A stretch of DNA of 64,000 nucleotides from Anaerolineae bacterium (GTDB taxonomy: Bacteria; Chloroflexota; Anaerolineae; B4-G1; SLSP01), in assembly GCA_049975385.1 (NCBI GenBank), contig JBNGDO010000003.1, forward strand, positions 5,460 through 69,459. Direction: 5' to 3'. This document shows positions 1-64,000 of this stretch, one piece after another (within the stretch, counting starts at the first letter, position 1; every line of letters begins with the position of its first letter). The notes under the pieces were generated by a model, which worked only from the letters and a program-made list of their open reading frames with translations, did no database searches and was not told where the DNA came from. A program made the translations under genes and the position numbers.

Positions 1-559
1 GGATCGCGTTGTTGGGCGTATAATACGTGTGGTAGTAGTCGCGTAGCATCTCGCACGTCATCGTTTGCAGGTCGCAGAGATGGCCAAGGGTTTCGTGCCC
101 GTAGGGATGCACGCGGTAGGCTGCCGCCGAAACTTCCTCGCCGAGCAGGAACAGCGGCGAGTTCTCATTGCCCTGACGCTCGCTGATGATGACGCTGCGC
201 TCGGACTCGACCTCTTCCGGATCGAAAGCGACGTTGTGCATCCGGTCGGATTCGATGTCGAGTGCCACGGATATTTTGTGGGCGGGGAGGGTTTCGTAGT
301 ACGTGGTGAAGTCGTACCACGTCATCCCATTGAACACACCACCTTCGCGGGCGATGGCCTCATCGGCGGCGCCTTCCGGCCAACGTTCCGAGCCTTTGAA
401 CAGCATATGCTCGACCCAGTGCGAAATGCCCGTCATGCCCTGGCGCTCGTTGCGCACGCCGGCGCGGTACCAGGCCCACACGCTGACGACCGGCGCCGCG
501 TGGCTCTCGCGGATGAGGACGTGCAGGCCATTATCGAGTTTCGTGCGTAATAACGTCAT
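1..559 (-). CDS. M16 family zinc metallopeptidase (pitrilysin/insulinase-like), N-terminal part. The gene runs off the window start.
   Basis: Minus-strand translation from ATG at 559..557 gives MTLLRTKLDNGLHVLIRESHAAPVVSVWAWYRAGVRNERQGMTGISHWVEHMLFKGS..., which contains the inverted zincin motif HWVEH. The ORF continues past position 1. Confidence 0.8.
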   Translation of the reverse strand, partial: MTLLRTKLDNGLHVLIRESHAAPVVSVWAWYRAGVRNERQGMTGISHWVEHMLFKGSERWPEGAADEAIAREGGVFNGMTWYDFTTYYETLPAHKISVALDIESDRMHNVAFDPEEVESERSVIISERQGNENSPLFLLGEEVSAAAYRVHPYGHETLGHLCDLQTMTCEMLRDYYHTYYTPNNAI

Positions 560-578
560 TCAAAAAGCTCCCTTTCAA

Positions 579-613
579 AATGGCAGATGGCAGATGGCAA
601 ATGGCAAATGAGT
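579..613. repeat. Tandem heptamer repeat (ATGGCAG/ATGGCAA, about 5 units) in the 5' region of the M16 peptidase gene.
   Basis: Direct reading: aaatggcagatggcagatggcaaatggcaaatgag. Confidence 0.8.
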
Positions 614-655
614 GAATTTGAGCACATTCTTTTACCCTTTCCCACTATCTTTTCC

Positions 656-693
656 CGTCTACCGTCTACCGTCTCTGTCTACCGTCTACTCGA
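656..693. repeat. GTCTAC/CGTCTA oligomer tandem repeat immediately downstream of the ugd stop. It belongs to the same family as the repeats at 34800..34960.
   Basis: Direct reading: cgtctaccgtctaccgtctctgtctaccgtctactcg. Confidence 0.8.
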
Positions 694-2017
694 TTATCTC
701 TTCGATGCCTACGCCGTTGTAGCCACGCCCGATCGCCATATACAAGAACCCCATTTCGCGCACGAGGTGCGGGTCGTAGATGTTGCGCCCGTCGATCAGG
801 ATAGGCTGGTTCATCGTGTCCCGGATGCGCGCCAGGTCCAGGTTTTTGAATTCGTTCCATTCCGTCACCAGAATGAGCGCGTCGGCGCCTTCCGCCAGGG
901 CATAAGGGTTCTCCGCCATCTCGACTTCGGGCAGCATCCGCCGCGCATTATCCATCGAGACCGGGTCGTATGCCCGGACTTTGGCGCGTTCGCGGAGCAA
1001 ATCCCAGGCGATGTCCACGGAGGGCGCTTCGCGCATATCGTCCGTATTGGGCTTGAAGGCCAGTCCCAGCAGACCGATGGTCTTACCTTCGAGCGTGCCG
1101 CCGAGCAGCTTTTTGACCTTGCGAATGGGCGCTTTGCGCTGGTCGGTGTTGATGTCCATAACGGCGTGGATCAGTTGAGGGTGTCGTCCGGCGACTTCGG
1201 CCATATACGCCAGCGCCTTGACATCCTTGGGGAAACACGAGCCGCCCCAGCCGATCCCGGCATCCAGAAACGCCCTGCCGATGCGTCTATCCATTCCCAT
1301 GCCGGAGGCGACCTCCTTCACATCCGCGCCGAGCGCCTCGCAGATGTTGGCAATTTCGTTGATGAAGGAGATTTTGGCTGCCAGAAAAGCGTTGGAAGCG
1401 TACTTTATCATTTCCGCCGTGCGCAAGTCGGTGATCATGATCGTGGTGCGCAGTGGCAGGTGCAGTTGCGCGACCTTTTCGGCGGCCTCGCGGTCGGTCG
1501 AACCGAGGATCACGCGGTCGGGATTCATAAAGTCGGTGATGGCCGAGCCTTCGCGCAGAAACTCGGGGCATGAGACGACGGCGAATTCCGGCGCGTCGGG
1601 CCGCCGGTTGCGGACAATATCTGCCACCCAGTCGCCGGTGCCCACCGGCACGGTGGACTTGTTGATGATGATAAGGGGGTGCTCCATCACGTCGGCAATG
1701 GATTCCGCCGCCATTCGCACGTAACGTAGATCGGCCTGCCCATCGACGTCCGACGGTGTGCCCACGGCGATGAAGGCATATTCGCTGTCCTTGAGAGCCT
1801 CGGCGTAGGATGTGGTGAAGATGAGTCGCCCGGCTTTCACGTTGCGCTCGACGACTTCCTCCAGTCCTGGCTCGTAGATGGGCATAATGCCCTTGTTGAG
1901 GTTCTCGATACGTTTCTCGTTGATGTCCAGACAGATGACCCGGTTGCCCAGGTCGGCAAAGCTGGCCCCACTCACTAACCCGACGTAACCTACTCCAATC
2001 ACGGCGATATTCTTCAT
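686..2017 (-). CDS. ugd: UDP-glucose 6-dehydrogenase
   Basis: 443-aa ORF. N-terminal Rossmann motif [18 protein letters not shown], the catalytic-region motif [10 protein letters not shown] and a C-terminal UDP-binding domain. It runs end to end like the UDPGDH family. Confidence 0.92.
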
Positions 2018-2112
2018 TATGATTCATCTCCTTGCGGTATGACTTAGTGAAGCGTTTGGAAGTTGAAGAATGATACCACAATTATGATGTTTTCCAAGCA
2101 TTGGAGTATACT

Positions 2113-2160
2113 GATTGTGGATTTGGGGATTGGAGATTGGGAGATTGGAGATTTGGGAAT
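2113..2160. repeat. Tandem GATTGGGA-like octamer repeat in the divergent promoter region between ugd and the M20 gene.
   Basis: Direct reading: gattgtggatttggggattggagattgggagattggagatttgggaat. Confidence 0.8.
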
Positions 2161-3469
2161 GGTAAATTCGGAAATTTGCACATTGACCAATGCGCTTGTG
2201 GCGAAGTTGGTTGCTTACCGGCGCGACTTTCACCGCTATGCCGAGACTGGCTGGCTGGAGTTTCGGACGGCGTCGCTCGTTGCCCGGCGTCTGGCGGACC
2301 TGGGATTCGACGTCTGCGTGGGACGCGAGGTGATACGGGGCGAAGCGCGGATGGGATTGCCTGATCAGGTGACGTTGGATGCCGCCTGGGAGCGTGCGGT
2401 GGCCCAGGGCGGTGATCCGGCGTATCTTGATTTGTTGAAGGGTGGCTTTACCGGCGTCGTGGGCGTGCTCAGGAACGGCGATGGCCCGACGGTGGGATTG
2501 CGTTTCGATATGGATGCCCTGGATATTCAAGAAAGCGCCGCCGAGACCCATCGTCCGGCGCACGAGGGCTTTGCTTCTGTGAATGGTGGCATGGCCCACG
2601 CCTGCGGTCACGATGGGCACACGGCGCTCGGATTGGGCGTGGCCGAGGTGCTGATGGCGCTGCGGGATGTATTCTGCGGCACGGTCAAACTGATCTTCCA
2701 ACCGGCAGAGGAGGGCGTGCGCGGCGCGAAGTCGATGGTGGAGGCCGGCGTGCTGGATGACGTCGATGTCCTGTTGGGCCTGCATCTCTACGGCAGGTGG
2801 AACCTCGGCGAGATCGAGTGCGCCCGCAGCAATTTCCTGGCGACGAGCAAGTTCGACGCGGTCATCAGGGGCGAAGCGGGGCACGCGGGCGGCGATCCGC
2901 AGGCGGGCAAGAACGCGCTGCTGGCTGCCGCGACGGCAGTGATCAACCTGTACGCCATCCCGCGTCACCGGGAGGGCGCGACGCGCATCAACGTGGGAAA
3001 GCTGATTGCCGGAGAGGGGCGCAACGTCATCTGCCCGGAGGCGCGGCTCGTCATCGAGACCCGTGGCGTGGCGACGGAGCTGAACGACTATATGGTCGAG
3101 CGGGCCACGCGCGTACTGACGTCCGCTGCCGCGATGTACGATTGCACCGTAGACATCATCGCGATGGGCAGCGCGCCGTTAGCCGAGAGTGACAAGGCTT
3201 TGGGAGAGCAGGTGGAGTCCATCGCCTTGAGCATGGAGGGCTTTTCCCTGCACCCGCCCGAAAGCGGCGGGGGCAGCGAAGACTACACTTACATGATGCG
3301 TCGCGTGCAAGAGCGTGGCGGCCTGGCAACGCACATCGGCCTGGGCGCGGGCATTGGCGCGGGCGGTCACCACACGGCGACGTTCGACTTCGATGAGCGG
3401 GCTCTCGCCGATGCGGTCAAATTGCTTGTAGCAGTGACGGTGGATGTGTTGGGACAAAAACAGACCTGA
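2159..3469 (+). CDS. M20D family amidohydrolase/peptidase (hippurate hydrolase or aminobenzoyl-glutamate utilization-like).
   Basis: Metal-binding motif HACGHDGH plus the M20 dimerization region. The ORF track begins at 2063, but the first 32 codons overlap the tandem-repeat and promoter region. ATG at 2159 with an upstream GGAGA is preferred. Confidence 0.8.
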   Translation: MVNSEICTLTNALVAKLVAYRRDFHRYAETGWLEFRTASLVARRLADLGFDVCVGREVIRGEARMGLPDQVTLDAAWERAVAQGGDPAYLDLLKGGFTGVVGVLRNGDGPTVGLRFDMDALDIQESAAETHRPAHEGFASVNGGMAHACGHDGHTALGLGVAEVLMALRDVFCGTVKLIFQPAEEGVRGAKSMVEAGVLDDVDVLLGLHLYGRWNLGEIECARSNFLATSKFDAVIRGEAGHAGGDPQAGKNALLAAATAVINLYAIPRHREGATRINVGKLIAGEGRNVICPEARLVIETRGVATELNDYMVERATRVLTSAAAMYDCTVDIIAMGSAPLAESDKALGEQVESIALSMEGFSLHPPESGGGSEDYTYMMRRVQERGGLATHIGLGAGIGAGGHHTATFDFDERALADAVKLLVAVTVDVLGQKQT

Positions 3470-3495
3470 CAGGTCTTCCGAAACCTGTCAGGTCT
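3462..3495. terminator. Bidirectional hairpin terminator between convergent genes.
   Basis: Perfect 13-bp stem agacctgacaggt / acctgtcaggtct with an 8-nt loop. It overlaps the stop codon of the M20 gene and lies 10 nt from the stop of the minus-strand LLM gene. Confidence 0.7.
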
Positions 3496-3505
3496 AGCTT
3501 AGGCG

Positions 3506-4513
3506 TTATTTCGTCGCAAACGTATCGATCATCAATCGCACGTCGCCCAACGGGTACAGAATCGGGCACGTCGCGCCACGTTTGATGTATTCCTGCACCT
3601 TGGCACGGGCTTCTTCCGGCGTGCCGGTGGCGGTGATCTTCAGCACCAGCTCATCGGGGACGTAGATCATCGCTTTTTGGATTTGCTCCTTGGTGGCGGG
3701 CCACCCTAGGATGCCCTGAATCTTCTCCACCACGTCCTTCTTCACGCCGCTGGCCTTGGCGATGTGCGGCTGCTGCGCGAGGTACTGCGTGAGCAGCATC
3801 TTCGCGCCGCGGATGGCCTCCGCCTGATCCTCGTGGACCGAGCAGACGACGAGCTGTGGGCGGTCGAGGTCATCGACGGTGCGGCCGGCTTTGCGCGCGC
3901 CCTTGTCGAGCAGTTCCATCGCCTCGTCGTTGTACTCCGGCGGCACGCAGTAGTTGAGCACCGCGCCGTCGGCGATCTCACCCGTCATCTCCATCATCTG
4001 CGGGCCGGTCGCGCCGATCATAATCGGGACGTTGCGCGGCTCCCGCCGCCCGTGGACGACGTCCAGCTCGATGTTGTTCACGTAGTGGAACTCGCCGTGG
4101 TATGTTACCCGTTCCAGCGCCAGCAGCTTGCGCATCACCTCGACGGTTTCGCGCATGGCGGTGAGCGGCTTGCGCCGGTCGATGCCGACGTTCTTCGCCA
4201 GCGGGTCCCACCACGCGCCGATGCCGCAGATGATGCGGTCGGGCGCGAGGTCGTCCAGCGTGAGGAAGGTCGCCGCCAACAGGCCGATGTTGCGCGTCCA
4301 GTTGTTGATGACGCCGGAACCGATCTTGATGGTGCGGGTGGCGGCCGCGAAGGCCGCCATCGGCACAATGGCGTCGCGGACGAGGCGGCTCTCCGCCTGC
4401 CAGACGGCCTCGAAGCCGCGTTCCTCCGCGTACTGCGCGTAAGCCATCCCGTCGCGGATGGGGTGCGCGTCCTGTAAATACAGCCCTACTCGTGGAATAT
4501 CGTTTTGTGGCAT
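3506..4513 (-). CDS. LLM-class (luciferase-like) F420-dependent oxidoreductase, Mer/Fgd/Adf family.
   Basis: 335-aa TIM-barrel LLM signature. It lies immediately upstream of cofE and fno on the same strand. RBS GGAGG is 7 nt before the ATG. Confidence 0.75.
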
Positions 4514-4535
4514 AATTACCTCCTGAATGTATGTG

Positions 4536-4620
4536 AGAATCAGCGAATAGAAGAATCAGCGAATCAATGAGCCAGTGGGCCATTCTCTCATTCTTTCATT
4601 CGCTGATTCTTTGATTCTCT
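4536..4620. repeat. Imperfect palindromic oligomer repeat (GAATCAGCGAAT units and their complement) between the LLM gene and cofE.
   Basis: Direct reading: gaatcagcgaatagaagaatcagcgaatcaatgag...ctcattctttcattcgctgattctttgattc. Confidence 0.75.
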
Positions 4621-5409
4621 TTATCTGAACAAGTCTTTCTCTGCTGCGCGCTGCATATCCGTGGCGTGACCGTCGCCGCGCGGGTAGTCGGCTCCACGGA
4701 TGAGGACGACGGGCAGGCCCTCCGCCGCCTGCCCGGTGACGAGGCCCGCTGCCGCCGCCAGCTCGTCGGCGCGGGCGACGGTGGTGACGCGCAGCGCATA
4801 GCCGAACATATCCGGTTGCCCGCGCAGATCGGCGATGGGCAGCATCCCGGCGACGCCGAGTGCCACGTTGACCGTCCCCAGCCGCCAGGGCCGCCCGTGC
4901 GTATCCGTGATGATGACGGCGATGTCCGCACCGGTTGCAGCGACTAACCTCTCACGGATATGTCGCGCTGAGGCATCCGGATTAACCGGTAGCGTGAGCG
5001 CGATTTCGCCTCCGGGACCGAAGACGTTCGAGCGATCTACGCCGGCGTTGGCGCAAATCCAGCCATGGCGTGTCTCCATGATGAGCGTGCCTTCGCGCTG
5101 GCGCACGACGCCGCGTGATCCGCGCAGGATGACTTCGACCAGGCGCGGATCCTTGTCCGTCGCGGCGGCGAGTGTCTGCGCCTCCGGCGACGGCTCGACG
5201 TCGGCGAGGTTCACGGCGCAGCCCTCGGCCTTGGACACGATCTTCTGCGTGACGACCACCACGTCGCCATCGGCCAGTACCAGGCCCGCCCGGTCGAGCG
5301 CGTCGAGGATCAATTGTGCAACGTCATCCCCGGCTTGCACGTCGGGAATGCCCGGCAGGGCGTAGAGCGTGAGTTGCGGGTCGCGAGTTAAGAGTTGCGA
5401 GTTTTGCAT
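4621..5409 (-). CDS. cofE: Coenzyme F420-0:L-glutamate ligase
   Basis: 262-aa ORF. Length and sequence pattern fit the CofE / FbiB N-terminal domain family: ...ITDTHGRPWRLGTVNVALG.... Confidence 0.8.
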   Translation of the reverse strand: MQNSQLLTRDPQLTLYALPGIPDVQAGDDVAQLILDALDRAGLVLADGDVVVVTQKIVSKAEGCAVNLADVEPSPEAQTLAAATDKDPRLVEVILRGSRGVVRQREGTLIMETRHGWICANAGVDRSNVFGPGGEIALTLPVNPDASARHIRERLVAATGADIAVIITDTHGRPWRLGTVNVALGVAGMLPIADLRGQPDMFGYALRVTTVARADELAAAAGLVTGQAAEGLPVVLIRGADYPRGDGHATDMQRAAEKDLFR

Positions 5410-5443
5410 CTTGTTTCTTGCATCCTGCCTCTTGCATCCTGCT

Positions 5444-6106
5444 TCATGGCAGTCCCGTGATACGGATACCCGACCCCGGCACTTTGTAGCGGATGTTGAT
5501 GCCGATGAGGATCGAGGTCAGCCCCTCCACGACTTTGGCGTTGACCAGCGGCCCGGCATCGATGCCGCGTGTGCCGATGTCTTCGGCGAGTTGGATGGCA
5601 ACCGCTTTAGCCGCCTTCTTGTCGCCGCAGACGAGGACATCGCAAGCGATGGGATGCTCCGGGTCTTCCAACGTGTGCGCGCCGACGTTCTGGAACGCGG
5701 CGACGACGTCCACGCCGGAGCCGAGGATGGCCTGGGCCTGCTCGGAGGCCGAGCCTTCGGGCGGAATGTAGACCCGGGCCACTTTGGGCGGCTTCAACGC
5801 GACATTGACGTTGATCAGCGTTTTGCCTTGCAGCGCACCGGTGAGGGTTTCGAGCAGGGCGTTTTGCGCGGCGTAGGGCACGGTCAGCACGGCGACGTCG
5901 CAGGTATACGCGGCGTCGACGTTCGCCATGCCACTGACCAGCGCGTCGCCGAGTTTGGCGTTGACCTCACCGGCAACGCGCTGTGCCTTTTCGGCCTTCC
6001 GCGAGCCGATGATGACGGTGTGCCCGGCTTTGGCCCAGCGCATGGCGAGGCCAGGCCCTTCGTTGCCCGTGCCACCGAGGATGGCAATGGTGTAGTATTG
6101 TGTCAC
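5444..6106 (-). CDS. fno: NADPH-dependent F420 reductase
   Basis: 220-aa ORF with the N-terminal dinucleotide fold IAILGGTGNEGPGLAMRWAKAGHTVIIGSR, typical of Fno/NpdG. Confidence 0.8.
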   Translation of the reverse strand: MTQYYTIAILGGTGNEGPGLAMRWAKAGHTVIIGSRKAEKAQRVAGEVNAKLGDALVSGMANVDAAYTCDVAVLTVPYAAQNALLETLTGALQGKTLINVNVALKPPKVARVYIPPEGSASEQAQAILGSGVDVVAAFQNVGAHTLEDPEHPIACDVLVCGDKKAAKAVAIQLAEDIGTRGIDAGPLVNAKVVEGLTSILIGINIRYKVPGSGIRITGLP

Positions 6107-6109
6107 GTT

Positions 6110-6200
6110 TAGTCCTCCATGATAGTCTGATAGTCGTTAGTCTGGCGTCAGCAAACCACGAATCTACACGAATTTTCACGAATGGCAATCAAGCTCACGG
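6110..6200. repeat. Intergenic oligomer repeats (GATAGTCT x2, then CACGAAT x3).
   Basis: Direct reading: gatagtctgatagtcg ... accacgaatctacacgaattttcacgaatggc. Confidence 0.7.
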
Positions 6201-6202
6201 CA

Positions 6203-9200
6203 TTAGTTACTGTTGCTCTCTCGCAGCACCAAGGGCAGGTAGATGAATCTGATTTCGCTGTTGAGCGGGATGTAGTCGCCTTTGTTCATTGCCATAGCGA
6301 CGTTGCCGGCTTCATCGACGGCCTGTAAGACGTAGCGCGCATTGGCAGGAATGTCTTCCGCGATGCCTGTCCAGCTCTGCCCGGACGGATCGTTGGGGTC
6401 ACGGTCCAGCGGAATGCTCCAGATGCGCTCCGCTGTGATGAAGGTGAAGAAGAATTGCTTGACGAAGCCTTCGGAGTCTTCGGCCGTTGCCTCCAGGGTG
6501 ACGGTAGGCGTGCCCGTGATCCGCAACGCCTGGGCGGTGAGGATGCGCGGTGGCGTGAAGTCTTCATTCCACGGGCGTGTGTAGAGGATGTCGATGAGGG
6601 CATTGGAAACCAACCGCATTTCGCCGCTCCCCGTGTTGTAGAGCGCGAAAGTGCCGGCAACGCTATTTGGCCCTTCCTCGAAGGCGTTGACGGTGAACAG
6701 TCGTGGTGATGACCAGCCCAAGCCTTCATTCAACAACGGTTCGGTCTGCGCCGTATCGGTCACCGGGCGCGTGACGACCGGGTCCATCCTTTCAACCGGC
6801 GTCAGGTTCGCCGACCTGAGCAGCACGCCACGCGGTGTCCAGGCGATCCCATCGGGCAGCGGTGGGAGTTGGATGGAGGCCGATGGCAGCAAGGGACGTC
6901 CGGTCGTCCCGTGCGTCCAGAGGTCTTCGGCGCCGATGCTGTAGTAGTTGCCGGCGTTGCCGCTCCGTTCGTGCAGCTCGGGTGTGACGTAGACGTATTG
7001 CGCCAGGAGTTTGAGACTCAAAGGATTGGTCGCCACCTGCGTCGTGGTGATGGGGGGGACGTAATCGAGTGGGCTGAGCGTGTTCGGTACCTCGACGGTG
7101 TACATCGGCAGCCCGTAGAGCGCGGCTTCCAGGATGGATTTGGCATCGTATGGCGTCAGTCCGCCGTGTGGTAACCCTTGTAGATAGCGTAGTTTGGCAT
7201 TGCGGAGCGCCATCCCGATGGGCACGCCGGTGTAACGGCCCAATTCCTGGGTCAGGTAAACCATCAGGCGTTCCGACCCGGCAATGCCGTCGTCGGTGCC
7301 GTAACCATAGCCGGTGTTGGCGATCCACGTACTACCTTTGGAGACAAGCGCCTGGGGAAAGTCCGGCGTGGTCTGTGCGTAGATGCCGGGGACGTTGTCG
7401 TCGGGGACGCTGTATCCCGCGTGGCAGCCCATCGACCAGGCAATGCTCCCGGCAATTGAGGGGTCTGCATCGATGATGTCAGTGTTGAAGAACAAATCCG
7501 CCGTTGTCGTGGCGCTGGCCGGCAGCGCGGCCCAGTGCTCGAAGTGGGCGTTGACGGCGACCAGGTCCGGGACGGTAGTGCGATTTGTCCATTCGGCGCG
7601 CAGATCATCGGCAGTCCATGTGTTGTTGATCAATGTGCTGGGGAAGGATGGGAAATGCATTGCGCCGAGCGCCCCGGCGATCACGGTGGAGGAGTCGGCG
7701 AGAAAGTCATAGCCGGTGACGAGGGCGCTATTGGAAGATAAGGTGCCGCCAGTTTCCAGGAACACATTGATCGCCAACTCGATGTTCTCCGGTGTCTCGA
7801 CCAGTCGTCCGGTAGCCTGCAAGGGACGCCAGAAGTATTGCCCGCGGTACCCCAATTCCATGCCGGACAATGTGCCGTAGGCGTCGTCGGTGAGATAGAA
7901 TCCCAGCCGGGTGGCCGCGCCCAGCGCTGATCCCGCGTAGCCGATCCTCCCAAATTCGCGCTCATTGGCGATGCGGGTGAAGTCCTTTTGCCGGTAGAAG
8001 GGAATTTGCTCATCGCTACCCGCGAGGACGACGTATTTGATCTCGGGTTCGTTCAACAAGGCCGGAGTCACGACCTCCTCACGGATGGCCTGTACCAATT
8101 GGTTGGCAACCTGGACGTTGCAATAGTTGGCGTTCCAATAAGCGTAGTGTTCATCCACGATCGGGTTGCTTTCGATCGGGTAGAGGATGCCGCGTACGTT
8201 GTCGGCGTCGGCGAGGAGGTGGAGCGCCTCGGTCACGAGTGTCGTTTGCGCCAGACCGTACGTTTGTGCCAGCCGGGTAGGATTGTAGAGGATCAGGGTG
8301 AGTGGGTGCGTTGTCGACGTGACACTGGTGCCGGTGTAAATCTCTGTGGACAGTAGCCCGACAGGATAGTTCGGCGTCCACGTGCAGCCAGGAAGCGACA
8401 ATGGCGATGTTTCTACCGACAAATTGTACGGTTGGTCGGTGTAGGCCGCGCCATCGGTGGGCAGCACGATGGCGTAATAGGTTCCCGGATAAAATGCGAT
8501 CACGCGCACTTGCTCGGCCTGTATCCCAGGATTGGAGGAGATGGAGGCCCAGCCGCCGATGGAGGCCCACCCACCAATGGAAGCCCACCCGCCGATGGAG
8601 GCCCATCCGCCAATCGAGGCCCACCCGCCGATGGACGCCCACCCGCCGATGGACGCCCACCCGCCAATCGACGCCCATCCACCGGTACTCTCGATATTGC
8701 CGTCTTCGTCGGTGATGACGGGATCATCCAACGCGCTCAACTCTTGCCCGGGCGGCAGCTCGGGCAGCAGGCTTGGGTCCGGCGCGACGATGAGTTCGTA
8801 GTCTGCCGGGAGGTTGTGCAGCGTCACGGTGAGCAGCGAGGGTTCAACAATCTCAAAGCTATACCAATCCTTGTCTCCACGCCAGCCAATGGCAGCCGTG
8901 ATGTTGGCGGGGATGCTGAGCGGCGTTGCCGTATCGTAGGTGTTGTTATATTCGTAGGGGTCCAGCGGCGGTTTGGTGGGCGGCAGGACGCGTTCGCCGC
9001 CACCAACCATAATGGCCCCCGCCGTTTCTTGGAGTAGAATTTTCCCGGTGCCGTCAAAAGCCAGGCCGAATTCTTCCATCGTTGCTTGATCCCAATAAAC
9101 ACTGGTGTGGGGCGCAAGCGTCTGCTCGCGGGCGGCTTTTTGTACGCCGTCATTGTTGAAAATCATCAACATAAAGGTGACGTCATATTCGCTGGGATTA

Positions 9201-10474
9201 TGGACCCAGTAATAGGTCGCGTGATCAGGGTAGCGGTGAATGGCGGGCAAGTAGACCGAGTCCATCGTCTGCCAGTCATAAATGCCTAAGGCGCTGTACC
9301 CGCTCAAGTCTTGGCCCGGTGCATCGTCGTAAAGGCGCTCTATCACCGCGCCTGAGAACGCGGGATAGCTTGTATCCATCGACTCAATGTCCATCGCCCC
9401 GGCCCAGGGGGCGTCTGGGATGGGTAAATTGGATTGCGTCATATAGCCGAAAGACAGCCCGGCGGTCTCGCTGATGACCAGGCCGTCTCCAACACGTTGG
9501 TAGGCGATGGACGACCCGCTACCGCTAGAGGCTGGGGCGGTTTGGCCGAGCCAGACCTGGCTGTAGAGTTGGTCAGTGCGATTGAGCACCCTGGGCACGA
9601 CCAGGCGCTCGCCAGCATCAAACCCGCTGCTCCCTTCCCAGGCTTCAGCGATGGCGCCATTGGCATCCAGCGCCGCTATATAGCCTACGAGTATGGCTTC
9701 AGGATCCTCAGCGATAAACGTCCCGCTTTCTGTAGGCGCTAAATGTCCCTGAGCTATGGGATCGTAGATAAAGAGTTCAAAGGGCGCGAGGATGACGGTG
9801 TCTGTATAACGTGTTACACCGCCGGACCCAAAATTGATGCTGACGGTTTCGGTATAGGCGTTAGCGTTCTGCAAATAGATGCGCGGGGTTAAATCCGCTC
9901 GCGGGCTGCCGACCCACGGGAAGACGATCTGGCTCTCGTTGAGGAGAGGGGTGTAAGCCGCCAGGTATTCGGGGGACCCGTCACCGGGCGTCGCTTTGAC
10001 TAAACATGAGAGGTACTGGTCGCTGCTAATCCAGCCCGTCCCTTCAGTGATGCCAGTGCCAAACAGTGCATCCGCAAGGTCTTCCGGCGTGATGATGGTG
10101 CTGCCGCGTGGCGGGATGGTGCGACGGATCTCGACTGGCGCACTTACCGCACCTTCCACACCCCACAGCGACAGGATGATGTTGCTTTCGCTGTACTCGC
10201 TAGTGTTCATGATGTGGATACTTGTCGGGACTTTATCAGGCTCGGTCGTGAAGTAGGGGACGGAGCATTCCGCGTAGAGTAGATAGTCGCTAGGTATAGA
10301 GAACGCTGTAAAGCCTACGGGGGTGCTGTTCGGGCTTTCCGGGGCTTCTTGGGCTTCCGGAGCTGTGGAGGGCGCGGTCAAGACGGGGGTAGGCGATGTC
10401 ACCGAGAACATCAGAACGAGCATCAGAACCGCACCGATTGTGGTCAGGATGCACAGGTAAATCTTGGACTTCAT
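6203..10474 (-). CDS. Large secreted multidomain protein (1423 aa). Parts are a signal peptide, a PPC (bacterial pre-peptidase C-terminal) domain, an 8x GGWASI tandem repeat and a possible clan-CD-like cysteine peptidase region.
   Basis: Signal peptide MKSKIYLCILTTIGAVLMLVLMF with RBS AAGGAGG upstream. A PPC-like DKDWYSFEI motif is present. There is a His (NAHFEHW) ... Cys (SMGCHAGYS) pair in the order typical of clan CD peptidases. That last assignment is tentative. Confidence 0.6.
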   Translation of the reverse strand: MKSKIYLCILTTIGAVLMLVLMFSVTSPTPVLTAPSTAPEAQEAPESPNSTPVGFTAFSIPSDYLLYAECSVPYFTTEPDKVPTSIHIMNTSEYSESNIILSLWGVEGAVSAPVEIRRTIPPRGSTIITPEDLADALFGTGITEGTGWISSDQYLSCLVKATPGDGSPEYLAAYTPLLNESQIVFPWVGSPRADLTPRIYLQNANAYTETVSINFGSGGVTRYTDTVILAPFELFIYDPIAQGHLAPTESGTFIAEDPEAILVGYIAALDANGAIAEAWEGSSGFDAGERLVVPRVLNRTDQLYSQVWLGQTAPASSGSGSSIAYQRVGDGLVISETAGLSFGYMTQSNLPIPDAPWAGAMDIESMDTSYPAFSGAVIERLYDDAPGQDLSGYSALGIYDWQTMDSVYLPAIHRYPDHATYYWVHNPSEYDVTFMLMIFNNDGVQKAAREQTLAPHTSVYWDQATMEEFGLAFDGTGKILLQETAGAIMVGGGERVLPPTKPPLDPYEYNNTYDTATPLSIPANITAAIGWRGDKDWYSFEIVEPSLLTVTLHNLPADYELIVAPDPSLLPELPPGQELSALDDPVITDEDGNIESTGGWASIGGWASIGGWASIGGWASIGGWASIGGWASIGGWASIGGWASISSNPGIQAEQVRVIAFYPGTYYAIVLPTDGAAYTDQPYNLSVETSPLSLPGCTWTPNYPVGLLSTEIYTGTSVTSTTHPLTLILYNPTRLAQTYGLAQTTLVTEALHLLADADNVRGILYPIESNPIVDEHYAYWNANYCNVQVANQLVQAIREEVVTPALLNEPEIKYVVLAGSDEQIPFYRQKDFTRIANEREFGRIGYAGSALGAATRLGFYLTDDAYGTLSGMELGYRGQYFWRPLQATGRLVETPENIELAINVFLETGGTLSSNSALVTGYDFLADSSTVIAGALGAMHFPSFPSTLINNTWTADDLRAEWTNRTTVPDLVAVNAHFEHWAALPASATTTADLFFNTDIIDADPSIAGSIAWSMGCHAGYSVPDDNVPGIYAQTTPDFPQALVSKGSTWIANTGYGYGTDDGIAGSERLMVYLTQELGRYTGVPIGMALRNAKLRYLQGLPHGGLTPYDAKSILEAALYGLPMYTVEVPNTLSPLDYVPPITTTQVATNPLSLKLLAQYVYVTPELHERSGNAGNYYSIGAEDLWTHGTTGRPLLPSASIQLPPLPDGIAWTPRGVLLRSANLTPVERMDPVVTRPVTDTAQTEPLLNEGLGWSSPRLFTVNAFEEGPNSVAGTFALYNTGSGEMRLVSNALIDILYTRPWNEDFTPPRILTAQALRITGTPTVTLEATAEDSEGFVKQFFFTFITAERIWSIPLDRDPNDPSGQSWTGIAEDIPANARYVLQAVDEAGNVAMAMNKGDYIPLNSEIRFIYLPLVLRESNSN
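8529..8685. repeat. Near-perfect 18-bp tandem repeat x8 encoding (GGWASI)8 inside the large secreted protein.
   Basis: Direct reading of the unit gatggaggcccacccgcc and variants. The opposite-strand ORFs here (MEAHPP repeats) are artefacts of this repeat. Confidence 0.9.
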
Positions 10475-10514
10475 TGCTGCCTCCTTTACAATAACCTTTT
10501 TTCAACGCTTAAAG

Positions 10515-10557
10515 CGGATCACAATCCGCTGTCCCCGCCGCGCCGGATTGTGATCCG
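10515..10557. terminator. 14-bp stem hairpin (cggatcacaatccg / cggattgtgatccg) between the cyclase gene stop and the start of the large secreted protein gene.
   Basis: Inverted repeat read directly from the sequence. The position fits a terminator for the upstream minus-strand gene, but there is no clean U-tract. Confidence 0.45.
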
Positions 10558-10596
10558 GCGTAAGCATTTTCGTCATCATTGGTACGGAATGAATAC

Positions 10597-13500
10597 CTAC
10601 TGCCAGGCTTTTAGCAGGGTTTCGGCCTGGTTCAGATCCCACTGCGCACCGAGGGTCGTAAACGTGGCGATGGCGGTGTGGAGGTGTTCGATTGCTGTAT
10701 CTGGTTGCGCGCACTGGTCATGCCACTTCGCTTGTGTCAGTATCGCCTGCGCCTCGCTGTAGCGATCCTGGTTGGCTTTTGCGATGCTTAGAGCCTGTTC
10801 GAGGGTGGTCTTTGCAGCGTCGCATTGCTCCAGGGCAAGATAGACTTCCGTCAGCAGCCTGTAGGTGCGGCAGGCTTCTTGCCGGTCTCCCTGCTCGTCA
10901 GCGGCTTTGAGGGAATCCTCGGCGTACTTGAGAGCCATCTCGCGCTGGTCGCGCAGCAGCGCTAACGCGCCACGATAGCGCAGGAGTTCGGGCAGCATCG
11001 TCGTCGATCCCAGCTCCGCGAAAAGCTGCTCCGCCCGGTCGAGCCGCTCTTGTGCTTCGACGAGCTTGCGCTCCATCAGCGCCAGCGCCGCCAGGTTGTT
11101 TTCCATCAATGCGATGCCGTACGTGATGCCGCGATCCTCCGCGATGGTCAACGCGCGGATGTAGGACATCCGCGCCTGGGAGATGCTGCCCTGATAACGG
11201 TACACCTCGCCGAGGTTGGCCGCGACTTTGGCTTCGCCTTCGATGTGGTGAACGCGCTGCGCGAGCCGGATCGCCTGCTCGCCGTGCGTGCTTGCGGCTT
11301 TCCATTCGCCCTGTGCGAGGTTGATGAGCAGTAGTTGATTGTGCGCGTCCATCTGCCCCACGAGATCGACCAGCGCCGTGTACATCTGTAAGCTTTGTTC
11401 GCCCAGGGCAAGCGCCTTCGTCGACTCACCCCGCAGCGAAGCCAGAAACGCCAGCAGATAGAGCGCGCGCGCGCGAATCTTGCGGGCCTCGGCGGCTTCC
11501 ATCCCCTCAGAGAGGGCCACACTGCGCTCTCCCCAGGTTTGGGATTGCTCGTTCTGCCCGCTGCGATAGTGCAGCCCCGCGCCCATCAGGGTCAGCCGCG
11601 CGCCTTCGAGCCGCCCCTCGATGCCCGGCAGGTTCAATCCGCGTTCCACTGCGGCAAAGGCTTCGGTGTAATGGCCCTGCGTTTCGAGCACGGCAGCAGT
11701 GTGATATTCCAGGTGGGCCAGTATCTCGATGTCACTTTCACTCTTGGGGACGGCTGGCAGCAGTTGTCGTGCCTGCCCCAGGTGTGCCAACGCACGCTCG
11801 TATTGCCCCAGGATGGCGAGCGCCTCGCCCAGAAGGTGATGTGCTTCGACGTGGGCGTCGGGTAGTGCGAGTTGTCCTGCCCCGATCGCTTCGAGTACAC
11901 GCTCAAACGCTTGAACTGCCTGATCGGTCAGGTAGTTGTCCAGGGCGCGCTGGCCTAACTCGAGATTGGCACTGACCGCCACCTCCCAGCTCTGCCCCTC
12001 GAAAGCGTGGAAGGCCAGCAGCGTGAGCCAGTTCGACGTGACGGCCTCGCGGTTGATGTTCAGGTAGTCCGCCAGCCGTTGGTGGATGAGACGGCGGATA
12101 CGGAAGGGCAGCCCGCGATAGGCGACTTCCCGGATCAGCGGTTGGCGGAAGATCAGCGTTTCGCCTTGCTCATCGCCCGGCACGAGACCCAGGGGATGAA
12201 GTTGCGGTAAGCGCCGTTGCACGACGGGCTGTGGCTCTTCGCCGTAGCCGGCGACCAGCATCGGCACCGTCATCTGTTCGCCGACGACGGTGGCGGCGCG
12301 TAGAAGGTGGCGACTCGGCGGCTCCAGTTGGTCGATGCGGCTCTGCAATAGCCCGTACGCCGTCTCGGGCAACGGGGCTTCTTCTAGCGGTTGGGAGAGT
12401 GTCCAGGCGCCGTTCTCCCTTTTCAATATACCCGAGGCGATCAATGTGCGCACGGCCTCGATGGTAAATAGCGGGATACCTGAGCCGCTCCTGGCGACCC
12501 AGCGTTCGACCTCACGCGGCAGCTGCGGTGTGCGCGTCACGGCACGCGCCAGGGCCAGCGTGGCTGCGCGCGCCAGCGGTTCGAGCGCGACATCGAGGTG
12601 ATGGTCGGACGTTTGCCAGCGTTTTTCGAGCGCTGGATCGTCGCGATGGGTGATGATTGTCAGCAATGGTGTGTCTGTCGGTTGAGTGATCAAGGCATCC
12701 AGCAACTCCAACGACGACGCCGGCATCCACTGCGCGTTTTCGAGGATGAGGACACAGGGCTTTTTCATGGCCGCGTGTTCCCACAGGTAGCGCACTACAG
12801 CCTGCCGCTGCTGTTCGCGCATCGCCGGGGGGAGTCCGGCAATCTCCGGTGAGGGTGGCATATCGATGTTGAGGAGCGGTGCCAGCAGCGCGGTCCACAC
12901 GCCTAGCGCGTGTTTGTCCATCGCCGCCCGGAGAGCATCAGCCTGCGCAGATGCCGGGACATCGTGCAGGCCCAGCAGCGCGCGCAGCGGCGCTTCCCAG
13001 GCCGCGTAGGGCAGGTGTTCGCCATACGAGGGCGCTGCACCGCCGTAAACGTGGTAGCCCATCGCACGCGCTGTCGCGGTGATGGCGTGGACCAGGCGGC
13101 TTTTCCCGATACCGGCAGCGCCGTGCAGTGTAACGACCTGCGCCCGGCCGGTTTTGAGTGCATCGAGGGCTGCTTGAAGTTTCGCTAGTTCGGCTTCACG
13201 CCCTGTCAATGGCAGTTCTTCGGTTTCTGCCTCGCTCAGCATCGGACGCGCGCTCTGAGCGGCGAAGGGCGCAATGGGCGATTGCTTGCCCTTGAACTTG
13301 CGCGGTTCCTCCCACACGCCTTTGACGCGATTCGTGATGGCCGGGTGGTGCGCTGTGTCGGGGCCGAGCCACACGTCACCCGGACGGCATACGGACATCA
13401 GGCGATAGGCGAGGTTGACCGCGTCGCCCATCACAGTGTACTCGCGACGTTCTGCGGTGCCCACATCGCCGGCAAAAACGAAGCCGGTGTTGACGCCGAT

Positions 13501-14697
13501 ACGCAGGGGCACGTCGCTGAAGCGCTCCTGAAGCTCCAAGGCCGCCAGCACTGCCCTGAGCGGATCGTCCTCATGGGCTTTGGGTGCCCCGAAAAGCACC
13601 ATCATATACGCCCCTTGCGGCGACGCGCCGATCTTGTTGACCACACCATCGTAATGGTGGACGACGTCGCGGGTGTGCATAAACGTGGCGTTGGGCGTCT
13701 GGACGTTCTCTAGCAGAGCTTCGGGATCGTCCCAATGCGGGGTCAGATCTGGAAGATCGGCCAGGGAGAGCATCAGAATCGTCACTTGGCGGATTTCGCT
13801 CCATTGTTGCACCTGGGTTGGATTGGAGGCCGTGGTCAGGTGGCTCAACAGATCGGAGGCCAGATACGGGGTGAGCGCGTCCATACGGGAGAGTAGCCAG
13901 TCGAGGTACTCGATCTCCTGGACTTGTGGGGTCACAGGCAGGGGGTCCACCGGCTTTGGCTGTGGGGGTTCCCTGACGCGGGTGATGAGGTAGAGGTCAC
14001 CGGCGAGCGGTTCGTAGTCCAGGACGGTGCCGCATAGATGTTCGGTGCTCGCGTGGACGACTACGCCGCCGGCCGGCGCGGCGCTTTGCGCCCGGCCCAT
14101 CGCCTCGAGCGGCGCGCCGGTAATCAGCCATTCCCGCCCATCGCGGTTGCCCAACCCCATCCCTACCATGCGCCCCGATCCCATACCGATAGAGATGCGT
14201 AGCGGGAAGCTGCCGAGTGAGGTGTGGACCTCGCCCATGTGCCGGATCATCGCCGTTTGGACTTCGATGGCGGCAGCGCAGGCGCGGTGCGCATGGCGCT
14301 CGCCGGTAAAGAGCAGCATCCCGGCATCCCCGCCGAATTTCTGGATGTCACCGCCGTAGGTGTGGGTGGTCGTGATCAGGATTTCGAGGAAGCGGTTGAC
14401 CAGCCCGGTCAACTCGTCGGCGCCCTGTTCGGAGGCCACTTCTGCAAAGCGTTCAGAAAGCTGTGTGAAACCGTCGATGTCGGCGAACATCACCGTGCCT
14501 TCCAATGGCAGCGCCATCGGGCCTCTCACCGGCGCTTCGACCACGTGGCGTGCGACGATGCGCGGCAGGTGCGATGCCGTGGCTGTGAGAAGCTCTTCCA
14601 TTCGCTGGATCAGTCCCGGTTCGTAGCGGAGGATGCGCTCGAGTATTGCTGCGGGTGGGGACTTTGCTTGTTCGCTAAGCCTGGACCATACTTCCAT
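10597..14697 (-). CDS. Multidomain signalling protein (1366 aa) with tandem class III adenylate/guanylate cyclase domains, a STAND/AAA ATPase and C-terminal TPR repeats.
   Basis: Two cyclase cores: GTVMFADIDGFTQLSE ... GGDIQKFGGDA, and QVTILMLSLADL ... RIGVNTGFVFAGDVG ... YTVMGDAVNLAYRL. Walker A VVTLHGAAGIGKSRLV. The long C-terminal half is TPR-like helices. Confidence 0.8.
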   Translation of the reverse strand: MEVWSRLSEQAKSPPAAILERILRYEPGLIQRMEELLTATASHLPRIVARHVVEAPVRGPMALPLEGTVMFADIDGFTQLSERFAEVASEQGADELTGLVNRFLEILITTTHTYGGDIQKFGGDAGMLLFTGERHAHRACAAAIEVQTAMIRHMGEVHTSLGSFPLRISIGMGSGRMVGMGLGNRDGREWLITGAPLEAMGRAQSAAPAGGVVVHASTEHLCGTVLDYEPLAGDLYLITRVREPPQPKPVDPLPVTPQVQEIEYLDWLLSRMDALTPYLASDLLSHLTTASNPTQVQQWSEIRQVTILMLSLADLPDLTPHWDDPEALLENVQTPNATFMHTRDVVHHYDGVVNKIGASPQGAYMMVLFGAPKAHEDDPLRAVLAALELQERFSDVPLRIGVNTGFVFAGDVGTAERREYTVMGDAVNLAYRLMSVCRPGDVWLGPDTAHHPAITNRVKGVWEEPRKFKGKQSPIAPFAAQSARPMLSEAETEELPLTGREAELAKLQAALDALKTGRAQVVTLHGAAGIGKSRLVHAITATARAMGYHVYGGAAPSYGEHLPYAAWEAPLRALLGLHDVPASAQADALRAAMDKHALGVWTALLAPLLNIDMPPSPEIAGLPPAMREQQRQAVVRYLWEHAAMKKPCVLILENAQWMPASSLELLDALITQPTDTPLLTIITHRDDPALEKRWQTSDHHLDVALEPLARAATLALARAVTRTPQLPREVERWVARSGSGIPLFTIEAVRTLIASGILKRENGAWTLSQPLEEAPLPETAYGLLQSRIDQLEPPSRHLLRAATVVGEQMTVPMLVAGYGEEPQPVVQRRLPQLHPLGLVPGDEQGETLIFRQPLIREVAYRGLPFRIRRLIHQRLADYLNINREAVTSNWLTLLAFHAFEGQSWEVAVSANLELGQRALDNYLTDQAVQAFERVLEAIGAGQLALPDAHVEAHHLLGEALAILGQYERALAHLGQARQLLPAVPKSESDIEILAHLEYHTAAVLETQGHYTEAFAAVERGLNLPGIEGRLEGARLTLMGAGLHYRSGQNEQSQTWGERSVALSEGMEAAEARKIRARALYLLAFLASLRGESTKALALGEQSLQMYTALVDLVGQMDAHNQLLLINLAQGEWKAASTHGEQAIRLAQRVHHIEGEAKVAANLGEVYRYQGSISQARMSYIRALTIAEDRGITYGIALMENNLAALALMERKLVEAQERLDRAEQLFAELGSTTMLPELLRYRGALALLRDQREMALKYAEDSLKAADEQGDRQEACRTYRLLTEVYLALEQCDAAKTTLEQALSIAKANQDRYSEAQAILTQAKWHDQCAQPDTAIEHLHTAIATFTTLGAQWDLNQAETLLKAWQ

Positions 14698-14878
14698 AGT
14701 TCGATTCTTTTCTTTGGGTTCTTCGGTGCTGACCGTGATGGTTATATTGTAGCGTATTTATGCGATTGTGAACAGTCGAGGACAGACTGCAAAAGTCTAG
14801 GCGTGTACTGTGTCTTGCAAAGTTATTATTCAGCGCAGATATTTGCTCGACCAAACGCCTCGTGAGACTTTTGTAGTC

Positions 14879-16030
14879 TTAATGCGCTGTGACCAGGTCC
14901 AGCCACGCGTTCGCCGTCCGCGCCCAGGTGAAGGTGGCGGCGCGTCTTAGTCCGGCCTGGCGTAGGCGCGCGCGCAGGGCCTCGTCATCGAGCACTTGCG
15001 CCAGCGCCGCCGTCCACGCGGGAACGTCCAGCGGGTCAACCAGCAGCCCGGCTTCACCGACAACCTCCGGCACGCTGGAGGCGGTGGAGGCGACGACGGG
15101 CGTGCCGCTCGCCATCGCTTCGAGGGGCGGAAAGCCGAAGCCTTCGTACACGCTCGGAAAGGCCAGCACCGCTGCCTGACGGTAGAGCGCGGGCAGGTCG
15201 GCGTCATCGAAGAAGCCCATCAGGTGTACGTAGGGCCGTTGCTCCGCCGCTGCCAGGATCGGTTCGGAAAGCCACGCGGGCCGGCCTACGATGACGAGGT
15301 CGAGGTTATGGTATTCGGCGAGGAGGTCGCAGGCCTCCATCAGACGGATGTAGTTCTTGCGCGGCTGGACGGTGCCGACGGAGAGGATGTAGGGCCGCGC
15401 ACCGACGTCGTACTGTGTCTGCAAGCGCGCGCGCTCGCCGTCTGTGACGTGTGGGCTGAAGCGCGATGTGACGCCGCCGTACAGCGTAGTTACTTTGGTC
15501 GGTGGGACGTTGAGCAGATCGATCAGGTCACGCCGGGTAGCCTCGGAATCGGCCAGTATGTGATCGGCGCGAGCGACGCTGCGCGGTACAGCCTGGTTGA
15601 GATATGCGCCCAACCTCGGCGGGAATGTCTTGGGGTGACGCAGGAACGAGAGATCGTGGACGGTCAGCAGCGCGCGAGTGTTCCGGCGCAGTGGCGGCAG
15701 GACGAAATCCGGCGAGTAGAAAATATCCACACGGCCCGTGATCCACTCGGCGGGAAGCGGCAGGCGCAGCCGTTGCCACAAACGCGCCATCCACTCGTCG
15801 GTGAGGGGGAGATCGCGAAATGCCAAGCCTGCGGGACGCACCGCTGTTTCGCGCAATTGCTGCTGTGCGCGTGCCCACGATTCACCCAGGCCTGCCGCTG
15901 CTGTCAGCAGCACGAAATTGTGAGAACTGGTGGAAGCCAAGACGGCATTGACCAACTCGCGGGCGTATCTGCCGATACCCGCGCCCTGCCGCGCTGCTGC
16001 CGTGTAGTCGATGGCAATGCGCATGCTCAC
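14879..16030 (-). CDS. Glycosyltransferase family 4
   Basis: 383-aa ORF with a GT-B fold and the C-terminal EX7E-type region EGFGFPPLEAMASGTPVVAS. Confidence 0.8.
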   Translation of the reverse strand: MSMRIAIDYTAAARQGAGIGRYARELVNAVLASTSSHNFVLLTAAAGLGESWARAQQQLRETAVRPAGLAFRDLPLTDEWMARLWQRLRLPLPAEWITGRVDIFYSPDFVLPPLRRNTRALLTVHDLSFLRHPKTFPPRLGAYLNQAVPRSVARADHILADSEATRRDLIDLLNVPPTKVTTLYGGVTSRFSPHVTDGERARLQTQYDVGARPYILSVGTVQPRKNYIRLMEACDLLAEYHNLDLVIVGRPAWLSEPILAAAEQRPYVHLMGFFDDADLPALYRQAAVLAFPSVYEGFGFPPLEAMASGTPVVASTASSVPEVVGEAGLLVDPLDVPAWTAALAQVLDDEALRARLRQAGLRRAATFTWARTANAWLDLVTAH

Positions 16031-16039
16031 CCTGCCGTT

Positions 16040-16513
16040 TTAGACGTCGTTGTACGTCCAGAAGCGATTGATGAAGAAATTCCAAAACAAAACCACGCCC
16101 GTCGCGATGACCTTTGCCGCATTGTACCCGATTTTGTGCGCCATTTCTGCTGTGGCGACGAGGCCTAGGCTATCAACTAGATTTGTGAAGGGAACGTTGA
16201 GCGCGAGCAGGATGCCAGTGTTGATGGCCCAGCCCATAATGTTCACGATGAAGAACTGCACCAACTGCGAGGAAATGGGCTTGGAGCGGGAATCAGGATA
16301 GGTCCAGTAGCGGTTCCATGTGAAGTTGCTGAACACGGCGCACGTAAATGAGATCGTGTTGGAGAGCGCCAGGTTCCAGTGCAAGACGGCGTGGAGGAAA
16401 TACAGAATACTAAAGTCCACCATCGCGCCGATGGTGCCGACTACGGAAAACTTGCCGAAGCGAAGCAGTTCTTTCTGGTGGCTTGTTGTCCAGAGCGTGA
16501 GTTTGTTTATCAT
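16040..16513 (-). CDS. GtrA family membrane protein (polysaccharide/lipid-linked sugar translocation helper).
   Basis: 157-aa ORF with 4 predicted TM segments and the GtrA-like pattern FGKFSVVGTIGAMVDFSILYFL ... FWNFFINRFWTY. Confidence 0.75.
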   Translation of the reverse strand: MINKLTLWTTSHQKELLRFGKFSVVGTIGAMVDFSILYFLHAVLHWNLALSNTISFTCAVFSNFTWNRYWTYPDSRSKPISSQLVQFFIVNIMGWAINTGILLALNVPFTNLVDSLGLVATAEMAHKIGYNAAKVIATGVVLFWNFFINRFWTYNDV

Positions 16514-16605
16514 GGTATCCTTTTATCGGCGCACAGGCCGGGCTATTTTCTAATTTGGCGATTATAACGGGCGGTGGACGGATGTCAACCGCTACCAGGA
16601 TCTTG

Positions 16606-17190
16606 TCATTTTTGCTTCAACTCGTTATAAAGCAGATCATGATTCCAGACTTGCGCTTCTATGTAAGGTGCTAAGCTTTTTGGTAGATTGATTTCCCAAT
16701 CTTCCTCTGGCATGCCCTTCTTCTCCACAATCGATAGGATTTCCGGAGAGTGTGAAGACTTTGCCATGGAGTTCAGCTTGATAATATTCTGCTGGCTTTT
16801 CCCGGCCAAACCACCGGGAAATCATGCTGTCTGGGTACGTAAAGCTGACATCGTATTCCGTAAACACGGAGAGCGGTATGCGGACTTCTCCATGTTTCTC
16901 TTGGTCTGGTGCTGCTTCAACTAACCATTTCGATGACCCAAGTACCATTGGGAGCGGAAACTGATCTTTTGGTTTTCCACCTTTGGCAATGAAAGCTTCT
17001 CTGACTCACCGCTCTGTGTCTTTTCTGTCTCTCAGATATTGAATTGGATTCTTGAACCTTTTACCATAGGGCGTATCGTCACAGAGTTTCTCCATGATTT
17101 CGATCGCTTCCTTATCTGATAATGCAGACAGGCTTTGAAATGGTCCGCTATCGATACTGTAATAGTGGGTCAAATAATCGATCATCGCTT
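16606..17190 (-). pseudogene. AT-rich, multiply frameshifted remnant of a roughly 200-aa gene of unknown function.
   Basis: The minus-strand reading frame jumps at least three times (MIDYLTHYYSIDSGPFQ...TER* / ...VEAAPDQEKHGEVRIPLSVFTEYD... / MAGKSQQNIIKLNS...). GC is clearly lower than the flanking genes. Confidence 0.55.
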
Positions 17191-17244
17191 TCTCTTTTGC
17201 AGGCTAACAGTGTCGTTGTAGAGGGGGGGGCGTAGAAATCAGGC

Positions 17245-18951
17245 TCAGGGCGTTAGATATAGTTGAACCTGCCCCCCATAAAAATCGCGCTGCCGGACTA
17301 ATTTCATCTTCGATGCAAGCGTTTGCGGGATTAGTTCCATCGGATCCGTATACCAGTTATGGCTGTACACCAGCCAGACTCTGTCGCGCCCGTTCACCAA
17401 TGAAATTAATCCGGGTATATCGCTCTCTGTCATCTTTGGTTCCAGGATACCGCTATCAAGCATATCTTCGGGAACTCCACGTTTCTCTACCTGGATAGCG
17501 TACAGGTCTTCGTAGGGTTCGAAATAGTAGTCGAACGGGATTTGGACCCAGGCGGCGTTGAAAAGAACCAAATCATCCCTTTCAGCGAAATTGGCGACAT
17601 AACCGGCAGGCGTGCTCCAATCCTCTTTTCGCGAGAACCTGTAATAATCAGCGGCAGAAAACAGATTGATTGTGCTAAAAATCCCCAACGCCACGATAAT
17701 GAGGAAGCGATATCTTAGTTGGACGATACCGCTTGCCAGTACCAGGAGCAACGGAATCGTTATCCAGATCAGGGTTCGATCGTAAAATATGGGCCGGCGG
17801 ATGCTCACGATCAGCTCCCCCAGCAAGGGGACGGCGAACAGGGTGGCGAGAAATAGAAATTGCGACATTTTTTTCCGATAATGCAACAAGCCTAAGCAAA
17901 GCGCCAGTGCGTACAGGATCCAGATCGCCTGCATCTGGCTGGCTTGATCTGACGTAGGCGTGGAAGCATTTAAAAAGGATTTAAGCGCCTGGATAACGGT
18001 GTCCCAACCTGGTTTGGAAAGCCAGAACTCTCGATAGACACCGCTGGCTTGTTTGATAAAGGCAACGATCCACGGACTCCACAGGAGGAAGATGCCAATC
18101 TGAGCCTTCACCCAGTTCCCAAAAGAGGGAGCCTGGAAGACGGGTGGAGATTCCGATTTTTCTATCCTTTGGTAAAGTATCAGGCCAAGAACGAAGATAT
18201 TGGTGGCTAAGGGGAAAAGGATGGCTGTATTATGGGTGAGCATAGTCGCAGCTGAGAAGACGATAAATGCGACCCAGGCCAGGTATGTCTCGATGCTCTG
18301 GATGGGCAACTGACGCACATGTGCGTAGCGCTGGCGGGATATCCAGGCTCTCCATCCGGTTTGATTGCGGGCTTCGACCTTATAGCTGAAATATCTTTCG
18401 GTGTCTGGTTCGACCGGCTTTTTCGTACGCCAGGCCTGTAGATATCGCCGAAATTGGCTGCCGATGGGCCTGACGGAGCGTGGATCCGTAAGCAGCCTGA
18501 CCAGGGCATAAATCGCCGCAGCAGCATTGAACGTCAGGAGCGTATACATGCGCGTTTCCTGGGCAAAGCGGATGTTGAACGGCGAAAGAGCCAGGAGTGC
18601 AGCCGCCGCCAATCCCATTATCGCACTAGACATACGTTTGCCGATCAGATAAATAATCGGGATGGTGCCTGCACCAAATAGGACAGAAAGCAGACGAACA
18701 TAGTAGGGCGTATCTCCTCTGAGTGCTATCCAGTAATGGAGCAGCAGATAGTAAAGGGGAGGATGTTGGTCGAGCTTGACAGTCCATTGCAGCATATCGA
18801 CAACGTTGTGGTCGGCCAGCCACACGCTGAATGTTTCATCCAACCACATCCCATTCTTGTCGAGTAGCAAAACTCGCAACCCGGCACCAACCAATGTGAT
18901 TAAGATTGCCAACCAGGGCGCCAACTCTTCAATATCGATTTCTTCGTTCAT
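17245..18951 (-). CDS. GT-C fold glycosyltransferase, family 39/83-like (PMT/ArnT-type dolichyl- or undecaprenyl-phosphate-sugar transferase).
   Basis: 568-aa polytopic membrane protein. The N-terminal loop motif LLLDKNGMWLDETFSVWLA resembles the PMT/ArnT first extracytoplasmic loop (DE motif). Confidence 0.7.
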   Translation of the reverse strand: MNEEIDIEELAPWLAILITLVGAGLRVLLLDKNGMWLDETFSVWLADHNVVDMLQWTVKLDQHPPLYYLLLHYWIALRGDTPYYVRLLSVLFGAGTIPIIYLIGKRMSSAIMGLAAAALLALSPFNIRFAQETRMYTLLTFNAAAAIYALVRLLTDPRSVRPIGSQFRRYLQAWRTKKPVEPDTERYFSYKVEARNQTGWRAWISRQRYAHVRQLPIQSIETYLAWVAFIVFSAATMLTHNTAILFPLATNIFVLGLILYQRIEKSESPPVFQAPSFGNWVKAQIGIFLLWSPWIVAFIKQASGVYREFWLSKPGWDTVIQALKSFLNASTPTSDQASQMQAIWILYALALCLGLLHYRKKMSQFLFLATLFAVPLLGELIVSIRRPIFYDRTLIWITIPLLLVLASGIVQLRYRFLIIVALGIFSTINLFSAADYYRFSRKEDWSTPAGYVANFAERDDLVLFNAAWVQIPFDYYFEPYEDLYAIQVEKRGVPEDMLDSGILEPKMTESDIPGLISLVNGRDRVWLVYSHNWYTDPMELIPQTLASKMKLVRQRDFYGGQVQLYLTP

Positions 18952-19134
18952 ACTCTCCGGCCATCGTCTCGATCATTGTCTTCAAGAATCCTGCAATTCA
19001 TGATAGAACAAAACCACAAAGCAGCAAGCCTATCGACAAGGTGGAATCACTTGATTGACCGGTAACTGAGCGTGTTGGCTTTTTTCTCGTTCAGTTACCA
19101 AGTGTAAGTGCGTTCCACCTGCTTTGTTGTTGTG

Positions 19135-19164
19135 CGTTGCGTGAATGGCTCTTCGTGGTATAAT
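19135..19164 (+). promoter_or_regulatory. Sigma70-like promoter for tRNA-Ser
   Basis: TTGCGT -35 (19135..19140), 18-nt spacer, TATAAT -10 (19159..19164), 11 nt upstream of the tRNA 5' end. Confidence 0.6.
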
Positions 19165-19175
19165 CCCGGCTGTTT

Positions 19176-19262
19176 GGAGAGGTGCCGGAGTGGCCGATCG
19201 GGGCGGTCTCGAAAACCGTTGTAGTCTTAGGGCTACCGTGGGTTCGAATCCCACCCTCTCCG
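19176..19262 (+). tRNA. tRNA-Ser (anticodon CGA), type II with a long variable arm.
   Basis: Acceptor stem ggagagg/cctctcc. Anticodon stem gcggt/accgt with loop cuCGAaa. Long variable arm, T-arm gggttcgaatccc and discriminator G. CCA is not encoded. The antisense ORF contains the tell-tale GGIRTHG. Confidence 0.85.
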
Positions 19263-19273
19263 CTACACAAGAT

Positions 19274-19308
19274 AAACGGTCTGGTTATCACAACCAGACC
19301 GTTTTAGT
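19274..19308 (+). terminator. Rho-independent terminator after tRNA-Ser
   Basis: 13-bp stem aaacggtctggtt / aaccagaccgttt, loop atcac, followed by T-rich sequence. Confidence 0.7.
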
Positions 19309-19338
19309 TGCCCCTTATGTCTTGTGGGATGGGAATGG

Positions 19339-21975
19339 CTATGGTGCCGCGGTCATACGCAGCGGCAACCGTGTGACGATGCATAGCCCAGGTCTTTCTG
19401 GATCGTCGGTATACGGACTCTTGGCATGGACTGTCCCACCGTGAGCGGCAACGACGGATCTAACCAATGCCAGCCCTAACCCTACACCGCCGTAACGGCG
19501 CTTAGCGCTGCCATCCACCTGGTAAAAACGCTCGAAGATGCGTTCCAATTTGTCTTGCGGAACCCCGATGCCGTTGTCGCATATCGACAGTATCGCTTCG
19601 TGCCCTTGTTGTTCCACGCGGATCCTGATATGGCCGCCCGGTGCGGTGAACTTGAGCGCGTTACTGATGAGGTTATCCAGGAGACGGTGGAACTGTAGTC
19701 GGATGCCGTGAATGAACAACGGGGTGTCGGGTACTTCCGAGTATAATGTCAGCGCTCTCAGGCGCGCTTCATTCTGGAACTCGGTACTCACAGCGCTGAC
19801 GAGATGGGTCAAATCAATCGATTCTACTGATGGCTTTTCCGTCTTGGTATTCTCCATTTGCCATTGCAAGGTGATGTTTTCCACAAGCTCACTTAGCATA
19901 GTGCTGCGCCTTGCAATGATGTCGATGGCCTCAGTCTGCAGTGCCTCAACCGGACCGAGTGATCCATCGCGCAGCATTTCGGCATATCCCATCACCAACG
20001 CGATCGGCGTGCGCAGTTCGTGCGAGATGTTCTGTAGCATCTCGTCTTTCATCCGATCCAGTTCTTCCTGACGCTTCAGTGCTTCCTCCAATACCTGAGC
20101 TTGATGTGCGGTCGCTTCGTAGAAACGGGCGTTCTGCAGGGCCAGGGCAATGGGCACGCGCAATGTTTTAAGCAATTGCTGATCTTCTGCTTTGTGGAGT
20201 GTGTTTTCTTTTCCGGCCAGCGAAAGAATGCCAATCAATTCGTCGCGTATTTTGAGTGGGATATCCAGCGTAAATCCATCGTCAACTTCGCGTTGGGAGG
20301 CCACCCAACGGACCAGGGTTTGTTCTGTGTTTTCAGCGCTAAGACCGTAAACCGTTCTGACGGGTTGCGTAATACCTTGTTCGGAAATAGCAGTGAGTGT
20401 GTGTTCGTCTTTGTCCCACAGATGAATGATCCCGCGTCGGATATTGAGCGCGCTTTTGATGTGAGCCAGCGCGCGTCTGGCCACCTCCTTCAATTCGAGC
20501 GTCTCCGCGAGTGTTTGCGAGAGGGTGTTCAGAATTGTTAAGTGTTGGCGCTCCGCTTCCAGGGATTCGATCAGGCGCAGATGCTCTATTGTTGCAGCGA
20601 CATAATCCGCAAAGAGTTGTAGGTGTTCCGCATCCGCGGCAGTGAATTGACCGGAGCGACTGCCATCGGCGTTGAGGAAACCGATTACCTCATCACGGAC
20701 GATGAGTGGTGTCCCTACGTAGGCACGAATGTTTTGGGTTCCTTCGACGGGGTTCCAGAGCGAAGAACTGCCGGTATCCACAATCAGAAGGGGACAGCGA
20801 TTCGTTGCCATGTATTTGTAGGTTGATAGCGCTTCGGGAAGTACGCTGGTCTTTGTGACGGCGCTTGGGTCGATGTTCAAGTGCTGGTAACCTGTTGCAG
20901 CGGCCATCTCGAGGTGGTTGTCTTTCACGAGAAAGATGTTAGCGGCGTCGCCTGGCACGATGCTCGACGTTTTCTCAACCGCCAGTTGAATTGCCTCGCG
21001 TGGTGTGCGCGCGCGCGACAACGCCAGCCCTGCTTCTGAAAGCGCTTCTAGCTGCCGGCGGGATAACTCACGCATTGTAACATCCATAACGCTGGCGATC
21101 AGCGCCGGGCGCCGGGCATGCATCGCATAAGAGCCGTAGGCCTCTACGTCAAAGATGCCACCATCTTTGCGGATGCCCTTAAAGTTGAAGCGAACTGCTT
21201 GCATTTTTCCTTGGAGGCAGGCATTGACATTTTCCTCAACCTCTGCCCGGTTTTCTGGTGCGGTCAGATCGAGTGGGCTGAGTCTTTCAATAATCTCGGC
21301 TGGGCTTTCATATCCAAACATGTGCGTTGCTGCCGGGTTGACATACCGTACGAGATCGGCTTGGATAAGCACGATGCCGATAAGGGCATGTTCTGAAAGG
21401 CGGCGGAAACGCTCTTCGGATGTGCGCAAGGCTTCCTCGGCCTCTGCGCGCCGCGACTCGGCTTCCATGCTCTCCAGTGCGAAACTGGCATCGGCGGCGA
21501 TTTCTTTCAGAAGCTGTATTTCAGAGGCGTCGAAGGCGTTGCGCTCGGTCGTGCTAACATTCAGGATCGCATCGATTGTTTCGTTAACGCGAATGGGCAC
21601 AGCGGCGGTTGTCCATGCCGCCGATGCCATTTGCGAGCGCGATTCGCGCCCGTGCGATTCCGGCTTTTGCTCGATGACAGTTCTGCCTTCATTAAGGGCC
21701 CGTTTGGCGACGGTCAGGTTGTAGGGGGCTTGTGCGATGTGCGTGTCAAGTTGATCGTAGTGTGCTGAAGGACCAGCTGCGCTGACAGCCGGATACAAGT
21801 TACCACTACGTAGTTCTCCAATCCAGACGGCTTTGTAACCACACTCCTGGGCCAGGACGTTGCACACTTCTTGCAGTAGTTGTCGGCGATCTCGGCGAAT
21901 GTACAGGATCGCCTGGTTGATACGTTTGGTTGCGCGCAGCGACTGGTTGAGGCGTTCGAGATGGTCTTTTCGCAT
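19339..21975 (-). CDS. Multisensor histidine kinase (GAF and PAS domains, HisKA, HATPase_c).
   Basis: 878-aa ORF. H-box ISHELRTPIALVMGY. C-terminal ATPase region GGVGLGLALVRSVVAAHGG. Confidence 0.85.
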   Translation of the reverse strand: MRKDHLERLNQSLRATKRINQAILYIRRDRRQLLQEVCNVLAQECGYKAVWIGELRSGNLYPAVSAAGPSAHYDQLDTHIAQAPYNLTVAKRALNEGRTVIEQKPESHGRESRSQMASAAWTTAAVPIRVNETIDAILNVSTTERNAFDASEIQLLKEIAADASFALESMEAESRRAEAEEALRTSEERFRRLSEHALIGIVLIQADLVRYVNPAATHMFGYESPAEIIERLSPLDLTAPENRAEVEENVNACLQGKMQAVRFNFKGIRKDGGIFDVEAYGSYAMHARRPALIASVMDVTMRELSRRQLEALSEAGLALSRARTPREAIQLAVEKTSSIVPGDAANIFLVKDNHLEMAAATGYQHLNIDPSAVTKTSVLPEALSTYKYMATNRCPLLIVDTGSSSLWNPVEGTQNIRAYVGTPLIVRDEVIGFLNADGSRSGQFTAADAEHLQLFADYVAATIEHLRLIESLEAERQHLTILNTLSQTLAETLELKEVARRALAHIKSALNIRRGIIHLWDKDEHTLTAISEQGITQPVRTVYGLSAENTEQTLVRWVASQREVDDGFTLDIPLKIRDELIGILSLAGKENTLHKAEDQQLLKTLRVPIALALQNARFYEATAHQAQVLEEALKRQEELDRMKDEMLQNISHELRTPIALVMGYAEMLRDGSLGPVEALQTEAIDIIARRSTMLSELVENITLQWQMENTKTEKPSVESIDLTHLVSAVSTEFQNEARLRALTLYSEVPDTPLFIHGIRLQFHRLLDNLISNALKFTAPGGHIRIRVEQQGHEAILSICDNGIGVPQDKLERIFERFYQVDGSAKRRYGGVGLGLALVRSVVAAHGGTVHAKSPYTDDPERPGLCIVTRLPLRMTAAP

Positions 21976-21986
21976 GCACGCGTCTC

Positions 21987-23405
21987 TTACCGGCCCTGAA
22001 CTAACTGTCGCGCGATGGCGTTGTGTCGCTCTACCGTAGTGGGGACATCGATGGTGAGCAAGCGCCCATCCTGGATCACGACGCGCCCGTTGATGACCGA
22101 CAGATCGGTGTATTGCGGGTGGCAGAAGACGGTTGCTGCCAGGGAATCGTGGACCGCGCCGCCGGCGTACCCGAGTGTGTCCAGACGCAGTCCGATGAAG
22201 TCGGCGGCCTTGCCGGGTGCGAGCTGCCCGATGTCGTCTCGTCCCAGAACGTCGGCCCCACCACGTGTCCCGATCCAGAGCGCTTCTTCTGCGCTGAGGC
22301 CGGCAGGATTACCCCCCCTTTTCTTCCCCTCCACCAGGGGGGAGAGGGAGGAGGGGCAAACGCGTTGCAACAGCATGGCCAGGCGCGCCTCTGCCAGCAG
22401 GTGCGAGCTATCGTTGCTCGCTGATCCATCGACACCCAGGCCGACAGGGACGCCTGCATCCAGGTAGGCGCGTACGGGGGCGATGCCGGAGCCCAGCCGC
22501 ATATTGCTCGCCGGGCAGTGCGCCACGCCGGTATGCGTGTGAGCCATTTCGTTAATCTCCTCCGCGTCGACGTGAACGCCATGAGCGAACCACACGTCGT
22601 CGCCAAGCCAATCCAGTGATTCGGCGTAGCCTACGGGCCGCTTGCCGGAGGTTGCCAGGCAGAATTCTTCTTCATCGAGTGTTTCTGCCAGGTGGGTGTG
22701 TAACTGCACACCGTAGGTACGCGCCAGACGCGCAGATTCGCGCATCAAGTCCTCGGTGACAGAGAACGGCGAGCAGGGCGCCACAGCGATCCGCAGCATC
22801 GCATAGGGTTGCGCGTCGTGGTAGGTTTCGATGACGCGTTGCGTGTCCTTGAGAATAAAGGCTTCATCTTCGACGACGCGATCCGGTGGCAGTCCGCCCT
22901 GGCTTTCGCCCAGGCTCATCGAGCCGCGGGTGGCGTGAAAGCGGATGCCGATTTCCTGCGCGGCGCGGATTTCGTCGTCCAGGCGCGCGTCGTTGGGGAA
23001 GATGTATAGGTGGTCAGACGTGGTGGTGCAGCCGGAAAGCATCAACTCCGCCAGCCCGGTCAGCGCGCTGGCGTAGATAGCTTCGCCGTTCAGTCCGGCC
23101 CAGATCGGGTACAGTGTGGTTAGCCATCCGAACAATCCCACATCCTGCGCGGCAGGGATGGCGCGCGTGAGCGTCTGGTAGAGGTGGTGGTGCGTGTTGA
23201 CCAAGCCTGGGAGAATGACCATGCCCGATGCGTCGATGACGCGATCGGCGGTGTGGTGCGCGAGTTCGGCGGTCGTCCCCACGGCTTCAATGACACCGCG
23301 TCCCTCGGCATTGTTATGCACAAGTAAACCACCGTTGGTGATGCGGCGGCGCTCATCATCCATCGTGATCAGCAGTGTGGCGTTTTTAAGCAAAAGTGTG
23401 CTCAT
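21987..23405 (-). CDS. Metal-dependent amidohydrolase of the ATZ/TRZ guanine or 8-oxoguanine deaminase-like family.
   Basis: 472-aa ORF. N-terminal HxH (LVNTHHHLYQT), HTHLAET, the later HGVH and a metal-ligand Asp region. Contains an unusual in-frame low-complexity insertion (see findings). Confidence 0.75.
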   Translation of the reverse strand: MSTLLLKNATLLITMDDERRRITNGGLLVHNNAEGRGVIEAVGTTAELAHHTADRVIDASGMVILPGLVNTHHHLYQTLTRAIPAAQDVGLFGWLTTLYPIWAGLNGEAIYASALTGLAELMLSGCTTTSDHLYIFPNDARLDDEIRAAQEIGIRFHATRGSMSLGESQGGLPPDRVVEDEAFILKDTQRVIETYHDAQPYAMLRIAVAPCSPFSVTEDLMRESARLARTYGVQLHTHLAETLDEEEFCLATSGKRPVGYAESLDWLGDDVWFAHGVHVDAEEINEMAHTHTGVAHCPASNMRLGSGIAPVRAYLDAGVPVGLGVDGSASNDSSHLLAEARLAMLLQRVCPSSLSPLVEGKKRGGNPAGLSAEEALWIGTRGGADVLGRDDIGQLAPGKAADFIGLRLDTLGYAGGAVHDSLAATVFCHPQYTDLSVINGRVVIQDGRLLTIDVPTTVERHNAIARQLVQGR

Positions 23406-23587
23406 ATGTCCCCCCGTGAGATTGCCCAGAGGCGTATTTTTATACCATAGTTTAACACAACGGCAACAGAGAGCAACTGTTTGATTGCCCCCTCAGACTG
23501 GGGTTGTTTTGTCTTTCAACCGTGTTACACTCGGTATTGTGTTGTAGAGTTGGAATGATAGGAAGTTTTTGGGGAGGCTGATGTGCT

Positions 23588-26500
23588 ATGGTGGGATTGT
23601 CGAAATGGCTTAGAAGCGCTAGTAGCCTTGGAAGCATAGGCATCTTAGTGTTATTGTTGGGATTGTCGACCGGGCAAACGGTGGCGATTGATCCGCCGCC
23701 GGACGTGACTGATCAGGTGCAGACTTTGCTGGCGGAAGCCGACCTTCCCTGGGCTGTGCACGATGTCAGTTTTTCCGCTCAGACGCTCGCGGTCTGTCTC
23801 GACGTTCCATTGGAGACGCTATGCACGGACGACGGCTTGGGTGCCGAGACGGTGCAGGCTGCTGTGCAAAGGGCGCTCGTGCCCCTGGATTGGCGCGTGT
23901 TGCACGTGCAGGCGCGCGACCAGGAAACCGGCGCGTGCCGGGCACTCTCGAGTTTCCTGCACCGTGCTGTAACTCACGTGTCCGCGTCGACACGAATTCC
24001 CGCCGTCGACAGCGCTGCTACGCGTCCTGCGTTTTCGTTTTCGCGTAGCCTGGTAGGGAAGACGATCTACGTTAGTGCGGGCCACGGCTGGCAGTGGAGT
24101 TACGGGTCGGAAGCGTGGCGCCCGCAGCGCGGCGTCAACGAGGGGATCATCGAGGATCACAATAACGCTGAAGCCGTCGGGCAATACCTGATCCCCTACC
24201 TCGAGAGCGCCGGTGCGACGGTCATCCCGGTGCGCGAGCGAGATTGGAACACAGCACGTGTCATCGTGGACAATGACCAGGGCGCGCCTGGCTATGTCGA
24301 GACGGGGGTGTGGGTTACTTCGGTACTGACCGGTTACGCTGGCGGGACGTATCGTTTTGCCTCTACGGTAGCGGGCACGCCCACGGCGACGGCCTCCTGG
24401 CAGATCGCCGTCCCGCAGCAGGGGACTTACGCGCTTTACGCGTGGGTCTATCCCGGCTGGAACCGCGCCCCCGACGCGCGCTACACCGTATCCCATGCCG
24501 GTGGTACGAAGCACGTGTGGCTCGACCAGCGTATCCGGCAGCAGACGTGGCGTTATCTGGGCACGTTCCCCTTCTACGCGGGCACGGCGACGGTAACGCT
24601 GGACAACGCTTCGGCGGGTGGCAGCGGCGCCGTCGTCATCGCCGACGCGCTACGCCTGGGCGGTGGTAGTTTCGACAGCCTGGACGGTATCGTGACCGAC
24701 GCAACGTTCCCGCCGCAGCGTCCCTGGTGGGAGACGGCGACCTTCTACTACAGCCAGTGGATGGGGTTGAATTACGATGATTGGGAAGGTTTCAACGATG
24801 TAACCGCGCGCCCGATGTTCGCGCGTTGGAATCACGCGGGGAGTGGGGAGGATGCGCTCTACATCTCGTGGCATACCAACGGCTACACTGGCACGACGCG
24901 GGGTACAGAGTCCTATATCCACAACGGGGACACCTATTCGCGCACGCTTGGCAGCCCGGAATTGCAAACTGCCGTCCATACAGAACTGCTCCACGACATT
25001 CGTGTAGGGTGGGATGCTGCGTGGGTGGATCGCGGGCAGCGCCAGGCGGACCTGGGCGAGTTACGGATGCTGTGGGATGACGATCCCGCGACGCGGATGC
25101 CCGGCGTTCTTCTGGAGATCGCCTTCCACGATAACCCGGAGGACGCGCAGGCGCTCAAGGACCCGCGTTTCAACCAGTTGGCGGCGCGGGCCGTCTATCA
25201 AGGGATTGTGCGCTATTTCGAGCAGCGGGACGCCGTGGATTTGATTACATTGCCGGAGCCGCCGACGCATCTGCGCGTGCAAAACCTCGGCGGCGGTGCG
25301 GTGCGTGTGGCGTGGCAGCCCTCACCCACGGATGGCGCGGGGCTGCGCGGCGAGGCCGCGACTGGCTACCGCATCTACACCAGCCCCGACGGGTTCGCCT
25401 GGGGGGCGCCGGTTGCGGTTGCCGGAACGGCGCACACGCTGACCGGGCTGGCGGTGGGGCAAACGCTCTACGTCCGCGTGACAGCGACCAACGACGGTGG
25501 CGAATCCTTGCCCACAGAGGTCCTGGGCGCGCGTGTGGGCGACCATCCGCTCGTGTTGATCGTCAATGGCTTCGACCGGCTCCACGCCGACGAAATCGTC
25601 ATCCAGTACGATCCGGTGGAGGGGCCGAACGCGCGCCTGTGGGTCGACCAGATGAATAGCCAGGATTACGTGGTGCATCACGGCGAGGCCGTGCCTGCGA
25701 TTTATGCCTGGGATAGTTCCAGCAACGAGGCGGTGCGCGACGGTCTGGTCTCATTGCAGGACACGCTACTCGTCGATTGGCTGCTTGGCGAGGAGGCAAC
25801 ACTGGAAGATGGCACGTTGGATGCTGCTGAACGCGCCGCGCTGTTGGCGTTCCTCAACAGTGGGCGCGCGCTGCTCATCAGCGGATCGTATCTGGCCTGG
25901 GATCTCGACGGCATGGGGCGAGCACCTACCTTTATGCACAACGTATTGCGTGCCGGGTATGTCGTCAGTGACGCTGAAACATCTACTTTCCAATCGGTAG
26001 TTGACGGCGCGTTTGACGGTTTGGGAGCATTCACGTTCGATGCGCCAGACGTCTACCTCGTCGATGCGCCGGACGCGCTCACACCGCTGAATGGCGCGAC
26101 TGCGGCGTTAAGTTATGCCGGCGGGGTGGGGGGAACGGCGGCAATCCAGTATGTTGACGGTTGCCAGCGATTGCTTGTCCTCGGATTTCCACTCGAAGCT
26201 GTGCCGCAGCCGTCACGCGGCGCGTTGATGACGCACACGCTGGATTACCTCTCCGCCTGCCTGATGCCCGATACGACGATCGCGACACCTCAAGCAAGCG
26301 GCGCCTACAGTGTGACGCCCGCCTTTACCGGTTCAGCGTTTGCGTGGGGGTTGACGGGTGTGTCGGTGCAGGTACAGCGGGGTGACGCCGAAGACGCTTT
26401 CTGGACTGGCACAAGTTGGGGCGTGCCGACGTGGCTGACGGCGACGGGAACGTCGTCGTGGAGCTACCCGCTCCCCACGCTTACGGAAGAGGGCGACTAT

Positions 26501-26917
26501 ACTGTAACGGCGCGCGCCGAAAGTATACGCGAGGGTAGTGCGTGGCTCGACCCCACACCTGCTCAGGTAACCTTCACATACGATGTCACGCCGCCACTCA
26601 CGCCGACGCTGATCACGCCTACGGGTGGTGTCTTTCTGCGGATGCCCTTACTCGTCTTCCAGTGGACTGCGCCTGAGGACGACGGTTCGGCGTTAGCCTA
26701 CCGGCTGGAAATTGTCGCTCACGCAGGCGCTGCCGTGCGCGTCTACGATGTGCCCACAACGACGTACGCGGCGACGTTGCCTACCGGCGTTTACACCTGG
26801 CGCGTGCGGGCGATCGATGCAGCAGGCAATGCCGGCCCGTGGAGCGATGTTGCCCTCTTCGAGGTGGAGGTGGAGCAGATTTTTCTGCCATCGGTGATGC
26901 GTCAATACGAAAAGTAA
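23588..26917 (+). CDS. Large secreted protein (1109 aa) with an N-acetylmuramoyl-L-alanine amidase (Amidase_3)-like domain, a fibronectin type III domain and C-terminal beta-rich domains.
   Basis: Signal peptide MVGLSKWLRSASSLGSIGILVLLLGLSTGQTVA with RBS GGGAGG. Amidase_3-like motifs YVSAGHGW and ISWHTNGY...ESYIHNG. The FN3 stretch begins PTHLRVQNLGGGAVRVAWQPSP. Confidence 0.6.
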   Translation: MVGLSKWLRSASSLGSIGILVLLLGLSTGQTVAIDPPPDVTDQVQTLLAEADLPWAVHDVSFSAQTLAVCLDVPLETLCTDDGLGAETVQAAVQRALVPLDWRVLHVQARDQETGACRALSSFLHRAVTHVSASTRIPAVDSAATRPAFSFSRSLVGKTIYVSAGHGWQWSYGSEAWRPQRGVNEGIIEDHNNAEAVGQYLIPYLESAGATVIPVRERDWNTARVIVDNDQGAPGYVETGVWVTSVLTGYAGGTYRFASTVAGTPTATASWQIAVPQQGTYALYAWVYPGWNRAPDARYTVSHAGGTKHVWLDQRIRQQTWRYLGTFPFYAGTATVTLDNASAGGSGAVVIADALRLGGGSFDSLDGIVTDATFPPQRPWWETATFYYSQWMGLNYDDWEGFNDVTARPMFARWNHAGSGEDALYISWHTNGYTGTTRGTESYIHNGDTYSRTLGSPELQTAVHTELLHDIRVGWDAAWVDRGQRQADLGELRMLWDDDPATRMPGVLLEIAFHDNPEDAQALKDPRFNQLAARAVYQGIVRYFEQRDAVDLITLPEPPTHLRVQNLGGGAVRVAWQPSPTDGAGLRGEAATGYRIYTSPDGFAWGAPVAVAGTAHTLTGLAVGQTLYVRVTATNDGGESLPTEVLGARVGDHPLVLIVNGFDRLHADEIVIQYDPVEGPNARLWVDQMNSQDYVVHHGEAVPAIYAWDSSSNEAVRDGLVSLQDTLLVDWLLGEEATLEDGTLDAAERAALLAFLNSGRALLISGSYLAWDLDGMGRAPTFMHNVLRAGYVVSDAETSTFQSVVDGAFDGLGAFTFDAPDVYLVDAPDALTPLNGATAALSYAGGVGGTAAIQYVDGCQRLLVLGFPLEAVPQPSRGALMTHTLDYLSACLMPDTTIATPQASGAYSVTPAFTGSAFAWGLTGVSVQVQRGDAEDAFWTGTSWGVPTWLTATGTSSWSYPLPTLTEEGDYTVTARAESIREGSAWLDPTPAQVTFTYDVTPPLTPTLITPTGGVFLRMPLLVFQWTAPEDDGSALAYRLEIVAHAGAAVRVYDVPTTTYAATLPTGVYTWRVRAIDAAGNAGPWSDVALFEVEVEQIFLPSVMRQYEK

Positions 26918-26962
26918 CCCCTCTCACAAGCTTGCGGCACACTGGCAAGCCCGTGAGAGGGG
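26918..26962. terminator. Bidirectional hairpin terminator between convergent genes.
   Basis: Perfect 10-bp stem cccctctcac / gtgagagggg. The loop itself carries a cttgc/gcaag sub-hairpin. It sits directly after the stop at 26915..26917. Confidence 0.7.
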
Positions 26963-27013
26963 CGCGAGGAGGAACTATGCACACATAAGTGGGCATGAGT
27001 TAACAACCATTTT

Positions 27014-28825
27014 CTATAGGCCTGGCATAGCGATGGGTATGGTGAAGAAGAAGGTGCTGCCTTCGCCGGGTGCGCTCTCCAGCCAGATCCGACCACCGTG
27101 CATTTCCACCAGGTTCTTGGCGATGGTCATCCCTAATCCTGTTCCATTTTGTTCTTCAGCATTGGGATCGACAACGCGGAAAAATTTGGTGAAGAGGCGC
27201 AATTGATTTTCTGGGCTGATACCGATACCGGTATCGCTGATCGCACAGCGAATGAAGTCGGGCTCGTCGACAGAAAGCCAGGTTTTGACCGTGATCGTGC
27301 CTTCGTCTGGCGTGTACTGAATCGCGTTCCGCAGGAGAATGGTCAGAATTTGCTGCAGCCGGTCGTGATCGGCATAAGCCTGCGGTAGATCATCCCACGA
27401 CTCACAGGTATAGCGCAAGTGTTTTCTCTCCACGTCCTTTTGCAATCCTTTCATAACCTCTTCAAGTGTCGCGTTGAAATCGACCGCGCGCAGACTGAGC
27501 CGCAACCGTCCCGCTTCCATCTCAGCGACGTCCGAGAGATCATTGACGATAGCGATAATGCGCTGGATGCTTTGCGCGATGGTTTCGACAAATTCCTGCT
27601 GTTGTGGCTCGAGCGCTCCGGCCATGCCGGTCTTCAGCATATCGCTGTATCCAAGGATGTACGTCATCGGCGTGCGGAGCTCGTGCGCCATCGTGGAAAC
27701 GAACTCGGATTTGGTCATATTGGCCTGGCGCAAGGCCTCGTAGAGCCGTGCATTTTCGACGGCAGTGGCGATGTTGTCGGCGACGCGGGTCACCAATTCT
27801 AGTTTGCTTTTCTTGAACGAGCGTTCTTCGGTGACCAGGTAGAGCACACCGATCGGGCGTGTGTCGCGCAATAGCGGCAGGACCAGGTAGTGTTCCTCGA
27901 TGATCGGTTCGCGTGTGGAAATGCAGCGCATGGCTAACAGGCTATTTGGCTTGACGTCGCTGTCTTTGGTGAGCCAGCGAACACCCGCTTCTGCGATCAG
28001 CCCAATCACGCCGGCCTCTGCACCAGACGCGGCGACAGCCCATGCCGCACTGCGCTCCATCACCCGGTTGAAGTGCAGGCTGGCGTTGAGGTCGCGCATC
28101 ATCTCTTGTAGGATGGTCAGTTCGCGCATCTTCTCAGCGAGCGCCTGATCGATTTTCTGATGTTCTTGCGCATTGTAAATCGCCATCGCCGCGTTGTTGG
28201 CGAATGCGCTCAGGCTTGCCATATCTTCCTCGGTGAACACATCCGTGCGTGCTCGGTTGTCGAGGTAGATTGCACCAAGCGTTTCACCTTTGTAGATCAG
28301 GGGAACGCACAACGTCGCGCGCAGCCCATAGGCGATGATGCTTTCGCTCCCCTCGAACCGTGGGTCGATCTGCGCGTTTGTGCTGAGGATTGGACTTTTC
28401 TTTTTGATTGCTTGACGCACGATGCTGTGGCTGAATTGGATGTCGTCATCGGTGAAAAGCACGTACGAGGTGCTGTGCGTCATCTCCACCTGGGGGTCAC
28501 CGTTTGCATCGAGAAGGAGTAGCATACCACGTTCCGCGGTGGTGATCTGGATGAAGGCATCCAGCACGGCTTGCAGGGTTTGTCGCCACTCCAGCGAGGC
28601 ATTGATCGAGTGTGAAATATCGTAGAGCATGCTGAGGCGGGCGCTTTTTTCCAGCATCATATCCGTCTGAATTTGCCGGATCATCGTTTCCCAGGTTTGC
28701 ATCTGCGCGCCAAGCGCCTCAAGCGAGACCCCGTTCTGGAGCGTGTGGCGCTGCTGGCGGATCTCGGTTTGTAGCTGGGCTAACACCTCTTTGGCCTGGG
28801 CTGTGCTGATATTCACACTCTCCAT
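27014..28825 (-). CDS. Sensor histidine kinase with tandem GAF domains (no receiver domain).
   Basis: H-box MAHELRTPMTYILGYSDML. HATPase_c region GTGLGMTIAKNLVEMHGGRIWLESAPGEGSTFFF. The ATG at 28825..28823 is preferred because it overlaps the upstream stop (TAATG). The ORF track begins 22 codons earlier. Confidence 0.8.
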   Translation of the reverse strand: MESVNISTAQAKEVLAQLQTEIRQQRHTLQNGVSLEALGAQMQTWETMIRQIQTDMMLEKSARLSMLYDISHSINASLEWRQTLQAVLDAFIQITTAERGMLLLLDANGDPQVEMTHSTSYVLFTDDDIQFSHSIVRQAIKKKSPILSTNAQIDPRFEGSESIIAYGLRATLCVPLIYKGETLGAIYLDNRARTDVFTEEDMASLSAFANNAAMAIYNAQEHQKIDQALAEKMRELTILQEMMRDLNASLHFNRVMERSAAWAVAASGAEAGVIGLIAEAGVRWLTKDSDVKPNSLLAMRCISTREPIIEEHYLVLPLLRDTRPIGVLYLVTEERSFKKSKLELVTRVADNIATAVENARLYEALRQANMTKSEFVSTMAHELRTPMTYILGYSDMLKTGMAGALEPQQQEFVETIAQSIQRIIAIVNDLSDVAEMEAGRLRLSLRAVDFNATLEEVMKGLQKDVERKHLRYTCESWDDLPQAYADHDRLQQILTILLRNAIQYTPDEGTITVKTWLSVDEPDFIRCAISDTGIGISPENQLRLFTKFFRVVDPNAEEQNGTGLGMTIAKNLVEMHGGRIWLESAPGEGSTFFFTIPIAMPGL

Positions 28826-29757
28826 TAGGCACCTCCAGCGAGGGCGCTCGCCTCGGCAGCGTCTGCACTGGACCAATCCCAGAGCCAGCACGCCAACCCT
28901 CCCCAGGGTTGCAGCGGTTCGAACATTGCATGGGTATCGCGCCAGGCGCCACGGCGCTCTTTGTTGGATGAACGAAGATGCCGTTGCGTCGCCAACGTTG
29001 CCGGAATGTACTCGTAGCGCCCTAGGCTGAGCATGACGAGTCCCAGGGTTGCGGGTTCAAGGGTGAGGAGGTTCGCCAACTCAGCCGCAAGTGCATCTGC
29101 AGGGCATTCCCCTTGAGATAAAATCTCGATGTGCTTCGCTTTGCTGTTGAACTTCTCTGCGACCCGGATGAGTTTTCTGGCGATGTCTGGGGTAAATACT
29201 TCACGCAATACCTCATCTCCCCACAGGATTTGCTGTGGGGTGGGGAAGGCATGGCGTGTGGGATTGCTGGGCAGCGGATCGCCGAAGCGGTCGACAATCC
29301 ACGCAATGCGTTGTCCTCGCTGCATCTTCTCTTCCTGTGTGAGGATAATCGCTTTAATCACATCCTCGAAGAACGTCGTGCCGCGCAAGATGTGTGCGCC
29401 ATTGTGCAGCGTCGTTTCCAGGCCCGGCGTGCGACGCGCGATCTCCAGGAAGGGCTGCAAATTTTCGCCCAGCCTGAGCATGCGGCGGGTTTTCTGGCTG
29501 AGTTCCTCGGTGTCTTTTCCGCTCAGGCGCGCATCCGTTTGCAGGATGAGGCCGGCCAGTGTCTGAGAGAGGGTCAGAAAGACAGTGTGGCCCGATTGCA
29601 GGCGTTCGACACGGTTCAGGCGCTCTTTGGTGCGATTTACAGTGAATGGCGGCAGGAGCAGCCTAAATTGTTCCAGTTTCGATTTCTCGCAGTTGAGCGA
29701 GCGCCGGATGATTTGTGGTAGCGAAAAGCCATCAGGTACTGTCAGCGTCCAGTGCAT
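28825..29757 (-). CDS. AlkA-like protein (AlkA_N plus HhH-GPD fold DNA-3-methyladenine glycosylase II homolog), apparently missing the catalytic Asp.
   Basis: The N-terminus MHWTLTVPDGFSL... parallels the start of AlkA. The FPTPQQIL region and C-terminal PWGGLACWLWDW resemble AlkA FPTPQRL and PWRSYALLHIW. The Gly-rich HhH hairpin and the LPDDY catalytic Asp positions are replaced. This is a by-eye alignment. Confidence 0.5.
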   Translation of the reverse strand: MHWTLTVPDGFSLPQIIRRSLNCEKSKLEQFRLLLPPFTVNRTKERLNRVERLQSGHTVFLTLSQTLAGLILQTDARLSGKDTEELSQKTRRMLRLGENLQPFLEIARRTPGLETTLHNGAHILRGTTFFEDVIKAIILTQEEKMQRGQRIAWIVDRFGDPLPSNPTRHAFPTPQQILWGDEVLREVFTPDIARKLIRVAEKFNSKAKHIEILSQGECPADALAAELANLLTLEPATLGLVMLSLGRYEYIPATLATQRHLRSSNKERRGAWRDTHAMFEPLQPWGGLACWLWDWSSADAAEASALAGGA

Positions 29758-29991
29758 GTTCCCCCAGCTCAGTCACTTTGAAATTCTCAGGGCTATACGG
29801 TGTGCCAATGCTTCTCTCACCATGCGAATGTGCGTGATGAGGCCCTGCTTCGCTATTTAGCATACCATAGATGAACGTGATAGGGGATTTCAAGCAGGTT
29901 ACGGTTTAGTTAAAACATTTGGCCGGGGGGTAAACAAAACCGGGCGGGATTTATATCCTGCCCGGTGCGTATTCAGCGGCCAAATAAACAC

Positions 29992-32460
<2,469 letters not shown>

Positions 32461-32473
32461 CCGGATTGGCTTT

Positions 32474-32908
32474 TCAGAATGGTATATCGTCCCCGTAAAA
32501 GTCTTCATCGAAGTCGAAATCCTCATCGTCAAATTCATCACCGAAGAGGAACGTGTCCAGGTCGAGCTCGTCGGGATCGATGCCCTCGGCTTCCAGATCG
32601 CTCTGGATAATCGTGAGCATGGCCTCGCAGTAAGCGACCTGTTTCTGCAGCTTGGCCAGTTCCGTTTCTGTGGCGGATATGGCTTTGTCGATCCTGTTTC
32701 TCTGTTTCTGCCAATGCTTGCGTTCCTTTTCATCTTCTGTCGCGTCGTAGAGGCGTTGGGTGACATCAATTTCGTAGCGTTGATATTCGAGGTCGTACTC
32801 GAACTCCTTGATTTCGTATTGGATGTCCCGCAAGGTTAACATCCAGTGATGGAAAACACCGATTTTCACCGATACAGTCCTGCGTAATTCGCCGTTTTCT
32901 TCTTCCAT
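32474..32908 (-). CDS. Hypothetical coiled-coil protein with a highly acidic C-terminus (DEDFDFDEDFYGDDIPF).
   Basis: An ORF with a strong RBS (GAGGGTAAGGAA ATG) at 32908, lying 4 nt after the Rmd-like gene stop. The longer ORF-track start (32953) would overlap the upstream gene by 41 nt. Confidence 0.5.
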   Translation of the reverse strand: MEEENGELRRTVSVKIGVFHHWMLTLRDIQYEIKEFEYDLEYQRYEIDVTQRLYDATEDEKERKHWQKQRNRIDKAISATETELAKLQKQVAYCEAMLTIIQSDLEAEGIDPDELDLDTFLFGDEFDDEDFDFDEDFYGDDIPF

Positions 32909-32912
32909 TTCC

Positions 32913-33869
32913 TTACCCTCCCGTTGTGATTTGCCGCCATTCGTCCAGGACATCCTGGATCGTTTGCTCGAAGGGGATTTCCGGTTCCCAGCCGGTATCC
33001 AGTTTCAATTTCGCTGCACTGCCGTAGAAGACGGGGACATCGGCGGGGCGATAGCGCTCCGGGTCGATCTCCACGTGAATGGGAACGTTCGCCAGAGCGA
33101 TCAATTGATCGACGAGAGACCGGATCGTGCGCGGGGTTCCTGACGCGATGTTGTAGACCTCGCCGGACGTCCCGTGCGTCAGGGCTAGATGATAGGCCCG
33201 CACTACATCGCGCACGTCGGTGAAGTCGCGGGCGGGTTCGAGGTTGCCTACACGCATCACCGGGGCCTGTTTTCCGGCCTCGATCGCGGCAACCTGGCTC
33301 GCGAAGGCCGCCAGCACGAAGCGCGCCGACTGTCCCGGCCCAACGTGGTTGAAGGGGCGCATGCGGATGACGGGCAGTCCGAAGCTGATGAAGTACTGGT
33401 AGCCCATCACGTCCTGCGCGACCTTGCTGACGCTGTAGGGGTTCTCCGGGCGCAGAGGGTGATCTTCGGTCAGCGGGAGTTCGGCGGCGCTGGCGCGCCC
33501 GTATTCCTCGCCCGATCCGATGACCAACGTACGCGGCGTAAGCTGGAGCGACTTACAGCCTTCCAGCAGGTTTAGTTGCCCGCGGATATTGTTATCCAGT
33601 GTCCCCCACGGATCTTTGTAGGATGTCGGCACGTGAGATTGCGCTGCCAGGTGGATGACGTAATCCGGCGGGGACTGTGCCAGCAGCGCGCGGGTTGCGT
33701 CAGCGTCGCGTAAGTCCAAAAAGTGCAAAGCCTCGCGTTGTGGGTCATTCGGCGATGGTGGTGTATCGGGATAGCTCGTGCCGGTGATGTCCCAATCGGT
33801 CTCCGTGAGGAAATAGCGCCGTAGATGCGTGCCCACGAATCCGGTTGCTCCGGTGATCAAAATACGCAT
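32913..33869 (-). CDS. NAD-dependent epimerase/dehydratase, GDP-4-dehydro-6-deoxy-D-mannose reductase (Rmd)-like.
   Basis: 318-aa extended SDR with N-terminal ILITGATGFVGTHL and a YxxxK catalytic pair (PYSVSK). It is co-directional with gmd. Rmd versus Fcl cannot be settled by eye. Confidence 0.6.
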   Translation of the reverse strand: MRILITGATGFVGTHLRRYFLTETDWDITGTSYPDTPPSPNDPQREALHFLDLRDADATRALLAQSPPDYVIHLAAQSHVPTSYKDPWGTLDNNIRGQLNLLEGCKSLQLTPRTLVIGSGEEYGRASAAELPLTEDHPLRPENPYSVSKVAQDVMGYQYFISFGLPVIRMRPFNHVGPGQSARFVLAAFASQVAAIEAGKQAPVMRVGNLEPARDFTDVRDVVRAYHLALTHGTSGEVYNIASGTPRTIRSLVDQLIALANVPIHVEIDPERYRPADVPVFYGSAAKLKLDTGWEPEIPFEQTIQDVLDEWRQITTGG

Positions 33870-33955
33870 AGTCTTTAGCCTGCTAGTCTTTCACCTGATC
33901 GTCTGAGTGGCAACAATGTCTGGCATTATACGGGATTGAAGTCGAAAGTCAAAAG

Positions 33956-34789
33956 CTACACCCCGCTGAACGCGCTGAACCCGCCATCCACCGGCACGAC
34001 GACGCCCGTCACAAAGTTGGCCCCGTCGGAGAGCAGCCAGAGGGTGGTGCTGATGAGGTCTTCCGGCACACCGAAACGTCCCATCGGGGTGTGCTCGATG
34101 ATGGTTTTGCCGCGCGCTGTGAGGTTACCGGTTGTTTCTTCGGTGAGCAGGAAGCGGTTCTGTTCGGTGAGGAAGAACCCGGGCGCGAGTGCATTCACGC
34201 GGATGTCCGGCGCGTATTCCTGGTTCATGTGGACCGCCAGCCATTGCGTGAAGTTGCTGATTGCGGCTTTGGCCCCGGAGTAGGCGGGGATGCGGGTGAG
34301 CGGGCGGAAGGCGTTCATCGACGAGATGTTGAGGATGACGCCGTGCTTCTGCTCCGCCATCAGCTTGCCGAAGACCTGGCTGGGCAGCAGCGTGCCGATG
34401 AAGTTGAGGTTGAACACCCACTGTACCGCGTCGGCAGGCAGGTCGAAGAAGGCGACGTCCGCGCTGGTAGAAGCCTGCTTCTTGTTGCCGCCCGCTCCGT
34501 TAATGAGAATGTCAGGTTTGCCGAACTTCTCGAGGACGGCCTGTGATGCTGCCTTAATGCTGGGTTTATCCAGCACGTCGCATTTCACTGCGATGGCTTC
34601 GCCGCCATCAGCTTGAATTTGATCTGCAATCTTTTCCGCTGCTTCGAGGAAAAGATCGAGCACGGCGACTTTGACGCCGACGCGTCCCAGCGCCAGGCTC
34701 ATCGCCCCGCACAAAACGCCGCCCCCGCCGGTCACCACGGCGACTTTGCCTTCGAGTCCAAATAGTTGGTTCAAATACGCTTTGTCCAT
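33956..34789 (-). CDS. Classical SDR oxidoreductase, possibly a UxuB-type fructuronate (D-mannonate) or altronate oxidoreductase.
   Basis: 277-aa ORF with TGGGGVLCGAM, NGAGG and a YSGAK catalytic motif. The UxuB call is inferred only from its position upstream of uxaC/uxaE. Confidence 0.6.
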   Translation of the reverse strand: MDKAYLNQLFGLEGKVAVVTGGGGVLCGAMSLALGRVGVKVAVLDLFLEAAEKIADQIQADGGEAIAVKCDVLDKPSIKAASQAVLEKFGKPDILINGAGGNKKQASTSADVAFFDLPADAVQWVFNLNFIGTLLPSQVFGKLMAEQKHGVILNISSMNAFRPLTRIPAYSGAKAAISNFTQWLAVHMNQEYAPDIRVNALAPGFFLTEQNRFLLTEETTGNLTARGKTIIEHTPMGRFGVPEDLISTTLWLLSDGANFVTGVVVPVDGGFSAFSGV

Positions 34790-34799
34790 AACAATCTCC

Positions 34800-34958
34800 T
34801 TTTTATAGGTAGGCGGTAGACAGTAGACGGTAGACGGGGTTGTTTTCTCCTGTTACGGCCTGCTGTTTGCCGTCTCGTTTTTTTGATAGGTAGACGGTAG
34901 TCAGTAGACAGTAGACAGGTTACTCTTCCCCTGTCTACTGTCTACCGTCTACTGTCTA
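34800..34958. repeat. GGTAGAC heptamer repeats in both orientations, including a roughly 30-bp-arm imperfect inverted repeat (34886..34958).
   Basis: Direct reading: ggtaggcggtagacagtagacggtagacgggg ... gtagacggtagtcagtagacagtagacagg ttactcttcccc tgtctactgtctaccgtctactgtctac. Confidence 0.85.
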
Positions 34959-36377
34959 CAATTTATACGCTCGCTTTGCCAACCGGTAGGCCAGGTCGAG
35001 GATCATCTCGTAGGCATCGTCCATATCGACGACGTGGCGGACGACGAGACCGGCGACCCAGTTGGCGCTGGCGCGCCGCCACACGTCGTGACGGGCCGGG
35101 ATGGAGGGGAAGGCGCGCGTGTCGTCGTTGAAGCCGGCGGTGTTGTATAGTCCGGCAGTCTCCATCACCCGGTCGAAGTAACGGCGCATCCCGGCGAGGC
35201 TGTCGTGGAACCACCACGGCGGCCCCAATTTGAGCGCGGGATAGTGCCCGGCTAATGTCGCTAACTCGCGGGAGTAGGTGTCTTCGTCGAGCGTGAAGAG
35301 GATGAGCGTGAGCCGTGTGTCGTTGCCGTATTTGGCCAGCAGGGGGCGCAGATTTCGTGTGAACTCTGAGGCGATGGGGATGTCGCAGCCTTTGTCCAGG
35401 CCAAAGCGCTCGAAAATGGCCTGGTTATGATTGCGGAACGAGCCGACGTGCATCTGCATCACCATGCCATCCTCGATGCTCATGCGTGCCATTTCCATTA
35501 GCATATGCCCGGTGAAGCGCGTTGCGTCCTCGGCGGTGGCCGTGCCCTTGAGCGCCCGCTGGAAGATAGCGTCGGTCTCCTGTGGCGTGAGTTCGCCGGT
35601 GTAGGCCGTCAGCGCAGCGTGGTCGGTGGCGCGCGCCCCCATTTCGATGAAGAAGGCGCGCCGGGCTTCCAGCGCCCGGATGAGCGCGGGGTAGCTATCG
35701 ACCTCGAACCCGGCGGCGGCGCTGAGCGCGTCCACGTTGGCGCGCCAGTTGGGCGCATCCAGGTTGACGACGGCGTCGGGACGGAAAGTCGGGCGCACGA
35801 CACCGGGCCACCCGGAGTCGCGGATGGCCTTGTGGTGTTGCAGATCGTCGCTGGCGGCGTCGGTGGTGCAGAGGACTTCGATGTTGAAGCGCTCGAACAT
35901 ACGGCGCGGCGTGAAGTCCGGGGATGCCAGTTGTGCGGCGATGTGGTCGTAGATGGCCTGTGCGTTCGCACCACACAGCTTTTCCTCCACGCCAAACACC
36001 TCGATGAGTTCTTGTTGCAGCCATATCCCACTCGGCGTTCCGCGAAACAGGTGGAAGTTTTCGGCAAAGGTTTGCCAGATTTTGCGGTGATCCTGCTCTA
36101 CCGGACCGCCATCGCTGCGCGGGACGCCCATTGCTTCCAGCGAGATGCCCTGCGAATACAACATGCGGAAGACGTAGTGATCGGGGATGATGAGCAAATC
36201 CGCCGGTGTGCCGAAACTGCCATCCTCGGACGCGAACAGACGCGGGGCAACGTGCCCGTGCGGGCAGACGAGGGGGAGGTCGGCGACTGTGGCATACAAT
36301 TCACGCGCCACCGCCCGCTGCGCCGGGTCGGGATCGAAGAAACGGTCTGGGTGTAAAGTCCATTTTGTATCGGGCAT
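34956..36377 (-). CDS. uxaC: Glucuronate isomerase
   Basis: Matches the UxaC N-terminus: LHPDRFFDPDPAQRAVARELYATVADLPLVCPHGHV.... ATG at 36377 with AAGGAG 9 nt upstream is preferred over the ORF-track start at 36422. Confidence 0.85.
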   Translation of the reverse strand: MPDTKWTLHPDRFFDPDPAQRAVARELYATVADLPLVCPHGHVAPRLFASEDGSFGTPADLLIIPDHYVFRMLYSQGISLEAMGVPRSDGGPVEQDHRKIWQTFAENFHLFRGTPSGIWLQQELIEVFGVEEKLCGANAQAIYDHIAAQLASPDFTPRRMFERFNIEVLCTTDAASDDLQHHKAIRDSGWPGVVRPTFRPDAVVNLDAPNWRANVDALSAAAGFEVDSYPALIRALEARRAFFIEMGARATDHAALTAYTGELTPQETDAIFQRALKGTATAEDATRFTGHMLMEMARMSIEDGMVMQMHVGSFRNHNQAIFERFGLDKGCDIPIASEFTRNLRPLLAKYGNDTRLTLILFTLDEDTYSRELATLAGHYPALKLGPPWWFHDSLAGMRRYFDRVMETAGLYNTAGFNDDTRAFPSIPARHDVWRRASANWVAGLVVRHVVDMDDAYEMILDLAYRLAKRAYKL

Positions 36378-36418
36378 ACTCTTGGTCTCCTTGTGAATAA
36401 AGTATTCAGTGGCAAGTC

Positions 36419-37864
36419 TCATTCTGTTGACACAAACGGCGCGAGATGCCGCTGGAAGTGCCGGTCGAGCAGCGTTTCGTACACGGCGGCGTGTTCGTAC
36501 AGCAAGGCCATCAACCGCTCGTGATAGGTATCCAGTACCGAGCCAAAGGTCACGTGCAAGACCTGACGCGCGTCGAACTGGTTGAGCAAGTCCGGCAGTT
36601 CTGCGTCGGTCAACGAACCGAGTGCGGGAACCTTCGACAATTGCGCGGAGACGTGATAAGTTGCGCGATCGGTCTCGTAATGCCTGTAAGAGAAGGCGAA
36701 GATTTCCCGGAAGAACGCCGGGGCGACATGCGCTACTGCCCGCAGCGCCTCCAGGTAGCTCGTTCCGGCGGTTTTAAGGTGTACCAGCCCGCCCGTCAAT
36801 TGCGCGGCGATGCCGTAGATGGAGAACTTGTCCGAGCCAGAGTGCAGGCTGAGCTTGTACGGCCCTACGGTGCGTGCGACGGCGGCGTGGCGCGCGAATG
36901 CGGCGGTGAAGACGTCCAAATCACCGAGGTAGTCCACGCCTTTCTCGAAACGTCCCACGAAGCGCGGTGCCAGACTCACCCACTGCACGCCCAGCCGGCG
37001 CAGTTCCATGGCGACGAAGAGGTGTTCCTCCGGCGATGTGGGCGTTTCCGTCTCGTCCACGGAGACTTCGAGGTCGAAGGGGCGGCTGCCCATCCGCCCG
37101 GCGATGTGGCGATACATCATCGCGGTGTGGGCCAGGGCGCGTCCGTACTTGGCGGCGGCGCGCTCCAGTGTCTCCTGATCGAAGGTGAAGGTAAATTCCC
37201 CTGCCGTGAACGTTTGCCGGCAGTAGCGACTTTGCATAGCCTCCGGGCTGTCTTCCAGTTTGGCCCAAGGCAGCGCTTCAAACTTGGCGTGCACGATATC
37301 CGGTGCTGCATCATGCGCTTCGTTATCCACGTGCGCGCCGGGATCAATGGTGAAGAAAGTGTACCCCGTGTCGATAAATGTGTCGGCGTCCTCGGGCGTC
37401 TTCAGGTGATCGGCATCCGCGCCCCACGGCGCGCGCCAGCCCATCTGGAAGATTCCCCACATCGCGTCGTCCATGACTTGCTGCGGCGTGCGCCCGGTGC
37501 GGGCGTTTTCGCGCACGGACTGCTGTGCGAAGATCGGCGCGATGCCGGGATAGCGTTCGGCTGCCTTGATATGGCCTGGCGTAGCGATGCCAAGTCGGTC
37601 GCCGAAGCCTGCTGATGTGTGCAGGCCCAGCGGCGTGGGACTCAGCCACGGCAGTCTGTCGCGGAGCGCAGCGGCATTGGCAGGCGTCAATGGACACAGC
37701 AGCACATCCCCGTGCAGGTTGCCGGCAAAGCCCGTTGTGTCGCCCAGGACGACCAGGTATCGTATGCGGTTTGCTTGCCTACGCACCATGCCGTAGGCTA
37801 CCCCTTCGTGTTTTACTTTCGACTGCGCAATGATCTCAAACTCAGCGGGTAAATCAGGTATCAT
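36419..37864 (-). CDS. uxaE: Tagaturonate/fructuronate epimerase UxaE family
   Basis: About 480-aa protein lying between uxaC and a GH5 gene. The start at 37864 (GAAGGGGG RBS) is preferred because it sits just after the GH5 stop (TAAcaATG). The family call is by recollection of the UxaE length and context, not by motif certainty. Confidence 0.55.
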   Translation of the reverse strand: MIPDLPAEFEIIAQSKVKHEGVAYGMVRRQANRIRYLVVLGDTTGFAGNLHGDVLLCPLTPANAAALRDRLPWLSPTPLGLHTSAGFGDRLGIATPGHIKAAERYPGIAPIFAQQSVRENARTGRTPQQVMDDAMWGIFQMGWRAPWGADADHLKTPEDADTFIDTGYTFFTIDPGAHVDNEAHDAAPDIVHAKFEALPWAKLEDSPEAMQSRYCRQTFTAGEFTFTFDQETLERAAAKYGRALAHTAMMYRHIAGRMGSRPFDLEVSVDETETPTSPEEHLFVAMELRRLGVQWVSLAPRFVGRFEKGVDYLGDLDVFTAAFARHAAVARTVGPYKLSLHSGSDKFSIYGIAAQLTGGLVHLKTAGTSYLEALRAVAHVAPAFFREIFAFSYRHYETDRATYHVSAQLSKVPALGSLTDAELPDLLNQFDARQVLHVTFGSVLDTYHERLMALLYEHAAVYETLLDRHFQRHLAPFVSTE

Positions 37865-37866
37865 TG

Positions 37867-39288
37867 TTAGGCCCCCTTCATGTGTTTGGTCATCACCGCG
37901 TCCAATGCGGGGTGGACGATGCAATTCTTGAAAGCGAACGATTGCAGGATGCGGTCAAGCTCGCTCTCTGACATTCCTTTGAAGAGTTTGGCGTAGGGGA
38001 TCTGCAGCAGTGCCCCGATGTAGGTCGCCATCGTCGCCTGGGCGAGATAGCGTTCGATGCCGCTCACAGCGATGTCTTCGTCCCCCACGGTTTCGACGAC
38101 TTCGTGCGCCAGGGTGTGGACGAGGTCTTTAGCGGGCGTGCTCGGCAGCCAGCCCATCCAGAAATCGCTGTTGAGCAGGCGTTTGGCTTCCAGGCTATGC
38201 TTGACGCGCTGGATGTACTCGGACTCCGGGTCGAGGTAGACCCAACCCATCACGCCGACATCTTTGTATGTCCAGGTTGTCCAGTGAGCGCCGTATTGTT
38301 CGAAGACGCTGATCTGGTCATCCAACGCGCGCATCCGGTCGGGAACTTCGGCGGCGGGACCGTTGTACGGGCTGCCGAATTCGCCCACCCACAGGGGGAC
38401 GTTGTATTTTTGCATGAACTGCGCGCCTTCGTGCGCCAGGAAGTTGGTCTCTTGCCATGCTCGATTCCATTCGCCAGTAGGATAGGGACCGGGACCGAAG
38501 CCCGGCCGGGTGTAATTGTGGCTGCTGTACAGAAGATTGTCGGCGAAGGGCGCGTCGAGGTGGACGAAGCGGCTGGAGTAGTTGTCACCCTCCAGGATGA
38601 TGATGTGGTCGGGGTCGATGGCCCGGATGGCGCTGACGATACGCCGGTAGAGCGCGTTGATCTGGTCCCACTTCGGCTCGTTCATGCCGTTCAGTCGCCC
38701 GCGCGGGTTACCACTGGCCGGCTCGTTCATCACGTTATATCCAGCGACGGCGGCATTGCCCTTCAAGCGTTCTGCCAGTGCCTCCCACAAGGCCACCCAG
38801 CGGTCCTGGAAGTGCGGATGCTGCCAGAAAAGCGCGTGGCGGGTCGCGTTGTCGGAGTGCCAGTCGGAGTTTTGGTTGCCCTGGACGGCGTGCAGGTCGA
38901 GGATTGCATAAAGCCCGTGTTTGGCGCACCAGCCGATGGCCTGTTCCAGCCGCGCGAAGCCATCTTCGAGATATGTAAACGGTTCGGCGTCACGCTCGAA
39001 ATGGCGGTAGTTAAATGACAGTCGCACGACGGTTGCGCCTTGTGCTTTCATAAAGGCGATGTCATCTTCGGAGAGGAAGTAGTCGAGTAGGCGCTCGAAG
39101 ATAAAGTGCGCCTTGTTTTCTCCGACTGCCTCCGCCATCGTAGCGCGGAGCGCGTGTTCTGCGCCGGGGTAGCCGTTGATGAAGTTCTCCATATTCATCC
39201 AGCCGCCAACGCACGTTCCGCGCAGGCGTACTTCCTGGCCTTGTGCGTTGACCACTTTGCCGTTACGGACTTGCAATAAATCCATTAT
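37867..39288 (-). CDS. Glycoside hydrolase family 5 (no signal peptide, probably cytoplasmic).
   Basis: GH5 hallmarks: [15 protein letters not shown], acid/base NEP in [11 protein letters not shown] and nucleophile GEFG in LWVGEFGS. Start at 39288 with a GAGGAGG RBS. Confidence 0.8.
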
Positions 39289-39394
39289 GCTAACCTCCTC
39301 AGGTGATTTTTGTGTTTTAGTAAGGGGGAAAAGTGAGGATTTTGGAGCGGGCACAACCCGCTCCAAAATCCTACCCCTTTGATTCTTGTCTGTT

Positions 39395-42118
39395 TTATGG
39401 TTCTCCTACCATAGCTCGCAGGATTTCTTCCAGTGCGGCCTGTTCTTGCCCGTAGCACGTCCAATCGCCGGCTTCGAGGCAGGCTTGTGCGGCTTGATAG
39501 CGTTCCCAGGCCTGGGCGGCGAGCGTTTCCAGGTCGCCTTCTGTTGCGACTGGCGTTGTGACGTCGCCGCCGTTGAGGACTTGCAATAGGGCCTGATCTA
39601 GCGTCTCCGCCATAACGACGCGGTCATCGTAGGCAACGATGATGCGTATCAGCTCTGGCAATTGGCCTGATTCGGCTTCAAGATAGAGTGGCTCGACGTA
39701 GAGAAAGGTATCTTCGATCGGGATGACGAGCAAGTTGCCGCGTAACACCCGCGAGCCACGTTGGTTCCACAATGAGAGTTGCTGCGAGATAAGCGGATCC
39801 TGATCGGCGCGCGCCTCAACCTGCAATGGTCCGTATACCAGTTTGTCTTTGGAAAGCTTGACGATGCTCAGTTCCCCGTAATCGTCGCCGTCGCAATCGG
39901 CGAAGAGCCAGGCGATCATGTTCTGGCGCTGTTTGGGCGTATACGGGCGAATGAGCATAAATTCCACCTGCTCGGATCCAGGGGCGCGCATGATGACGTA
40001 GTAGGGTTCCATGGCTTGCTGGGCGGTCTCCACTAGTTCCTGCGGGATGTCCCACAGGTCCTCGCGGTTGTAAAAAACCTGTGGATCGCGCATGTGGTAG
40101 GTCGCGTACATATTCGACTGGTAGATGAATAATGTTTCGGGATAGCGCCAGTGATCGCGCAGCACTTGCGGCATCATTTCCACCGGCTTGAAAAGGTTGG
40201 GGAAGATGCGGGCATACGTGGCGGCGATGGGATCGTCAGGATCGATCAGGTAGAAGTTGATCTCGCCCGTGTAAGCGTCGATGGAGACCTTGACGCTGTT
40301 GCGAATGTAGTTGACGCCGCCCAGCGGCTCGGAGTAGGGGAAGTGGTCGGTCCAGGTGTAGGCATCTAGTAACCAGACAATGCTCGTAACTCCATCAGCG
40401 GTCTCGGCGATGACGGGGTAGGGGTCGTCATCGAACCACAGCATCGGCGCGATGGTTTGCGCGCGGTCGTGGAGGGTGCGGTGGAAGAGGGCGCGGCTGT
40501 CTTTGTCGAGCGCCGGTGAGAGGAGAAGCTGCGTGCTGCCAAAGCGCGTCGCCAACAGCATCCGTCGCAGGAGATTGCCCAATGCGACGCCGTCGGGGCC
40601 GCTGTAGCGCGAGTAGACGTTGGTGTCGCCCGCCGGGTAGTCGAATTCGTCCTCTTTGGCGTTGATGATGACGTAGTTCTTGGTCAATTCGCCGAAGTAA
40701 ATCTGCGGGCGTTCGATGTGCAGTTCCGGCGCTTCGCTGACCGGCGGGATGTCGCGCACGATCAGGTTGGGCAGGCCCTCACGGGTCACTTCGTTGGCAT
40801 AGTTCAGCGCGAGGCCGTAGCCGTGCGTGAAGATCATGTGGCGGTTGATCCACGTCTGGGCCTGTTCCGCCAACTCGTCCACGTCGATCTCCCGCGCGGA
40901 GAGCATCACCTGGCGCAGGTGTCCGTCGATGGTATAGCGGTCGATATCCACTTCGTTAAAGCTGTAGTAGAGGCGGATTTCCTGGAGTTGGCTGTAGGTG
41001 CGGAGCAGCGGACGATAATCCCATAGACGCACATTGCTGAGAATGTCGGCGTTGGTTTCAAGCTCCGTCGCTGTCAGAATTCCCGTGCCCGAGTACGTCT
41101 GCTCTTCAATTTGATCGAGACCGTAGGCATAGCGGGTGTAGCGGATGTTGTGCTCGATGTAGGGCTTTTCGACGATGAATTCGTTGGGTTCGACGGTGAA
41201 TTGTTGTATGGCGGCGGGATAGCCTGGACCAAGCGCCGAAACCGCCAACCAGAAAATGCCGATGATGAGCAATAGCTTCCACCTGCTGAAGAAGGCGTTG
41301 AGAATCAGGACGACAGCAGCCGCGAAAAAGAGCACGGCCTGGATTGTGTAAAGCGGCATGCGCGCGTTGATGTCGGTGTAACCAGCGCCGAAGACGACGC
41401 CCGTCGCGGATTGCAGCAGCCCGTAGCGGTTGAGCAGCCAGCCCAGGCCGATGAGGACCATCCACAGCGCGCCCAAAATCGACATGTGGGCAGTTGCGGC
41501 GCGGGTCTTCATCTGCCCGAAGATCGCGTAGCGTCCAAGAACGCCGGCGAATGTCAACGCGACCAATATCTTCGCGCGGGCGAGTAATGCTTCTAGCCAC
41601 GGTAGTGTGAAGATGTAGAAGCCGATGTCCTGCCGAAAAATCGGATCGGCCACCTCGAAGGGGACGCCGTTGTTGGCCAACAAGTAGACGCGCCACAGTC
41701 CGTTGAACATCAGACCGATAATCAGCCCCGCAAGAATAGCCGCCCCGGTAAAGAACAGTCGCAGTGGGCGCGTGGAATACGTGGTCGACGCGGTCGTTTG
41801 CCGCGTGGCACTTGTGCCTCGCCGGGTTCCAGTGAAGGCTCTGGTCGTGAAGCGCTCCTTTGGCGCAATCCAGTGCGGCAGGAAGCTCCAGTTTAGCAGC
41901 AGGAAAGCCAGTGCGATGAGCGCGGCGACAATCGTCAGTCTCAGGGAGGTCGCCAATCGTGTGGTGAAGATTTGAGTGTAGTCTAAGCTCTTGAACCAAA
42001 GGAAATCGGTGTAGAATGTGGCAAATGTTGAGGAGGTGACGCATAGCAGGAGGATGACGATCATCCCCAAACTGATCCAGGTTTGTGTCCGGCGCTTGTT
42101 GCGCGGTGTTTTCATCAT
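39395..42118 (-). CDS. UPF0182 family membrane protein
   Basis: 907-aa ORF with N-terminal multi-TM segments followed by a large soluble region. Length and architecture are typical of UPF0182. Confidence 0.65.
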
Positions 42119-42227
42119 GCAGTTTTCTCCATAGTGGTTTGCTTACAGTATATCCCCAAATTCTCAATCAACAAATCTCCAATCAATCTTTTCATCTTCA
42201 ATCTGCCAACCCATAATTTGAAAATGG

Positions 42228-42255
42228 TTGCAAGTTTTGCTAACTGTGGTATCAT
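42228..42255 (+). promoter_or_regulatory. Sigma70-like promoter for the ABC exporter leader
   Basis: TTGCAA -35 (42228..42233), 16-nt spacer, extended -10 TGgTATCAT (42247..42255). Confidence 0.55.
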
Positions 42256-42341
42256 TTCGGATGCTGTGCAGTCCGTCCATGTGACGGTTCGGTTTTGTCT
42301 ACGTGACTATCCATTCAGACTTGTGTTATGGAGGTTTGGCG

Positions 42342-42437
42342 ATGGCTAACTTATTCTATAATCTCAGGATCAAAGCGGAGGTTGTTCTCATGACCCGTGT
42401 CGTTTCCGTGACAGGGGGTCCCGAGCCGCCGGGATGA
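42342..42437 (+). CDS. Candidate leader peptide (31 aa, MANLFYNLRIKAEVVLMTRVVSVTGGPEPPG) upstream of the ABC exporter pair.
   Basis: ATG preceded by GGAGG at 8 nt. An internal ATG (M17) also has GGAGG at 9 nt. Ends Pro-Pro-Gly-stop. It lies in a roughly 400-nt 5' leader. Confidence 0.45.
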   Translation: MANLFYNLRIKAEVVLMTRVVSVTGGPEPPG

Positions 42438-42616
42438 CCTTTTGACCGTTTCTTCTCACAGGTAAAAAACATTCTCGTGATTTACCGTGGCCTGATCCGT
42501 CTATTTGCGGAACAGGCGAGCGAGCAATCGCTAGGCAAATCGCGGTCAATACGGTAATACCGGCGAGCGGGCCTCAACGAACGTTGGGGAGGGCTAGTTT
42601 TCATATAGCCCATAGT

Positions 42617-42646
42617 GCGCAAAAAGCACCCGCTCGCTTTTTGCGT
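42617..42646 (+). promoter_or_regulatory. Leader hairpin (candidate attenuator/terminator) with a competing upstream complement.
   Basis: Stem gcgcaaaaagc / gctttttgcgt with loop acccgctc. The segment 42563..42571 (gcgagcggg) is complementary to 42629..42637 (cccgctcgc), which allows an alternative antiterminator-like pairing. Confidence 0.4.
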
Positions 42647-42678
42647 CTCTGGCATCCGTTTAGTTTTACGTCAGAAGG

Positions 42679-44655
42679 TTGTTTGTAGGTGGAAAGATGT
42701 CCCAAAACATAGATCCAAAACTATTACAGAAACTATCAATCGATTTGAAGTCCGCGGTGCACAAGAACCGCGTGGCGGGGCTGTGGCACGTTATGGCTGG
42801 CTTCCGTTGGTTGTACGCCGGCGCGATGCTCGCCATTGTCCTGGGGGCGTTCATGCGCGTGTATTACTACCGTGTGGTGCAGTACGTGATCGACACGGTG
42901 GTAGGCGAAGGGCAAAACTCGCAGAATTTGCCCTGGCTTGCGCTGTCTTTTGTGGGCTTGGCTATCTTGGAAGGAACCTTCGCCTATCTGCGCGGCGTGT
43001 GGTCGGCTAAGACTGCTGAAGGTATCGTACTCCGATTGCGTGACTATCTCTACGATCACATGCAGCGGCTCACGTTTGCCTTCCATGATTACGCCAAGAC
43101 CGGTGAGTTGATCCAGCGCTCTACCTCAGACGTGGATGCGATGCGCCGCTTCTACGCGGATCAAGCGTTAGGTGTCGGGCGGATCGTGGCGCTGTTCGTC
43201 GTCAACTTGACTATGCTGCTGCGCATGAACACAAGGATCGGGTTGCTCTCAATTGTCGTGATGCCGTTCATTGTCGCGATGTCGTACTGGTTCTTTGGGC
43301 GTGTCTCGAAGGCATATAACCGCTATCAGGAGCAGGAGGCCAGGCTTTCGACGGTGCTACAGGAGAACCTGACCGGCGTGCGGGTTGTCAAGGCGTTTGC
43401 CCGGCAATCCTACGAGATCGACAAGTTTGACCGCGAGAACAGGGAGCGCTATCGCCTGGGCAAGAAATTGCTCATTATGCACTCTCTCTACTGGCCGCTG
43501 TCCGACATTCTCTGTGCCGGACAGACGATTCTGGTGATGACCGTGAGTGCGCTGATGGCCGTGCGCGGTGAGATCACCGTGGGCACGTACATCGCTGTGA
43601 TGGGGATGCTGACCTGGATCATCTGGCCGATGCGCAACCTGGGCCGGCTGATCGTGCAGGTGTCCACCGGGCTGGTTTCCTACCGCCGCGTGGCGGATGT
43701 GATCGAACAGGATCGCGAGGATATCGTCGCCGGGTCGGTGCCGCTGGACGCGCAAATTCGCGGCGCGATTGCCTTCGAGGACGTCAGCTTCGCCTATGAG
43801 CCGATGGTGGTGCTGCAGGATGAGGAGGACAAGAAGAAATCGGAGGCCCGCATCCGCGACGCCGGGCCAGAAAAAGACGAAGCGTTGAAACCAGTCGAAG
43901 TGCTGCACGACATCTCCTTCCGCTGTGCTCCGGGCGATGTGGTGGCGCTACTCGGTTCCACGGGATCGGGGAAGACCAGCATTATCAACCTCCTGCTGCG
44001 TTTCTACGACTATCAGGAGGGCAGTCTCAAGCTCGACGGTGTTGAGTTGACGGAATATCCGCGCAGTCTGCTGCGGCGCAACATCGGCATCGTGGAACAG
44101 GAGCCGTTCCTCTTCTCGCGCAGCATTCGCGACAACATCGCTTACGGGGCGGATCGCGAGGTTTCGCAGGAAGAGATCGAGCGCGCGGCACAGGCGGCCG
44201 CGATTCACGATATCATCCTCACGTTCCCGGAGGGATATGACACGATTGTCGGTGAGAAGGGGGTGACGCTCTCCGGCGGGCAGCGCCAGCGCGTAGCGAT
44301 TGCGCGCGCGTTGCTCAAGGATCCGCGCATCCTGGTGCTGGACGACGCGACCTCATCGGTGGACACCGAAACCGAGGAGCAAATCCAGCAGGCGTTGGAT
44401 GTGCTCATTCCGGGACGCACGACCTTCGTCGTCGCGCACCGTATCCAGACGGTGATGAACGCCGATCTGATCCTGGTGCTCGACAAGGGGCGCATCGTTC
44501 AGTCCGGCACGCACGCCGATCTGATTCAGCAACCGGGTCTGTACCACGATATCTACGAGATCCAATCGCGCATCGAAGTGGAAGTCGCAGAAGAAGTAGA
44601 GCGTGGCGTAGTCGAACCGGAATATGCGTTTGAGCCGGTGGGTGTACCGGCATAA
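42679..44655 (+). CDS. ABC transporter permease/ATP-binding protein (type I exporter half-transporter, subunit 1 of a heterodimer).
   Basis: 6-TM domain plus NBD. Walker A LLGSTGSGKTS, signature LSGGQRQR, Walker B ILVLDDATS. Contains an unusual roughly 30-aa charged insertion (QDEEDKKKSEARIRDAGPEKDEALKPVE) before the Walker A region. Confidence 0.85.
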   Translation: MFVGGKMSQNIDPKLLQKLSIDLKSAVHKNRVAGLWHVMAGFRWLYAGAMLAIVLGAFMRVYYYRVVQYVIDTVVGEGQNSQNLPWLALSFVGLAILEGTFAYLRGVWSAKTAEGIVLRLRDYLYDHMQRLTFAFHDYAKTGELIQRSTSDVDAMRRFYADQALGVGRIVALFVVNLTMLLRMNTRIGLLSIVVMPFIVAMSYWFFGRVSKAYNRYQEQEARLSTVLQENLTGVRVVKAFARQSYEIDKFDRENRERYRLGKKLLIMHSLYWPLSDILCAGQTILVMTVSALMAVRGEITVGTYIAVMGMLTWIIWPMRNLGRLIVQVSTGLVSYRRVADVIEQDREDIVAGSVPLDAQIRGAIAFEDVSFAYEPMVVLQDEEDKKKSEARIRDAGPEKDEALKPVEVLHDISFRCAPGDVVALLGSTGSGKTSIINLLLRFYDYQEGSLKLDGVELTEYPRSLLRRNIGIVEQEPFLFSRSIRDNIAYGADREVSQEEIERAAQAAAIHDIILTFPEGYDTIVGEKGVTLSGGQRQRVAIARALLKDPRILVLDDATSSVDTETEEQIQQALDVLIPGRTTFVVAHRIQTVMNADLILVLDKGRIVQSGTHADLIQQPGLYHDIYEIQSRIEVEVAEEVERGVVEPEYAFEPVGVPA

Positions 44656-44672
44656 CACGTAACGCGTGATGC

Positions 44673-46556
44673 GTGATCGCGAATTACGCATCACGGCTCA
44701 CGTATCAAGAGGGAACAGCAATGGCACAATCTTACGGATTCGAAGAAGAAGAATTTACGACGAAGTTCAACGGTCGCGTGGTCATGCGGATCATGCGTCA
44801 AATTACGCCGTATTGGCGCTGGATTCTCGGTTTCATCGTGATGATCGCGCTCACGGCGGTGGCTGATTCGTACTTCACCTACTTGAGCAAGCAGCTCATC
44901 GATGAAGGCATCGTCGCCGGGGACACGGCGCGGCTGACGCAACTGCTGGTGAGGTATGGCGGTCTGGCCGTGTTACAGGCGATTACGGTGTTCTGTTTTG
45001 TCTACCTGGCGGGCATCTTGGGCGAGCGCGTGCAGTACGATATGCGCAAGCAGCTCTTCAATCACTTGCAGGCGCTTTCTTTCTCGTACTTTGATAAGAC
45101 GCCGGTAGGGTGGATCATGTCGCGCGTCACCTCAGACTCCGGGCGTATTGCTAACCTGGTGACATGGGGTTTTCTGGACGTCACCTGGGCCGTACTCAAT
45201 ATCATCACCTCGCTTACATTCATGGCGATCATCAACTGGCGCCTGGCGTTGATCGTACTCGTGATCATCCCGATGATGATCGCGGTCTCGTTCTACTTCC
45301 GGCAGCGTATTCTGGTGCAGTACCGTGATGTGCGCAAGCTCAACTCGATGATCACCGGCGCTTACAACGAAAGTATCGCTGGCGTGCGGGTGGTGAAGGC
45401 GCTCGTACGCGAGAAGAAGAACCTGGAAGAGTTCAGGGAAACTTCACAGTCGATGTACCATGCCGCTTACCGTGCCGCGTGGCTTTCGGCACTGTTCTTG
45501 CCTGCTGTGCAGATCATCGGCGCATTCGGCATCGGGGCCGTGGTGTGGTATGGTGGTATTCAGGCGCGCGTGACGAGTGCGTCGCAGACGGCGATCACCG
45601 TGGGTGGTATCCAGGCGTTCCTGTCGTACCTGACGTTCATCATGTGGCCGATCCAGGACCTCGCACGGGTCTACGCGGAGACGCAGCGGTCGGTTGCCTC
45701 GGCAGAGCGGGTGTTCTCGCTGATTGACGCCCAGCCCGATGTGGTCGATCGCGAGGGTGCGATCGACCCCGGTTTCGTGCGCGGTGAGGTGGCGTTCGAG
45801 GATGTGACCTTCCGTTACGAAGAAGGCAAGGATGTGCTAACAGATTTCAACCTGCACGTCGATCCCGGCGAGCACATCGCCATCGTAGGGCCGACGGGTG
45901 GTGGAAAGACGACGATCGTCAATCTGCTTTGCCGCTTCTACGAACCGACGGATGGTGTCGTCCGCATCGACGATCGCGACTATACCACGCTGACGCAGCA
46001 CGCAATCCAGTCGCGTATCGGCGTGGTGTTGCAGACACCGCACCTGTTCTCCGGCACCATTCGAGATAACATCCGCTACGGCAAGCTGGATGCCACCGAC
46101 AAAGAGGTGGAACAAGCTGCGAAAGTGGCGCACGCTCACGACTTCATCGTGGAGATGGATAAAGGTTACGACGAGGACGTCGGTGAGGGCGGCAATCTGC
46201 TTTCTGTGGGACAGAAGCAGCTCGTGAGCATCGCGCGGGCGGTGCTTGCCGATCCCGCCATCCTTATCCTGGACGAGGCTACCAGTTCGGTGGATACACT
46301 GACCGAGGTGAACGTCCAGCACGGGATGGAGGCGTTGATGGCCGGGCGCACGAGCTTCGTTATCGCGCACCGGCTCTCGACGATCAAGCGGGCGGACCGC
46401 ATCCTCGTCATCAAGGCGGGGCGCATCGCCGAGATGGGCACGCACAGCGAGCTGATCCGCGCGCGCGGTCACTACTACGACCTCTACACCCGCCAGTTCC
46501 GTCGCGAGCGGGAGCAGGTGTACGGCATGGGAGAATTCGCGGCAGCAGTTGCATAG
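44673..46556 (+). CDS. ABC transporter permease/ATP-binding protein (exporter subunit 2).
   Basis: Walker A VGPTGGGKTT, signature LSVGQKQL, Walker B ILILDEATS. Lies 17 nt downstream of subunit 1. Confidence 0.85.
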   Translation: MIANYASRLTYQEGTAMAQSYGFEEEEFTTKFNGRVVMRIMRQITPYWRWILGFIVMIALTAVADSYFTYLSKQLIDEGIVAGDTARLTQLLVRYGGLAVLQAITVFCFVYLAGILGERVQYDMRKQLFNHLQALSFSYFDKTPVGWIMSRVTSDSGRIANLVTWGFLDVTWAVLNIITSLTFMAIINWRLALIVLVIIPMMIAVSFYFRQRILVQYRDVRKLNSMITGAYNESIAGVRVVKALVREKKNLEEFRETSQSMYHAAYRAAWLSALFLPAVQIIGAFGIGAVVWYGGIQARVTSASQTAITVGGIQAFLSYLTFIMWPIQDLARVYAETQRSVASAERVFSLIDAQPDVVDREGAIDPGFVRGEVAFEDVTFRYEEGKDVLTDFNLHVDPGEHIAIVGPTGGGKTTIVNLLCRFYEPTDGVVRIDDRDYTTLTQHAIQSRIGVVLQTPHLFSGTIRDNIRYGKLDATDKEVEQAAKVAHAHDFIVEMDKGYDEDVGEGGNLLSVGQKQLVSIARAVLADPAILILDEATSSVDTLTEVNVQHGMEALMAGRTSFVIAHRLSTIKRADRILVIKAGRIAEMGTHSELIRARGHYYDLYTRQFRREREQVYGMGEFAAAVA

Positions 46557-46562
46557 TCAGAT

Positions 46563-46593
46563 AGAGTGGAGAGACGTCACGTCTCTCCACTCT
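46563..46593 (+). terminator. Hairpin terminator after the ABC operon
   Basis: Perfect 13-bp stem agagtggagagac / gtctctccactct with loop gtcac, followed by attatat. Confidence 0.55.
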
Positions 46594-46618
46594 ATTATAT
46601 GGCCTAAATTTTTTTGCC

Positions 46619-46646
46619 TTGACGTTCGCATTTTGTCGCATATTAT
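46619..46646 (+). promoter_or_regulatory. Sigma70-like promoter for the Phd/YefM gene
   Basis: TTGACG -35 (46619..46624), 16-nt spacer, TATTAT -10 (46641..46646), in an AT-rich segment. Confidence 0.5.
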
Positions 46647-46674
46647 TAGTATACAAATAGGCGAGGAGGACACT

Positions 46675-46956
46675 GTGGATAATAAACCAAAGCTTATGTC
46701 TTTATCAGAGGTGGGGCAGCGCCAGGCCGAAATTCTAGCCGCGTTGAACGAAGGCCCTTTGGTGCTGACACAGGAAGACCAGGCGGCTGTCGTTTTAGTC
46801 GATGCCGGCTACTGGAATCAGATGGTCGAAGAGTTAAAGGATTTGCGCGATGCATTGGAGGCTGTGGATGCATATCAAACCTATAGACAGTCGCCTGATT
46901 ATGTCAAATCCTGGAAAGTCGTCCGCGAGACCCTTGTTGCTAAAGGGCTGTTGTAG
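46675..46956 (+). CDS. Phd/YefM family type II antitoxin. No cognate toxin gene follows.
   Basis: MSLSEVGQRQAEILAALNEGPLVLTQEDQAAVVLVDAGYWNQMVEELKDL... matches the Phd/YefM pattern (antitoxin fold, V.L....Y..L.E.LED). GTG at 46675 with GAGGAGGA upstream is preferred. ATG at 46696 is the alternative. GC is lower than the neighbours. Confidence 0.7.
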   Translation: MDNKPKLMSLSEVGQRQAEILAALNEGPLVLTQEDQAAVVLVDAGYWNQMVEELKDLRDALEAVDAYQTYRQSPDYVKSWKVVRETLVAKGLL

Positions 46957-46989
46957 GTCATAAAAATCCACTCGGTTTAGGAGTCACTT

Positions 46990-48090
46990 ATGGACGTCCG
47001 TTTAGCGCGTATGGCACGCTTGTTAGTGGAGTATTCGGTGGGTGTACAGCCGGGAGACCGTGTGGCGATCTTATCTTCTCCACCGGCAGCGGATCTGGTG
47101 CGCGAGGTGTACGCGCGCGTTTTGGAGCGGGGCGGGCATCCGTTGGCCTTTATGCGCTTGTCAGGGTTGGATGAAATTTTCTTCCGCACGGCGAGCGATG
47201 CCCAATTGGCTTTTGTCGATCCCGTCAACAAATTCGTGTTAGAGGAGTTCGAGGCACTGATCAATATCCGCGCGTTGGAAAATACCCGCGAATTGAGCGG
47301 CATCGATCCTAGCCGACAGCGTTTGCGGAACCAGGCGATGCGTCCGCTGATGCAGCGTTATATGGAGCGCGGTGCGTCCGGCGAGTTAAAATGGAACGGC
47401 ACGCTCTTTCCCACGCCCTCGTCTGCGCAGGAAGCGGATATGAGCACCCGCGATTACGAAGACTTTGTCTACGGCGCCTGCTTCTGTGATCGGCAAGATC
47501 CGGTCGCCGAATGGCAGCGTGTCCACGACGAGCAGGAGCGCGTCGTGCAGTGGTTCAAGGGACGCGATCGGGTCAAGGTCGTTGGACCTAACGCCGATCT
47601 GACCCTATCCGTCAAAGACCGCACTTTTATTAACTCCGATGGGCATCACAACATGCCGAGTGGTGAGGTTTTCACCGGGCCGGTGGAAGATAGCGCCAAC
47701 GGATGGGTGCGGTTTACCTATCCGGCAGTCCACGGCGGGCGCGAGGTCGAAGGCGTGGAGTTGACTTTCGAGGCCGGCAAAGTCGTCAAGGCCACGGCGA
47801 AGAAGAACGAGGCTTACCTGATGCAGATGCTCGATACCGATGAAGGCTCGCGCTACCTGGGCGAGTTTGCCATCGGCACCAACTTCGGCATCCAGAAGTT
47901 CACTAAGAACATCCTCTTCGACGAGAAAATCGGTGGCAGCTTCCACATGGCGCTGGGGATGGGCTACCCAGACACCGGCAGCCACAACCAATCCGCCATT
48001 CACTGGGATCTGATCTGTGATATGCGCGACGGCGGGGAAATCTGGGCCGATGGGGAGTTGCTGTACAAGGGTGGGGAGTTTGTGATTTAG
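46990..48090 (+). CDS. M29 family aminopeptidase (AmpS/PepS thermophilic metalloprotease).
   Basis: 366-aa ORF. Length and conserved blocks (GEFAIGTN, HMALG, HWDLICDM) fit aminopeptidase T / M29. RBS AGGAG. Confidence 0.75.
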   Translation: MDVRLARMARLLVEYSVGVQPGDRVAILSSPPAADLVREVYARVLERGGHPLAFMRLSGLDEIFFRTASDAQLAFVDPVNKFVLEEFEALINIRALENTRELSGIDPSRQRLRNQAMRPLMQRYMERGASGELKWNGTLFPTPSSAQEADMSTRDYEDFVYGACFCDRQDPVAEWQRVHDEQERVVQWFKGRDRVKVVGPNADLTLSVKDRTFINSDGHHNMPSGEVFTGPVEDSANGWVRFTYPAVHGGREVEGVELTFEAGKVVKATAKKNEAYLMQMLDTDEGSRYLGEFAIGTNFGIQKFTKNILFDEKIGGSFHMALGMGYPDTGSHNQSAIHWDLICDMRDGGEIWADGELLYKGGEFVI

Positions 48091-48109
48091 TCAAAAGTCG
48101 AAAGTCAAA

Positions 48110-48142
48110 AGTCCAAAGCCGGACCGGCTTTGGACTTTTTTT
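48110..48142 (+). terminator. Rho-independent terminator
   Basis: 11-bp stem agtccaaagcc / ggctttggact with loop ggacc, followed by TTTTTT. It is preceded by a GTCAAAAGTC-type short repeat. Confidence 0.8.
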
Positions 48143-48159
48143 GTTATCTGTGTGTGCAG

Positions 48160-49299
48160 TTATTGCGACGGGTAAGTCGCTGTCTGGACCGGGATCCAGG
48201 GGGTGAGGGTGGGGGTGGGGGTCTGGCAAAGGCGCGCGCGTTCGATCGTGTCGGCGGGCGCGCCCCACTGGCGCAACACTGTTTCGGCCTGGGCGCAGTG
48301 ATCGGGATCGCTGATGCCTAACAGCGCGCGTCCCCGGTTGAGGTTCAGGTCGCGTAGAGGATCGTCGCTGGCGAGATAGAGGCTGTGATCCCCGGCCGTG
48401 AAGCGCGCCTCTGCCACGTCGAAGACAATCATCGCCTCGTGGAAGCCGCGCCGCACAAGATACGTCTCGCCGAGTGTATACCAGAGGACGGCGGGACTGT
48501 CTGGATCGGCACTTAGTTGGATGAGCAGGTGTCGTAGGGCCGCGTCGCTTTCCCCTGTGGTGAGCATCGCGGCGGCACGGTAATAGAAACCGAGTGGGTT
48601 CTCCGGTTTGCGGCTGCTGTACGTCTGCGCGAGTGCCATCATCGCGTCGCCATCGCGCGCTTGGCGCGCCGCACGCCAACGGTCGGCGAAGACGTCGGGT
48701 GCCAGCCCGGGATCGAGCGTCTCGGCGATGCGTAGGGCCAATTCTGCGACTTTGGTTTCCCCTTGTCGTGCCAGGATCACGCCGGCGAGCGCCCAGGTTT
48801 CGGCATCTTTGGACGCAATGCGAACGGCGTCCCAGACGCGTACTTCGGCGGTGTCGAGGTCACCGCGCAAAAGCGCCAGCCGCGCGCCTTCTCGCATCAC
48901 GCGCCCGCGATGCGGGCTGTCCTCCGGCGTGACACGGACGGCCTCTTCCCAGGCCGTCTCCGCGACCTCGAACGCATTGCGGAGCAGTGCGAGGTGCATC
49001 GTTCTCAGAGAACTGTTTGCTTCGGGTGTCGTGGTAGGAATGGGCGTCTCGGTTGGTGTGGGTACGCGGGTAGGGAGGAGATCCCACGGTGGCGAGGGCT
49101 GTGCCAGGACGGATATTCCTGGCGCAACCGGTTGCACCTCAAAGGTCGCCGAGAGGATCAAAAGCGCGATGGCAATGCCTAACAGCACGAGGCTGACGAG
49201 CAGCAGAAGCGGCTTGCGGCGGACCGCATCTGTACGGCGGACCGCGTCTGCGCGGCGTTTAGGCGTCATCGACGTTTGCCTCTGCGTGCTATGAGCCAC
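48160..49299 (-). CDS. Membrane-anchored TPR-repeat protein with a Pro/Thr-rich linker.
   Basis: N-terminal TM (LLLLVSLVLLGIAIALLILSA) followed by PTRVPTPTETPIPTTTPE and then TPR-like helical repeats. Confidence 0.6.
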   Translation of the reverse strand: MAHSTQRQTSMTPKRRADAVRRTDAVRRKPLLLLVSLVLLGIAIALLILSATFEVQPVAPGISVLAQPSPPWDLLPTRVPTPTETPIPTTTPEANSSLRTMHLALLRNAFEVAETAWEEAVRVTPEDSPHRGRVMREGARLALLRGDLDTAEVRVWDAVRIASKDAETWALAGVILARQGETKVAELALRIAETLDPGLAPDVFADRWRAARQARDGDAMMALAQTYSSRKPENPLGFYYRAAAMLTTGESDAALRHLLIQLSADPDSPAVLWYTLGETYLVRRGFHEAMIVFDVAEARFTAGDHSLYLASDDPLRDLNLNRGRALLGISDPDHCAQAETVLRQWGAPADTIERARLCQTPTPTLTPWIPVQTATYPSQ

Positions 49300-51017
49300 A
49301 GCACACCAATCGCGCCTACAAGCATACCGCCGAAAGCGAGTGACGTTGTGCGGGGTGACGATGCGGGGGAGGAGGATGGCGTCGCGGTTGGCGCAAGGGC
49401 TGCAGGAGGTGTCGATGCCGCCAGTGGCGGTGTCGCCGATGGCGTCGCGGTCGGCGTTGCCGTTTCGGTGGCTGTGGCAGTTGGTGTTTCTGTCGGCGGC
49501 GTTGGCGTTTTGGCGCGTCGGGGGAGGCGCGTCGGCGTTAGCGTTGGTGTTATTGTGGCCGTGGCGGTTGGTTTGACCTTGGTTGTCACCATGGGTGTTG
49601 TCTCGTCGCCAGCCGCTGACTGCCCTTGCGTAGGTAGGCTGATTGCGGGTGCTCCGGCAGCGACTGCACCTTCAACAATCAGATAGGGGTTCCCACCGAT
49701 GAGACAGGGGTTGCCAGGATGATGGCATGCGCTGCCAGGGAGCGACACGGTGTACATACCGTCGCGTGCCGCCAGGCTGCGGCGATTGCCACGCCAATCG
49801 ATGAGGAGCGCCGAACCTGCGTGGGCTGTAACCTGCACGGTCACGTCGGCTGGACCACGTGCCCATACTACGGTTGTCCAACCCCCATCGCGTTCCACAG
49901 TGACGACGGCAGCGTCATCGCGCCGATCGAGTGTGGCATGCGTAAATCCTGCGAGGTAGCGTGTAGCGACCTGATAGGCAGTGAACGCTGGGCGCCGGCT
50001 GCCGTCCTGGCGCACCAGACCGAACGGCTCCGGGTTGGCGGTGTCGCTTGCCAGATCAGCCAACTTGTAGACGGCGATGCGCTGTGCCCCAGCCGCCAGC
50101 GCCATGGCAAACCCCTGGATGATATACGCGGCTTGGTCTTCCTGGGTGATGTTGAACTGCGGGTTCGCCACCGGCCACGCTGGGTCATCGGAAGGCGCGG
50201 CGTTTGTCTCGGCAATCCATAATGGCTTGTAGATGCCGAATTCGCCCAATAAGTTCAGGTAGAAACGGCTAAGATTGTATACCGTATCTGGATTGAAGTA
50301 GATGTGGAGTGTGAGCGCGTCGAAATAGTAGTTGTTTTGTCCCGCCATCGGGTCGGCGGTGAGCGTTTGCAGGAAACGGCGGAGGAATAGCTCGCGTCCA
50401 TAGTTAACGTCCCACCAGTGCGTGACGGCGGGTAAATGGATGACCATGTTTGGATCGACTTCGTGTGCGATGGTATATGTCACACGCATCAATTGGACGA
50501 AATCGTCGACCGTGCCACCCCACGACTGAAAACCTGTCTCCCATATGTCGGGTTCGTTCCAGATGATCCAGTGTTGGATGCGCCCGGCGTGGTGTGTCAT
50601 CAATTTGCGAATGAACGTAGCCCATGTGTTGTCAGGATGATCGTTGGGCAGGCGCAGCCCTGCCGGCACGCCGACGCCACTGGCGTGGTCGGTGGCCCAT
50701 CCGGGTGTGGCGACGATCAGCCCGACGATCTCGCGGCCTGCAGCGCGCTCAGCGTCGAGCACAGCATTGGAAACCGGGTGTTCGTTCCATTCACTGGCGT
50801 TGTTGGGCTGGATCTGGTTCCACTCGAAGGTCACGCGTGTCCAGCCAGCGCCGAGGGTGTTGGCTGCCCGGGGCGCGGTGTAGCTCTCCACCACGCCGAA
50901 GCGCCGATCGGGAATACCGGCGGCGGCGGCCGGACACGGGAGGATGAGAACAAGCAGGCATAAGGCGTGAAACGTTGTCCGTAAAACGTGATGCGTGATG
51001 CGTGATACGTGAGCCAT
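49266..51017 (-). CDS. Secreted clan GH-A (TIM-barrel) glycoside hydrolase with a C-terminal Thr/Pro linker and a TM anchor.
   Basis: Signal peptide. Candidate acid/base IIWNEPD and nucleophile WIAETN. About 90 aa of TPT-rich linker, then the C-terminal TM plus basic tail LAFGGMLVGAIGVLWLIARRGKRR. Confidence 0.55.
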   Translation of the reverse strand: MAHVSRITHHVLRTTFHALCLLVLILPCPAAAAGIPDRRFGVVESYTAPRAANTLGAGWTRVTFEWNQIQPNNASEWNEHPVSNAVLDAERAAGREIVGLIVATPGWATDHASGVGVPAGLRLPNDHPDNTWATFIRKLMTHHAGRIQHWIIWNEPDIWETGFQSWGGTVDDFVQLMRVTYTIAHEVDPNMVIHLPAVTHWWDVNYGRELFLRRFLQTLTADPMAGQNNYYFDALTLHIYFNPDTVYNLSRFYLNLLGEFGIYKPLWIAETNAAPSDDPAWPVANPQFNITQEDQAAYIIQGFAMALAAGAQRIAVYKLADLASDTANPEPFGLVRQDGSRRPAFTAYQVATRYLAGFTHATLDRRDDAAVVTVERDGGWTTVVWARGPADVTVQVTAHAGSALLIDWRGNRRSLAARDGMYTVSLPGSACHHPGNPCLIGGNPYLIVEGAVAAGAPAISLPTQGQSAAGDETTPMVTTKVKPTATATITPTLTPTRLPRRAKTPTPPTETPTATATETATPTATPSATPPLAASTPPAALAPTATPSSSPASSPRTTSLAFGGMLVGAIGVLWLIARRGKRR

Positions 51018-51073
51018 GTACAGTCAAAATCCTTGCGTATTTATTATGGTCGTATTTTACCGAAAGCTGAAAG

Positions 51074-51826
51074 CTATCTGTTGACGGCTGACCGCTGTAT
51101 TTTGCGGACGCGCTGGTATTTACGCATCTCGTAGTAGCTCATCAGTGCCGAAAGCAATATGCCGTATAGTCCATCGCGCCAGCCGCCGAGCGTGATGAAG
51201 CGCCACCAGAAATGGCGTGGGATTTGCGTGTAGGGTGTGTAGAACTTCGGTCGCACGCCCTTTTGCAACAGGATTCCTGTGTCGAAATCGGTGTATTTGC
51301 GCTGCTTGGCGATGAATTGCCGCAATGTCTCGTAGTTGTAGTGGATGAGCGGCTGTGTCAGATATCCGGCCGCGCCATCGAGAATGGCTTCCTCGTGGAC
51401 GGCACGGTCAGGATCGTAATACGCGCGGTCGCGACGCAGTACGCGCAGTTGATGATCGGGCCACCAGCCTGCGCCGCGCATGCGATGACCGAAGATGTAG
51501 TTGTGACGTGGCACCCACCATCCGGCTTTGTCCTGATGGGCGATGACGTCACGGATTTCCGCACCAAGGGCCGGTGTGGCACGCTCGTCTGCATCTACGA
51601 AAAAGATCCACTCCGCCTCGACATTCTCTAGCGCGATATTGCGCTGTTGCGAGTAGTTCTCGAAGCGGTGCTGGATGATCTCAGCGCCAGCCCGCTTTGC
51701 CAGTTCAACGGTTTTGTCACTGCTAAAACTGTCCAAAATGACGATGCCATCCGTCCAGCGCAGGCTGTCGATGCAGGCGGTGATATGACGTTCTTCATTG
51801 AGAGTTAATATGACTGCTTTGAGCAC
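51074..51826 (-). CDS. Glycosyltransferase family 2
   Basis: 250-aa ORF with a GT-A fold: ILTLNEE ... DSFSSD ... FFVDADE (DxD). Confidence 0.75.
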   Translation of the reverse strand: MLKAVILTLNEERHITACIDSLRWTDGIVILDSFSSDKTVELAKRAGAEIIQHRFENYSQQRNIALENVEAEWIFFVDADERATPALGAEIRDVIAHQDKAGWWVPRHNYIFGHRMRGAGWWPDHQLRVLRRDRAYYDPDRAVHEEAILDGAAGYLTQPLIHYNYETLRQFIAKQRKYTDFDTGILLQKGVRPKFYTPYTQIPRHFWWRFITLGGWRDGLYGILLSALMSYYEMRKYQRVRKIQRSAVNR

Positions 51827-51858
51827 AGGTGTTGGTCCTTAGTCCGCTCGTCGTATAG

Positions 51859-52797
51859 TCACACAGATTGCCAGGCAGTGACGATTTTGGTGTAGGCGGC
51901 GCGCCACTCGTCGCTGAGGGCACCCGCCGCTTTCTTTGCGAAGGTGCGACGCACAATTGCACTCACTAGAGCGCGCGTGACTGAGTCGCGGTGTTTGCGG
52001 TAGAGCCGAGCGCGACTTTCCCAAAGATAAGCCGTCGTCGCCGGGCGTGCCTGGTTGGTACTTGCGCCGCCGTAGTGGACGACTTTGGCTTCGGGAACCA
52101 GCCACGTTTCCCATCCGGCTTTGCGCATCCGCCAGGCCCAGTCAATTTCTTCGCAATACATGAAGAACTGCGGGTCCAATAGTCCTACTTCATGTATAGC
52201 CGTGCCGCGCGCCATCATCGCTGCGCCGAGTGGATGATCGATGCGAAATGGTCGTTCGCCCGCGTCGCTTTCTGGATAGCGTCCGTTGAAGCGTGTGTAG
52301 TACAAGCGTTGTGGGAGCCATCCCAGATCAAATAACGGTTGTAATAGGTCTGGGAAACGGAAGGCGCTGGTCTGCGTCGAACCATCCGGATTGAGTAGTT
52401 GGGGACCGATGAGTCCCGCGCGTGGATGTTCCTCGAAAAATTGTAATAGCGTTGACAGTGCGCCGGGTTGCGTCGTTGTATCTGGATTGAGCAACCATAC
52501 AAAATCGGCACCGAAACCCGTTTCGATCCCTTGCTGCTGCAGTTGGTCGAGAATTAGGTTGTTGCCGCGCACAAACCCCAAATTCTCTACACTGGCATGG
52601 AGATGTACCCAGGGATGGCGCTCGCGCACCATTTCCACTGAATTATCCGCTGAGGCATTGTCTACAATCCATACGTCAGCATGGATTTTCACTCGACTCA
52701 GCTCTTCGCGTAGCGATAAAAGGCAGCCATCCAAAAGATTTTTAACGTTCCAGGAGATGATGATAACGGCCAGGGTAGGGCCTGTGCTGTGTGGCAT
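51859..52797 (-). CDS. Glycosyltransferase family 2
   Basis: 312-aa ORF: VIIISWNVKNLL ... VDNASADNS ... a DxD-like region. Confidence 0.75.
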   Translation of the reverse strand: MPHSTGPTLAVIIISWNVKNLLDGCLLSLREELSRVKIHADVWIVDNASADNSVEMVRERHPWVHLHASVENLGFVRGNNLILDQLQQQGIETGFGADFVWLLNPDTTTQPGALSTLLQFFEEHPRAGLIGPQLLNPDGSTQTSAFRFPDLLQPLFDLGWLPQRLYYTRFNGRYPESDAGERPFRIDHPLGAAMMARGTAIHEVGLLDPQFFMYCEEIDWAWRMRKAGWETWLVPEAKVVHYGGASTNQARPATTAYLWESRARLYRKHRDSVTRALVSAIVRRTFAKKAAGALSDEWRAAYTKIVTAWQSV

Positions 52798-52804
52798 GAT
52801 TGTA

Positions 52805-54082
52805 TTATGGTTCCCAGACAGTCACAAAGTTAGGGTCGACGCGGTTGTTGACCGATGCAATGGCGACATCTTCGTGGATCAAGCCCATCCAATAGTAGAG
52901 CGGATTGCGCACGGGTACCTCAACCACTTTCACACATCCGGTGACTTGTGAGCGTTCATGAGGGGGCAGATACCAGTTCTCGCCAATCTGTACGAGATCA
53001 ACGCCTGGTTGCCCGATACCCCAGCGGAAGGGGTAGTTACGCAGACTCGTATCGAAGTCCATAGCGACGCGGAAAACACCGGATTCTTCCGAATAACCCA
53101 GCGTGTTGAAGTTTTGATCGCTGCGATAGGTCGTATCAGGCCACGGCCCGGTTGTGCGAAGATAGGTTGTGCTATCGTTTTCGACAGTGAGTGTGAAGCA
53201 CAAGGTCTCAGAGATAACGAGCGAAGTGGCTGAATACTCAACTTCTGCGTTGAGAATGTAGGCTCTTGGCAGTCCTGCATTGACGATTTCGAGGGTCTCG
53301 CTGACGATGATGCGCTGGCCCATCTTATCCTGTGTTTCAGCAAAGACAGTGTACACGCCATCGGCCGGCGGTTCAGCTCCCGCGTCGATACCACCGTCGT
53401 AGTCATAGGTGTGCCAGCCCTTGGCATTAAGCTGGGTGACTTGTTCGTCCTCCGGGATGGCGTGGGGCGTACCATCAGCGCCTTCGAGGTAGACGCGCAA
53501 CTCCTCTACATCTTTGTCTAGCGTCAGATTGATGCGCACGCGATCGTCAATGCCGTCCTGGTTGGGAGAGAAGGTTTTAGGCGAGACGGAGAAGCCGTGG
53601 ATACCTGGTAGCGAGGTGTCGGCATCCTGAATGGTCAATGTCCCTGTTGCGGCTGCAACTTCGCCATCATCGGTCTCCGCTCGAATTTCCCAGGTATATA
53701 CGCCATCAGGCAGCATACGTTTGACGATGGTGAAGTCATATGCACTTTCTCCGGGCAGTGTGAAACTGTCCACTACGCCACCAAAGTAGACGGTGTACGG
53801 TTTATCGTTCAAACTCAAAGGACGTGGGGGGCGAAAGGTGTATGTTTGTCCGTGTGTGTCGAACAAGATGATGCTGACGGTGGCGTTTCGATTGAGCGTA
53901 AACGTGATTTTAGTCAAATCTGTCTGTCCGTCGGCGTTGGGCGTGATAGCATCTGGTGTGAAGGAAACTTTCTCGAGCAGCGGTTTTTGCCCACAGGCAC
54001 TAAGCATCACTAGGGTAAGTAAGGCAACCCACGCGAGATGTGTACACACACAATGTGCATACATGCGATGTTTCATTTTCAT
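52805..54082 (-). CDS. Secreted lipoprotein with tandem FlgD-Ig-like domains.
   Basis: Lipobox LLTLVMLSACG. Two FxPN.DGxxD Ig-like repeats (FTPDAITPNADGQTD, FSVSPKTFSPNQDGIDD). Confidence 0.55.
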   Translation of the reverse strand: MKMKHRMYAHCVCTHLAWVALLTLVMLSACGQKPLLEKVSFTPDAITPNADGQTDLTKITFTLNRNATVSIILFDTHGQTYTFRPPRPLSLNDKPYTVYFGGVVDSFTLPGESAYDFTIVKRMLPDGVYTWEIRAETDDGEVAAATGTLTIQDADTSLPGIHGFSVSPKTFSPNQDGIDDRVRINLTLDKDVEELRVYLEGADGTPHAIPEDEQVTQLNAKGWHTYDYDGGIDAGAEPPADGVYTVFAETQDKMGQRIIVSETLEIVNAGLPRAYILNAEVEYSATSLVISETLCFTLTVENDSTTYLRTTGPWPDTTYRSDQNFNTLGYSEESGVFRVAMDFDTSLRNYPFRWGIGQPGVDLVQIGENWYLPPHERSQVTGCVKVVEVPVRNPLYYWMGLIHEDVAIASVNNRVDPNFVTVWEP

Positions 54083-54203
54083 TGTTGACTGCCTCCTGAT
54101 AACCTAAAAGTGTACCAGGGCTTGAACGGTAGTCAAGTCTACGAACATTTTTGATTGCTTGCCTAACTGGCCTCTCTGCGTTACAATAGCGATGGAGGAG
54201 AAA

Positions 54204-57065
54204 ATGCGCACCCGTTTGTTGTTTCACGGGGTTTTGGCATTGTTTCTGTTGCTTTCGGTTGTCCCACCGATGCAGCCGCATGTGCGGGCGCAAGAAACAA
54301 TGCCTGACCCTGTGCTAGAGTTAATGGATCAGATGTCCGCCGAAGCCAAAGTCGGCCAGTTGGTGCTGGTCGCTTTTCCGGGCGTTGACGTCAGCGATGA
54401 TTCTGAGATTGTTGCTTTGATCCGCGATTATAACATCGGCGGAGTCCTTCTGCGTCCCCAGAACGGTAATTTTGGTACGTCATTGGTTGCACCCTCAGAG
54501 GTTGTTTCGATTACGAATCGTTTGCAACAGATTGTTTGGGATGTCTCGCAAGCTGAACCGGAACTACCGCCGGGAGCGGTAGAGGCTGCTAACCCGCCGG
54601 CCTACATTCCATTGTCTGTGGCAGTTAGCGCTAGCCTTGATGGCATCCCCGTCACCTCTTTTATCTCCGATACCACCTTGATGCCCTCGCCGATGGCACT
54701 CGGTGCAACGTGGGATCCATCTTTGGTCGAATTGGCGGGTAGTGTTTTTGGAGCAGAGCTTGCGGCACTTGGTGTCAATCTTTTCCTTGGCCCTAATCTA
54801 GATGTGTCGTATACTCCTCGGCCCGGTGATGTTTCCGATTTGGGCGTGAATACTTTTGGTGGTGATCCTTTCTGGGTGGGTGAGTTAGGTAAGGCTTATA
54901 TCCAGGGATTGCATCATGGCAGTGAGGGGCGTTTACTGGTCGTACCGCGTCATCTGCCAGGACTAGGCGGGGCTGATCGTTCGCTTGAGGATGAAGTCCC
55001 CACAGTACAGAAGACTTTGGAACAACTCCGTCAGATTGAGTTAGCGCCCTTTTTCGCTGTTGCAGAGGGTGTGATAGGGGATGAAAATGTGGCTGATGGT
55101 TTTCTTGTCACGCATATCCGCTATCGTGGTTTTCAGGGCAATATTCGTCAGGCTACACGCCCCATTAGTCTGGATGCCCAGGCGCTGCAATCGGTGATGA
55201 GCTCGCCTGAGTTTACACCGTGGCGCCAGGCCGGTGGGGTATTGGTTTCGGACAATCTGGGATTGAAGTCCATTCATTATTCTTACGACCCGCGTGGGCT
55301 ATCATTTAACGCGCGCCGCGTAGCGCAGGATGCATTGGTTGCCGGCAATGATGTTCTGATGCTCAATCGTTTTGCTGCTGATAGCGAGAATTGGAGTGCG
55401 CATTTCAGGAATGTGCGCGATACCTTGAGCTATCTCGCCTCGCGCTACGAAAACGAGACAGCCTTTCGTGCACTCGTGGACAGTGCCGTTTATCGAATAT
55501 TGAGTGGAAAAATGCGCGCTTACCAAGATGATTTTTCCTGGGAAACGGTGCGACTCGAGACGGATGGACTTGCAGCTTTCGAGGAAGAGCCTTCTGTGGG
55601 TGATGAGGTGGCAATTAATGCGTTGACCCGCATTGTGCCATTATCCTCCGATGTGACCGCGCCGGCATTTCAGGAAGGTGATTCCGTCGTTATTTTTACG
55701 CAGGAGCGTTATGCGCAACCTTACGTTGATTATCAGGCATTTCCGCTGTTACAGGCAAATGCACTGCGGGAGGCTGTGCTGCGGCTCTATGGTCCCAACG
55801 GGACAGGCATCATCTCTGCAGGGGCAGTGCAATTCTTTACATTTCAGCAGTTGCAGAATGCGCTGACCGTCGAGCCAGAGGAGACATTGGTAGAGGGTCC
55901 ACCGTCTATCTCTACAGTCATTTTAAATGCGGTTGAGGATGCGCATTGGGTTGTGTTTGTAGCAACAGGATTGCAGTTCAGTGATCCGAGCAGCTATGCC
56001 TTGAAGTCTTTTTTGTCCAAGTATGCCAATGCTGTGACTGGCAACATTGTGGTCGTCGCATTTGGTCCACCCTATGAACTAGACAGCACTGAGGTTAGTA
56101 AATTAAATTTCTTCTATGCGTTGTATTCAACGGGCGAGGCTTTTGTAGATGCGGGGGCACGCGCGCTATTTGGTGATCTGGTAGCTTCTGGAGCTTCGCC
56201 TGTGGATATTTCGGCCTTGAACTACTCTATTGCACAACAGACAATGCCATCTCCCGATCAACTGATCTTATTGGACATTGTCGATGTGACCGGTGAGGTT
56301 CTTACAGAAACTGAGCGTTCGGAAATCCTCAAAGGGGGCGTTCTCAACCTGCGCACGGATATGATCGTTGATCATAATGGTCGTCCAGTGCCAGATGGGA
56401 CACCGGTGCAGTTTGTGCTCACGTATCCGCAAGAGGATATTGAGCGCGTCGTTGTTGCCGAGACTAACAGTGGTGTTGCGACAACATCCATTGTTTTAGA
56501 CCGTGAGGGGCAGCTAGACATCACCGCGCAGTCTGAACCGGCGCTTTCTTCAGTGCGCTTGCAGCTCACGATACGTGCCGAGGGGCCTATCGAAATCACG
56601 CAAATTGCATCCACGCCGACGTCAACCCCTACATCTACGCCGACACCAACGCCCACGCCCACACCTACACCTACACTTACGCCGACGCCGACGCCGGAAA
56701 GGACTCAGGAACTCCCGGATCCACTCTATCTGCCGGTGGTGCAAGGCGCTATGTTGCTGCGATGGGGGATCGGCGGGGCGCTATTTGTTGCCTTTGTGGG
56801 TTTTCTTTGGGCTACACAACGCAAACTCGGCATTCTTGTAGCTATACGCGTTGCTTTGATTGGGTTGATTGCCGGGCTATTTGGATATGTGGTTATGATC
56901 GCTTTGGGCCGTTTTTGGCTGTCAGGTTGGCTGTATCGTATCGTGGGGCGTGAGTATGTGGCCGTAGCTGTGACTGTGCTGGTTGGCGTTGTTGCTCTTG
57001 TGCCGGTAACTTTTTTTTATTTGGTGCAAAGACGTCGACACCGCTACGTTGAAGAAGAGCGCTAA
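54204..57065 (+). CDS. Glycoside hydrolase family 3 (NagZ/BglX-like N-terminal domain) protein with a TPT linker and a C-terminal multi-TM anchor.
   Basis: A GH3 N-domain follows the signal peptide. TPTSTPTSTPTPTPTPTPTPTLTPTPTP linker and 3-4 C-terminal TM helices. Start at 54204 (GGAGGAG RBS) is preferred over 54159. Confidence 0.65.
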   Translation: MRTRLLFHGVLALFLLLSVVPPMQPHVRAQETMPDPVLELMDQMSAEAKVGQLVLVAFPGVDVSDDSEIVALIRDYNIGGVLLRPQNGNFGTSLVAPSEVVSITNRLQQIVWDVSQAEPELPPGAVEAANPPAYIPLSVAVSASLDGIPVTSFISDTTLMPSPMALGATWDPSLVELAGSVFGAELAALGVNLFLGPNLDVSYTPRPGDVSDLGVNTFGGDPFWVGELGKAYIQGLHHGSEGRLLVVPRHLPGLGGADRSLEDEVPTVQKTLEQLRQIELAPFFAVAEGVIGDENVADGFLVTHIRYRGFQGNIRQATRPISLDAQALQSVMSSPEFTPWRQAGGVLVSDNLGLKSIHYSYDPRGLSFNARRVAQDALVAGNDVLMLNRFAADSENWSAHFRNVRDTLSYLASRYENETAFRALVDSAVYRILSGKMRAYQDDFSWETVRLETDGLAAFEEEPSVGDEVAINALTRIVPLSSDVTAPAFQEGDSVVIFTQERYAQPYVDYQAFPLLQANALREAVLRLYGPNGTGIISAGAVQFFTFQQLQNALTVEPEETLVEGPPSISTVILNAVEDAHWVVFVATGLQFSDPSSYALKSFLSKYANAVTGNIVVVAFGPPYELDSTEVSKLNFFYALYSTGEAFVDAGARALFGDLVASGASPVDISALNYSIAQQTMPSPDQLILLDIVDVTGEVLTETERSEILKGGVLNLRTDMIVDHNGRPVPDGTPVQFVLTYPQEDIERVVVAETNSGVATTSIVLDREGQLDITAQSEPALSSVRLQLTIRAEGPIEITQIASTPTSTPTSTPTPTPTPTPTPTLTPTPTPERTQELPDPLYLPVVQGAMLLRWGIGGALFVAFVGFLWATQRKLGILVAIRVALIGLIAGLFGYVVMIALGRFWLSGWLYRIVGREYVAVAVTVLVGVVALVPVTFFYLVQRRRHRYVEEER

Positions 57066-58042
57066 GGTGTGATAATCCATGCCAGGAGTATCAGCATTCC
57101 GGCGATTGTGAAAAGTGGGAGATTGGCGCGTAAGGCCCCACGCCACTCGCGAATGCTGAGGAGCAATGGGGCAATCTGCACCGGCGCATTTGCTTGGTGT
57201 AACATTGTTTGGAAGGCGGTCATCGTCGCTGGACGCTTGTCAGGATGCAGCGCCAACGCGAGCAGGATGGCATGTTCGACGCCAGGGGAGATGGCAGAAT
57301 TGATGGTGCGCGGAAACACCAGAGCTTCGGGCCGCAGGAATCGTTCCCGTGCCGTCAGGGGCGAGCGACCAGTGAGTAGGTGGTAGAGCGTTGCACCTAG
57401 CGAGTAGATATCGCTGCGGACATCGGTGTGGCTGTCGTCGCCCCCATATTGCTCGAGCGGCGTGTAAGCTGCTGTCCCTTGCCCCTGAACGACGGTGACG
57501 GTGCGCGCTTCATCGCTTGTTAGAATTTTGACGAGCCCGAAATCAACGAGTTTGATCAGCCCCGTGGGTGTTAGCTTGATGTTGGACGGTTTGATGTCTC
57601 GGTGTAAAATGGGTGGTGTCTGTTCGTGTAAGTATGCCAACGCGCTGCACAGTTGATCAGCCCAGTCGAGTACTTGAGCTTCGTCAATGAAGTGATTTTC
57701 TTTGAGGGCATTGTCGATAAGTTCGCGCAGATCGTGACCAGGCACGAAATCCATAACCAGGTACTCGCGGCCGTCATGTGTGAAGTAGTCGGAGACCTTA
57801 GGGAGATTGGGATGATCCAGTCGTGCCAGCACGGAGGCTTCCTGGCGGAATTGTTCTTGTAGTTGCGTTAGCATTTCTGGTTCGATGTCGGGATCGGGAG
57901 CGATCTCCTTGACTGCGCAGATACGTCCGGGGAGTAAGGTGTCTTCGGCGCGATAGACTGCCCCCATGCCACCTTGCCCGATCGGTCCAGCAATTTTATA
58001 ACGATCCTTCAACATCGTTTGTGGTTCCAGTAACCTGACCAT
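57062..58042 (-). CDS. Hanks-type Ser/Thr protein kinase with a C-terminal TM segment.
   Basis: GQGGMGAVYRA glycine loop, AVK, HRDIKPSNI catalytic loop, DFG, and APE-like TPLE. Confidence 0.85.
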   Translation of the reverse strand: MVRLLEPQTMLKDRYKIAGPIGQGGMGAVYRAEDTLLPGRICAVKEIAPDPDIEPEMLTQLQEQFRQEASVLARLDHPNLPKVSDYFTHDGREYLVMDFVPGHDLRELIDNALKENHFIDEAQVLDWADQLCSALAYLHEQTPPILHRDIKPSNIKLTPTGLIKLVDFGLVKILTSDEARTVTVVQGQGTAAYTPLEQYGGDDSHTDVRSDIYSLGATLYHLLTGRSPLTARERFLRPEALVFPRTINSAISPGVEHAILLALALHPDKRPATMTAFQTMLHQANAPVQIAPLLLSIREWRGALRANLPLFTIAGMLILLAWIITP

Positions 58043-58098
58043 ACTACTGATGATAATCGCTTGGTGAAGGTTGTCAAGTTGGAAATGGAGAATGTTTT

Positions 58099-58743
58099 AT
58101 GAATGAGCAAACCCAACCATTGTTGGTCATCTATAAAGGGGCACTGGCAGGTATGCGATGGCCGCTGAGTCGTGAACCCATTACGCTTGGGCGTGCCGCG
58201 GATTGTGATATCGTTTTGCCAGAACGCCAGATTTCCCGCTATCACGTGCGCATCGAGTGGAATGCAGATGGTTATGTGCTGCGTGATTTGGGCAGCAAGA
58301 ATGGCACTTTTGTCAATGGGGAGCGCGTGCGTGGGCAGCTTTACCGCCTGCGCGATGGTGATGAAATTTCCTTAGCGGCGACGCTGCAAATCGGTTTTGT
58401 GGCCGGCGAAGCCACACTACCACTGGATGAGGTTTTTCTGCCCGGGCGGTTAGTCGTTGATGAAGAAGCCCGGCGCGTTCGTTTGGGACGTGAGGAGTTA
58501 AACCCACCGCTTTCGCCGGCCCAATTTACGCTTTTGGCGATGTTAGTGAAATCGAAGGGGGCGGTTGTTACACGGGAGGACGTGATTCGTGCGGTCTGGC
58601 CAGATGCTGTAGGGGGTGTTACCGATCAAGCCGTTGATGCGTTGGTCTATCGCTTACGAGAGCGGTTAGCTGAATTGGATCCGGATCGAAATTACCTCAC
58701 CACTGTACGAGGGCACGGGTTTCGGTTTGACGCAGAGGGATAA
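58099..58743 (+). CDS. FHA-domain protein fused to an OmpR/PhoB-type winged-helix DNA-binding domain.
   Basis: FHA: ITLGRAADCDIVLPERQISRYHVRIE...GSKNGTFVNGERV. C-terminal trans_reg_C: LSPAQFTLLAMLVKSKGAVVTREDVIRAVWP...YRLRERL...VRGHGFRF. Confidence 0.8.
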   Translation: MNEQTQPLLVIYKGALAGMRWPLSREPITLGRAADCDIVLPERQISRYHVRIEWNADGYVLRDLGSKNGTFVNGERVRGQLYRLRDGDEISLAATLQIGFVAGEATLPLDEVFLPGRLVVDEEARRVRLGREELNPPLSPAQFTLLAMLVKSKGAVVTREDVIRAVWPDAVGGVTDQAVDALVYRLRERLAELDPDRNYLTTVRGHGFRFDAEG

Positions 58744-58896
58744 TTTTCGCGTAGTCATAAAAGAGCATAGAAAATTACGTTTTGGTGTTTTCTGTGAAAA
58801 TAAAAATGGCTATGCGAAATCGCGTACCTTGCTGCTGTGCCAGACTTAATTCAGCGTGCTATTTTATAGCTTGTAGAGAACTGAATTATTGTTACA

Positions 58897-61188
58897 ATGC
58901 GTACTGTGACAACGCGACTGGGGCTTTGGCAACATTGGGATAGGGGACTGTTGCTTGCACTGCTTATTGGCGCCATATCAGCGTGGCCGTTTTGGGTTAA
59001 CCCGAGTTTACCTACTGCTACCGATGCTGAATTACACATCTTTCGTATCGCCGAAATGGGCTATAGTTTGCAGGCGGGCAATCTTTACCCTCGTTGGGCC
59101 GCCAATTTCTACTACGGTTACGGTTACCCAATCTTCAATTACTACGCGCCGCTGACGTATCACCTGGGCGCTTGGGTGACATTGTTTCAGCCAGAGCAGG
59201 CCATTGCCGGGGCAAAGACGCTATTTGTCGTTGCAGCGTTAGTCGGCGCACTGGGCGCCTATTTTCTGGGACGTGAATTTGGCGGACGGGGCGGGGGAGT
59301 CCTGGGGGCAGCAGCTTTTGCATTTGCCCCCTACATTGTGCTCATCAACCCCCACACGCGCGGCGACTTGCCAGAGGTCTTCGCCCTCGCTATCGTGCCC
59401 TGGACATTGTGGAGTTGGGAATGCCTTTGGGGTAGCGGTGGCAAAGGGATATTTATTGCCGCTATCTTGTGGCCGGCGATTACATTACTGAGCCATAATC
59501 TTACTGGCCTTACGACGATGCTAGTATTGATGGCCCTGTCGGTATGGCATTGGCTGGTCGGCAAAAAACGCGAGCGCGTTGGCTGGGCGTTTCTGGCCGG
59601 CAGCTTAACGGTGGCATTGACGGCCTTCTTTTGGTTACCATTTCTCCTTGAGCGACGCTTTATCCACCTCGACGTCGCCGGCGAGGGACATTACGATTTC
59701 CGCAATCACTTTGTCCTGCTGCGTGATCTGCTTGCTTTTCTGCGTCCAATTGACTGGCGTGCGGCGACAAACAATCCTCCTATGAGCGTTGGGCCACTGC
59801 TAGTGTTCCTTGCTGTTGCCGGTTTTGTTATAGCGCTGGTATGGCAAAAGGAAAACCGTTGCCGTGTTTGCTTTTATATGCTGAGCGCCCTTTTGTTTTT
59901 TTGGTTGATCACGCCCGGCAGCCGTTTTGTCTGGGAAGCTGTCCCCGGAATGGCATACTACCAGTTCCCCTGGCGTTTTCTTGGTCCCCTGGCGGCATTG
60001 TTCGTTCCTCTGGTGGCCTCACTTGGAAATATCGCGTTGTCAAAAAAATGCCGCGCAGTGGTATTGACCATTGTATGCGGGGCAATCGTCATCACGGCAA
60101 TGCCTGGTCTATACCCAATTCCTTGGGTGTCCGATTTCGGTCCGACTGACCCGCTAGCTTTGCTGGATTTCGAGCTGCAAGGACGCTGGCGCGGGACGAC
60201 ATCGACGGACGATTTTATTCCTACAACGGTAGAGGTAATCCCAGGGCCAGCACAATCGCTGTTGGATTCATACCACTCTCCGCCCATTGACCGCGTCAAC
60301 CGGTATACGGTTCCCGAAGGAGCTACCGTTACCGTGCTGGATGACGCCCCCTGGCGCAACCGGTTTTCAGTCCAGGCGCCCCATAAGATGCTCTTGCGAT
60401 TGTATCTGTTCTATTTTCCCGGCTGGAAAGCTTACGTAGATGGACAGGAAACGCCCATTGAAATCGCCACACCAGAAGGCTTCATCACATTGTGGGTCCC
60501 AGCAGGTCACCACGAAGTGCTGTTGAGCTTTGAGGACACGCCGCCGCGCGCTGCCGGTTGGATCGTCGCTGGAGCAAGCCTCGTGGTCTTGTCGATCGCT
60601 GTATGGCGTTTTCCAAAAACCACGGTTGAATCTGGTAAGAGTGTGGGGGATACTACAGCGCTCACATGGTTGGCGGCTTGCCTGGTATGCATACTGTTGC
60701 TGAAAGTGCTGATCTTCGATCATATGGGATGGTTTCATTACACGTCGCCACCGGGAGAGGCACGCGCAGCAAGCTACCGGCAACAAGCTGATTTTGCCGG
60801 TGAGATTGCACTCCTGGGATTCGATCTCTCAGGTGAAAGCCTCAAACCAGGTAGCGTACTGGATGTCACCGTTTACTGGAAGGCACAGCAGATGCTGACC
60901 AATACATACCAATCCTTCGTTCATGTAGTTTATCCTGAAGGTCATATCTGGACACAATCGGATCACCTGAATCCAGCAGGTTTTCCGACGAATCTTTGGC
61001 CGACCGATCGCTATATCCGTGATCGGCATCGGCTGATATTGCCGCCAGATATGCCAGAGGGGGAGTATAGCATTTCTGTAGGAATCTATTTGCTGAGCAA
61101 TAATACACGTTTGCCTGTGCTGTGGGCTGAGTCTGGCGCACGAACAGACAATGTTATCTTGAGCGAAACAATCAGCGTAGGGAGATAG
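58897..61188 (+). CDS. Polytopic membrane protein (763 aa), GT-C-like (YfhO/PMT/ArnT-like) glycosyltransferase candidate.
   Basis: At least 10 predicted TM helices. The first-loop block is HIFRIAEMGYSLQAGNLYPRWAANFYYGYGYPIFNYYAPL. There is a large C-terminal extracytoplasmic domain. Family assignment is uncertain. Confidence 0.4.
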   Translation: MRTVTTRLGLWQHWDRGLLLALLIGAISAWPFWVNPSLPTATDAELHIFRIAEMGYSLQAGNLYPRWAANFYYGYGYPIFNYYAPLTYHLGAWVTLFQPEQAIAGAKTLFVVAALVGALGAYFLGREFGGRGGGVLGAAAFAFAPYIVLINPHTRGDLPEVFALAIVPWTLWSWECLWGSGGKGIFIAAILWPAITLLSHNLTGLTTMLVLMALSVWHWLVGKKRERVGWAFLAGSLTVALTAFFWLPFLLERRFIHLDVAGEGHYDFRNHFVLLRDLLAFLRPIDWRAATNNPPMSVGPLLVFLAVAGFVIALVWQKENRCRVCFYMLSALLFFWLITPGSRFVWEAVPGMAYYQFPWRFLGPLAALFVPLVASLGNIALSKKCRAVVLTIVCGAIVITAMPGLYPIPWVSDFGPTDPLALLDFELQGRWRGTTSTDDFIPTTVEVIPGPAQSLLDSYHSPPIDRVNRYTVPEGATVTVLDDAPWRNRFSVQAPHKMLLRLYLFYFPGWKAYVDGQETPIEIATPEGFITLWVPAGHHEVLLSFEDTPPRAAGWIVAGASLVVLSIAVWRFPKTTVESGKSVGDTTALTWLAACLVCILLLKVLIFDHMGWFHYTSPPGEARAASYRQQADFAGEIALLGFDLSGESLKPGSVLDVTVYWKAQQMLTNTYQSFVHVVYPEGHIWTQSDHLNPAGFPTNLWPTDRYIRDRHRLILPPDMPEGEYSISVGIYLLSNNTRLPVLWAESGARTDNVILSETISVGR

Positions 61189-61193
61189 AACCT

Positions 61194-61466
61194 ATGGCGA
61201 AACTACGAAGGAGAAAAAAGCAGACACGTAAGCCAGCACATAGAAAGCGTAAGTCGCAGGATCAATGGCTGCGCTGGGGGATCGGTGCTGCGGTAATCTT
61301 CGTTGTGGGCGCGATGATCTGGACTGCAGTGGCGCGCGGAAGCGGACCACCGGCCTCTGCAGTGCGCAGTTACGAAGAATTCATTGGCGTCACCGGAACA
61401 TCCTTCGCTGCCGGAATGACTGTACTGCGTTATCCCAATCCTGGAAAGAAGGGTGGGGGAGTATAG
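61194..61466 (+). CDS. Small basic membrane protein (90 aa), hypothetical.
   Basis: Starts 6 nt after the upstream gene. Lys/Arg-rich N-terminus followed by one TM (WLRWGIGAAVIFVVGAMIWTAVA). Confidence 0.4.
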   Translation: MAKLRRRKKQTRKPAHRKRKSQDQWLRWGIGAAVIFVVGAMIWTAVARGSGPPASAVRSYEEFIGVTGTSFAAGMTVLRYPNPGKKGGGV

Positions 61467-61510
61467 TGGCTACCCGCGCTGGGCAATAAGTATTATGCTA
61501 TGCCTTGAAA

Positions 61511-61554
61511 CGACAACCCAAGCGGGAAGGAGCTCCTTCCCGCTTGGGTTGTCG
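61511..61554. terminator. Bidirectional terminator hairpin with a perfect 20-bp stem.
   Basis: cgacaacccaagcgggaagg agct ccttcccgcttgggttgtcg, lying between convergent genes. Confidence 0.75.
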
Positions 61555-61576
61555 TTGGGATCAGTCTAGTGCTGCC

Positions 61577-62278
61577 TTACTCTCGCTGCTCGAGGGTGCG
61601 TCGATAGATATCTTCCATGTTGTCACGGTCGTCACGCCGTGTATCGCGTTGCCTATTCTTGCGATTGCGTGATTTGCGCTCATTTGACATAGCCTGCGCT
61701 TGCTGGAAAGCAATCTCCATCGGCGAAAGAACAGGTTCTTCGTCGCTGTTTTCCTCACCTAAATCTTCGAGATCGAGCCGCATTGTCAGGTCGATTTGTC
61801 GCTTGCGCCGGTCGACCTTCAGGATTTTAACTTCGACCGTCTCACCTATCCTGATTACATCCGCAGGATTGCGGACGAATTGGCCCATCTCGCGAACGTG
61901 CAATAGGCCTGGCCGTTCAGCGCCAAGATCGACAAAAACGCCATAGCGTTCCATCCGCACGACCTTGCCTGTGCGGATCTGCCCCTCGGCTAACTCGTCC
62001 CAATCCACCTCTGCTGGTTCGACCATCGTCAGTGCGATGCGTCCCTTTTCAGGATCGACACTTTGTACCCACACTTTGACTTTGTCGCCGACTTTGACCT
62101 GGTCGCTAACTTTCTTAACCCGCTGATCTGACAGGCGGGAGATGTGAATCAACCCTTCTCGTTCGAGGCCCAGGTCAACGAAAGCCCCGTAGAGTTCTGT
62201 GCGTGTGATTGCACCTTGCAAACACATCTTAGGTTGTAGATCACTAATTGAGGTTGGTTGTGCCATTTCTTCCGACAT
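61577..62278 (-). CDS. S1 RNA-binding domain protein (two S1 domains, basic and acidic C-terminal tail).
   Basis: Two S1-like OB folds: GAITRTELYGAFVDLGLEREGLIHIS and GKVVRMERYGVFVDLGAERPGLLHV. Confidence 0.7.
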   Translation of the reverse strand: MSEEMAQPTSISDLQPKMCLQGAITRTELYGAFVDLGLEREGLIHISRLSDQRVKKVSDQVKVGDKVKVWVQSVDPEKGRIALTMVEPAEVDWDELAEGQIRTGKVVRMERYGVFVDLGAERPGLLHVREMGQFVRNPADVIRIGETVEVKILKVDRRKRQIDLTMRLDLEDLGEENSDEEPVLSPMEIAFQQAQAMSNERKSRNRKNRQRDTRRDDRDNMEDIYRRTLEQRE

Positions 62279-62348
62279 CCGCTCACTTGCTCCTTGTATT
62301 TAAATAACGATATGCATTATAACGCAGGTGTTTCTGCTGTCAAATCCG

Positions 62349-62813
62349 TCAGTCGTGCCCGAACTCTTTCCACTCGCGCCGGATACGGCGATCGGCGTCA
62401 CGTTTGGCGATGACTGCACGTTTATCATACTGACGTTTGCCGCGTACCACGCCGATCTCCACTTTCGCCAATTTCCCATTTTTGATGTACATCCGCAGCG
62501 GGATAATTGTATAACCACGTTCCTGTGTGTTGCTTTGTAGCCGTGCTATCTCCTTGCGGTGCATCAAGAGCTTGCGCGGACGCTTGGGGTCGTGAGATGA
62601 CCGCCCCGCGTGTTCATACTGCGCGATGTGAACCTCGTACAGCCACAGTTCGCCGTTACGCACCTGCACATATCCTTCGCCCAGGCTGACTGCTCCCGCG
62701 CGTACCGATTTGATCTCTGTACCGGTCAACACGATACCAGCTTCATATTGATCTTCGATGAAATACTCGTATCGTGCCTTACGATTGGTCGCCACAACCT
62801 TCACGTCATCCAC
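62349..62813 (-). CDS. smpB: SsrA-binding protein
   Basis: VATNRKARYEYFIEDQYEAGIVLTGTEIKS ... GKRQYDKR matches the SmpB pattern. GTG at 62813 (AAGGA RBS) lies directly after the upstream stop. Confidence 0.85.
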   Translation of the reverse strand: MDDVKVVATNRKARYEYFIEDQYEAGIVLTGTEIKSVRAGAVSLGEGYVQVRNGELWLYEVHIAQYEHAGRSSHDPKRPRKLLMHRKEIARLQSNTQERGYTIIPLRMYIKNGKLAKVEIGVVRGKRQYDKRAVIAKRDADRRIRREWKEFGHD

Positions 62814-62814
62814 G

Positions 62815-64000
62815 TTATTGTCCTTGCAGGAGGTACTCGATAGCGCGTTCCAACTGTGGGTCTTCGTCCGCTGGTGTGTCTTCAGAGATTTCGACGAGGA
62901 CATCTGGTTCTAATCCGTCACCATGGATGCTGTTATCGTCTGGTGTGAACCATCGCGCGATAGTCACGCGCAGTTGCGAGCCGTCACTGATCGCGTTGGG
63001 ACGCTGTACTGAGCCTTTGCCGAGGGTCTTTGTGCCGATCAACACTGCGCGGTCACGGTCCTGTAGCGCGCCAGCTACAATCTCAGAAGCGCTGGCGCTA
63101 CCCCGGTTGACCAAAACGACCATCGGAATATCCTCGCCGATGTCACCGTTGTAGGAGTAGAAGCGTTGTTCCCCACCTGCACTGTCGCGTTCGATTGCCA
63201 CTAAGCCCTTGCTTAAGAACAAATCCGATACTTTGATGGATTGATCCAGCCAACCGCCGGGGTTAGAGCGCAGATCAAAGATGAGGCCCTTAGGATTCTG
63301 CTTCAACAATTCTTCAAGTGCCTCCTGGACCCTATCAGTCGCGTTCGCATCAAATTCGGTTAGCAGTATGTAGCCAATTCCGTCGTCCAGCATGCGGTAT
63401 TCAACAACTGGAACTTCGATACGAGCACGTGTCACGGTAATCGTTATCTCATCTTCTTCATCAGCGCGGAGAATCGTTAACACAGCGTCTGTCCCCGCTG
63501 GACCGCGGATGTAGCTGATTGCCTCGTAGAGACCCAACCCCACGATGGATTGATCACCCACGGCCAGGATTATATCGCCCGGAAGCACGCCTGCCGCCTC
63601 TGCCGGTTGTCCGGGAATCAGGCTGGCGATTTCGAGATACCCGTCTTCGCGCATCGTCACCATAGCCCCAATGCCTTCGAAAGTTCCACTGGCGTCTTCA
63701 TTTAGGATTGCCGTAATCTGCGGATCGATAAACGAGGTGTAGGGATCATCCAATGCCAGCAACATCCCGCGGATTGCGCCGTAGGTCAATGCCTGCCGGT
63801 CAGGTAACTCGCCGTAGAATTGCTCTTCTAGAAGCCCTAGAACTTCCTGGACGAGCTCATAATCAAAATCTGTTGAGACAACAGGAGGCGTGTCGCCAAC
63901 TGATGGGCTTTGTGGCGTGATCGTTTCCTCAACAAGAGAGGGGGGATCCTCGGTTTCTTCGAGGGCTTCGACCGCAGTGACTTCCGGGGTTACAATTATT
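62815..64000 (-). CDS. S41 family C-terminal processing peptidase (PDZ plus S41 domain). The N-terminus lies outside the window.
   Basis: PDZ: IPGQPAEAAGVLPGDIILAVGDQ. S41: GLIFDLRSNPGG ... VLVNRGSASASEIVAGALQD ... TKTLGKGSVQ. Minus-strand coding continues to 64000. Confidence 0.85.
   Translation of the reverse strand, partial: IIVTPEVTAVEALEETEDPPSLVEETITPQSPSVGDTPPVVSTDFDYELVQEVLGLLEEQFYGELPDRQALTYGAIRGMLLALDDPYTSFIDPQITAILNEDASGTFEGIGAMVTMREDGYLEIASLIPGQPAEAAGVLPGDIILAVGDQSIVGLGLYEAISYIRGPAGTDAVLTILRADEEDEITITVTRARIEVPVVEYRMLDDGIGYILLTEFDANATDRVQEALEELLKQNPKGLIFDLRSNPGGWLDQSIKVSDLFLSKGLVAIERDSAGGEQRFYSYNGDIGEDIPMVVLVNRGSASASEIVAGALQDRDRAVLIGTKTLGKGSVQRPNAISDGSQLRVTIARWFTPDDNSIHGDGLEPDVLVEISEDTPADEDPQLERAIEYLLQGQ

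Follow-up and report, generated by a model that had tools for sequence, protein, structure and literature searches.

In bacteria, RecA/LexA is the main known route for sensing DNA damage, and Ada that for alkylation; to our knowledge, no two-component kinase receives its input from a base-excision glycosylase. The enzymes of the HhH-GPD superfamily are defined by a catalytic Asp located after a Gly/Pro loop (D238 in AlkA, D138 in EndoIII, D268 in OGG1), and AlkA D238N is inactive. Among the closest described systems, H-NOX proteins are stand-alone sensors, which regulate the autophosphorylation of an adjacent kinase (PMC4436077, PMC6759604). In mammals, OGG1 together with free 8-oxoguanine acts as a signalling factor, through its product-bound form and not through repair (PMC4200771, PMC12732785). 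Mag2 is described as a glycosylase paralogue retained after losing base excision (PMC4433238).

The window, i.e. the whole 64-kb stretch of DNA analysed, contains a histidine kinase gene preceded by a gene resembling AlkA, a pairing considered undescribed in a previous sequence-only reading. In agreement with that view, a search of the literature on HhH-GPD proteins or endonuclease III together with histidine kinases, and on pseudo-glycosylases, found no paper on such a pairing and returned incidental co-mentions only.

The gene pair and its transcription unit

Both genes are located on the minus strand. The features of the locus are listed below, in the direction of transcription.

29932..29966, minus strand: terminator-like hairpin (CCGGGC.GGAU...AUCC.GCCCGG) with UUUUGUUU, directly 3' of the upstream phosphoglucomutase (PGM) gene
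29864..29893, minus strand: promoter-like site 5' of the pair, TTGAAA and TATGGT spaced by 18 nt; consensus match only (2 found vs 1.4 expected)
28825..29757, minus strand: GLY, gene for a 310-aa putative AlkA-type HhH-GPD pseudo-glycosylase (ORF; related to AlkA, Mag2 and OGG by profile, hhalign and Foldseek)
29473..29757, minus strand: N-terminal beta/alpha domain of GLY, about residues 1-95, equivalent to that of AlkA/OGG (AF2, Foldseek)
29050..29070, minus strand: degenerate helix-hairpin-helix hairpin LLTLEPA, residues 230-236, FPGIGRW in AlkA (hhalign, MAFFT)
28996..29022, minus strand: Gly/Pro loop GRYEYIPAT, residues 246-254, with the Thr254 codon at 28996..28998 (alignments to AlkA)
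28823..28836, minus strand: coupling junction, made up of GGAGG, a 6-nt spacer and TAATG, where stop and start have one base in common
27014..28825, minus strand: gene for a 603-aa soluble orphan sensor histidine kinase (Pfam: two GAF, HisKA, HATPase_c)
28598..28804, minus strand: N-terminal helical hairpin of the kinase, residues 8-76 (AF2 helices H8-29 and H35-76)
28172..28591, minus strand: GAF domain 1, residues 79-218 (Pfam GAF_2, GAF and GAF_3, best 79-216; AF2)
27812..28072, minus strand: GAF domain 2, about residues 252-338 (second GAF stretch, DUF3369 at 299-364; AF2 elements 252-338)
27509..27712, minus strand: HisKA/DHp domain, residues 372-439, with H-box AHELRTPM (Pfam E = 7e-19)
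27032..27370, minus strand: HATPase_c catalytic domain, residues 486-598 (Pfam E = 3e-29)

The GLY product begins with MHWTLTVPD, and GGGGGAAC precedes its ATG. The junction reads, on the minus strand from 5' to 3', CGCTGGAGGTGCCTAATGGAGAGT: within TAATG (28827..28823), TAA (28827..28825) ends GLY and ATG (28825..28823) opens the kinase gene, while a Shine-Dalgarno (SD)-like GGAGG is found at 28836..28832, 6 nt 5' of the kinase ATG. The stop/start overlap previously noticed at 28823..28827 was therefore confirmed. Among the related junctions printed, 19 of 20 show an ORF overlap of 1-35 nt together with a SD-like GGAGG or AAGGAG located 6-9 nt before the kinase ATG, which argues against a chance arrangement; as the kinase start overlaps the GLY stop, the two proteins are probably translated together. 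A longer kinase ORF, starting with GTG at 28891 (625 aa), was discarded as a longest-ORF artefact, as homologues are 602-603 aa long and begin with ME(S/N) at the ATG.

The hairpin following the PGM gene was spotted by eye and then confirmed by folding (-29.8 kcal/mol, z = -3.4, equalled by 0/200 shuffles); the consensus terminator scan gave no match at this position. Its presence indicates that the pair forms a transcription unit of its own, and the locus is a two-gene operon, bounded by the terminator-like hairpin and the promoter-like site. Rfam comparison of positions 26700..30200 detected neither riboswitches nor other RNA families within the 234-nt leader. PADLOC returned no match for the 310-aa protein and a generic ATPase-domain match only for the kinase; a reading of the locus as a glycosylase-based anti-phage defence was dropped, as no defence-system match was obtained.

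The kinase (AF2 model, pLDDT 81.8) has the features of the HisKA class, namely a DHp domain with a phospho-accepting His and a HATPase_c domain, and its H381 is nearly invariant across 40 orthologues. About 120 orthologues are found, ranging in size between 597 and 657 aa. The N-terminal hairpin is present in kinases with AlkA-like partners and missing from those of 551-573 aa, whose partner is endonuclease III. Pfam comparison agrees with the initial description of a tandem-GAF kinase, and revealed neither a receiver domain nor a membrane segment. In addition, no receiver domain was found in the six frames of the 64-kb window by using a receiver HMM and five phmmer seeds; the same HMM detects receivers in other fetched loci, which served as positive controls, and only one of about 50 related GLY loci contains a receiver within 6 kb. 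The two GAF domains could themselves be the sensors of the kinase, for which an accessory input is then not obviously needed.

An AlkA-type fold with substituted catalytic and DNA-clamping residues

The GLY protein is 100% identical to a 'hypothetical protein' from an Anaerolineae MAG. Its comparison with Pfam and NCBIfam by HMM search revealed no family at E <= 1, PF00730 included, yet a profile built on 41 members of the GLY family reaches S. pombe Mag2 (E = 2e-7), an OGG (2e-5) and A. fulgidus AlkA (3e-4), and hhalign comparison with E. coli AlkA gives a probability of 93.9%. The AF2 model (pLDDT 87.9, pTM 0.87) features the HhH-GPD architecture, composed of a helical two-lobe fold and a N-terminal alpha/beta domain. 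Its top Foldseek match is E. coli AlkA, 1mpg (E = 4e-9, TM 0.68/0.74, 301 columns), followed by AfAlkA and OGG1; the alignment to 1mpg takes in the N-terminal domain, where the model places the elements E2-5, H13-21, E38-40, E46-52, E58-66, E69-73 and H80-94. GLY belongs to the AlkA/OGG/Mag group of HhH-GPD proteins. The resemblance to AlkA, originally detected in the blocks FPTPQ (residues 171-175) and PW...W (284-291), is real though weak, as profile, hhalign and Foldseek results agree.

The same sequence-only reading had considered the catalytic Asp and the hairpin glycines as substituted, the former within RYEYIPATL (residues 247-255), and alignment to E. coli AlkA bears this out. The position of Asp238 is occupied by Thr254 in three independent alignments (hhalign, MAFFT), and those of Gly214 and Gly216 by Thr232 and Glu234 (hhalign, MAFFT); neither the Gly-rich hairpin (L-P-G-[IV]-G) nor the catalytic Asp of the superfamily is found in GLY. 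Similarly, the AlkA wedge residue L125 corresponds to Q141, within a region which is variable and contains indels in the family, and the pocket residues W218, Y222 and Y239 correspond to A236, L240 and a Leu. On the basis of these substitutions, GLY is predicted to descend from an AlkA-type base-excision glycosylase and to be devoid of catalytic activity.

About 90 homologues are found in Anaerolineae, sharing new invariant motifs (SNPTRHAFP, PWGGLAYWLWDW, RMLRLGE) and a consensus LGRYDYIPxD at the Gly/Pro loop. Degeneracy is not family-wide: the catalytic Asp is kept in 40/88 proteins (45%), against 88/88 for P252 and 86/88 for W291, while Gly occurs in 21/88 at position 232 and in 9/88 at position 234. 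The residues W285 and W291 of the C-terminal aromatic cleft, and the acidic residues E131, D132, D156 and D/E249, are strictly conserved. Within the Asp-less subclade, dN/dS is 0.12-0.20; together with the new invariant motifs, this value argues that GLY is under purifying selection and not decaying. The Asp position is occupied in different lineages by T, A, V, Q, S, I, N or a gap. Loss of the Asp occurred about six times, independently, in lineages linked to the kinase, vs 0/13 of the kinase-less members (Fisher p = 0.0045, uncorrected for phylogeny). The need for catalysis may have been relaxed in kinase-linked lineages.

Conservation of the pair and older partners of the kinase

The kinase gene is located immediately downstream of GLY, on the same strand, in 38 out of 52 related genome loci, 25 of which feature a 1-35 nt overlap with an internal SD. 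The check on relatives thus supports the pair as a conserved unit, also outside its usual context. In many Anaerolineae the neighbourhood is syntenic (epimerase, epimerase, PGM, GLY, large amidase), and GLY usually follows phosphoglucomutase and GDP-mannose-dehydratase genes. The pair is intact away from this sugar-nucleotide neighbourhood at loci L017, L018, L021, L027, L030, L036, L042, L049 and L055. A functional membership of GLY with the PGM and GDP-mannose genes is unlikely, given the terminator-like hairpin in between and the relocation of the pair without them. About a quarter of the GLY loci (13/52) lack a kinase gene next to GLY, and some kinase orthologues are not flanked by a glycosylase gene, an observation which speaks against an accessory role of GLY.

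Pairwise distances of GLY and of the kinase immediately downstream are correlated (r = 0.815; partial r = 0.80 given the adjacent PGM gene), more than those involving PGM (0.44 and 0.28); joint transfer, and not co-adaptation, could account for this correlation.

This analysis also revealed distant kinase orthologues, at 37-40% identity, located behind canonical AlkA-like, PF00730 or endonuclease III genes. A canonical AlkA-like partner is found at L062 (1992-2906) and L064 (734-1621), a 257-aa PF00730 gene at P0352, and a canonical endonuclease III at L057, L060, L061, L073, L078, L081, L082, L084 and L103, as well as at L076, with one gene in between. Gaps in these older pairs range between 20 and 186 nt. 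The endonuclease III partners have the Lys, the Asp and the four Cys intact, and the AlkA-like ones both hairpin and Asp. Near non-orthologous GAF kinases, HhH-GPD ORFs were found in none of about 41 cases within the DNA fetched, which covered at least 900 nt upstream of each. In the kinase tree (neighbour-joining, midpoint-rooted, as for all trees) partner types follow clades, and outgroups have no partner. In other Chloroflexota, the kinase family was thus paired with glycosylases predicted to be active. These older partners look like ordinary repair enzymes, so that the original connection could have been nothing more than co-expression, and this too speaks against an accessory role.

Possible roles and comparison with known systems

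The reading that we favour, with somewhat less than even confidence, is that GLY may serve the orphan kinase as an accessory subunit, for input or regulation. A role as an accessory subunit sensing DNA damage or a small molecule, as suggested in the sequence-only reading, would agree with all of the context evidence. The arrangement resembles that of accessory-sensor pairs, with a small soluble protein encoded directly upstream of a kinase in a conserved operon, and the working analogy is with stand-alone sensors encoded beside orphan kinases, such as H-NOX. The ancestor of GLY would have been a real repair enzyme, by then genetically coupled to the kinase family; GLY would have kept fold and cleft, while its catalytic Asp, its wedge motif and the HhH glycines which form the DNA-backbone clamp would have been lost. 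A ligand bound in the remnant cleft, possibly a base, whether free or excised, a molecule resembling a lesion or a weakly bound damaged nucleic acid, would then probably alter kinase autophosphorylation, and the phosphoryl group would be passed to an unlinked response regulator.

Alternatively, GLY could be a non-catalytic binder of lesions or abasic sites, which shields or flags them and shares the operon through a common stress only, exerting no direct control on the kinase. Mag2, the best match among solved structures, is reported to be non-catalytic and to bind DNA weakly, and a role in the protection of AP sites has been proposed for it (PMC4433238, citing PMC3545110, PMC4008723); the GLY of the window is basic (pI 9.05), and the older kinase partners are genuine enzymes of the repair type. 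We consider this unlikely, as the hairpin glycines which clamp the DNA backbone are lost, the wedge region is variable, and the family pI, ranging between 5.3 and 11.7 (median 6.45), indicates no conservation of a basic surface for DNA binding; moreover, the overlaps, the joint relocation and the correlated rates would be left unexplained. The persistence of fold, cleft tryptophans and acidic residues, the canonical Asp in 45% of the family and the frequent position after sugar-nucleotide genes would also suit a protein which is still an enzyme, relying on another catalytic residue or acting on another N-glycosidic substrate (nucleotide, nucleoside, RNA or nucleotide-sugar), with a kinase either co-regulated or responsive to the product. 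The variety of replacements in different lineages makes the position of the defining Asp look dispensable, however, the AlkA pocket residues are replaced by A, L and L, and the terminator-like hairpin stands between the sugar genes and the pair, so that we regard this possibility as quite improbable.

Two-component operons often include target genes, and GLY might be an output, i.e. a regulated target kept from its repair-enzyme past, in an operon autoregulated by the kinase through a distal regulator. Ancestral partners resembling working repair enzymes, separated from the kinase by gaps compatible with plain co-transcription, fit with this model. A target devoid of enzymatic residues should decay or vanish, while GLY is found to be constrained, and its coupling to the kinase tightened as it degenerated; for these reasons little probability is assigned to it. 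Finally, the gene order might be inherited by coincidence, with no functional link, as the whole neighbourhood is syntenic in many genomes and thirteen loci carry GLY alone. This is highly improbable: the pair persists in unrelated contexts, its genes overlap with an internal SD, and members of two different HhH-GPD subfamilies precede orthologous kinases at the same place, against none of about 41 controls.

An accessory input role of GLY may be part of a broader picture, which we put forward as a doubtful but possible one: an old, undescribed module of Chloroflexota, in which a HhH-GPD repair protein would be the input partner of a soluble GAF kinase, the partner changing from a basal endonuclease III to an AlkA-like enzyme and then to a pseudo-enzyme. 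The pair in the window would be the end-point, with a dedicated sensor subunit devoid of catalysis, and the module would link DNA base damage, or excised bases, directly to a two-component phosphorelay. The recurrence of this kinase family beside glycosylase-type genes suggests an undescribed way of signal entry into a two-component kinase. If the pseudo-glycosylase controls the kinase, it would represent a new class of kinase input domain and a clean natural case of transition from enzyme to signalling pseudoenzyme, with intermediates alive in sister lineages (canonical enzyme with kinase, hairpin-less protein with Asp, fully dead protein). An annotation would also become available for about 90 Anaerolineae proteins now named 'hypothetical' and for about 120 orphan kinases, and the system, composed of two soluble proteins, is small and directly testable.

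Compared with known proteins, GLY shares with E. coli and A. fulgidus AlkA, 3-methyladenine DNA glycosylase II with a N-terminal TBP-like domain, the three-domain fold and the blocks FE(D/Q), FPTPQ, the G-R-x-D loop and the C-terminal PW...W, at an identity of 15-21% only, and is paired with a histidine kinase instead of ada/alkB-type genes. Its nearest relatives, at 28-32% identity, form a canonical 'SHGW/TTNxxW' AlkA-like HhH-GPD subfamily, present in Chloroflexota and other bacteria, with the same length and domain order and the common motifs RVERLxSG, WMLRLGEDLxPF, FGDPLPxxPxRHAFPTP and GLAYWxWDW. Unlike GLY, they match the HhH-GPD family of Pfam, and their SHGW and TTNxxW motifs, G[VIM]G hairpin and catalytic Asp are all retained; the AlkA-like partners at L062 and L064 are kinase-linked members of this subfamily, while members without kinase (P0112, P0091, P0116) lie in unrelated gene contexts. 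Mag2, the best sequence-profile match of GLY among solved structures, differs from it in having no N-terminal domain and in keeping, in the alignment, the P-x-D-D Asp and the G-V-K hairpin; it acts on DNA and has no known kinase partner. OGG1 signalling is eukaryotic, involves small GTPases and an enzyme which stays active, and is unrelated to two-component systems. With respect to H-NOX pairs, GLY has a DNA-glycosylase fold instead of a haem domain, and its kinase carries two GAF domains; as in those pairs, the gene of a small soluble protein directly precedes that of a cytoplasmic kinase without receiver or adjacent regulator.

The gene pair and its products

The TAATG stop/start overlap proposed in the sequence-only reading at 28823..28827 was confirmed on the minus strand, since the stop codon of the 310-aa gene (GLY) and the start codon of the histidine kinase gene share one base. 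The relevant features are:

29932..29966: hairpin and U-tract after the upstream phosphoglucomutase gene (PGM); -29.8 kcal/mol, z = -3.4 by folding
29864..29893: promoter-like site between this hairpin and the pair
28825..29757, minus strand: GLY, 310 aa, stop TAA at 28827..28825
28836..28832, minus strand: GGAGG, 6 nt ahead of the kinase ATG
28825..28823, minus strand: kinase start ATG

An upstream kinase start, GTG 28891, suggested by the longest-ORF call, was rejected because orthologues are 602-603 aa long and start from the ATG. Given the hairpin and U-tract after PGM, followed by the promoter-like site, the pair looks like a bicistronic unit of its own. Rfam families gave no match in the region of the pair.

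The 310-aa protein matches no Pfam or NCBIfam model; an Anaerolineae MAG encodes a 'hypothetical protein' with 100% identity to it. About 90 homologues were found, every one from Anaerolineae/Thermoflexia-type MAGs or metagenomes, some labelled '3-methyladenine/8-oxoguanine DNA glycosylase' by JGI. In a single-sequence search of solved structures the sole match was A. fulgidus AlkA (AfAlkA; E = 0.02), while a 41-sequence GLY profile matched S. pombe Mag2 (E = 2e-7), an OGG (2e-5), AfAlkA (3e-4) and E. coli AlkA (0.07). Alignment to E. coli AlkA by hhalign, using a sequence checked against 1diz, gave a probability of 93.9%. The AF2 model (pLDDT 87.9, pTM 0.87) has E. coli AlkA 1mpg as top Foldseek match (E = 4e-9, TM 0.68/0.74), followed by AfAlkA and OGG1; the 1mpg match covers 301 columns and therefore includes the N-terminal domain. 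Profile, hhalign and Foldseek thus bear out the AlkA-like homology that had been read from the sequence.

In the kinase, Pfam detects two GAF stretches, HisKA (372-439) and HATPase_c (486-598), and neither a receiver domain nor a membrane segment is present. Its AF2 model (pLDDT 81.8) opens with a helical hairpin at the N-terminus (8-76); GAF1 and GAF2 follow, separated by one long helix, and a second long helix leads from GAF2 into DHp, after which comes the catalytic domain. A receiver HMM, which detects receivers in other fetched loci, gave no match across all frames of the 64-kb window, so that the kinase indeed lacks both a receiver and a nearby regulator, as first noted. The window encodes a second receiver-less kinase (19339..21975, minus strand; 878 aa, GAF-PAS-GAF-HisKA-HATPase_c). 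Its gene is 12 nt away from an upstream amidohydrolase gene (21987..23405), which makes it a further orphan kinase preceded directly by a gene of an enzyme family.

Loss of enzyme residues and conservation of the pair

Substitution of the catalytic Asp and of the HhH glycines, the other structural claim of the sequence-only reading, was recovered identically in three independent alignments.

Residues of E. coli AlkA and their counterparts in the window protein
D238 (catalytic Asp): T254
G214 / G216 (HhH hairpin): T232 / E234
L125 (wedge): Q141, in an indel-rich, variable segment
W218 / Y222 / Y239 (pocket): A236 / L240 / L255
W272 (cleft): W291, invariant within the GLY family

The closest canonical relatives (25-32% identity) match Pfam HhH-GPD and keep SHGW, TTNxxW and G[VI]G, all lost in the GLY family, as well as the catalytic-position Asp, lost in many of its members. 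Within the family this Asp is found in 40 of 88 proteins and Gly at the two hairpin positions in 21/88 and 9/88, and P252, W285 and W291 are kept in 85-88 of 88. Invariant motifs peculiar to the family are SNPTRHAFP, RMLRLGE and PWGGLAYWLWDW. Decay of the 310-aa protein is contradicted by its dN/dS against relatives without the Asp (0.12-0.20), which is similar to that of the kinase (0.08-0.14).

By taking one genome per species, 55 GLY loci were collected, 52 of them informative. The expectation that the pair is conserved held, as a same-strand kinase (46-83% identity) follows GLY in 38/52; 25 of these junctions overlap by 1-35 nt, with an SD-like site within the first gene. Pairwise distances of GLY track those of the kinase (r = 0.815; 0.80 as a partial correlation given PGM); the correlations with PGM are 0.44 and 0.28. 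The usual order is epimerase, epimerase, PGM, GLY, kinase and a convergent large amidase. A clade of 13 loci (among them L022, L024, L026, L028, L029, L034, L035, L037, L038, L050 and L052) has the same PGM/amidase neighbourhood without the kinase, GLY lying at about 6001-6900 per locus; here the HhH hairpin is already degenerate and the Asp is kept in 13/13. Within the kinase-linked clade, about six lineages have lost the Asp separately (Fisher p = 0.0045 for Asp loss against linkage, uncorrected for phylogeny).

Several features of these neighbourhoods were recorded separately. Converging on the window kinase is a 1109-aa protein (23588..26917, plus strand) with Golvesin_C, Amidase_3 (N-acetylmuramoyl-L-alanine amidase) and fn3 domains, having a homologue at the same position in ~30 related loci. 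A very acidic 159-aa ORF (32474..32953, minus strand) stands between two GDP-mannose-4,6-dehydratase-family genes and shares 41 nt with the upstream one; homologues occur in ~9 related loci, and its sole Pfam match, Tho2, is weak and below cutoff. GLY is followed by two tandem kinase paralogues in L049:1132-5035, and is divergent from a 789-aa kinase homologue in L044:2346-5260, the locus with the sole receiver-domain gene seen near any GLY gene. DNA-base-metabolism neighbours are single cases: an MGMT-type DNA_binding_1 gene (PF01035; L058:8223-8792) and a dCMP-deaminase gene (L058:8934-9350), 2.4-3 kb downstream of the GLY-kinase pair in that locus, and a convergent UDG-family gene directly after the kinase (L062:4882-5493).

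HhH-GPD partners of distant kinase orthologues

Distant orthologues were sought with the sensor half of the kinase, followed by context look-up.

Genes directly upstream of distant kinase orthologues
P0347, P0339: canonical AlkA-like genes, 295-304 aa, SHGW/TTNxxW type
P0352: 257-aa PF00730 gene
P0354, P0356, P0357: canonical endonuclease III
P0340, P0346: aldolase gene

Scanning metagenomes with the aligned distant sensor regions added 80 loci. Within them, the only kinases that have an HhH-GPD ORF alongside are P0354-type orthologues, and every such ORF is an endonuclease III. Including the three looked-up loci, endonuclease III is present in 10/12 P0354-type loci with enough upstream sequence, and no HhH-GPD ORF lies beside any of ~41 non-orthologous GAF kinases. 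The canonical endonuclease III genes directly upstream of the kinase are L057:3332-3997, L060:2256-2921, L061:2236-2922, L073:2218-2991, L078:113-838, L081:419-1156, L082:1880-2638, L084:2050-2859 and L103:947-1645, and their LSQNT motif, GVGPKTAA Lys, PVDTH Asp and four Fe-S Cys are intact. The HhH-GPD/kinase link thus extends beyond the degenerate family. The endonuclease-III-linked kinases, from other Chloroflexota, are 551-573 aa long, with intergenic gaps of 3-186 nt, and lack the N-terminal helical extension (~55-65 aa) of kinases with AlkA-type partners.

A neighbour-joining tree of the kinases places the GLY-linked clade as sister to the one that holds canonical-AlkA-linked kinases; clades linked to endonuclease III branch below these, and outgroup kinases lack a partner. 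Canonical HhH-GPD relatives at a greater distance (P0112, P0091, P0116) have no kinase linkage. This kinase family was associated with HhH-GPD genes before the pseudo-enzyme arose, and the association spans two subfamilies.

Proposed role of the pseudo-glycosylase and known systems

The locus is a conserved, translationally coupled operon of an orphan GAF kinase and an AlkA-type protein that, judging by its residues, is catalytically dead. The latter may well serve the kinase as an accessory subunit that provides input or regulates it, a tentative reading, against which stands the fact that the kinase has GAF sensors of its own. A base or lesion-like molecule held in the remnant cleft could be the ligand of the pseudo-glycosylase.

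A non-catalytic DNA binder resembling Mag2 (PMC4433238), the protein matched by the family profile, is unlikely, and a residual or altered enzyme somewhat more so; the Asp persists in part of the family and is replaced in the window protein. There is a still smaller chance that GLY is a cargo gene regulated by the kinase. Plain inherited synteny is highly improbable: the pair lies outside its usual neighbourhood in nine loci.

An accessory role in the kinase system is open to direct test, and the series from enzyme to pseudo-enzyme is still present in living lineages. Full-text literature searches returned no account of an HhH-GPD protein or endonuclease III paired with a histidine kinase, in line with the initial view of the pairing as undescribed, and PADLOC has no model matching it. 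Both parts have known precedents, namely orphan kinases with a stand-alone partner and pseudo-glycosylases. H-NOX proteins regulate adjacent kinases (PMC4436077) and, by the analogy proposed here, the pseudo-glycosylase would likewise be a separate regulator of the adjoining kinase.

Follow-up and report, generated by a model that had tools for sequence, protein, structure and literature searches.

The heterodimeric ABC exporter operon of an Anaerolineae bacterium is preceded by a leader in which the position of a ribosome most likely decides whether transcription reaches the two pump genes. Ribosome-mediated attenuation as a general idea is strongly supported by comparison with relatives. For the specific version in which a ribosome stalled on the leader allows a stem, P1, to terminate transcription, we see about an even chance. 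The comparison showed that the leader ORF, a pairing box at its end, three mutually exclusive helices and a U run are all conserved. Control of this type is already known, but the family described here is new and well defined. Coordinates refer to the window (the whole stretch of 64,000 nt that was analyzed), in which the following features are discussed:

42228..42255, + strand: sigma-70-type promoter (consensus scan, 9/12 with extended -10)
42273..42287, + strand: small 5' stem-loop CCGUC-loop-GACGG, flagged by a terminator scan
42330..42334, + strand: leader Shine-Dalgarno sequence (SD) GGAGG
42342..42437, + strand: leader ORF, 31 codons plus TGA, peptide MANLFYNLRIKAEVVLMTRVVSVTGGPEPPG*
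42420..42432, + strand: region 0, ORF end CCC GAG CCG CCG G, pairs with 42560-42571
42442..42449, + strand: region 1, UUGACCGU, partner of region 2 (folding)
42457..42532, + strand: spacer with three local hairpins (folding, alignment A1 columns 340-365)
42542..42549, + strand: region 2, GCGGUCAA, partner of region 1 (folding)
42560..42571, + strand: region 3, CCGGCGAGCGGG, invariant in 23 aligned loci
42572..42611, + strand: hairpins P2 (42572-78 / 42583-89) and P3 (42591-96 / 42606-11), RNAalifold on 18 sequences
42617..42646, + strand: 11-bp hairpin T, GCGCAAAAAGC / GCUUUUUGCGU, from the full-length MFE structure
42629..42646, + strand: region 4, CCCGCUCGC (42629-37), then UUUUU (42638-42) and GCGU, proposed intrinsic terminator
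42647..42696, + strand: variable linker and ABC1 RBS (AGGUGG, 42687-92); relatives carry unrelated inserts
42697..44655, + strand: ABC1 half-transporter, 652 aa, ABC_membrane and ABC_tran domains
44721..46556, + strand: ABC2 half-transporter, 611 aa, partner of ABC1 (motifs)

Leader ORF, exporter genes and their relatives

The promoter named in the preliminary description is well founded. It consists of a -35 hexamer TTGCAA (42228-33), a 16-nt spacer and an extended -10 TG-n-TATCAT (42247-55), and little or no variation is seen in either hexamer among 10 aligned related leaders. Nucleotide similarity to relatives starts exactly at the -35 hexamer, from which the whole leader is 72–82% identical in nine related genomes. 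Transcription would start at about 42262. The stem-loop near this putative 5' end has an invariant stem and a variable loop in the 10-sequence alignment; it could, at a guess, be a 5' stabilizer.

The 31-codon ORF with its strong SD and PPG-stop end (ATG at 42342, TGA at 42435-37) is present as first described, and so is the internal start giving a 15-aa version (SD GGAGG 42377-81, ATG 42390). An internal ATG with an SD, at codons -14 to -16, is seen again in several clades. In every clade, a strong SD is properly spaced from the ATG of an ORF of 29–36 codons (16 in L016/L017), despite diverged peptide sequence. The ORF ends in P/S-P-G/D/A-stop, with last codons xCG CCG GNN-stop, at 24 of 25 genome loci and at 23 metagenome loci, and every locus with these codons has an ABC1 homologue 36–133 nt downstream. 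The leader peptide was absent from the protein collection searched and is thus unannotated.

Conservation of the peptide is confined to its length and its C-terminal few residues, and one relative carries an in-frame 6-nt deletion. Val and Gly codons vary synonymously, and at a site from which the RNA constraint has shifted, L020 still encodes Pro-Pro, though with different codons (CCA CCC); both observations argue that the peptide is likewise under selection.

Key parts of the leader recur at about 48 Anaerolineae (Chloroflexota) loci, namely in 25 genomes and on about 23 metagenome contigs. All described elements except T are found in each clade before orthologous ABC pairs, the recurrence of the promoter referring to the alignment of the window's clade. 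The small ORF was expected to end in PPG-stop in these relatives; SPG, SPA and PPD endings occur too. The preliminary description would have been contradicted by a lack of conservation of the ORF and its alternative structures, and we found the ORF and the anti-P1/P1 pair (see below) to be conserved. The motif was found only together with this leader ORF and ABC operon, and the leader architecture is more than chance. We did not find a published description of this leader family.

The two genes had been described as a pair of half-transporters with canonical NBD motifs. The pair stands, but one ATP site is degenerate. ABC1 has the Walker B sequence LVLDDATS, in which Asp replaces the catalytic Glu, and a canonical signature (LSGGQ), while ABC2 has a canonical Walker B (LILDEATS) and a degenerate signature (LSVGQ). 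These motifs predict a heterodimeric exporter with one degenerate site. The label BmrCD-like fits the class of transporter and the logic of its regulation but not orthology, since TM288 and TmrA outscore BmrD as relatives.

Competing helices in the leader

The PPG codons of the leader double as an RNA pairing box. Region 0, the 5' strand of a candidate antiterminator helix (anti-P1), contains the invariant box CGCCGG (42427-32), which is retained by all PPG, SPG, SPA and PPD endings, while the third position of the Gly codon and the stop codon vary. The box pairs with the invariant CCGGCG that opens the complementary segment noticed earlier, and pairing extends into a long, imperfect and covarying duplex. 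Overall, the final five codons of the ORF plus the 12 nt beyond its stop (regions 0 and 1) can pair with sequences about 110–130 nt downstream (regions 2 and 3). Region 1 lies 5–12 nt past the stop codon, within the footprint of a ribosome located there. Its helix with region 2 differs in sequence among clades and keeps its complementarity. In a swap test of this middle part of anti-P1, cognate pairs gave -18.0 kcal/mol versus -12.5 kcal/mol for non-cognate ones, and 0 of 20000 permutations reached the observed sum. RNAduplex found anti-P1 pairing at all 23 loci tested (-33 to -44 kcal/mol), and in L020 both box partners had changed together, to CUCGCGGG:CUCGCGAG. The presence at all tested loci, the covariation among clades and the double change in L020 argue firmly for a real helix. 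The stretch between regions 1 and 2 is variable among relatives and carries a window-specific insertion with a partial copy of the P1 5' strand (GGCGAGCGAG); it may be a spacer or a pause region.

Region 3, the only exact copy of its sequence in the window, has two alternative partners, the ORF end and region 4. The complementarity claimed earlier between 42563..42571 and the loop and 3' arm of the hairpin was confirmed as exact: GCGAGCGGG (42563-42571) matches CCCGCUCGC (42629-42637), i.e. the T loop and the start of its 3' arm. The resulting stem, P1, competes with anti-P1. RNAalifold kept 10 of its pairs in 18 of 18 sequences, and a run of 3–5 U directly follows P1 at all 25 genome loci, which had been ascertained via protein and not via the P1/U-run motif. 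Since the U run is always directly 3' of P1, this stem is likely an intrinsic terminator, and more likely a terminator than an antiterminator. P1 never varies and so provides no covariation evidence itself. In the window's clade it joins P2 and P3 in a three-way junction, whereas in other clades the interior is one long irregular hairpin. P2 is 97.6% paired and P3 is fully (100%) paired, and three pairs show compensatory changes. Conservation of the base stem and U run alone, with a variable interior, is as expected of a terminator. Canonical hairpin-plus-U terminators were found at gene ends elsewhere in the genome. It is unusual for a terminator that the P1 stem encloses 56 nt with two hairpins. 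There are also two outliers that fit imperfectly: in L016/L017 the ORF retains CCG CCG GAU and P1 is without CCGGCG, and the box of L020 is at or beyond the border of the footprint that a stop-codon ribosome would have.

Two further conserved features were observed in this region. The terminator model gives no role to a GCGUSUCUGG block after the U run, and it does not account for a hairpin sequestering region 4 in readthrough transcripts.

The proposed switch and its alternatives

From the arrangement of these elements we infer translation of the leader ORF, termination at P1, the direction of the switch and its inducing signal as follows. The sigma-70-type promoter would yield a leader of about 435 nt, and the short ORF would be translated from strong SDs up to its Pro-Pro-Gly-stop terminus. 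There the ribosome would dwell, as PPG and the Gly/Pro-stop context are slow for translation and release. Its footprint would mask regions 0 and 1, so that region 3 stays unpaired, P1 can form and transcription ends ahead of ABC1. If leader translation were slowed, blocked early or absent, anti-P1 would form once region 3 has been made, the base of P1 could not close, and RNA polymerase would read through into the exporter genes. Possible triggers are antibiotics that inhibit translation, or translation stress of another kind. The stalling-driven attenuation first proposed keeps its components (ORF, SD, P-P-G-stop and competing helices, conserved with covariation across clades), but its logic is probably inverted, because P1 and not T precedes the invariant U run. 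Arrest-type leader peptides usually turn genes on upon stalling; in the proposed switch, the opposite would hold and a stall would turn the operon off.

Folding of the leader, suggested earlier for telling terminator from antiterminator, did reveal mutually exclusive folds, but P1 with its U run rather than T looks terminator-like. For free RNA at the decision point, P1 was closed at its base at 7 of 31 loci; with the footprint of a stop-codon ribosome masked, the number rose to 29 of 31. The box was paired to the ORF end at 23 of 31 loci in free RNA and at none with the mask. In transcripts ending before region 4, anti-P1 was the MFE structure at all seven loci tested, with 10–11 of the 12 region 3 nucleotides paired to the ORF end. 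For the window, equilibrium folding without a ribosome yielded P1 (eight of nine pairs had probabilities of 0.97–1.0, the apical pair 0.51), and the estimated barrier out of the anti-P1 state was only 3.2 kcal/mol. Barriers of 8–13.5 kcal/mol were obtained for five of six other loci tested, and 0.0 for L002, where the MFE structure stays anti-P1. With P1 favored and the barrier low, either the antiterminator of the window would need to work kinetically, or the energy model is not fine enough to describe it.

It is conceivable, though in our view unlikely, that a stall at PPG-stop frees region 3 for P1 to act as an antiterminator that blocks T (a terminator or RBS mask), switching the exporter on in response to, e.g., ribosome-targeting drugs or low EF-P activity. 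T and P1 are mutually exclusive, and the MFE structure of full-length free RNA combines anti-P1 with T, which matches the classical arrangement of an OFF state in naked RNA. Selection acts on the peptide near its C-terminus, its last residues form a motif known for strong stalling, and resistance-gene arrest peptides normally induce when stalled (ermC, tnaC). However, T (91% paired across the window's clade) shows no compensatory changes, forms only weakly in L006 and L007 and is not formed in other clades, where the invariant U run after P1 would be left unaccounted for. P1 would also be an oddly designed antiterminator, as it overlaps just the T loop and 2–3 nt of the 3' arm. The hairpin singled out at first is present at 42617-42646 but not conserved beyond the window's clade. 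Being weak or absent elsewhere and followed by a U tract in no clade (e.g. CUCUGGCA), T makes a poor terminator. The alternative once offered, sequestration of the RBS, is unlikely because the distance between switch and ABC1 start codon is 55–159 nt across relatives, unrelated inserts included.

Ribosome occupancy of the stop codon, or the choice between anti-P1 and P1, might instead govern the loading of Rho (as in tnaC), cleavage of the long duplex by an RNase, or mRNA stability, so that the output would not be intrinsic termination. The long imperfect duplex of anti-P1, the resemblance of the Pro motif by the stop codon to TnaC, and the GCGUSUCUGG block would fit, but a GC-rich stem with a U run is a textbook intrinsic terminator of the type used elsewhere in the genome, and inspection of the sequence revealed no evident C-rich unstructured tract beside the stop codon. 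We therefore consider this rather improbable. Still less probable is a riboswitch-like element in which P1 and the three-way junction bind a small molecule or protein and the leader ORF is secondary. Invariance of CCGGCGAGCGGG and CCCGCUCG in all clades next to covarying helices, and a position before an exporter, are in keeping with a riboswitch. Yet the differing interior of P1 among clades argues against a ligand pocket, a comparison of the leader with Rfam up to E<=10 gave no match, the motif was found only with this ORF and operon, and region 3 is invariant partly because it needs two pairing partners, one of them coding. That the ORF, conserved beside the exporter and at some positions under amino acid-level selection, encodes a functional (e.g. 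exported or signalling) peptide for the pump, with incidental or mRNA-stabilizing structures, is very improbable, since most of the peptide is unconserved, neither transporter has a peptidase domain, and covariation ties the ORF end to a downstream helix competing with the stem and U run.

Comparison with known attenuators

Features of the Anaerolineae leader have precedents in described systems. PPG causes ribosome stalling unless EF-P acts (PMC5021804). In pheL, the level of basal readthrough is set by ribosome release at the stop codon, and Pro codons at that site also act as partners in base pairing (PMC3082878). The Pro motif near the stop codon of the leader resembles TnaC, in which a stop-codon-stalled ribosome blocks Rho. 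In the BmrB model, efficient leader translation leads to the terminator and slowed translation to the antiterminator; the bmrB terminator lies within the ORF (PMC4191407), whereas P1 is located downstream of it. Slow or absent translation would give readthrough in the Anaerolineae leader, the same logic as in trp/pheA and BmrB.

A conserved small ORF and competing RNA helices in the leader of a heterodimeric ABC exporter

Elements of the leader and of the exporter genes
42228–42255, + strand: promoter TTGCAA-16-TATCAT with an upstream TG, scoring 9/12
42342–42437, + strand: leader ORF of 31 codons behind GGAGG (from sequence and conservation)
42390, + strand: internal start, a second GGAGG with ATG (from sequence)
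42617–42646, + strand: T, an 11-bp hairpin in the minimum free energy (MFE) fold of the full-length free RNA
42697–44655, + strand: ABC1, half-transporter with Pfam domains PF00664 (ABC_membrane) and PF00005 (ABC_tran)
44721–46556, + strand: ABC2, half-transporter with the same two domains, PF00664 (ABC_membrane) and PF00005 (ABC_tran)

The promoter that the preliminary description had placed before the leader is present, and similarity to nine relatives starts exactly at its -35 hexamer. The window belongs to a metagenome-assembled genome of the Anaerolineae (Chloroflexota). Our comparative sample came from a scan of one genome per species, which yielded 80 loci encoding ABC1 relatives (L001–L080). 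In the nine closest loci (ABC1 83–93% identical at the protein level), the leader DNA is 72–82% identical from the -35 hexamer on. About 10 nt past the inferred transcription start lies a 5-bp stem-loop (CCGUC...GACGG followed by UUCGGUUUUG, 42273–42296) that was scored as terminator-like in a scan; its stem is invariant and its loop variable among the relatives.

The 31-codon ORF with its strong SD sequence was likewise confirmed and is intact in all nine closest loci; one close relative carries an in-frame 6-nt deletion. In this close clade the centre of the peptide varies freely and the C-terminal ...SV.GGP(E/Q)PPG is kept, mostly by third-position changes, with synonymous variation at the Val and Gly codons. 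Over the whole ORF there is no excess of third-position changes in the close clade (variable columns by codon position: 15/10/13), and coding selection shows up in the C-terminal half alone, besides the upkeep of the reading frame. In distant loci (ABC1 identity 67–76%) the peptide is largely different, yet a strong SD and ATG open an ORF of 29–36 codons that ends in PPG, PPD(Y), SPG or PPV before the stop. The SD and ATG were found in every clade, including L016 and L017, where the ORF has 16 codons. The strong SDs and the synonymous changes at Val and Gly codons hint indirectly that the ORF may be translated.

A pattern scan of metagenome contigs added 23 members; in each, the ORF precedes the motif by 76–132 nt, and an ABC1 homologue follows 36–133 nt downstream. 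About 45 of the 69 metagenome matches were discarded as chance hits, located inside long ORFs of high-GC contigs, or as unrelated palindromes. Conservation of the small ORF upstream of orthologous ABC pairs now extends to 24 genome and 23 metagenome loci; ABC1 homologues below about 62% identity (54–61%, L026–L080) have neither this type of ORF nor the motif. The protein collection contained no exact match to the leader peptide.

The internal SD and ATG (42390) could also be verified. A second in-frame ATG with an SD-like sequence, 14–16 codons before the stop, occurs in several clades (in the window and in L011, L012, L014, L015, L019 and L024), so that the leader seems to have conserved two nested starts. 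The 16-codon variant (L016:2715-2935 and L017:146-365; MSTSNFVATHSARPPD*) is approximately the size of the internal-start version in the window.

ABC1 and ABC2 are separated by 65 nt. The earlier reading as a pair of half-transporters holds, as each protein contains both domains, and the motifs read from the translations indicate one degenerate ATP site. ABC1 has the Walker B sequence LVLDDATS, in which Asp replaces the catalytic Glu, and the signature LSGGQ, and ABC2 has LILDEATS with LSVGQ. Because of the Glu to Asp change after Walker B in ABC1 and the non-canonical signature of ABC2, the pair displays the pattern of heterodimeric type IV (ABCB-like) exporters in which one of the ATP sites is degenerate. 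The best matches among solved bacterial structures are TM288, TmrA/B and BmrD.

Several further features of the locus were recorded. The ABC1 NBD carries an insertion of about 25–30 residues rich in Lys, Glu and Asp (...VVLQDEEDKKKSEARIRDAGPEKDEALKPVEV..., window 43800–43900, residues ~368–400) between the first two beta strands, where the HMM matches break; close homologues are similarly long. The public ABC1 annotation (P0001, 632 aa) begins 20 codons later, at a GTG at 42757 instead of the ATG at 42697; the long N-terminus from the latter, behind AGGUGG, is kept as MSQN... in homologues of 652–657 aa. The spacer between the two genes (44657–44700) holds a 13-bp hairpin (-23 kcal/mol) with direct and inverted copies of the heptamer GCGTGAT. 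In relatives (L001–L011) the same spacer contains other tandem heptamers (ATCATGA x4, TTCGTAA x3, AACGTGA x5), and similar repeats form the inserts between terminator and RBS in the leaders of L004, L005 and L007. Together they give the impression of one family of short tandem heptamers occupying intergenic DNA in these genomes. The divergent upstream neighbour (39395–42118, - strand) encodes a 907-aa membrane protein of the UPF0182 family (PF03699, E=1.9e-278), beyond which lie genes for a GH5 cellulase, tagaturonate epimerase (UxaE) and glucuronate isomerase (UxaC).

Competing helices between the leader ORF and ABC1

Segments of the leader that take part in the helices (all + strand)
42420–42432: region 0, end of the leader ORF, with the box CGCCGG at 42427–42432
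42442–42449: region 1
42542–42549: region 2
42560–42571: region 3
42629–42637: region 4
42638–42642: U run

The complementary segment noticed in the preliminary description, GCGAGCGGG (42563–42571), is fully complementary to CCCGCUCGC (42629–42637); their pairing is referred to as P1 in this text. RNAalifold on 18 sequences of the window's clade returned P1 (10 pairs, kept in every sequence) and two helices enclosed by it, P2 and P3. P3 shows compensatory changes, and a separate pair count also backs both P2 and P3. In other clades the interior of P1 is one long irregular hairpin, not a three-way junction. Common to all clades are the GC-rich base stem of 9–10 bp, which encloses 50–60 nt, and a run of 3–5 U directly after it, present in 25/25 loci that had been found via the protein and not via the motif. 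Since the base stem and the U run are shared while the interior is not, the element is likely an intrinsic-terminator signature rather than a ligand pocket, and we regard P1 as a putative intrinsic terminator between the ORF and the structural gene. A terminator stem that encloses this much sequence, and two hairpins, is unusual. The terminator model also leaves without explanation a conserved GCGUSUCUGG after the U run and the hairpins that capture region 4 after readthrough.

Canonical hairpins followed by U stand at 48107–48139, 3496–3461 (- strand) and 19304–19274 (- strand), with 14–16 bp and A and U tracts, right after an M29 peptidase gene and two other genes. As these long perfect hairpins at gene ends show, this Chloroflexota genome does employ intrinsic terminators of the canonical kind. 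In the leader spacer, an insertion specific to the window (42515–42533, GAGCGAGCAATCGCTAGGC), missing in the nine relatives, creates GGCGAGCGAG, a near copy of the 5' strand of P1, and has a small hairpin of its own.

The end of the leader ORF is conserved as RNA. Its final codons read xCG CCG GNN in 24/25 genome loci and in all metagenome members, whether they encode SPG (UCG CCG GGN), SPA (UCG CCG GCN), PPD (CCG CCG GAU) or PPG; the stop codon varies, as does the third base of the codon before it, and the box is kept. Most members end in PPG or PPD, and the one clade with SPG or SPA retains the box as well. CGCCGG, which is invariant, is the complement of CCGGCG, likewise invariant, at the start of CCGGCGAGCGGG (42560–42571). 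According to RNAduplex, the ORF end plus about 25 nt past the stop pairs with about 35 nt up to and including the first half of CCGGCGAGCGGG, and this helix, anti-P1, was obtained in 23/23 loci at -33 to -44 kcal/mol. Its middle portion differs by clade with complementarity kept: UUGACCGU:GCGGUCAA in the window, GCGCUAUCGCUU:AAGCGAAUAGC in L014 and GCUAGC:GCUAGC in L051. When strands were swapped between clades with the conserved box excluded, cognate pairs averaged -18.0 kcal/mol versus -12.5 kcal/mol for partners from other clades, and none of 20000 permutations of nine clade representatives matched the observed cognate energy sum. Mutually exclusive folds, as proposed at the outset, are borne out among orthologous loci, with anti-P1 covarying between clades.

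Two variants do not fit the model cleanly. In L020, both CGCCGG and CCGGCG are gone and CUCGCGGG pairs with CUCGCGAG instead; Pro-Pro is still encoded, by CCA CCC. In L016 and L017, P1 is formed by CGAGCGGAUC and GAUUCCGCUCG followed by UUUUU, and the CCGGCG partner is missing though the ORF keeps CCG CCG GAU. Because L020 changed both partners of the box yet kept Pro-Pro, the ORF end appears to be under both RNA and peptide constraint. As SPG and SPA members keep the box and L020 keeps Pro-Pro with other codons, the two constraints are confounded where conservation of an arrest motif is concerned.

Folding at the decision point and the proposed direction of the switch

The helices form a mutually exclusive chain: regions 0/1 with 2/3 (anti-P1), region 3 with region 4 (P1 and U run), and region 4 with region 5 (T). 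With the stop codon in the A site, a ribosome extends over approximately 42420–42448, that is, the whole of region 0 and almost the whole of region 1. We folded the RNA present when the polymerase reaches the U run for 31 loci, with or without this footprint masked. In the free RNA, the P1 base was closed in 7/31 loci and the box was paired to the ORF end in 23/31; with the footprint masked, the numbers were 29/31 and 0/31. Before region 4 is synthesized, anti-P1 was the MFE structure in all seven loci examined.

At equilibrium, P1 is favoured in the window leader even without a ribosome, and masking the segment after the stop codon produced no switch there. The comparison of the two alternative folds thus gave a switch in the 31-locus decision-point test and none in the window leader alone at equilibrium. 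Because P1 wins at equilibrium, anti-P1 would need to act kinetically, or else the energy model is inadequate; thermodynamics alone is no proof of the mechanism. The barrier for leaving anti-P1 is 3.2 kcal/mol in the window and 8–13.5 kcal/mol in five other loci; L002, at 0.0 kcal/mol, remains in anti-P1.

The masking result and the prevalence of anti-P1 before region 4 appears make a two-state attenuator the best reading, the direction of the switch being a prediction of the model. A ribosome parked at the slow PPG-stop would let P1 form and transcription terminate. If leader translation is delayed, blocked early or absent, anti-P1 would form first and the polymerase would read through. Peptides that end in Gly or Pro are released slowly, and PPD is an EF-P-dependent stall motif. 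PPG is documented as such a motif, too (PMC5021804). Of the original proposal, ribosome-mediated attenuation is retained as the likely mechanism, with a conserved ORF and competing helices, but the direction would be inverted, as the parked ribosome would now bring about termination.

The originally proposed direction, in which a stalled ribosome turns the exporter on, would agree with the fact that arrest-type leader peptides normally induce on stalling. We nevertheless consider it improbable, because its control hairpin T lacks a U tract and compensatory changes and is absent outside the window's clade. T does exist at the described position; it is topologically incompatible with P1 and is part of the MFE fold when the full-length RNA is free. 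As a terminator it was rejected: L006 and L007 have only a weak form of it, and other clades have unrelated structures in its place. Masking of the ABC1 RBS had been suggested in its place. The linker between P1 and the ABC1 start, however, ranges from 55 to 159 nt and holds unrelated inserts, which speaks against RBS sequestration and favours a decision at P1.

It is also conceivable that the C-terminal peptide of the window's clade, ...R-x-A-S-V-x-G-G-P-E-P-P-G-stop, is a true nascent-chain arrest sequence whose last codons double as antiterminator strand, though we hold this to be doubtful. If true, the leader would serve specifically to sense how much peptidyl-transferase or EF-P capacity there is, some class of compounds that target the ribosome, or a metabolite that binds in the exit tunnel. 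It would then represent a new arrest-peptide family controlling a Chloroflexota exporter, in which, unusually, a parked ribosome might bring about termination.

An output through Rho or RNase in place of intrinsic termination has a small chance of being correct, given the stem and U run. A riboswitch-like role of the P1 junction is very unlikely and was rejected, since the interior differs in architecture between clades (three-way junction in one, one long hairpin in others), and Rfam gave no match to the leader, neither at the gathering threshold for the window nor in a permissive scan of 42100–42800.

Relation to known leader systems

Our literature searches for a Chloroflexi leader-peptide attenuator, and for attenuators with polyproline or Pro-stop leader peptides, returned nothing specific, and no PPG-stop leader. 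To our knowledge, leader-peptide attenuators come almost entirely from Proteobacteria, Firmicutes and Actinobacteria, and we know of almost no characterised RNA-level regulation in Chloroflexota. The leader would give a well-defined example from this phylum, and its competing helices are already outlined by about 48 natural variants. It would also suggest an exporter responsive to translation stress in Anaerolineae, which are abundant but rarely cultured and occur in sludge, sediments and hot springs. For annotation pipelines and transcriptome analyses of these genomes, the unannotated small ORF and the likely premature terminator are relevant. The six-base box, which serves as Pro-Pro-Gly codons (a known slow spot for ribosomes) and as a strand of a regulatory helix, is a clean natural case of dual coding and well suited for telling constraints on the peptide apart from those on the RNA.

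Leaders such as ermC and cat share the short ORF, the alternative helices and the ribosome as sensor of translation inhibitors. Most of them are controlled at the level of translation, as the ribosome stalled by the drug makes the RBS accessible; in the window family, by contrast, the RBS is separated from the switch by that variable linker. Here the stem and U run point to transcriptional control of the exporter.

TnaC and other stop-proximal arrest peptides also have a Pro-containing C-terminus at the stop and hold the ribosome at the leader end. TnaC senses tryptophan and acts by blocking Rho, whereas the ribosome on the window leader would mask an RNA strand. Moreover, the PP motif is not universal in the family, the SPG and SPA endings lacking it but keeping the RNA box.

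In bmrB-bmrCD of B. subtilis, a leader ORF likewise precedes the genes of an ABC exporter, again a heterodimer in which one ATP site is degenerate. In the published model, efficient translation of bmrB yields the terminator and antibiotic-slowed translation the antiterminator and readthrough (Reilman et al. 2014, PMC4191407). Terminator, antiterminator and anti-antiterminator all lie inside the 162-nt ORF (nucleotides 60–162), and an untranslated bmrB gives low expression (PMC4191407). The window ORF, in contrast, ends at 42437, far from the putative terminator at 42560–42642, and its untranslated leader is predicted to read through. The label BmrCD-like is thus apt for the exporter type and the attenuation logic but not for the terminator position, and ABC2 matches TM288 (E=1.4e-113) and TmrA (6e-111) better than BmrD (YheH, 6.6e-99). 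With the terminator outside the ORF and the transporters not established as BmrC/BmrD orthologues, the leader does not strictly belong to the bmrB family.

A further parallel is with trpL, pheL and hisL of E. coli, in which a short translated leader ORF goes together with a series of helices that exclude one another, the last being the terminator stem with its U run. There, the terminator wins when the ribosome sits on the stop codon and the antiterminator when it is delayed upstream, the same logic as proposed here. The pheL peptide has a conserved Pro before the stop at its C-terminus, its basal level of readthrough is set by release of the ribosome, and its Pro codons also act as pairing partners (PMC3082878). 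No protector helix that would terminate untranslated RNA was found in the window leader. By its working principle, the leader would thus operate like a member of a well-known class, leader-peptide transcription attenuation. It differs from the E. coli leaders in its Chloroflexota host and the exporter that it would control, in having no run of regulatory codons for one amino acid, in a conserved C-terminal P-P-G-stop whose Pro-Pro-Gly codons form the CGCCGG box and with it the antiterminator strand, and in a branched terminator about 190 nt past the stop codon that encloses extra hairpins.
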